A stretch of DNA of 24,000 nt from Acaryochloris sp. IP29b_bin.148 (GTDB lineage: Bacteria; Cyanobacteriota; Cyanobacteriia; Thermosynechococcales; Thermosynechococcaceae): NCBI RefSeq assembly GCF_028285565.1, contig NZ_JANQOY010000035.1, positions 4,406 through 28,405 on the forward strand, given 5' to 3'. Each line of letters starts with the position of its first letter. Positions within the stretch are counted from its first letter, which is position 1. Of the stretch, positions 1 through 24,000 are shown piece by piece. The position numbers were made by a program, and so were the translations under genes. The notes beneath the pieces are model-generated. The model was not told the DNA's origin. It saw only the letters and a list, made by a program, of their open reading frames with translations, and did not search any database.

Positions 1-250
1 TTGATTCCTAATCTATTTCATCAAGCTCTCTTATCAGCTTCTTCGGCAGCAATCGATCACAGGATAGTTGCTGTTTGGAGAGTAATAATGATTAATCAGG
101 AGTGCGATTAAGCCTAAGTAAAAAAACTCATTAATTATCCCCTTTACTGAATAAAGCCTTTTACTCTATTTCACTAGTATTTTGGGGAAATAATCCTCGG
201 ACTAAGATTTAGGTATTACATACTATAGAGTGAGGCAGGATCTATACTCT

Positions 251-595
251 CTAGCTCCAGTACGTTATTTTTTCGGAATTTTGGAACTTAGGAGCTGTGA
301 TCAAAAGTTCCACTCCATTTAGCGGTTGACCAAGTTCATAAATTGAATTTTTTGTCGTCACATAAACACGACCACTCTTTGAGAAATACCCTGTCACACC
401 TGAGGTAGAGATCTTCACACCTTGGAGATATTCTTTATGATTATGAATATGACCTTTGATAATTACTTTTTCTTTCTTTGGCAGTCCTATCCATGATTCA
501 ATGATTGGAACTCCATTAAAATTAGACCTTTCAACCTTTCTAGTGTCAGAAGAATTATCGAGAAAGAAGCCAGTAATATCATCAACAGTAACCAT
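251..595 (-). CDS. hypothetical protein (114 aa)
   Basis: Uninterrupted 114-codon ORF in an otherwise stop-rich, AT-rich stretch, with no competing ORF. I recognise no conserved motif. Composition looks like a small beta-rich soluble protein. Confidence 0.4.
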   Translation of the reverse strand: MVTVDDITGFFLDNSSDTRKVERSNFNGVPIIESWIGLPKKEKVIIKGHIHNHKEYLQGVKISTSGVTGYFSKSGRVYVTTKNSIYELGQPLNGVELLITAPKFQNSEKITYWS

Positions 596-860
596 GAGAG
601 ATCAATGAAGGAATAACAGAGGTAATAACTAGAGGATGTATTTTTATATAACTAAATTTTATGTTTTCTTTATAAGCAAAACTTCAGTGATTTTCCCTAT
701 ATTTCTACCTTTACAATTTACTGATAAGTTCGGGCTTATTTTTCTAAGTGCTTCTAAAATAACAAACACCTATCTAACTCAGACCATACTTTTCCTTGCC
801 TAGAGAGCCACAATTATTCACTTGTTGGTATTTTTTTGTTCAACCTATTTATGAAGAGGA

Positions 861-1520
861 TCATACGTCATTACTTCTAAGAGTCACTGTGTATTGCACA
901 AGCTCAGTCGTCCCGTTTGGTAAATCACCCAAAATGCATAACCTGACGGATCGCTCACTCGACGTCAAGGGAGATGGCGATACTTCAAATCCTAAGGTCC
1001 CTGAGCCAGAACATCCCGGAGAAGTATTTGACACTCGATCCACTAACGGATTCCCTTTAGCGTTAGAGACTGTTGATCGGTAAATCACCTGTGGTCCCTG
1101 CCAATTAGACCCGGCAGAAGTATCAAATGTGTAGTAAGCAACCGTTGAATCATCCGGTTTTGTGAGGTAGAGGATAGCATTATAGTTAGCAGGGACAATC
1201 CAACCTGATGGAGCAGTGGTGGACACCGCCTTTGCCTCTCTAATATCGTCAGCAATAAAGTCTACAGCGCGGTTCAATTGAATATGCTGATCCACCTCAG
1301 CCTCTGTTTGGCGATGGCTTTGCAAAATTGAAATTAGCCCAGACCCAGCAAAAGCAAGGAAGATGCTGGTAATCACCATTCCCACAAGCAGCTCAACTAA
1401 AGTAAACCCTCGACTACTGGATTTCTGTCGCATATTTGGGGCTTTATAAGTGCTAAGCCGACCTCTCATATTTTGAGAGAGATACAGGATCAGGGTAGTC
1501 CTGGAGCTGGAATTCATCAT
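861..1520 (-). CDS. prepilin-type N-terminal cleavage/methylation-domain protein; PilW/GspJ-slot minor pilin (module 1)
   Basis: N-terminus ...KSSSRG|FTLVELLVGMVITSIFLAFAGSGLISIL carries Gly-1, Phe+1 and Glu+5 plus a hydrophobic alpha1 helix. The block TEA-x7-L-xRA-xDFI-xxx-IR-xA has identical spacing in the 361-aa product of 4664..5749, so the two are paralogues. The slot assignment is inferred from size and position. ATGA stop/start overlap with the upstream gene at 1517-1520. Met18/Met30 (1469/1433) are alternative starts giving shorter leaders. Confidence 0.85.
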   Translation of the reverse strand: MMNSSSRTTLILYLSQNMRGRLSTYKAPNMRQKSSSRGFTLVELLVGMVITSIFLAFAGSGLISILQSHRQTEAEVDQHIQLNRAVDFIADDIREAKAVSTTAPSGWIVPANYNAILYLTKPDDSTVAYYTFDTSAGSNWQGPQVIYRSTVSNAKGNPLVDRVSNTSPGCSGSGTLGFEVSPSPLTSSERSVRLCILGDLPNGTTELVQYTVTLRSNDV

Positions 1521-2086
1521 GTCGAGGTTTTACAGTTGCTGGCCAATGCTGTTGTGGGGGAGCCTGTATATGTTCCAACGCGGATCAATCCTATTCCTGG
1601 TGCGATCACTAAACACTTTGAGGGAGTACTGATTTCATTCGCGATAGATAGGACGACTGTTTCTTCTGAGATTAATGAAGGAGGTACGCGTCCTTTGAAG
1701 TCAAAACTAAGTGAGGGCGTAGACAGTGAATGTCTAAGTTGGAGACTTTCTAAGGTTCGATTGCCATTCCGCAGACATTCTGTAGGCGAACTGCTCAATA
1801 CGGAACTACTTCCTGCCGGCAAATTAATGGTGCAAGTCTTGCTTAAACGGATGGCTTGGTTTTGCCCCTCAATTAGAGTCCCTTCCAGTTCCGCTAAGCC
1901 CACTTCAAGCTTTCGGTTATTTACCCAAGATAGAAAGCTGGGGGCTGCAATGGCACCTAATATGCCCATGATTACTAAGACAGTAACGATTTCAAGCTGG
2001 GTAAAACCCTGTTCACTATGGACAGGCAAAGAACGCATTCGGTATGACCTCAGAACTGACTTGAGCGACTTGTTTCTGGTTCTCAT
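1517..2086 (-). CDS. prepilin-type pseudopilin, GspH/FimT-like (module 1)
   Basis: ...PVHSEQG|FTQLEIVTVLVIMGILGAIAAPSF has the prepilin motif with Glu+5. The blocks QAIRLSKTCTINL and C-terminal KCLVIAPGIGLIRVGTYTG are shared with the 317-aa product of 5719..6672 (EAIRGNKVCTLTL, KRCIAISNTLGLTRIGTYQG). The likely true start is Met17 at 2038, which gives an 11-aa leader, a GAGG 12 nt upstream and a 23-nt overlap with the upstream gene. Confidence 0.8.
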   Translation of the reverse strand: MRTRNKSLKSVLRSYRMRSLPVHSEQGFTQLEIVTVLVIMGILGAIAAPSFLSWVNNRKLEVGLAELEGTLIEGQNQAIRLSKTCTINLPAGSSSVLSSSPTECLRNGNRTLESLQLRHSLSTPSLSFDFKGRVPPSLISEETVVLSIANEISTPSKCLVIAPGIGLIRVGTYTGSPTTALASNCKTST

Positions 2087-2768
2087 CTGTAACGTTGTAA
2101 GTGACTTCCAAGATTTGATAGGGATTGGCCTGTCGCACTGAGGTTATCCTTTCTAGAGTGAATGCTCGACCTAGAAAGGTTTTTTGGCCAGTTTTTGGTG
2201 AGACGGTATTATCTGTTTCAGATGCGACTGCTGGCAGTGCTTCATCCAGATAGGCTGCAAAGCCTCCTGTATCGCGATCAGAGTAACATCTAGCTAATAC
2301 AAGTGTTGTGGCGTCAGTGGTTTGAGTCGATGTGAGTGGATCTCGCAAACTGACTTCTAAATAGTCTGTGCTGGTGGCAGGGTCTGTTAAAGTTTGTAGG
2401 GCCGTTATTTCGTTGCTATTGGATTCAGTACCAATCACAATAGAATCGCCTAACCGGAAGCCAGCCAACTGCGTAACTTTGATGGTCGTATCCCCTGCCA
2501 GGGCATCAGCATAGAGCAGTGCTGAGGTGTGAGGGACTTGGTTAACGTCACTGGCAATAGCCTTGACATCTTCTAAATCCTGCTGAATCCAGGTATTGGC
2601 TTCAGTCAACTGCTTTGCCCGAACCTTGAAAGATGTTGAGAGGACCAAACCCTGCATCGCCGTGCCGATAAATATCGCCAAAACAAGCATGGAGACAGCA
2701 ACTTCGACTAAGGTAAATCCTTGCGATTGAGTTTTTTTGAGGGCTCTAAGGGTAAGGAGAGTCTTCAT
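2016..2768 (-). CDS. prepilin-type pseudopilin (PilV/GspI slot, tentative; module 1)
   Basis: MKTLLTLRALKKTQSQG|FTLVEVAVSMLVLAIFIGTAMQGLVL has a prepilin motif with Glu+5 and a hydrophobic helix. It is the third small pilin-like gene of the module. The slot is assigned by elimination only, and 250 aa is large for PilV/GspI. Confidence 0.75.
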   Translation of the reverse strand: MKTLLTLRALKKTQSQGFTLVEVAVSMLVLAIFIGTAMQGLVLSTSFKVRAKQLTEANTWIQQDLEDVKAIASDVNQVPHTSALLYADALAGDTTIKVTQLAGFRLGDSIVIGTESNSNEITALQTLTDPATSTDYLEVSLRDPLTSTQTTDATTLVLARCYSDRDTGGFAAYLDEALPAVASETDNTVSPKTGQKTFLGRAFTLERITSVRQANPYQILEVTYNVTDENQKQVAQVSSEVIPNAFFACP

Positions 2769-2820
2769 GATATTGAGGCAAATGCTGAGTGTTTGATGGA
2801 TGGACAGATGTGTTTGTTGT

Positions 2821-4170
2821 TTACGGGGTTGCTTCCAAGCGTGTCCAACTCGTTGCGGCAGAGGTTTTATGGGAGGCTGAGGTAACGGTCACACCAGAAC
2901 TAGTGAGAAGTTGTTGCATGGCATTGGGGACTGTGATTTCAGCGGTATTTGAACTGGAGCCATCCCACTCTCTGACCCAAATGGCGCCCTGTATATCAGG
3001 ATTGCTGCTGCCGCCATTAATGCCCATACGGGCATCTGGAGCATGAATAAAAACATTGGTGGTTGTGGCTCCACCATTCAATGTGAAGTCTTGATCGGAA
3101 AAACTATCACCGTCATCGGCATTGCCATATATTCGAAAGCGTTCTGGGCTACCTAAGCCACTCCCATAAGTGCCGCAATTATTGGCAGAGCCTGAACAGG
3201 TATGGGCCAACGTGGCTTGGCCGCTCATCGCGATATTACCTGTGACGTAAAAATAGACGGGGGCTGAGGTGGTATCAACGGTGACCTGATCGCTGCCGCT
3301 AAGGGTAATATCACTCACTTGGTAGTGATAAGCACCATCGGTACCTACTGAATCTCCAGTTTTGGGAAAGCTGGTAGCGCCACTAATTGAGACATTGATC
3401 GCACCTGAGGGAATGGCGGGAACAGGAGGCCAAGTCACATCTCGAACATAAATTTGCCCTTGCACAACACTATTGTTGAGAGCCTCAATGGCTGTGCGCA
3501 GCCCCGTATCTGTCGGTTGACCATTCACACATTCACTGACTGGCACTGCACAGTTAATCGTATCTGTGCACACGACATTCCCTGAGACTGCCCCCAAGAC
3601 ATCATTATTTCCCAAGGTAATATATTGGGCCATCAACCCTGGAAAGCTAGCTGGGGATGTGGATTGAGAAATATTCATTGTCTGCTGAATCCGCGATACT
3701 GCAGACGAATTAGGGGGATGACCTTTGACAATTAAGGTTCCAGTTTCATCACCGGAATTTGAGATTCCATCTGGATCACTGTAGCGATAGGCCTCGACTG
3801 TATAGGTGTTGGCAGGTGCGTTGTTTGGAATCTTGCCTGTGAGGATATTATTTACCCCTGTAAAACAGGGAGGAGGCTTTGGGAGAAAAGACCATTCATC
3901 AGGACTATCCGCCCCTAAGAGACTATTCGGGTCGTAATCCGATTTCAGCAGCATATGATAATTGTGATTCAGAAATCCGAGGGTGCGGGATATTCCACCT
4001 TCTGCAACAGTGGCACTGGCCGTTGTTTGCTTTTGAGAAACGGCTGAGACTTGATCATCCCTAGACTTAATACTTAGAGTTAGTGCGACCAACACCATGA
4101 TCAACCCAAAACCGATGGTAATTGGCAAAGCAAACCCTTCATCAGTGGCCTTTTTTCTGGATTTCAACAT
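2821..4170 (-). CDS. large PilX_N/GspK-style pilus-tip (cap) protein lacking Glu+5 (module 1)
   Basis: MLKSRKKATDEG|FALPITIGFGLIMVLVALTLSI has a class III-like signal with Ile at +5 instead of Glu. That is the hallmark of PilX/GspK-type caps. It shares landmark motifs in the same order with the 513/517-aa paralogues: AEGGI(S/A)R, Y.V.AYRY, GTL.V, FPG, (Y)QV..I.L.G...(V/L).VDTT..PV, and a C-terminal N.F...P......G..W block. Confidence 0.7.
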   Translation of the reverse strand: MLKSRKKATDEGFALPITIGFGLIMVLVALTLSIKSRDDQVSAVSQKQTTASATVAEGGISRTLGFLNHNYHMLLKSDYDPNSLLGADSPDEWSFLPKPPPCFTGVNNILTGKIPNNAPANTYTVEAYRYSDPDGISNSGDETGTLIVKGHPPNSSAVSRIQQTMNISQSTSPASFPGLMAQYITLGNNDVLGAVSGNVVCTDTINCAVPVSECVNGQPTDTGLRTAIEALNNSVVQGQIYVRDVTWPPVPAIPSGAINVSISGATSFPKTGDSVGTDGAYHYQVSDITLSGSDQVTVDTTSAPVYFYVTGNIAMSGQATLAHTCSGSANNCGTYGSGLGSPERFRIYGNADDGDSFSDQDFTLNGGATTTNVFIHAPDARMGINGGSSNPDIQGAIWVREWDGSSSNTAEITVPNAMQQLLTSSGVTVTSASHKTSAATSWTRLEATP

Positions 4171-4663
4171 ACTTTTATAAAAGTGAAATATCGGTCAAAA
4201 ATATCTATACGAATTCACCCATTCAATCTTGAATAGGGTTAAACCAGTCATCAATAAGCAAATTAGATGATAGATATGGTTTTATTCGATGCTAATAAAG
4301 CTTTAGACGTTGATAAGCCAAAAGGGAGAAAAAAGCGTTGAGTTAACCTTATGGCGATAGACTTCTTTTTCAAGAGAAATCAATAAGATTTTAAACAGCT
4401 ATATCCCTTCATTCTGGAATTGTTTTTTTATTTTGTATTCGAAGTGTTTGATTTAGGTATATTTTTAGTATAAGAAGTAAAATATTACTTATCCTCAGTA
4501 ATTACACGTAGATCAAAATGTAAATTTATATTAATTTAAGGTTAAAATACTGACTGTAATAGGCTAGATTCGTCAATCTAGCAATTGTAGAAATAATCTC
4601 CTCCGACCTTGATTTAGATTAAATGATTCTCAAGCTCTACACAGCCGACAACCATCCATATCA

Positions 4664-5749
4664 TTAGAGGGTTGAGTGAGACATCTGAGTAAAGCAGACC
4701 TTATTGCTTGCAGAGCTTGTGATTTGTCCCACCTTTGCAATGACGGTGTAGCAATGCTGATCTCCAGTGGAGCCTGTCATCTCAGTAGCGTTACTCATAC
4801 TTGAACCACTATAAATTTGGGATTTTTGGGCCGTTGTGATGACCTCCTTGTTCACTTCAAAGGTGACCCCATTCATGGAACCCGACCATTGCCAGCTCAA
4901 GTCAATCTGATTGGTACCAGGTTGTTGAGTCGCAGTTAGAACTGGAACTGGGGAGCTATTGACTGAACGGGAGGTGGCAGTACTGCTTAATCGATGAATT
5001 TCCACATCAGAAATTTTGCTCCGCATGGTTAAATCGACCTGGCTGCCCTTTACACAGGCTTGAAATCCTCCTTTCCCTACCAATACGCCCGGTGCAGGAC
5101 AAGTGGGCGTGGTATCGATTTGCTCTGCGATCGCATCCACCAAAGTATCGCTAGCAACGGGATTGCTGCAGGGGTCAATGCTGCCATCACTTTTGGGAAT
5201 GCGACCGTAGCGATGAATAGCATTGGGGGCTAACCAATCTTGACTGCTAGGACGAATATCATAAACCACCTGATCATAGGTTGTAGGTTGAGGGGGAGGA
5301 GAACCCGCGTTGGGGCCACCCATCGGGCAAACATTAGGAACTTGAGCGCTAATGGGGATCTCTAAGTAAAGAACAGGGTTATTCCAGTTAGAGGCATCTA
5401 ACCCCGCACTCGTCAGCATATTGGACATGGAAGCAGCATTCGTTGCCTGCATCACTTGAGATTGGTTGATGCGGGTCGCCATTCTAATTTCGTTGCTAAT
5501 GAAATCAAAGGCTCGACTTAAGTCATGACGTCTAGCTGCAATGGCTTCGGTCCGCTGATTAGTTCGAGTGGCTGCAATGACCCCAAATCCTGCAATACTG
5601 ACCACCAAACTAGTGATGCCAGCTGCAACCAATAACTCCACGAGGGTAAAGCCGTTGCGAACCTTAGAATCCGCTTTGGAGTGCCTATCATTCAAACCCG
5701 ATGTTCTCAATGGAGACTTCATTGCTCCTCCCAGTTCTCGGCAGTGCAA
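4664..5749 (-). CDS. prepilin-type minor pilin, PilW/GspJ-slot, with C-terminal FN3/Ig-like module (module 2)
   Basis: ...DSKVRNG|FTLVELLVAAGITSLVVSIAGFGVIAA has Glu+5. It is a paralogue of 861..1520. The probable start is Met10 at 5722, which forms an ATGA overlap with the stop of the upstream gene (5719-5722). The last ~90 aa (PVPVLTATQQPGTNQIDLSWQW...HCYTVIAKVGQITSSASNKVCF) have an FN3-like beta-sandwich pattern. Confidence 0.8.
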   Translation of the reverse strand: MHCRELGGAMKSPLRTSGLNDRHSKADSKVRNGFTLVELLVAAGITSLVVSIAGFGVIAATRTNQRTEAIAARRHDLSRAFDFISNEIRMATRINQSQVMQATNAASMSNMLTSAGLDASNWNNPVLYLEIPISAQVPNVCPMGGPNAGSPPPQPTTYDQVVYDIRPSSQDWLAPNAIHRYGRIPKSDGSIDPCSNPVASDTLVDAIAEQIDTTPTCPAPGVLVGKGGFQACVKGSQVDLTMRSKISDVEIHRLSSTATSRSVNSSPVPVLTATQQPGTNQIDLSWQWSGSMNGVTFEVNKEVITTAQKSQIYSGSSMSNATEMTGSTGDQHCYTVIAKVGQITSSASNKVCFTQMSHSTL

Positions 5750-6672
5750 CGACCTGAGTCGGTAATCGCCGTAGGTCTCATATCCCCTTGATAAGTACCA
5801 ATGCGGGTTAAACCGAGGGTATTGGAAATCGCAATACAGCGTTTCGTGCTTCTCGTGTCGTCAGGATTGTAAAAAACTATCTTGCCGCTCGGATCGGCGG
5901 GCACTTGTTGGGAACTGACAATTGCAAATTCAGGATTGCCTAAGACACCATACTGAATGGGAATACTGGTCGATATCTCTGCATTGGGTGGCAGCTCATC
6001 GCTCCCATCCTCTGAATCCTTATCTTTGCAGGTTCCTAAGCCTAATCCTTTCTCTGTGTTTCCTTTACATTTGGCGATCACTTGAACCACAATGCCTGCT
6101 TTAGGTGTGTTAGTGTCCGGTTCAGGTGCAGTCGCTAAGGCAATTTGGGAAACGGTCTCTCCATCGTTGACTCCCAAAGCGGGTTGAATATCCGAACCGA
6201 TCAGAACAGGTTGTTCTGTCGAAGGGGTAGGGGTGGCGCTAGAACTCGGGTCAGTGAGATTCGTCGCAATCGCAACGTCGGCATCCAACTTGCGATCGCC
6301 CGTTATTAGACAAGGCCCCGTGATCGTCCCTTCTACAAAATTAAGAGTTAGGGTACAGACTTTGTTGCCCCTAATCGCTTCGCGTTGTGTTTCATTTAAA
6401 GCGGTCCGCACTTCGGCCATGGTTTGTTTAACCTTGGCCCGATTCATGGTTGCCATAATGCTGGGAGCTGAGGCAGCAGCGGTAATGCCAATAATAGCCA
6501 CAATCACCATCTTCTCCGCCAGGGTAAACCCCGCTTCAGAGAGAGATTGTTTTGTTTTACCGAATGGATGGAACCAGAACATAGCAAGTCCAAGTAGGAA
6601 AATAATATAGAAGAAAAGCATGCCCCTTATGGAGATAAGAGGGGTAACAAATTGAGCGCAATTCTGCATCAC
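5719..6672 (-). CDS. prepilin-type pseudopilin, GspH/FimT-like, expanded (module 2)
   Basis: ...KQSLSEAG|FTLAEKMVIVAIIGITAAASAPS has Glu+5. It is a paralogue of 1517..2086 (see that entry) with a ~95-aa extra segment. The full ORF would place a hydrophobic stretch before the signal, so Met31 (start 6582, 18-aa leader) is a plausible true start. Confidence 0.75.
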   Translation of the reverse strand: MMQNCAQFVTPLISIRGMLFFYIIFLLGLAMFWFHPFGKTKQSLSEAGFTLAEKMVIVAIIGITAAASAPSIMATMNRAKVKQTMAEVRTALNETQREAIRGNKVCTLTLNFVEGTITGPCLITGDRKLDADVAIATNLTDPSSSATPTPSTEQPVLIGSDIQPALGVNDGETVSQIALATAPEPDTNTPKAGIVVQVIAKCKGNTEKGLGLGTCKDKDSEDGSDELPPNAEISTSIPIQYGVLGNPEFAIVSSQQVPADPSGKIVFYNPDDTRSTKRCIAISNTLGLTRIGTYQGDMRPTAITDSGRCTAENWEEQ

Positions 6673-6738
6673 CCCCGAGAATTGCTAAAGGTTGTATCGA
6701 GGAAACACAAGAGAGGGAGTAAGGTTAAGGCATCTTCG

Positions 6739-8280
6739 TCATAACCTCACCCGTTGCCATTGCAAAACACCCCCGAATCGGTAACGGGCAGGCCAGTCAA
6801 TATATTTCAATAGGCCAAGCAGGCTAGTGACGTCTTCGGGCACAGTAATGCCAGAAGTTACGCCTGATTTTGTGGTTTTATCGTAGTCACCATCGCCATA
6901 TCCCAAATATTTCACATCACGATGAGTGGCCTCATTCTTGGAGCTAAGGATGGCTTCCATCCATAGGACCCCTTCAACATTTGTGTTTTGTCTCCCTGGA
7001 CAGCCAGGTCCCGTGGTCAGCAACCTTAATTCATCATAGGGAAACCACAAAAAGGCATTTTGAATACACGTTTGGTCATAGAGGGTAACCCGATCATCTT
7101 TTCTCGCAATGATGCGGAGATCGCCGACGCGGGACGGTTGCCCATCCGTTCGTACATTCAGGATCTTGGCTGACTCGCGAAGGGTGATGCCATGTTCATG
7201 CCCACCTGTATTAGAAATGTCAATTTGGACAGGTCCGTTCGTCGTATCAACGGTCAATACTTCTTCCCCACTCAGATCGATTTGATCAACAGTAAAGTAG
7301 GTGGGTGTCTTGCCCCCCACACCTGTAATCGTCAGACTGTCATCGATTGTCCCGAGATCGGTGCCGACCTCTCCAACAGGGAGGTTGGGTCTAAGCGTAC
7401 AAGCAAAAATATTTCCTTGAACGGTATCTTCACTGACGCCATCCAGGGTTGAAGACCAAATGGCATTTAAATAACTGCCCCGATCAGCGTCTTCTGGCCC
7501 AGCACTGGCAGTCAGAGAGGGATCGACTGAGGAAGAAGGGTGATAATAAACATTCGCTTTACTCCCTTGCAGTTCACGTCCCCTTAAGGCCAATACCCCT
7601 GTCGCATAGGTTGAGTCAGGATTGCCTGTGGGTTCAATTAAGACCACCCCTGGAAAATCGGACAAATCAGGGGTTACTGAGATGCTAATAACGACCCCTG
7701 TTGTTTTCCCGTCCTGACTGGCTTCTACGAATAATGTCCCTTTTTGTTCCAAGGGATTAAACCGATAGGCTGTAATGGTGTAAGTGCCGGTTTCTCCAAT
7801 GGACCCGGTTGTTACAAGGTTGGGACTGCCCCATGCTTTTTGCTGGTGGCAGGATGTACTACTCGGGTCATAGCCGGTCCATTCATCAATCGCGTTGGCC
7901 TCTTCGTCCCCACTATTGAATCTGCCATCAGGTCCCAGATAAGTCTTGCCTGTTTTAGGGTTAATCGTATCGAAATTGCGATTCAGGAGGACGGCATTAT
8001 TGGGTGCGGTGAGTTGAGCGAGGGATCGAGCTATTCCCCCTTCAGCAGCGGCTAAACTTGCACCTGCTTCTTTGCGATTAAAGGCAGAGGTGCGATCGCT
8101 TTGGGCAACCAACATCGTCGACAGTCCTAAAACCATCATGACAAAGCCCAATCCCATTGCCAAGGGTAAGGCAAATCCCTGGCAGCGTGTCTCCATGCCT
8201 GGAGACCTCCGACCCTGTCTAAGCCACCATCGGTAAAGAGTTGTAGAGAATTTCTGTCTCAAAATACCTTTTTCTATCAT
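6739..8280 (-). CDS. large PilX_N/GspK-style cap-like protein lacking Glu+5, tandem paralogue B (module 2)
   Basis: ...METRCQG|FALPLAMGLGFVMMVLGLSTMLVA has Leu at +5. It aligns full-length with 8599..10152: 85/122 identical in one segment I aligned by hand, and the C-terminal blocks are near-identical. Confidence 0.75.
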   Translation of the reverse strand: MIEKGILRQKFSTTLYRWWLRQGRRSPGMETRCQGFALPLAMGLGFVMMVLGLSTMLVAQSDRTSAFNRKEAGASLAAAEGGIARSLAQLTAPNNAVLLNRNFDTINPKTGKTYLGPDGRFNSGDEEANAIDEWTGYDPSSTSCHQQKAWGSPNLVTTGSIGETGTYTITAYRFNPLEQKGTLFVEASQDGKTTGVVISISVTPDLSDFPGVVLIEPTGNPDSTYATGVLALRGRELQGSKANVYYHPSSSVDPSLTASAGPEDADRGSYLNAIWSSTLDGVSEDTVQGNIFACTLRPNLPVGEVGTDLGTIDDSLTITGVGGKTPTYFTVDQIDLSGEEVLTVDTTNGPVQIDISNTGGHEHGITLRESAKILNVRTDGQPSRVGDLRIIARKDDRVTLYDQTCIQNAFLWFPYDELRLLTTGPGCPGRQNTNVEGVLWMEAILSSKNEATHRDVKYLGYGDGDYDKTTKSGVTSGITVPEDVTSLLGLLKYIDWPARYRFGGVLQWQRVRL

Positions 8281-8598
8281 TCACCTATGGGACAGCCCCC
8301 CTGTATTAGGGGCAAAAGAACACTTCATCCATGGATAGCCGAGCAAAGGGTATAGAATAGTTCGCCTAATAGAAAGGCATGGCAACACATCAAATTGAGC
8401 CAAAGCCAATGGGGAACACTAGCAGGACTGTGTGACCCAACAACCCTCCTTTGAGTGTGGCCTTTACCCGCCCGGTTCGACGACAGAAAGAACACGGAAT
8501 TCTTTCCTGGCAAGCTATGTAAATATCGATTTGGATCCGTAATTCTAGGGACAAGGCCCGTATCTATACGATCGCCATACTAGGCACTGATACCCCGA

Positions 8599-10152
8599 TC
8601 ACAACCGTACATGTTGCCAACTTTGCACCTTCCCAAATCGGTAACGAGCAGGCCAGTCTATGTACTGAAGCAAATCCATCAGACTGGAAACATCTTCAGG
8701 TACCGCAATCCCGGAGGTCACCCCAGTTTCAATCCGATCATCGTAATTGGTACCGTTGAAACCGCCGAGAAAGTTGACTGATCGATTACTAGGATTGTTT
8801 TTGGCGGTCAGAATGGCTTCCATCCACAGCACACCTTCCACGTTGGTGTTTCTATCCCCTGGACAGCCCCGTCCTGAAGTGAGGAGTCTTAATTCGTCAT
8901 AGGGAAACCATAGGAAAGCATTTTGAATACAGCTTTGGTCATAGAGGTTGATTTGACTGTTCCCTCTTGCAAGAAGACGAAAGTCTCCCACCTGGACAGG
9001 TTGATCATCAGTCCGAATATTGAGGATTTTGGCACGATCCCGTAAGGTGATCACCAATTCAGGATCCCTTCCCCGATCAATGACCTCAATGTGGACAGGA
9101 CCATTCGTTGTATCAACCTGAAGGACTTCCTCGTTGTCTAATTCAATCTCTTCGACCTGATATAAGGTGGGGACCTTGCCGCCTATGCCTTGTATTGTTT
9201 GGCTTTCGGTAATCTTGCCCAAGTTCGTTCCTGGAGCAGTAGTGGGCAACTTCGGAGGGACATTACAGGCAAATATTGTTCCTGCAACGGTGTCCCCATC
9301 AGCGCCATCTAAATCGTCTGTGGACCAGATTGCATTTAAATAATCATCACGGTTTGCGTCACCTGGCGCTGCACTGTCGCTCAAAGATGAATCAGCCGAG
9401 CCGTCTGGATTGTAGTAAATATTCCCCTTACTCCCTAAAATTTCTCGCCCTCTCAAGGCAAAAAGCCCGGCATCAAACGCCCCCCGGGTATTTTGCGAGA
9501 CCACAATCCCAGGAAAATGGTCTAAATCCGGTGCCACACTAATGGAGATCAGTACCCCCGAGATTTGCCCGTTGGCACTAGATTCGACCAGTAAGGTTCC
9601 CTGCTGTTGTTGCGGATCATAGCGATAGGCTCTAAGGATGTACGTTCCGTCTGAACCGATAGAACCTGTGGTTTGAAAATTAGGCGATCCCCAGCCCATT
9701 TGTAAATGACAAGGCTGATTGCTGGGATCATAGTCTGTCCATTCATCAATCGCTTGAGCGGTTTCATCTCCGCTATTGAGGATGCCATCCGGACCTAAGT
9801 ATGTTTTACCTGTTTTAGCGTTAATTGTGTCGTAATTGCGATTCAGGAGAACGGCGTTATTGGGAGCCGTGAATTGGGCCAATATCCGGGCTACACCGCC
9901 TTCCGTTAAGGATAGGCTGGCATTAGATTCTTTTCGTTGCCAAGATGCGATGCGATCGCTTTGAGCCATCATCAACATGGATACTCCTAAGACCGCCATC
10001 ACAAAGCCCAATCCTAAGGCAAGCGGCAAGGCAAATCCTGCTTCTTGGGCTTGAATCTTGTCACCCCAAGCACGTGTTTGCTGCAACCATCGACAGAACT
10101 TTACAGCAGAACGATTCACTGGCCTCATGGCTTTTCCTAATGCGATGAGCAA
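8599..10152 (-). CDS. large PilX_N/GspK-style cap-like protein lacking Glu+5, tandem paralogue A (module 2)
   Basis: ...KIQAQEAG|FALPLALGLGFVMAVLGVSMLMMA has Leu at +5. It is a paralogue of 6739..8280 and the first gene of the minus-strand cluster. Met9 is an alternative start. Confidence 0.75.
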   Translation of the reverse strand: MLIALGKAMRPVNRSAVKFCRWLQQTRAWGDKIQAQEAGFALPLALGLGFVMAVLGVSMLMMAQSDRIASWQRKESNASLSLTEGGVARILAQFTAPNNAVLLNRNYDTINAKTGKTYLGPDGILNSGDETAQAIDEWTDYDPSNQPCHLQMGWGSPNFQTTGSIGSDGTYILRAYRYDPQQQQGTLLVESSANGQISGVLISISVAPDLDHFPGIVVSQNTRGAFDAGLFALRGREILGSKGNIYYNPDGSADSSLSDSAAPGDANRDDYLNAIWSTDDLDGADGDTVAGTIFACNVPPKLPTTAPGTNLGKITESQTIQGIGGKVPTLYQVEEIELDNEEVLQVDTTNGPVHIEVIDRGRDPELVITLRDRAKILNIRTDDQPVQVGDFRLLARGNSQINLYDQSCIQNAFLWFPYDELRLLTSGRGCPGDRNTNVEGVLWMEAILTAKNNPSNRSVNFLGGFNGTNYDDRIETGVTSGIAVPEDVSSLMDLLQYIDWPARYRFGKVQSWQHVRL

Positions 10153-10279
10153 TGAGAGGGCTGAAAGGGTTGAGAATAAAGCATTTTATTCACCAACACA
10201 CATGATATTGATCACTGCAATCAAGGCCAATCAAAGCCATAGTAAACCTGAACAAGAACAATAGATATAGACACAAATA

Positions 10280-10293
10280 GAGGTTGCAACCTC
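10280..10293. promoter_or_regulatory. perfect 14-bp palindrome GAGGTTGCAACCTC in the divergent intergenic region
   Basis: The sequence is its own reverse complement. It lies 128 bp upstream of the cluster start (10152, minus) and 253 bp upstream of the plus-strand gene at 10546. The operator role is only an inference. Confidence 0.3.
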
Positions 10294-10489
10294 AAACAAC
10301 GCTCATAGCTGTCCCCTTAACTGATGAAAGAATAAAAATTGAGATGCACTTCGTTTTTATCTCTCACTAAGAATATCAAAACAGGGCAGAAGAATGGCAA
10401 GGAATGATGGTGATGGACTCAGGCTTTCAGCTTCCTTATCGGATTCAGACCAGTCGCTAAGAGCGAGTGCAAACTATTGTGCTAACCGT

Positions 10490-10506
10490 TCTGCCATCCT
10501 GGCAGA
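10490..10506. promoter_or_regulatory. 7-bp/3-nt-loop perfect inverted repeat TCTGCCA-tcc-TGGCAGA
   Basis: Read directly from the sequence. It ends 39 nt upstream of the 10546 start codon and its AGGAG Shine-Dalgarno. It could be an operator or a 5'-UTR hairpin. Confidence 0.3.
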
Positions 10507-10545
10507 CAACCTTTCAATAATCAAAAGAACCTTTAGGAGTGGACT

Positions 10546-10947
10546 ATGTCAACTAGCAAATCTTTAGTGTCTTTAGGAAGTTGCGTCTTTGTGGCATTGA
10601 CTGCAGCGCTCCCCTTTAGTGCGCAGGCCCAAGGAAATCCTTCCCAGTTAGGTATTCCTGAAGAGACAACATTTGCCATCATCACGCGGATGAGTGATAC
10701 CGTAGCTGCTCGTATCTCAGCTTCGTCTTGTGACGATACTCGTAATCTTCTCAAAGCCATGCGTAAGAGCAAGGGCGGCAAAACCTCTGAGCTATCCTTG
10801 GAAGGCCAATTGCTCGCGTCTGCTCAAACCCAACCGAAATTAAAGCAAGTGGTGGCTAATCGAGTGGGTACCGCCTTAGCGCTCAAGCTGATGGATTGCA
10901 ATATGATGAATCCCGATACCTTAGGAGCCTTGTTTGACCAGAGATAG
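10546..10947 (+). CDS. small secreted hypothetical protein (133 aa)
   Basis: AGGAG lies 7 nt upstream of the ATG. The N-terminal Sec signal is MSTSKSLVSLGSCVFVALTAALPFSAQA|QG. The mature part looks helical, with no motif I recognise. Confidence 0.6.
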   Translation: MSTSKSLVSLGSCVFVALTAALPFSAQAQGNPSQLGIPEETTFAIITRMSDTVAARISASSCDDTRNLLKAMRKSKGGKTSELSLEGQLLASAQTQPKLKQVVANRVGTALALKLMDCNMMNPDTLGALFDQR

Positions 10948-10956
10948 TTAAACAGT

Positions 10957-12297
10957 CTAGTTTTCTACCCTATCGTGCTGGGCCTGGTAGACCTGATTAC
11001 GGCCTAACGACTTGGCAATATAGAGCGCCTGATCGGCTTGTTTGATCAGGTGCTCTTTGGTTTCGGCATCGGACGGAAAAGTCGCCACACCCAAACTGGC
11101 CGTCATTCCTATTTTCTGCAAGGAGGGCAGAATAACGGTTTCTTTCGCAATCGCTAGACGGATGCGCTCTGCGATCGCAGCACTATCATCACTATGCGTT
11201 TTGGGCAGGATAACGGCAAACTCTTCGCCACCGTATCGACAGACCACATCCCCCGGACGGACTTCCCGTTGCAGGAGTTGAGCTACTTCGCACAGGGCTA
11301 AATCCCCAGCCTGATGGCCGTAGGTATCATTTAATTGCTTGAAATGATCAATATCCACCATGATCAGCGAGACTTGATTGGTATTGCGCTGCGATCGCTC
11401 AACCTCCACCCTCAGCCAGCGATTGAATTCTCGTCGATTGTAAACCTCCGTCAGACCATCCAAGGTTGCTAATCGATATAAGTCCTGCTGGCTTTGCTCC
11501 AGTTTGGCCGCCATCAGGTTAAAGGTTTCAGCCAAATGACTAAACTCATCGTCGGTGGTCAGCGCAATTCGATGACTTAAATCCCCCTTGCCCAATTTCT
11601 CAACGCCTTGCTCTAAGGTTTGCAGGGGAACCGTAATGGACTGGGAGAGACTATACGCAAATAAGGCCGCCAACGCCACAGCCAAACCACAAATGATGGT
11701 AATTAGCTGTCTAACTTTCTGTCGAACCGTCTCTGCATGAGCAGCATTGGCATCATTCTGAAACACAATTAACCGATAATTCAGTTGTTGGACGTCTTGC
11801 AGAATCATTTTGAGCTGTTCTTTGAGTTCAACCCTGGCCGATGCTGACAAGTTAGGCCTGGATTGAGCAACAGAGGGGTCTAGAATTTGTTGACACAGTT
11901 GCGAAATTCGTTTCCATTTCCGCTGTATTTCCAGAACAGCATTTACCTGGGCTGGATCCTGATGGGAAAATTTTGAGAGCCTAGCCAAACTTATTTTAAT
12001 GGCCTGACTTTTGGCCTGGTACTCATCCCACGTCATTGGGACAGAGGGTTCTACGGGAGAGGTAACAACATTTAAATCTAAGAGTAACCCCTCAACATGG
12101 GCCAGAGGGAACAATGCTTCTCGGCCTACATTGTCGCGCTGCTTAAAACTATCTAATGCCCCTTCAAAGGAAACGACAGCCCCTCCTGCCAACATCAGCA
12201 AGGGGACCAACATAGTTCCTAAACCTAATCTTAGGCGTTGGTTTAGAGATGTTTTAGGTGTAAACCAAAAGGGCATAACATCCTGTTTATTCAGCAC
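10957..12297 (-). CDS. membrane sensor diguanylate cyclase (2TM periplasmic domain-HAMP-GGDEF)
   Basis: TM1 is at about aa 24-44 and TM2 at about aa 197-217, followed by a HAMP-like segment (ITVPLQTLEQGVEKLGKGDLSHRIALTTDDEFSHLAETFNLMAAKL). The GGDEF domain has LTEVYNRREF, DIDHFKQLNDTYGHQAGD and active-site RYGGEEF (11218-11232). The RxxD I-site RPGD sits exactly 5 residues upstream (11248-11259). Confidence 0.9.
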   Translation of the reverse strand: MLNKQDVMPFWFTPKTSLNQRLRLGLGTMLVPLLMLAGGAVVSFEGALDSFKQRDNVGREALFPLAHVEGLLLDLNVVTSPVEPSVPMTWDEYQAKSQAIKISLARLSKFSHQDPAQVNAVLEIQRKWKRISQLCQQILDPSVAQSRPNLSASARVELKEQLKMILQDVQQLNYRLIVFQNDANAAHAETVRQKVRQLITIICGLAVALAALFAYSLSQSITVPLQTLEQGVEKLGKGDLSHRIALTTDDEFSHLAETFNLMAAKLEQSQQDLYRLATLDGLTEVYNRREFNRWLRVEVERSQRNTNQVSLIMVDIDHFKQLNDTYGHQAGDLALCEVAQLLQREVRPGDVVCRYGGEEFAVILPKTHSDDSAAIAERIRLAIAKETVILPSLQKIGMTASLGVATFPSDAETKEHLIKQADQALYIAKSLGRNQVYQAQHDRVEN

Positions 12298-13004
12298 GCG
12301 ATCAATTCACTAGAATTAGAGCTTTATGACTCTAACCCTGAGGCGTCGGTGTCAAAACTTCGCAGTAATTGGGGGGGGGACGATGGGGTGTAGAAATCGG
12401 TACATAAAGTCCACAACTCTGTTGAGGCAGAGTCAGAGTGAGTTGCTCTATTTGCCCTAATTCACTCAGTCTTGACTGTTTACCAAGAGAATTTGTCGCC
12501 CAATTATGCATGGAGCTGAAGGTAAGAACTTGAGGATACACAATTTGATTACAAGGACTAATGAAGCGAAAGTCTGATGCAAATCACTCAAATTTTGGGC
12601 AGACTTATCATTTCAATATTTTTGATCATAGCTCATTCCATTCAGGGGAGATTATGTAAAATCACTGAATTTTCTTCGTCAAGATATTTCTTTCACCAAC
12701 CTGCTCCATCCAACCCTCTGGCAATGAATATTGCTCAAAATTTAAATGTCAGTCCATGATTCGTGGGACCCTGCGTATAAATTCAACCTCAGTAACGCGG
12801 ACCTGAGGGCTCATTGGGGTGAGGGATTAAAAATTACAGCTTAAACCCGGCTTCTTTTCAGATTACTCTCAGCAAAGTTCTGTACGTTTAGGTAATCATG
12901 CTTATACTGTTAGGTGCGAAAAAAGAGTTTGCTTCCACCTCGTTGAGATGATTGAAGTCCACTGGTGAGCCATTGCTCCCTAAATCTCCCCCCGACGTAA
13001 ACGA

Positions 13005-14180
13005 ATGGTTTCTATCGCCCGCAAAAATTTATTCCAGGACCTGCCTCGCTTTATCGTTGCCCAGGCGGGCATCATGTTTTCCGTGGGGTTGGTCACCATT
13101 CAAATTGGTATCCTCAATGGGTTTACCCGTTCTTCCACCGTCCTGATCGAAAATGCCGATGCAGATATTTGGGTGACCTCTGAAGAGTTGCGCCATTTTG
13201 CCTTAACCCTACCTTTGGAATACAAACAGCTGGCTGAAGCGAAAGAGGTAGAAGGGGTCGATCGGGCCGAACCGCTGATTGCCCAATCTACGGTATGGCG
13301 GGATAAATCAAATCAGATTGCACCCATTCGGATTATTGGCTTTGACCCCGAAGATACTCTGTTTCGACCGCGTACTCTTTTAGAAGGAACCCTAAAGGAT
13401 ATCCAGCAGCCCTATAAAATCTTTGTGGATCAAGCTGACCTCAAGCTATTGGATGTCTCGGCAGTCGGTGATCGGGCTGAAATAGGATCCTACGAAGGAG
13501 AGATCAAAGGAATTACGACCGGCACCCGCTCGATTGTGGCGAGTCCTTATATTTTTACGTCTTTACCGAATGCTACGGCTTATCTAAATTCTCCCATCGC
13601 TACCCCGGATGAGACCCCTCCTGACCCGCCTGATTTAACGGATCAAAATCGGATTACCTATATTCTGGTCAAAGCGAAATCCGGTGAAAACCTATCAGCC
13701 CTGAAAGATCGCCTAGAAGAGGCCCTACCCGGGACCAAAGCCTTTACGCAAGCTGAACTCACAGAATTAACCCAAACCTATTGGCAGCAGAGTACAGGGG
13801 TCGGCTATATCTTGGGCTTAGGTGCAGTGGTGGGTATTGTGGTGGGAACCGTTGTGGTGGGCCAAATTCTCTATTCCTCCGTCACAGACCATCTGCGGGA
13901 GTTTGGCACTATGAAGGCGATGGGCTCGTCTGATTGGTATATCTATCGCGTCATCTTAGAGCAGGCGCTGTGGATGGCGGTGTTGGGATATTTACCGGGT
14001 ATGGGCCTTTGTTTGGGTTTAGGCGCTTGGACAATTCAGGCTCAAGCGATTCAGATCTTGATTAGTCCGGCAACGGCAGCCGGAGTTTTTGTCGTCACCG
14101 TCGCCATGTGTAGTGGTGCAGCCATCTTTGCTATCCAAAAAGTGACTCGACTCGATCCAGCCCTCGTCTTTAAGTCGTAA
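13005..14180 (+). CDS. ABC transporter permease, FtsX/MacB-type (DevC-like)
   Basis: N-terminal IARKNLFQDLPRFIVAQAGIMFSVGLVTIQIGILNGF forms TM1. A periplasmic domain of about 215 aa follows, then three C-terminal TM helices (GYILGLGAVVGIVVGTVVVGQILY, ALWMAVLGYLPGMGLCLGLGAW, AAGVFVVTVAMCSGAAIFAI). This is the MacB/DevC 4-TM architecture, and an ATPase gene lies directly downstream. Confidence 0.85.
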   Translation: MVSIARKNLFQDLPRFIVAQAGIMFSVGLVTIQIGILNGFTRSSTVLIENADADIWVTSEELRHFALTLPLEYKQLAEAKEVEGVDRAEPLIAQSTVWRDKSNQIAPIRIIGFDPEDTLFRPRTLLEGTLKDIQQPYKIFVDQADLKLLDVSAVGDRAEIGSYEGEIKGITTGTRSIVASPYIFTSLPNATAYLNSPIATPDETPPDPPDLTDQNRITYILVKAKSGENLSALKDRLEEALPGTKAFTQAELTELTQTYWQQSTGVGYILGLGAVVGIVVGTVVVGQILYSSVTDHLREFGTMKAMGSSDWYIYRVILEQALWMAVLGYLPGMGLCLGLGAWTIQAQAIQILISPATAAGVFVVTVAMCSGAAIFAIQKVTRLDPALVFKS

Positions 14181-14237
14181 ACCGATTCGGAAACAATACG
14201 GACTCAACTGGGAAACCTGTCAAGAGAGATACACCTG

Positions 14238-15014
14238 ATGCAACTTGCTTTTCGCCAACGACCTCAACCGATGACATTGATGCCCTCCACTCCTGATACT
14301 GCTGGTGATCTGTCTACGCCTGCCATTCAGGCTAAAGGTATTGAAATGGCATTCCAAGTGGGCGATCAGCAGTTCAAGGTTTTGAAAGGCATTGATCTAG
14401 AAATTAACACTGGGGATGTCGAATTGCTGATGGGGCCGTCAGGGTCGGGGAAAACGACGCTACTGTCGATCATAGGGGGCATCCTGACCCCCACCAGTGG
14501 ACAGGTTTCCTTACTTGGCCAAAGCATTACAGGACTGCCTCGCCATAAGCTTTCCAAGTTTCGTTTGCAAAATATCGGCTTTATTTTTCAGGGCTTTAAC
14601 CTCTTTCCTGCTCTGACGGCAGCGGAGAATATTGAAGCGACCCTGAATTTAAAGGGGATTCGGGGTCGAGCCGCAAAGAAGCAATCGATCAAGCTGCTGC
14701 GGCAAGTAGGACTGGCGGATAAGACCCGAAGTCTGCCGCGGGATTTGTCTGGGGGGCAAAAGCAACGGGTTGCGATCGCAAGAGCATTAGCCGGAAACCC
14801 CAAGTTAATCCTGGCAGACGAACCCACAGCTGCCCTGGACTCTCAGCGAGGCCATACGATCATGGAACTGCTGCGTAAATTGGCCAAGGAAGAAGGCTGT
14901 ACGGTCCTTATGGTCACCCATGACTCCCGAATTATGGACATCGCCGATCGCGTCGTTTATGTAGAAGATGGACTGATTACACCGAAACCTGCGAATCCTT
15001 CCTTTGTGAAATAA
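14238..15014 (+). CDS. ABC transporter ATP-binding protein (MacB/LolD/DevA-like)
   Basis: Walker A GPSGSGKTTLL, signature LSGGQKQRVAIARAL, Walker B LILADEPTAALD and H-loop VTHD are all present. Met12 or Met15 are possible alternative starts. Confidence 0.95.
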   Translation: MQLAFRQRPQPMTLMPSTPDTAGDLSTPAIQAKGIEMAFQVGDQQFKVLKGIDLEINTGDVELLMGPSGSGKTTLLSIIGGILTPTSGQVSLLGQSITGLPRHKLSKFRLQNIGFIFQGFNLFPALTAAENIEATLNLKGIRGRAAKKQSIKLLRQVGLADKTRSLPRDLSGGQKQRVAIARALAGNPKLILADEPTAALDSQRGHTIMELLRKLAKEEGCTVLMVTHDSRIMDIADRVVYVEDGLITPKPANPSFVK

Positions 15015-15119
15015 GATCTGAGTGATGGATCTTGGCCACAATAATTGTGGTATTACTCTCTGTGGCGATGTTAGCGATGTCTTGAGAACGACAGTTAGAG
15101 CAGGACAATGTCGACATTG
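15013..15119. repeat. cluster of three palindromes immediately after the ABC operon
   Basis: AAGATC(15013-15018)/GATCTT(15028-15033); a perfect 15-nt palindrome CCACAATAATTGTGG (15036-15050); and a perfect 14-bp palindrome CAATGTCGACATTG (15106-15119). All were read directly from the sequence. Their function (terminator, protein site or mobile-element end) is unresolved. Confidence 0.6.
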
Positions 15120-15502
15120 CTGATGCTGGAATATGGACATACCTATCTTTACCTTTGGGGCGTCCACCAACGATAGTGATATGACTGTTAAATGGATACT
15201 CAGAAAAACGGATAGGCAATCTCAGTCGTAGACTTGGTAGCAGTTCCTACTAGCAAGGAGCGGCGCGCATGTACCCCTTTTTTGGGGTAGTGCCCACAGA
15301 ACTTACCTCCAGATTCAGTGGGTCGCCCAGTAGGAAGAGATGTATACAAATATTAATATTAATTTATGTTCAACTTGTTCGCGAACCTCTAACCTCAGAT
15401 TATATGGTTAGATTGCCCTTGTTAAAGATACAAACAAGTGCAAGCTTTGGAAATTGATTTACTAAAACCTTATTCACTTTTATTCATTACGGAATTTGAA
15501 TC

Positions 15503-15700
15503 ATGGCTAATTCTAAAAATAGTGCAACTGTGGGCAAAGGCTATATGTCTGCCTTTACAACGATTGTAGTCACAATTGTAAGCTTGTTTATAGTAGGACT
15601 AATATTTGCTGTACTTGTCAAAACATCCACACCTTGTTCATGTGATACGACTGGCACATACTTTAGCTTAAGAAGCTTATCTTGTCGTCCATGTGTTTAG
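15503..15700 (+). CDS. small single-TM membrane peptide with Cys-rich tail (65 aa)
   Basis: The ORF has one clear TM helix (FTTIVVTIVSLFIVGLIFAVLV) and the tail PCSCDTTGTYFSLRSLSCRPCV (CxC...CxxC). A strong intrinsic terminator lies 54 nt downstream. There is no clear Shine-Dalgarno and I recognise no homology. Confidence 0.4.
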   Translation: MANSKNSATVGKGYMSAFTTIVVTIVSLFIVGLIFAVLVKTSTPCSCDTTGTYFSLRSLSCRPCV

Positions 15701-15753
15701 CGAGGAATAGCGAAAGTCATCGGTATAATGACTAGCAAATAGTCCTTTAAGAG

Positions 15754-15810
15754 GCTATAGGTAGAGATGGATTGCAAGTTTATGCTTTATCTTTACCTAT
15801 AGCTTTTTTG
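15754..15810 (+). terminator. Rho-independent terminator
   Basis: 15-bp stem GCTATAGGTAGAGAT (15754-15768) / ATCTTTACCTATAGC (15789-15803) with a single G.U pair and a 20-nt loop, followed directly by TTTTTTGTTT. The minus-strand side has no U-tract, so it is plus-oriented. Confidence 0.6.
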
Positions 15811-15912
15811 TTTCTGATAGATTGCCATTAGCTCGGATTCTTCATTTTATTAGAGGGTTGTTCCAACGCCTCAAAGCATCACTTCCGATGTGTTTAAGAG
15901 TTTATTTGTAAA

Positions 15913-16032
15913 GTAGAAATTTTGAGAAACGGTTTACTTGAAATAGTTTTAGTTTGCTTCAGTTAGTTTGCCAAATATGAGCTAAATCGTCACCACATAT
16001 CTCAAGATTTCTACTCTAAGCTTTACTTGAAA
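15913..16032. repeat. composite repeat: 15-bp inverted repeat, each arm followed by direct repeat TTTACTTGAAA
   Basis: GTAGAAATTTTGAGA (15913-15927) pairs with TCTCAAGATTTCTAC (16000-16014) at 14 of 15 complementary positions. TTTACTTGAAA occurs at 15933-15943 and again at 16022-16032. Confidence 0.6.
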
Positions 16033-16648
16033 ATGCAAGCATAGTATCTCTCTCTAAAATTTTTAGGCCGTAGCGAGCAGCTCCAAATTTCTTAGAGATG
16101 AAGGGCTTCGGAGACTAAACTCCTCTCCTAATACTGACAGTCTAGCCATCTCGTGGCCTCAAACAATGGGTTTGTACTCCAGAAATATGTAGACGCTGCC
16201 CGTTTCTACAGGCAACTTACCTAGTTTTTGGCGTTCTTCAATACCATCAGGGTAAATAGTGGATACTCATTCAGGACACTCTGATCGACATGCTCTCGCT
16301 ATAGAGCTGTGGGGCACCATTCTTGTCTTGCTTGGTGGGAGTCGAGAAGTGAACATGAACTCAGGTCAATGAATTACTCTGCAAGACAATAGGCATTCCC
16401 CTTGATTTTGATGAAGTGTATAACGAAGTCCTGAAAGGACAGTGGTAAGGCATAGCTGAGAACAAGAAATAGCAAAGTTTTCAATCTACTGTTTCAGCCT
16501 TCCATCCTAACTACAAAGATGATTAAATTTTTCCTAGTGTATTTAATTTTATTGCAACTGCATATTCTGTTGATTTTTTGATGACAAATAGATAAGACAT
16601 CAAGGAATACAATGTGTTTGACTTTTAGTTGAAATAAACAAGCTAAAG

Positions 16649-17620
16649 GTGATGCACATTGAAGTGCATCCAATGAAGATTAAACCCACTATCTTAGTAT
16701 CTATTCTTATTGTTGAATTAGGCATTATTCTTACCTGCCAAAGCATAGCTTTTATTTTTAATTGGCATCGCTGGCACCATATAACTTATAGCCAGTCCAA
16801 GCTTGATCTCAACGATTCACCTATATCAACGACTACTCAGCTGGCATATACTCTTATTGGGCCATACGGATATGGTTTGAATGACCTCAAATCGGTCTAT
16901 TCTATCCCTACCTTAAAATCTGAAGTAACCAAAAATATAGGTGGAATTACCTCACTAAAAGTTAGTTCTATTTCCCAAACGTTGCTCTCTTCAACATTCC
17001 CTTTACCTCGGCAAGTCACCATAAATTCCCCTCTTCAAGGTTTTTGTCATCCCCTCAATGGCAAAGGCTGGCTCAGTCAGGGGATCCGCGGAACCACTCA
17101 TCAAGGTCGTATGGAGTTTGCTTATGATCTGGCTATTGCTGTAGGTGCTCCCGTTTATGCAATGCGCTCAGGTAAAGTGCTTGCCATTCGCGATCGCTAT
17201 CCAGATACGGGGGGTGGCAAAGAAAAAGCGACTCAATTTAACTACGTTTGGATAGAACATGATGGAGGATATAAATCGATTTATGTTCACTTGCAACAAG
17301 GTTTTAGGGACTACGTTAATCTCAAAGCTGGTGATTGGGTTAATGCAGGACAATTAATTGGCTTTAGCGGAAACTCTGGTTGGAGCTCAAATCCCCATTT
17401 ACACATAGAGGTTCAACGCCCTAGTAACAAACAGCACTTTACTCAAACGGTTCCCTTTGTAGTCTCAGGTATATGTAGAGAACAATTTGCCGGATTCAGA
17501 AATCAGAGACTTTGGTTTACACTTCCACAGAGAAATAAACAATCAATTTCCAATGATTTAAGACCTACCTCTTCTCAAGTAGGTCAGACTTTTCTTTTCA
17601 AAATTGCGAAAATCAAATAA
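16649..17620 (+). CDS. membrane-anchored M23 family metallopeptidase (peptidoglycan endopeptidase-like)
   Basis: The N-terminal TM anchor is KPTILVSILIVELGIILTC. The C-terminal M23 signature reads THQGRMEFAYDLAIAVGAPVYAMRSGKV...WIEHDGGYKSIYVHL...GQLIGFSGNSGWSSNPHLHIEVQ. Candidate starts are GTG 16649, ATG 16652 and ATG 16673. A 7-bp hairpin GATGCAC(16651-16657)/GTGCATC(16664-16670) covers the first two, so 16673 (MKIKPT...) is my preferred start. Confidence 0.85.
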   Translation: MMHIEVHPMKIKPTILVSILIVELGIILTCQSIAFIFNWHRWHHITYSQSKLDLNDSPISTTTQLAYTLIGPYGYGLNDLKSVYSIPTLKSEVTKNIGGITSLKVSSISQTLLSSTFPLPRQVTINSPLQGFCHPLNGKGWLSQGIRGTTHQGRMEFAYDLAIAVGAPVYAMRSGKVLAIRDRYPDTGGGKEKATQFNYVWIEHDGGYKSIYVHLQQGFRDYVNLKAGDWVNAGQLIGFSGNSGWSSNPHLHIEVQRPSNKQHFTQTVPFVVSGICREQFAGFRNQRLWFTLPQRNKQSISNDLRPTSSQVGQTFLFKIAKIK

Positions 17621-17647
17621 GCCTAGACCATACGCATGGGCTTTTTT
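17621..17647 (+). terminator. candidate Rho-independent terminator of the M23 gene
   Basis: It starts right after the stop codon. The stem is GCCTA(17621-17625)/TGGGC(17637-17641) including one G.U pair, the loop is 11 nt, and TTTTTT follows (17642-17647). The stem is short, hence the moderate confidence. Confidence 0.4.
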
Positions 17648-17958
17648 ATCGGCATATTCTTGGGGGGGACTCTAGACATATGGAGATAGAACCGCAGTCA
17701 AACGACTATAAAATATCTTTAGGGGATCTTCCAACATCATTGCTTGACAATTCATAAGAGTATGGAAGAGCAACAACCTGACAATATGATCGTTTTTGAT
17801 GGTATAAAAGTGTTACCTTAGCATCCTAAAGCTTAACCATATCTAGAAAACTGTTCATGCAATATCATTTTATTTTTGGCCTAAGAAATTCTTCTGTCCT
17901 TTTATCTTCTATAAATATTGATTTCGGACCATTCAACCCTTTCAGCATTTTTCTATTG

Positions 17959-17998
17959 CTATCACTACTGATGTTAATGGCATTTTTAGTAGTGATAG
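17959..17998. repeat. perfect 11-bp inverted repeat CTATCACTACT / AGTAGTGATAG, 18-nt spacer
   Basis: Read directly from the sequence (17959-17969 and 17988-17998). It lies inside the 3' end of an unlisted 49-codon ORF (17857-18006). A weak GGAGA/TCTTC hairpin plus a T-run follows about 15 nt later. Confidence 0.6.
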
Positions 17999-18390
17999 GG
18001 CGTTGAAAGGAGATATATCTTCTTTTTCTTTGATGATGTGAACTCGACGTTATCCATCAAGTGGTATAGCAAAGTAAATCAGACCAGCACTCAACGAGCA
18101 GCCTGGGTATTTTAACAATGTCAATGTCTGCCCCTGATATCTGAGAAGTCTGTAGTGTTACTGTATGCATTAAGGTCATTCAGTGATATCTGACGGGTTT
18201 CAAGCTATACCTGTGGTGTCGTTTACTTATCAAATCGTTTTCCAGCCGCTGAGCCTATTTGCAGACTACAAAGACTTTCATTGATGCAAATATTCGAAAT
18301 ACCTTGATAGTAGGCGAAAAATAGAGGTATACCTGCGCATTCGGCCAAATAGAACTCTTCAATCAATATTTATAATTAAGGTGCAAATTT

Positions 18391-18438
18391 AGTCTGTTTT
18401 GCAAAGCTAGAGGTTGCTTTAGCTTTGCAAAACAGACT
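18391..18438. repeat. perfect 18-bp inverted repeat with 12-nt spacer
   Basis: AGTCTGTTTTGCAAAGCT (18391-18408), spacer agaggttgcttt, AGCTTTGCAAAACAGACT (18421-18438). The arms are exact reverse complements. Neither strand has a flanking U-tract, so this is not a canonical terminator. Confidence 0.9.
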
Positions 18439-18816
18439 GCAGTACATCGGCTCTTTTAGTGGATAATGAAAACATACCTTCCATAGAGATTAATCTTTGT
18501 GAGCATCAACACCTCAAATTTCATAGGCCTGAATTAGCAGAAGAACTGTGATGAGCGTTTATACCATATACTCTCCACCGTAAAGGAGAGGGTAATGTTA
18601 ATTCTCTTTCCAGTAAAGGAGCGCTAACCAAAATTTCTTTTAATACTGTCTTTATAAGGTAGAAATTCTCTTACAATTCAATATTTTGACCTTATAAATC
18701 CACTTTTAAAGTGTATAGGAAAGTATATGAATTAACCCAGGGTTGATTTATAGAACAGCTAAAAATCATCCTCATTATCAAAAATATATACAGTATGATT
18801 CATCACAGCGGACACA

Positions 18817-20193
18817 ATGAAGCGAAGAAGATTTTCACAGCTAGCAGGCAACTTTTTGGCGGGAGTAGCCTTATCAAGCTGCGCAAAAGGCCCAAAAATC
18901 TTGCCTAAGCAAAAGAATCTTGAGGGCAAAAAACTACAGATATGGTGGGAAGAAGGTTTTTATCCTGAAGAAATTGATTCACTTAAAAAAATAATTACCC
19001 AGTGGGAAAATAAGAATGAAACAGCCATTGAATTGACTATTATTCCACAAAAGGATATTCTCGCAGATCTTGAGAATGCTATCCAATCTGGGAATCCACC
19101 TAATATATTCTATTCAGGTTCAGGGGACCTAACCGTTATTCCTCGTCTTGCCTGGAATAGCCAATTAGTGGATGTTTCAGATGTCGTTTTGCCGCTTCAA
19201 GATCAATATAGTTTAAATGCATTAGTGGGTGTTAACTATCGCAATAGATCTAAGAAAAAAAGAAGCTATTATGCAGTCCCTTTAATGCAGTCAGCGATCC
19301 ATATTCATTATTGGGAAGATATATTAATCAATCAGGTCGGCGAGAAACGAGATACTATCCCTAAAGACTGGAAAGATTTTTGGGACTTTTGGGTCCAAGC
19401 CCAGGATAAACTGCAACAAAATAACCAGACCGATATCTATGGATTAGGAATGCCCATGTCCCTGAGCCTAGATACGTATAACAACTTTGAGCAATTTCTA
19501 GAGAGTTACGATGCTCAGATTCTGGATTCTTCGGGGCAGTTGAATATCAATAATCCTCGAACTAAACAAGCCCTCAGTAAAGCGCTGGAAGCTTACACTC
19601 GTTTTTTCCTGAATGGACAAGTTCCTCCTGGTGCAATTGATTGGGACAATACAGGTAATAACGTTTCGTTGCTCAGTCAATCCAGCTTAATGACGGTAAA
19701 CCATACCTTATCAGCCCCCGGATCTCAGCGAAATGATCCAGAAACATACTATCGTCGACTTTCTACAATCAAGTGGCCCAATAAGCCGAACGGGACATCT
19801 ATGCGGTTTGTGGTAGAGCTTAAGCAGGCGGTTATTTTTAATCACTTAGATCATGTCAGTCAAGCCAAAGCGTTTTTAGCTTTCTTAGCTCAGCCAGAGA
19901 ACCTCGCAGCCTATACCAAAGGAGCACAGGGACGCTACCTGCCCGTTATGCCTGCCCTATTCGACGATCCCTTTTGGCAAGATGCTAAGGATTCGCACAT
20001 TTCGGTTGCCGTCGAACAACTACGAAATACTCGACCCGCCTACCAAGTCTTTAATCCAGCCTATGGAGAGGTGGCAGAGCAGAATGTTTGGGGTGATGTC
20101 ATTCGTAAAATTGCGGTCGAGAATCTTTCGATTGAACAAGCAACAGAGCAGGCTATTGCTCAAATTGAAACGATTTTTTCAGAGTGGGAATAG
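18817..20193 (+). CDS. ABC-type extracellular solute-binding protein (family 1, sugar-type), Tat/lipoprotein signal
   Basis: MKRRRFSQLAGNFLAGVALSSC|AKG has a twin-arginine-like n-region plus an LSSC lipobox. The mature part follows the family-1 SBP pattern (KLQIWWEEGFYPEEIDSLKKIITQWENKN...IELTIIPQKDILADLENAIQSGNPPNIFYSG...), and the size of about 430 aa fits. Confidence 0.85.
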   Translation: MKRRRFSQLAGNFLAGVALSSCAKGPKILPKQKNLEGKKLQIWWEEGFYPEEIDSLKKIITQWENKNETAIELTIIPQKDILADLENAIQSGNPPNIFYSGSGDLTVIPRLAWNSQLVDVSDVVLPLQDQYSLNALVGVNYRNRSKKKRSYYAVPLMQSAIHIHYWEDILINQVGEKRDTIPKDWKDFWDFWVQAQDKLQQNNQTDIYGLGMPMSLSLDTYNNFEQFLESYDAQILDSSGQLNINNPRTKQALSKALEAYTRFFLNGQVPPGAIDWDNTGNNVSLLSQSSLMTVNHTLSAPGSQRNDPETYYRRLSTIKWPNKPNGTSMRFVVELKQAVIFNHLDHVSQAKAFLAFLAQPENLAAYTKGAQGRYLPVMPALFDDPFWQDAKDSHISVAVEQLRNTRPAYQVFNPAYGEVAEQNVWGDVIRKIAVENLSIEQATEQAIAQIETIFSEWE

Positions 20194-20303
20194 AGCATGC
20201 ATCGGATATCTCCGTTCACGGCAGTGGTAAGTATTCAAGAAGCTTCCTATCTCGTCCCCATTAGGCTTCAGTCTGGCAACCTCAAGTATCCCTCGACTCA
20301 GCT

Positions 20304-22277
20304 ATGAATCAAAAAACAAACCCGATCCAGAACAGCTTGTCTCTGAAGCTGATTCTCCCTCTTTCAATTCTTTCCATTATTACAATTGTTGTTATTTCCT
20401 TGGGCTCATATATTTCCTCGCGAGAAACCTTAAAGCAGTCAATATATGATCGATTGAGTGTGGCCTCCTCCCTGAAAGAAGGAGAAATCGATCGGTGGTT
20501 TCAAGAACAACATCAAGATGTACTTGTTTTAGCCGAATTAGAAGCGGTTAGGCGGCAAACTCAACGGCTCTCTAGCCGCAATATTGCTAAGAGCAGAAAC
20601 GAATTACCTTATACAGGGCTATCAAAGCTGTTCAAGGCTGTAGGCGCTAGAAAGTCAAATCTACAGGCAATTTCTATATTAAATACGGGTGGAATTGTAT
20701 TGCTGTCCACCAATCAGAAACTAGAGGGAAAGTATCAGCCCCTGGGTGGCGCCACAACGTACTTTTCAGCAGAGGATAAAAATCCGAAGCCGACGATCTA
20801 TCGTTCGCCCATTACTGGACAGCCCACGATTACCTTTGCAACGCCAATTTTGAATGCACTCAATCAAAGGGTGGGGGTATTGTCTGTTGCCTTGGACCTT
20901 AAGGAAGTGGATGAGCTGATCCGAGAACGGACGGGGCTGGGCACCACGGGAACGACCTACTTAGTGGGACGATTAGAACGCGAAAACACGTTTATTGCCT
21001 CTAGAGAATCGGACACTCAGATCTCGTCGAATGGGTTGAGGAGTCAGGCCATTGATGCTGTGACTCAAGGGAATGATGGCTTAGGTCTCTACCCTAATTA
21101 TGCGGGGACACCCGTGATCGGTGTCTACCGTTGGTTGGATAACCAGAATTTGGCTTTAATTGCTGAAATCAGTCAGAGGGAGGCCTTTGCACCCGCTCGT
21201 ATTTTGGCCAGAAATATCCTACTGTTCGGATTGGGGGCGACGGGGTTATTGCTGTCTGGAATCTACTTTTTTACGCGACGAATTACCAAACCCATCTTGG
21301 CAATTACTGAGGCTGCCATCCAGGTTGAGCAAGGGAATCTCAACCACGAGATTCCTGTTGTCAGCAAAGATGAAATTGGCATTTTAGCGCATGCGTTTAA
21401 CCAAATGGCTCAACAGGTTCGCAACTCCTTTGGGACCTTAGAAGGGACCAATCAAGCCCTAGAAAGGCGTGTGGAGGAAAGAACATCTGAGCTACTGGAG
21501 GCCAAAGAGGCTGCAGAGGCTGCAACTAATACTAAGAGCCAGTTTTTGGCGAATATGAGCCATGAATTACGCACACCGCTCAATACGATTATTGGTTACA
21601 GCGAAATTTTAGAAGAAGATGCAGAAGATTTGGGCCAAAATCAGTTCGTCCCTGATCTCCAAAAGATTCAAAGTTCAAGCAAGCATCTGCTGGGCCTGAT
21701 TGATGCCATTCTGGATTTATCCAAGGTTGAAGCCGGGCAAATGGACTTATACACGGAGAAAGTTGATATTTCCTACCTGTCCCAAGAGGTGTTAAATAGC
21801 ATGCACCCCATCGCCCTGAGACATAATAATCACCTGATCTTCAATAACAACTCTAAGACCCAATATTTGCAGGCAGATCGGAACAAGCTCCGCCAGTGCT
21901 TACTCAACCTTTTAAGTAATGCCAACAAGTTTACTCACGGTGGAGAGGTCGCTCTTGCGATTAAGGATATGCCTCAGCTGGGGCAGGTTCATTTCATGGT
22001 TAAAGATACGGGGATTGGTATGACACCAGAGCAGATGAAAAAGGTGTTTGCACCGTTTACGCAAGCTGATCCTTCAGTGACGCGTCGCTATGGTGGTTCT
22101 GGGCTTGGACTTACCCTCACCCAACAATTTGTCGAGCTTATGGGGGGAACCTTACACGCTGAAAGCGAATATGGGAAAGGGACCCTTTTTACCCTCTCTC
22201 TCCCTGTATTGCCTGTCAAAAAGCAAGCGTCTGAAGGGCGCGATCGCAACTTCAAACCGAGTCTTGACCTCGCCTAA
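20304..22277 (+). CDS. sensor histidine kinase (TM-Cache-like periplasmic domain-TM-HAMP-HisKA-HATPase_c)
   Basis: TM1 is LILPLSILSIITIVVISLGSYI. The periplasmic domain of about 260 aa has a Cache-type signature (...YAGTPVIGVYRWLDNQNLALIAEISQREAFAP). TM2 is ILLFGLGATGLLLSGIYFF, followed by HAMP (ITKPILAITEAAIQVEQGNLNHEIPVVSKDEIGILAHAFNQMA). H-box SHELRTPLN, N-box LLNLLSNANKFT, G1 DTGIGM and G2 GGSGLGLTL are present. There is no receiver domain. Confidence 0.95.
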   Translation: MNQKTNPIQNSLSLKLILPLSILSIITIVVISLGSYISSRETLKQSIYDRLSVASSLKEGEIDRWFQEQHQDVLVLAELEAVRRQTQRLSSRNIAKSRNELPYTGLSKLFKAVGARKSNLQAISILNTGGIVLLSTNQKLEGKYQPLGGATTYFSAEDKNPKPTIYRSPITGQPTITFATPILNALNQRVGVLSVALDLKEVDELIRERTGLGTTGTTYLVGRLERENTFIASRESDTQISSNGLRSQAIDAVTQGNDGLGLYPNYAGTPVIGVYRWLDNQNLALIAEISQREAFAPARILARNILLFGLGATGLLLSGIYFFTRRITKPILAITEAAIQVEQGNLNHEIPVVSKDEIGILAHAFNQMAQQVRNSFGTLEGTNQALERRVEERTSELLEAKEAAEAATNTKSQFLANMSHELRTPLNTIIGYSEILEEDAEDLGQNQFVPDLQKIQSSSKHLLGLIDAILDLSKVEAGQMDLYTEKVDISYLSQEVLNSMHPIALRHNNHLIFNNNSKTQYLQADRNKLRQCLLNLLSNANKFTHGGEVALAIKDMPQLGQVHFMVKDTGIGMTPEQMKKVFAPFTQADPSVTRRYGGSGLGLTLTQQFVELMGGTLHAESEYGKGTLFTLSLPVLPVKKQASEGRDRNFKPSLDLA

Positions 22278-22335
22278 CCCCACTTCCCGTCCAGATCGCC
22301 ACGCCCATCAGTCCCCTTCCCTTGGCGGGATGGAA

Positions 22336-22704
22336 TCATAAGGGCATCGCTGGGCAAAGTAAATCACGAATCGCTTCGTTCAGCGGATCTGCCACCAGAG
22401 GTTGCCAATCGCTCCCGGTGGGTTGACCGTTGATCTCTATATCTTGAAATTGGTTGGTAGCACAGTTATAGGCCGTCAGGTAATCTATCCGTTGAGGTGC
22501 TGACCGCTCATCCATGTAATAGCTTTTAACCGTGACTTGGGTGCCTGACCATTGAATAGAATCTCGATCAAAATATTGGCACACCAAACCCTGATCGGCT
22601 GCAGCACCTAATTCCCAGGTCACCGCGGTTGCTGGGGTTGCGGCGAGTAACAGCTCTGCGATCGCTAATACAACGACCACTATTCCTATGCCGATGCGTC
22701 TCAT
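22336..22704 (-). CDS. small secreted hypothetical protein (122 aa, 4 Cys)
   Basis: The signal peptide is MRRIGIGIVVVVLAIAELLLAATPATA. AAGGTG lies just upstream of the ATG. The pattern YFDRDSIQWSGTQVTVKSYY...YLTAYNC loosely recalls small surface-adhesin-E-like domains. That resemblance is weak and unverified. Confidence 0.6.
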   Translation of the reverse strand: MRRIGIGIVVVVLAIAELLLAATPATAVTWELGAAADQGLVCQYFDRDSIQWSGTQVTVKSYYMDERSAPQRIDYLTAYNCATNQFQDIEINGQPTGSDWQPLVADPLNEAIRDLLCPAMPL

Positions 22705-22881
22705 CCTTCACCTTTAGCGCTAGGGAACCTTTTGGCCCGTGGACACACTGATGACCAGTCCCTCTAGGCTAACAGCTGAGTCGGTCTCTCTTGCGGCTGA
22801 TTTTCTAGAATTCAGAAAAATATAATGTCAAAGTGATATCACTTTGTTACCGTATTGATATAGATTCAACTGAGGTGGTGT

Positions 22882-23769
22882 ATGAACGCAACGCAAGAGT
22901 CCTCCACATGGCAGATTGGCGGTTTCTGGGTCATTCTTATTGTGTTGGGATTGATGGGGATGGGCAGTTGGTATTTACTCCCCTTTGTATTGTTCGAGCA
23001 GCCCCTGAGTACCCTTCATCTGTGGCTTGCATCAGGGATGTGGGCAGTGGCGGGGCTATTGTTAGCAGGCTTTTTCTTAGTGGACCCCAATCAAGCACGG
23101 GTCATGATTCTCTTGGGCAAATATATGGGCAGTATTCGAGAGCCTGGATTTTATTGGACGATTCCCTTCATCATTAGTAAGCGTCGCGTCTCTCTACGGG
23201 TTCGCAATTTCAACAGTGAGACCCTTAAAGTCAACGATGCTCAGGGCAGTCCCATTGAAATTGCTGCCGTTGTCGTTTGGCGAGTTGTGGATTCAGCCAA
23301 GGCTCTGTTGGATGTAGAAAGCTGTCGGGACTTTGTCGCCATCCAAAGTGAAACGGCCCTCCGCAGTTTGGCTAGCCGTTATGCATACGATATTTTCGAT
23401 CATGCCCATGAATCTTTACGGGGCAATCCCGATCAAATTTCTGACCGACTTAAACAGGAGGTACAACGGCGTTTGGATGTCGCTGGGGTCGATATTATCG
23501 AAGCGCGCATCACCCACTTGGCCTATGCCCCTGAGATTGCTCAAGCCATGCTTCGTCGCCAGCAGGCCATTGCCGTGATTGCCGCAAAGGAACGAATTGT
23601 GGAAGGTGCCCTAGGGATGGTAGAAATGGCGTTGCATCGTCTAAGTGAGCAGCAGGTGGTGGACTTGGATGAAGAACGCAAGGCCTCTATGGTCAACAAC
23701 CTCCTGGTTGCCCTTGTTTCTGAAAGTTCAACACAGCCGATTATTAACGCTGGAACCCTATATTCGTGA
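22882..23769 (+). CDS. SPFH/band-7 (stomatin/prohibitin-like) membrane protein
   Basis: GAGGTGG Shine-Dalgarno lies upstream. There are two N-terminal TM helices. The SPFH core is [71 protein letters not shown], followed by the helical [28 protein letters not shown] segment. Confidence 0.9.
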
Positions 23770-23957
23770 GTAAAAAGAAGCGCTTCTTACTACGACTCGA
23801 TCCCACCCTCTATGACACTCTGGAACGCTGGGCGGCGGATGAACTGCGCAGTGTCAACGCCCAAATTGAATTTCTCCTCAAAGAGTCCTCACGTAAAGCG
23901 GGCCGCAGCAAAGAAAACTCACAAGAGAGTGCTCAAGAACCCGACCCCAAACTTTAA
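23766..23957 (+). CDS. ribbon-helix-helix (Arc/MetJ-type) DNA-binding protein (63 aa)
   Basis: The GTG start overlaps the SPFH stop (GTGA at 23766-23769). [38 protein letters not shown] fits the RHH pattern (beta strand xRFxLRLxxxL, then ...RSxNAxIxxLL). Confidence 0.65.
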
Positions 23958-24000
23958 TCCCCAGTGCCACGATATTCCCAGATGTCACCCTTCCAAGAAC

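Follow-up and report, generated by a model that had tools for sequence, protein, structure and literature searches.

Two Tandem Paralogous Minor-Pilin Sets in an Acaryochloris Genome: Probable Priming and Tip Complexes Around Solenoid-Bearing PilX-Type Proteins

Introduction

The closest described relatives of the locus reported here are the cyanobacterial core minor-pilin sets PilX-PilV-PilW-FimT, which come as "Com" and "EPS" types and are exemplified by PilA5-8 with PilX1-3 and by PilA9-12 in Synechocystis, and by tll2333-35 and tlr0680-82 in T. vulcanus (Schuergers et al., 2026, bioRxiv 10.64898/2026.02.12.705559). In Synechocystis, two of these sets were shown by experiment to prime two types of filament independently of each other, and both cyanobacterial set types prime genuine surface filaments of PilA1 (Schuergers et al., 2026). 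The same February 2026 preprint assigns a beta-solenoid within the pilin fold to all cyanobacterial PilX proteins, describes its likeness to the solenoids of ice-binding proteins, proposes a PilY1-like plug role for the large PilX, treats PilV as the obligate pair of PilX, places HpsA in the PilX_EPS branch, and notes that A. marina has several sets, with 44 pilins. Outside the cyanobacteria, ComZ of Thermus thermophilus, which pairs with PilA2 (PDB 6QVI; Salleh et al., 2019, PMC6561018), is a tip-located DNA-binding pilin that was argued, on structural grounds, to fit solely at the pilus tip.

We think it likely that the Acaryochloris locus encodes two paralogous core minor-pilin sets for type IV filaments, i.e., priming and tip complexes built around solenoid PilX caps. 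With the sets of Schuergers et al. it shares the four families, a large PilX predicted to bear a solenoid, the presence of several sets per genome on what would be one machine, and the lack of PilY1; it departs from them in that two sets stand in tandem, of which one (module 2) has two PilX and zero PilV, an extended PilW, an enlarged FimT and a recurrent diguanylate cyclase neighbour. Like the proteobacterial T4aP and T2SS complexes (FimU-PilVWX-PilY1; GspHIJK), the locus combines a cap lacking Glu5 with four candidate priming minor (pseudo)pilins, and weak PilX_N, GspH and GspJ similarity is detectable, with all curated Gsp/Pil models below their cut-offs. Compared with proteobacterial PilX/GspK, however, the cap is larger by a factor of 3-4 and carries the predicted solenoid, the gene order is different, and there is no separate PilY1.

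The locus is thus a real but largely expected example of the system in the preprint, which has largely overtaken the novelty that a first-pass annotation of this DNA had claimed for it. The annotation's proposal of alternative tips on one machine, with a large PilX replacing PilY1, coincides with conclusions and hypotheses of Schuergers et al. (2026). The new details are the recurrent HAMP-GGDEF neighbour, the lineage-variable C-terminal domain of PilW, and the duplicated and decaying sets of A. marina.

Organization of the locus

Between positions 861 and 10152 of a 24-kb window of an Acaryochloris MAG (the window being the whole stretch of DNA analysed), eight consecutive minus-strand ORFs each start with a prepilin-type signal (Table 1), as the first-pass annotation had described. 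A six-frame scan of the whole window with the pattern G-[FILMVY]-[STA]-[LIQMV]-x-E-[ILVMATKQ] returned exactly five sites, those of genes A, B, C, E and F, while chance alone would give ~0.06 occurrences of the strict form GFT[LQ]xE over the six frames (a rough estimate from assumed amino-acid frequencies). The Pfam N_methyl model exceeds its cut-off for A, C (27.1 bits) and E, with F just under it (18.6 vs. 21.2 bits), and TIGR02532 exceeds its cut-off for A, B, C and E. The stop/start overlaps noted earlier were read directly from the sequence. The AT-rich spacer is present as well, and module 1 presumably has its own promoter there. Members of module 2 are indeed larger than their module 1 counterparts, but the lengths previously quoted were those of maximal ORFs, and likely starts shorten B, E, F and G. 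The remaining ORFs of the window include no gene for a pilus filament, a motor or a PilY1-type protein, just as was claimed, and the window contains no vWA or beta-propeller protein.

Table 1. Features of the locus, with positions in the window and lengths from the likely starts where these differ from the maximal ORFs
Feature	Position	Strand	Length (aa)	N-terminal signal	Assignment and remarks
114-aa ORF	251-595	minus	114		Downstream of module 1
Gene A	861-1520	minus		G↓FTLVE, hydrophobic helix	PilW/GspJ/HpsC-like candidate minor pilin; ATG overlaps stop of B (ATGA, 1517-1520)
Gene B	1517-2086	minus	~173	G↓FTQLE, hydrophobic helix	FimT/GspH-like candidate minor pilin; likely start Met17; partial GspH, ComGD and PpdA-type NCBIfam matches
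Gene C	2016-2768	minus	250	G↓FTLVE, hydrophobic helix	PilV/HpsB-like candidate minor pilin; weak N-terminal HpsB and PilV matches
Gene D (module 1 cap)	2821-4170	minus	449	G↓FALP, hydrophobic helix, no Glu5	PilX-like minor pilin; beta-solenoid predicted within pilin fold (AF2)
Inter-module spacer	4171-4663				493 bp, AT-rich (29.8% GC vs. 47-49% in genes)
Gene E	4664-5749	minus	~352	G↓FT(L/Q)xE, hydrophobic helix	PilW-like candidate minor pilin; likely start ATG 5722, overlapping stop of F (ATGA, 5719-5722)
Gene F	5719-6672	minus	~287	G↓FT(L/Q)xE, hydrophobic helix	FimT/GspH-like candidate minor pilin; likely start 6582; N-terminal GspG, GspH and ComGD NCBIfam matches
Gene G (module 2 cap B)	6739-8280	minus	~485	(E/Q/A)G↓FALP, hydrophobic helix, no Glu5	Second PilX-like protein of module 2
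Gene H (module 2 cap A)	8599-10152	minus	509	(E/Q/A)G↓FALP, hydrophobic helix, no Glu5	PilX-like minor pilin with predicted beta-solenoid; NCBI start (P0001, Acaryochloris sp. IP29b_bin.148, 100% identical)
133-aa protein	10546-10947	plus	133		Signal peptide; between cyclase and cap A
Diguanylate cyclase	10957-12297	minus			Membrane HAMP-GGDEF; Pfam GGDEF 169 bits, HAMP 48 bits; upstream of module 2

The two modules are paralogous. By BLASTP, A and E are 27.5% identical over 218 aa (E=5e-11), B and F 35% over 105 aa (E=5e-13), D and either G or H 25-27% over 345-441 aa (E ~1e-19), and G and H 61%; B and F align over their full length, and A and E over the pilin core. This bears out the proposed cross-module relationship of the FimT-like and PilW-like proteins. 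The claim that both modules have the same gene order stands only in part: module 1 reads PilX-PilV-FimT-PilW (D-C-B-A), but module 2 reads PilX-PilX-FimT-PilW (H-G-F-E), with gene G in the slot held by PilV in related sets. The subclass calls (FimT for B and F, PilW for A and E, PilV for C) are best read as provisional, since they derive from N-terminal or transitive similarity and position rather than from fold comparison. Where computable against two other Acaryochloris genomes, dN/dS of the eight genes is 0.05-0.17 (for H, dS is saturated).

The large PilX-type proteins

The assignment of the three large Glu5-less proteins to the PilX/GspK class of caps, made in the first-pass annotation, is supported by predicted folds and by family relationships. 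In the AF2 models of both D (pLDDT 85.8) and H (pLDDT 85.3), a long alpha1 helix is followed by a small sheet and a long beta-solenoid, after which the chain is predicted to return in a C-terminal strand. In D the helix spans 15-68, the sheet has 3 strands, the solenoid covers ~177-413 and the last strand lies at 434-445. ComZ was the sole significant PDB match of both models in Foldseek searches (6qvi_B, E=4.5e-6 for D; 6qvi, E=2e-4 for H, followed by ice-binding-protein solenoids). ComZ thus shares with the predicted folds of D and H a pilin framework into which a large beta-solenoid is inserted; sequence identity, on the other hand, is ~10-12%, and TM-scores are so low (~0.2; range 0.18-0.22) that the likeness is one of architecture, without tight superposition. 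Gene D additionally matches Pfam DUF7305 (28.2 bits, cut-off 27), homologues of the large proteins carry the name "pilus assembly PilX family", and 277 of the 281 homologues with a recognisable signal have no Glu at +5, FALP being the commonest motif. With 2,215 cluster representatives at E<=1e-3, this is also a large family.

In the mechanism that we favour for these minor-pilin sets, a prepilin peptidase would cleave the subunits, which would form a small inner-membrane complex to nucleate the polymerising pilus and stay at its tip afterwards. Genes elsewhere would encode the major pilin, the motor ATPases, the platform, the secretin and the peptidase. The large Glu5-less PilX-type subunit would form the apex of each set. 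Since its solenoid appears too bulky for any other site, we infer a tip position, where it would probably plug or cap the filament and bear a binding surface, much as PilY1/PilC does in proteobacteria and ComZ in Thermus.

Module 1 and the Thermosynechococcus set

Module 1 forms a complete set. Its gene C is the sole PilV-like gene in the window, and both its N- and C-terminal parts are homologous to a ~193-aa gene that related sets carry after PilX and ahead of FimT. Module 1 has the gene order of a four-gene Thermosynechococcus set, PilX-(265 aa)-GspH-domain protein-(214 aa), and corresponding genes are 29-38% identical. Gene C is 29% identical to the second gene of that set, and gene B shares 38% identity across 172 aa with its Pfam-GspH protein. 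Primers used for the deletion of tll2333-35 in T. vulcanus find sites in the 3' flank of this set at 2 and 3 mismatches (expected by chance: 0.005 for a match with <=2 mismatches and 0.095 for one with <=3), and the set therefore appears to be the competence-type tll2333-35 locus, although the matches are short and the Thermosynechococcus genome is a different one. Deletion of tll2333-35 abolishes transformation (Schuergers et al., 2026). Of the two modules, only module 1 may tentatively be regarded as the counterpart of a competence-type set.

Module 2 and alternative readings

Module 2, a paralogous set that has diverged, is under purifying selection, with dN/dS of 0.08-0.13 for E, F and G (F 0.08-0.11; G 0.10 against L005 and L007). 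Alignments place a ~90-aa Cys-containing insertion, specific to Acaryochloris, in F, and an extra C-terminal domain of ~90 aa with two invariant Cys in E. The latter has no match in Pfam or PDB profile searches, and relatives of E have a VHL-beta domain there instead (PF01847, E=3.5e-7), so that this part of PilW varies by lineage between VHL-beta and an unclassified two-Cys domain. Not even a remnant of PilV was found in module 2 by tblastn, and it thus has no PilV-type partner in cis, whereas ComZ pairs with PilA2. Considering that PilV is the obligate partner of PilX in the preprint, module 2 may not be a self-sufficient complex. The suggestion of two alternative tip complexes is therefore weakened for module 2 on its own, although the two priming sets known in Synechocystis speak for it. 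We would view module 2 as a functional set with two alternative caps, an enlarged FimT and an extended PilW, which would have to borrow its PilV, either from gene C or from a gene elsewhere in the genome.

Alternatively, module 2 could be a cassette of exchangeable binding-domain parts (the two PilX caps as alternatives, a PilW extended by a domain and a FimT with its insertion) that combine with the single PilV encoded by C and diversify the tip of one complex, with no independent priming. The presence of one PilV-like gene for two modules, the PilV slot filled by a second PilX, and the lineage-dependent PilW domains would all fit. So would the hypervariability of the upstream cap H, the most divergent gene of the locus, which is 58-70% identical to its closest relatives in close strains vs. 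92-94% for D, and the tandem linkage of the modules in three other Acaryochloris genomes (L005, L006, L007). We nonetheless find this reading doubtful. Most relatives of module 2 are, unlike module 2 itself, PilX-PilV-FimT-PilW sets that stand alone without module 1 (L010, L020-L022, L025-L030, L032, L033); moreover, the FimT and PilW of module 2 would be redundant, and the spacer suggests separate transcription.

It is also conceivable, though improbable, that the sets form the tips not of surface pili but of short periplasmic pseudopili, acting as T2SS-like or Hps-like pistons that secrete polysaccharide or proteins. The small subunits weakly match GspG/H/J and HpsB/HpsC, one relative is annotated as a "type II secretion system protein", and the Nostoc hps locus ties PilX-type and pseudopilin genes to polysaccharide secretion (Schuergers et al., 2026). 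However, all these Gsp/Hps matches lie far below curated cut-offs and cover the N-terminal helix only, the window holds no glycosyltransferase, GspD/E/F or hps biosynthesis genes, the nearest structure in the PDB is that of a tip protein from a competence pilus, and the filaments primed by both cyanobacterial set types are surface ones. The resemblance to Nostoc punctiforme hps (HpsA and pseudopilins HpsB-D), which had been pointed out earlier, holds for the large-gene-first order but does not extend to orthology, which we rejected: HpsC is the best NCBIfam match of A and E, and the matches of C include HpsB, but these models score 12-42 bits vs. cut-offs of 150-200; an NCBIfam profile search gave no HpsA-type match for D, G or H.

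That module 2 is a decaying, non-functional duplicate from the expansion of Acaryochloris pilin sets, as its missing PilV and the degraded copies in A. marina MBIC11017 (PilW in three fragments in L008, absent in L006) might suggest, is very hard to reconcile with its four intact ORFs, the low dN/dS of E, F and G, and the retention of PilX-PilX-FimT-PilW in L007 and L011. A. marina itself carries duplicated, decaying sets, and plasmid pREB1 holds one of the copies.

Neighbouring genes

A HAMP-GGDEF diguanylate cyclase, to which module 2 is genomically linked, is a recurrent neighbour of module-2-type sets: it has a GGEEF motif and an RxxD I-site, and at 10 other loci, spread over several genera, full-length orthologues that include the sensor domain adjoin the set. 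The first-pass annotation had missed this conserved neighbour. The 133-aa protein, which gave zero family matches, keeps its position in other Acaryochloris loci (L004, L005, L011; 83-89% identity). The 114-aa ORF, with zero family or PDB matches, recurs just downstream of related sets (L005, L011, L025, L026; 40-71% identity), its pREB1 copy being AM1_RS29280, annotated "hypothetical protein", and may be an accessory gene.

Gene layout and prepilin signals

Reading the window ORF by ORF recovers all eight minus-strand genes that the first-pass annotation had assigned to two tandem minor-pilin modules, each at its expected position. Every one of the eight translations opens with a class III signal: a short, basic leader with a terminal Gly is followed by a hydrophobic residue, mostly Phe, at +1 and by a hydrophobic alpha1N helix of about 20 residues. 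A six-frame motif scan returned exactly five G|FT(L/Q)xE sites in the 24 kb, those of A, B, C, E and F; Pfam N_methyl and/or TIGR02532 score above cut-off in A, B, C and E and just below it in F. The translations of D, G and H carry G|FALP(I/L) and a hydrophobic helix, and lack Glu5.

Coordinates and types of the minor-pilin genes and flanking ORFs in the window
Feature	Position	Strand	Type	Signal or remark
A	861-1520	minus	PilW/GspJ-like	G|FT(L/Q)xE
B	1517-2086	minus	FimT/GspH-like	G|FT(L/Q)xE
C	2016-2768	minus	PilV/GspI-like	G|FT(L/Q)xE
D	2821-4170	minus	PilX-like	G|FALP
E	4664-5749	minus	PilW-like	G|FT(L/Q)xE
F	5719-6672	minus	FimT-like	G|FT(L/Q)xE
G	6739-8280	minus	second PilX	G|FALP
H	8599-10152	minus	PilX	G|FALP
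Diguanylate cyclase	10957-12297	minus	membrane HAMP-GGDEF	from domain search; upstream of H
114-aa ORF	251-595	minus	no known domain	recurs just downstream of related sets
133-aa ORF	10546-10947	plus	signal-peptide ORF	between cyclase and first PilX (H)

The cross-module paralogy is borne out by BLASTP (A with E, E=5e-11; B with F, E=5e-13; D with G and with H, E about 1e-19), and G and H are 61% identical to each other. The ATGA overlaps and the inter-module spacer (493 bp, 29.8% GC) are likewise present in the sequence. Two descriptions need adjusting. The gene lengths quoted earlier are those of maximal ORFs, and the likely starts give somewhat shorter products for B, E, F, G and H. The modules are indeed paralogous sets, but their content is not identical, as module 2 (H-G-F-E) lacks PilV and has a second PilX instead. 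The remaining window ORFs encode no pilin, motor, platform, secretin, peptidase or PilY1-type protein, in agreement with the earlier statement that filament and motor genes are absent nearby, and no pilD gene was found in the window. Scans for tRNAs and Rfam families gave no match, and promoter and terminator scans gave counts at background levels. The window belongs to an Acaryochloris metagenome-assembled genome: a hypothetical protein of Acaryochloris sp. IP29b_bin.148 matches the product of H at 100% identity. An exact-sequence look-up returned nothing for D and, for the annotated product of H, only a 4-kb Logan contig. On the copy whose RefSeq labels were checked, that on plasmid pREB1, the genes are called 'hypothetical protein' or generic prepilin-domain protein.

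Relation to known minor-pilin systems

A preprint of February 2026 sorted the pilins of 90 cyanobacterial genomes into six families and defined the core sets as PilX-PilV-PilW-FimT (Schuergers et al., 2026, bioRxiv 10.64898/2026.02.12.705559). In that work a triangular beta-solenoid resembling ice-binding proteins breaks up the pilin fold of every cyanobacterial PilX, and this domain is put forward as a provider of PilY1's plug function; the sets form two lineages, 'Com' and 'EPS', with HpsA within EPS; and two Synechocystis sets were found experimentally to prime two filament types independently on one shared machine (Schuergers et al., 2026). The idea that the two modules are alternative tip complexes served by one machine encoded elsewhere is partly supported; it is thus essentially the current view and no longer new. 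The same preprint, which reports 44 pilins and multiple sets in A. marina, is the only item in the literature searched that mentions Acaryochloris minor pilins.

The suggested likeness to the hps locus does not amount to membership of the hps system (HpsA-D). Overall, HpsB and HpsC matches reach 12-42 bits against cut-offs of 150-200, with 42 and 31 bits against 200 for HpsC and 17.6 against 150 for HpsB, all through the N-terminal helix only. NCBIfam returned no HpsA-type match for D, G or H, and no glycosyltransferase was found in the window.

The large PilX-type proteins

Homologue alignments were built for D (A1) and H (A2), and confident AlphaFold models were obtained for both proteins (AF2 pLDDT 85.8 for D and 85.3 for H; pTM 0.78 for both). 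The two models follow a common plan, in which an N-terminal helix exceeding 50 residues leads into a small beta-sheet; then come the solenoid, built from many short strands in succession, a short helix and the last strand. In these predicted structures the order of secondary structure fits a pilin fold whose penultimate and last beta-strands are separated by a large beta-solenoid. In a Foldseek search of the models against the PDB, D and H each have one significant target, the Thermus thermophilus protein ComZ (6QVI; E=4.5e-6 for D, E=2e-4 for H), followed for H by ice-binding-protein solenoids at E about 0.3. Since the TM-scores are low, about 0.2, the likeness of the models to ComZ is one of common architecture and not a tight fit. 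ComZ is itself a pilin with a beta-solenoid insertion, has been argued to fit solely at the pilus tip, and binds DNA (PMC6561018).

Glu5 is absent in 277 of the 281 homologues with a recognisable signal, and its absence is, judging from these sequences, a trait of the whole family, which numbers 2,215 representatives at 50% clustering (E<=1e-3). D reaches 28.2 bits against a cut-off of 27 for Pfam DUF7305 (PF23981), a family carried by several close homologues of H; G reaches 14.3 bits against 25.5 for PilX_N (PF14341), and H has no Pfam match. Thermosynechococcus relatives of D bear the name 'pilus assembly PilX family'. A profile search with A1 of a word-indexed database added few sequences and no named model-organism proteins. 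Domain searches found no PilC/PilY1 beta-propeller or vWA domain in any window ORF; unlike PilY1/PilC, D, G and H are pilins with solenoids and do not belong to the PilY1 family. They could nonetheless be PilY1-like in their working.

The small subunits

B and F have no direct match to PF12019 (GspH) and score 23.6-26.8 bits against a cut-off of 80 for the NCBIfam GspH model; the Thermosynechococcus counterpart of B, 38% identical, matches PF12019 at 1e-8. Matches of A, C and E to curated models are N-terminal only (GspJ 15-21.5 bits against 64.85; PilV E=0.15; HpsC 31-42 bits; HpsB 17.6 bits), and the labels PilW/GspJ for A and E and PilV/GspI for C were given by position and by the preprint's four-family scheme. 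A PDB profile search with the FimT-like alignment matched only the N-terminal helices of full-length pilins and carried no subclass information.

Two of the module 2 subunits bear additional domains. In the alignment, F and other Acaryochloris FimT-like proteins have an insertion of ~90 residues with a conserved Cys pair. The insertion (window 5950-6230 in F) contains a KCKGN...GLGTCK motif common to Acaryochloris; other lineages have unrelated, low-complexity inserts at a nearby alignment position, such as the Asn/Gly/His repeats in locus L010. The PilW-like subunit of module-2-type sets has an additional C-terminal domain in two alternative, lineage-dependent forms (variants listed for related loci L012, L019, L020, L021, L027, L028 and L034): one is a VHL-beta domain (PF01847, E=3.5e-7), and the other, present in E (window 4664-4940), comprises ~90 residues with two invariant Cys. 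An FN3 assignment for the C-terminal domain of E was not supported, as Pfam gave no match and the PDB profile search gave a borderline RAD23 ubiquitin-like hit (E=0.001).

Module 1 and a probable competence-type assignment

Module 1 is colinear, in the order D-C-B-A, with a Thermosynechococcus set (L001) that encodes a PilX-like protein of 560 aa, a 265-aa product, a 170-aa protein with a GspH domain and a 214-aa N_methyl protein, the identities being 36, 29, 38 and 37%, respectively. Compared with L001, two of the primers used to delete tll2333-35 in T. vulcanus match the 3' flank of the set: primer 3F at the last L001 gene's end, with 2 mismatches, and primer 4R further downstream, with 3 mismatches (chance expectation in shuffled sequence, 0.005 matches at <=2 mismatches and 0.095 at <=3). 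Deletion of tll2333-35 abolishes natural transformation and leaves motility unaffected (Schuergers et al., 2026, 10.64898/2026.02.12.705559). Com-type sets are recognised by orthology to one whose loss abolishes natural transformation, such as T. vulcanus tll2333-35, Synechocystis PilA5-8 and S. elongatus PilA3/PilW/RntA/RntB. From the colinearity with L001, the short primer matches and the tll2333-35 phenotype, we tentatively read module 1 as a complete Com-type set.

Module 2: composition, relatives and selection

Scanning one genome per species for the H family gave 32 loci, which were compared ORF by ORF. The usual form of a module-2-type set comprises PilX, a PilV-like protein (~193 aa), a FimT-like protein and a PilW-like protein, and it is found in Acaryochloris, other Acaryochloridaceae and Thermosynechococcaceae, Altericista, Chroococcidiopsis and Chlorogloea. 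Here G, the second PilX, fills the PilV slot, and a tblastn search of 4664-10152 found no PilV remnant. L007 and A. marina L011 share this PilX-PilX-FimT-PilW form. C, the sole gene of this kind in the window, is homologous at both ends to the ~193-aa PilV-like proteins. The tandem of module 2 and module 1 is kept in L005, L006 (A. marina MBIC11017, 5.934-5.955 Mb) and L007.

Relative to two other Acaryochloris genomes, dN/dS is 0.08-0.13 for E, F and G, similar to the 0.05-0.17 of module 1. By this measure module 2 is not decaying, and a reading of its genes as pseudogenes was rejected. H is only 58-70% identical to its nearest relatives, compared with 92-94% for D in the same genomes. Against L005 and L007, dS is higher for module 2 genes (0.9-2.0) than, within the same pairs of genomes, for module 1 genes (0.36-0.77), a contrast suggesting that module 2 alleles are older or have been exchanged; for H, the upstream PilX, dS has reached saturation with all relatives.

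The chromosome of A. marina MBIC11017 carries at least four such sets (L006, L008, L011 and L025), three of them within ~65 kb (5.889-5.955 Mb), and a near-duplicate set lies on pREB1 (L026/L035, 93.5-98.0 kb), a plasmid typed as conjugative. Degraded copies also occur in A. marina, with PilW in three fragments in L008 and missing from L006.

The neighbouring diguanylate cyclase

The translation of the cyclase gene upstream of H has its GGEEF motif and RxxD I-site intact. Full-length orthologues (42-84% identity), alignable through the N-terminal sensor region (cyclase alignment A6), adjoin module-2-type sets in 10 further loci from several genera (L005, L008, L009, L011, L016, L020, L022, L028, L032 and L033), a forward count that runs from the sets to the neighbouring cyclase; they are absent in about half of the loci with enough flank. 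The cyclase usually comes first, 70-370 bp before PilX and on the same strand; the exceptions are L033, where it follows PilW, and L008, where it is still attached to PilV after an inversion. A scan of metagenome contigs with the cyclase sensor/HAMP region gave 73 loci that were dominated by generic HAMP matches and included no true orthologue. In Synechocystis, c-di-GMP controls minor-pilin operons (PMC12288463). The linkage suggests that the expression or activity of the module 2 tip may be tied to c-di-GMP.

Mechanism and alternative readings

The job of a type IV pilus, be it DNA uptake, motility, adhesion or sensing, is decided by its minor-pilin tip complex. Cyanobacteria lack PilY1, and both the solenoid PilX as a substitute and separate sets for separate filaments were proposed only in 2026. 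Acaryochloris is the extreme case given its reported pilin number, and the present locus offers a concrete, well-resolved example in which a complete, probably competence-type set stands next to a diverged one that has two caps and domain-bearing subunits and lacks PilV. From established knowledge of type IV pilus and type II secretion priming complexes, together with the preprint, the most likely mechanism is as follows. A prepilin peptidase would cleave the minor-pilin products of both modules, and subunits of FimT, PilW, PilV and PilX type would then stack via their N-terminal helices into a priming complex, beneath which the major pilin would polymerise, leaving the solenoid PilX at the apex as a plug and binding surface. 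The filament primed by module 1 is probably of the competence type, and module 2 probably serves to prime or decorate a tip of a second kind that has other binding properties, taking its PilV from elsewhere or from gene C.

Alternatively, module 2 could be a cassette of exchangeable parts for one complex, which is plausible, if less likely. That both sets are pseudopilus tips for secretion appears less likely still. A dead duplicate is the least credible reading of module 2, contradicted as it is by the purifying selection on its genes.

Beyond the probable two-tip arrangement, it is conceivable, if rather doubtful, that module-2-type sets and their co-encoded HAMP-GGDEF cyclase form a dedicated surface- or ligand-sensing unit. 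The conserved periplasmic/membrane sensor of the cyclase would read the tip complex or the inner-membrane pool of subunits and convert this into c-di-GMP; recognition would be set by the variable PilW C-terminal domain (VHL-beta or two-Cys) and the hypervariable upstream PilX; and the absence of PilV and the presence of two PilX in Acaryochloris would represent a new tip architecture and no defect. An analogue exists in Pseudomonas, in which PilY1 and PilW/PilX signal through SadC. The parts worth following are the two PilX, the missing PilV, the domain-bearing PilW and FimT of module 2 and the recurrent diguanylate-cyclase neighbour. If the cyclase link and the lineage-specific PilW domains are functional, they would open a way to test how tip composition leads to c-di-GMP signalling and ligand specificity; if not, the value lies mainly in better annotation.

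Flanking ORFs and other features

The 114-aa ORF has counterparts in L005 (17742-18086), L011 (17715-18098), L025 (15622-15984) and L026 (14698-15054), and its copy on plasmid pREB1 is AM1_RS29280, a 'hypothetical protein'; it may be an accessory gene. The 133-aa ORF has no match in a family search and recurs at the same position with 83-89% identity in the Acaryochloris loci L004, L005 and L011. Farther along the window, the 15-19 kb region has 37-40% GC and includes an M23 peptidase gene, and ~380 bp upstream of a solute-binding-protein gene (18817-20193), within AT-rich sequence, there is a 22-nt inverted repeat (18391-18438; 95% complementary, 4-nt loop).
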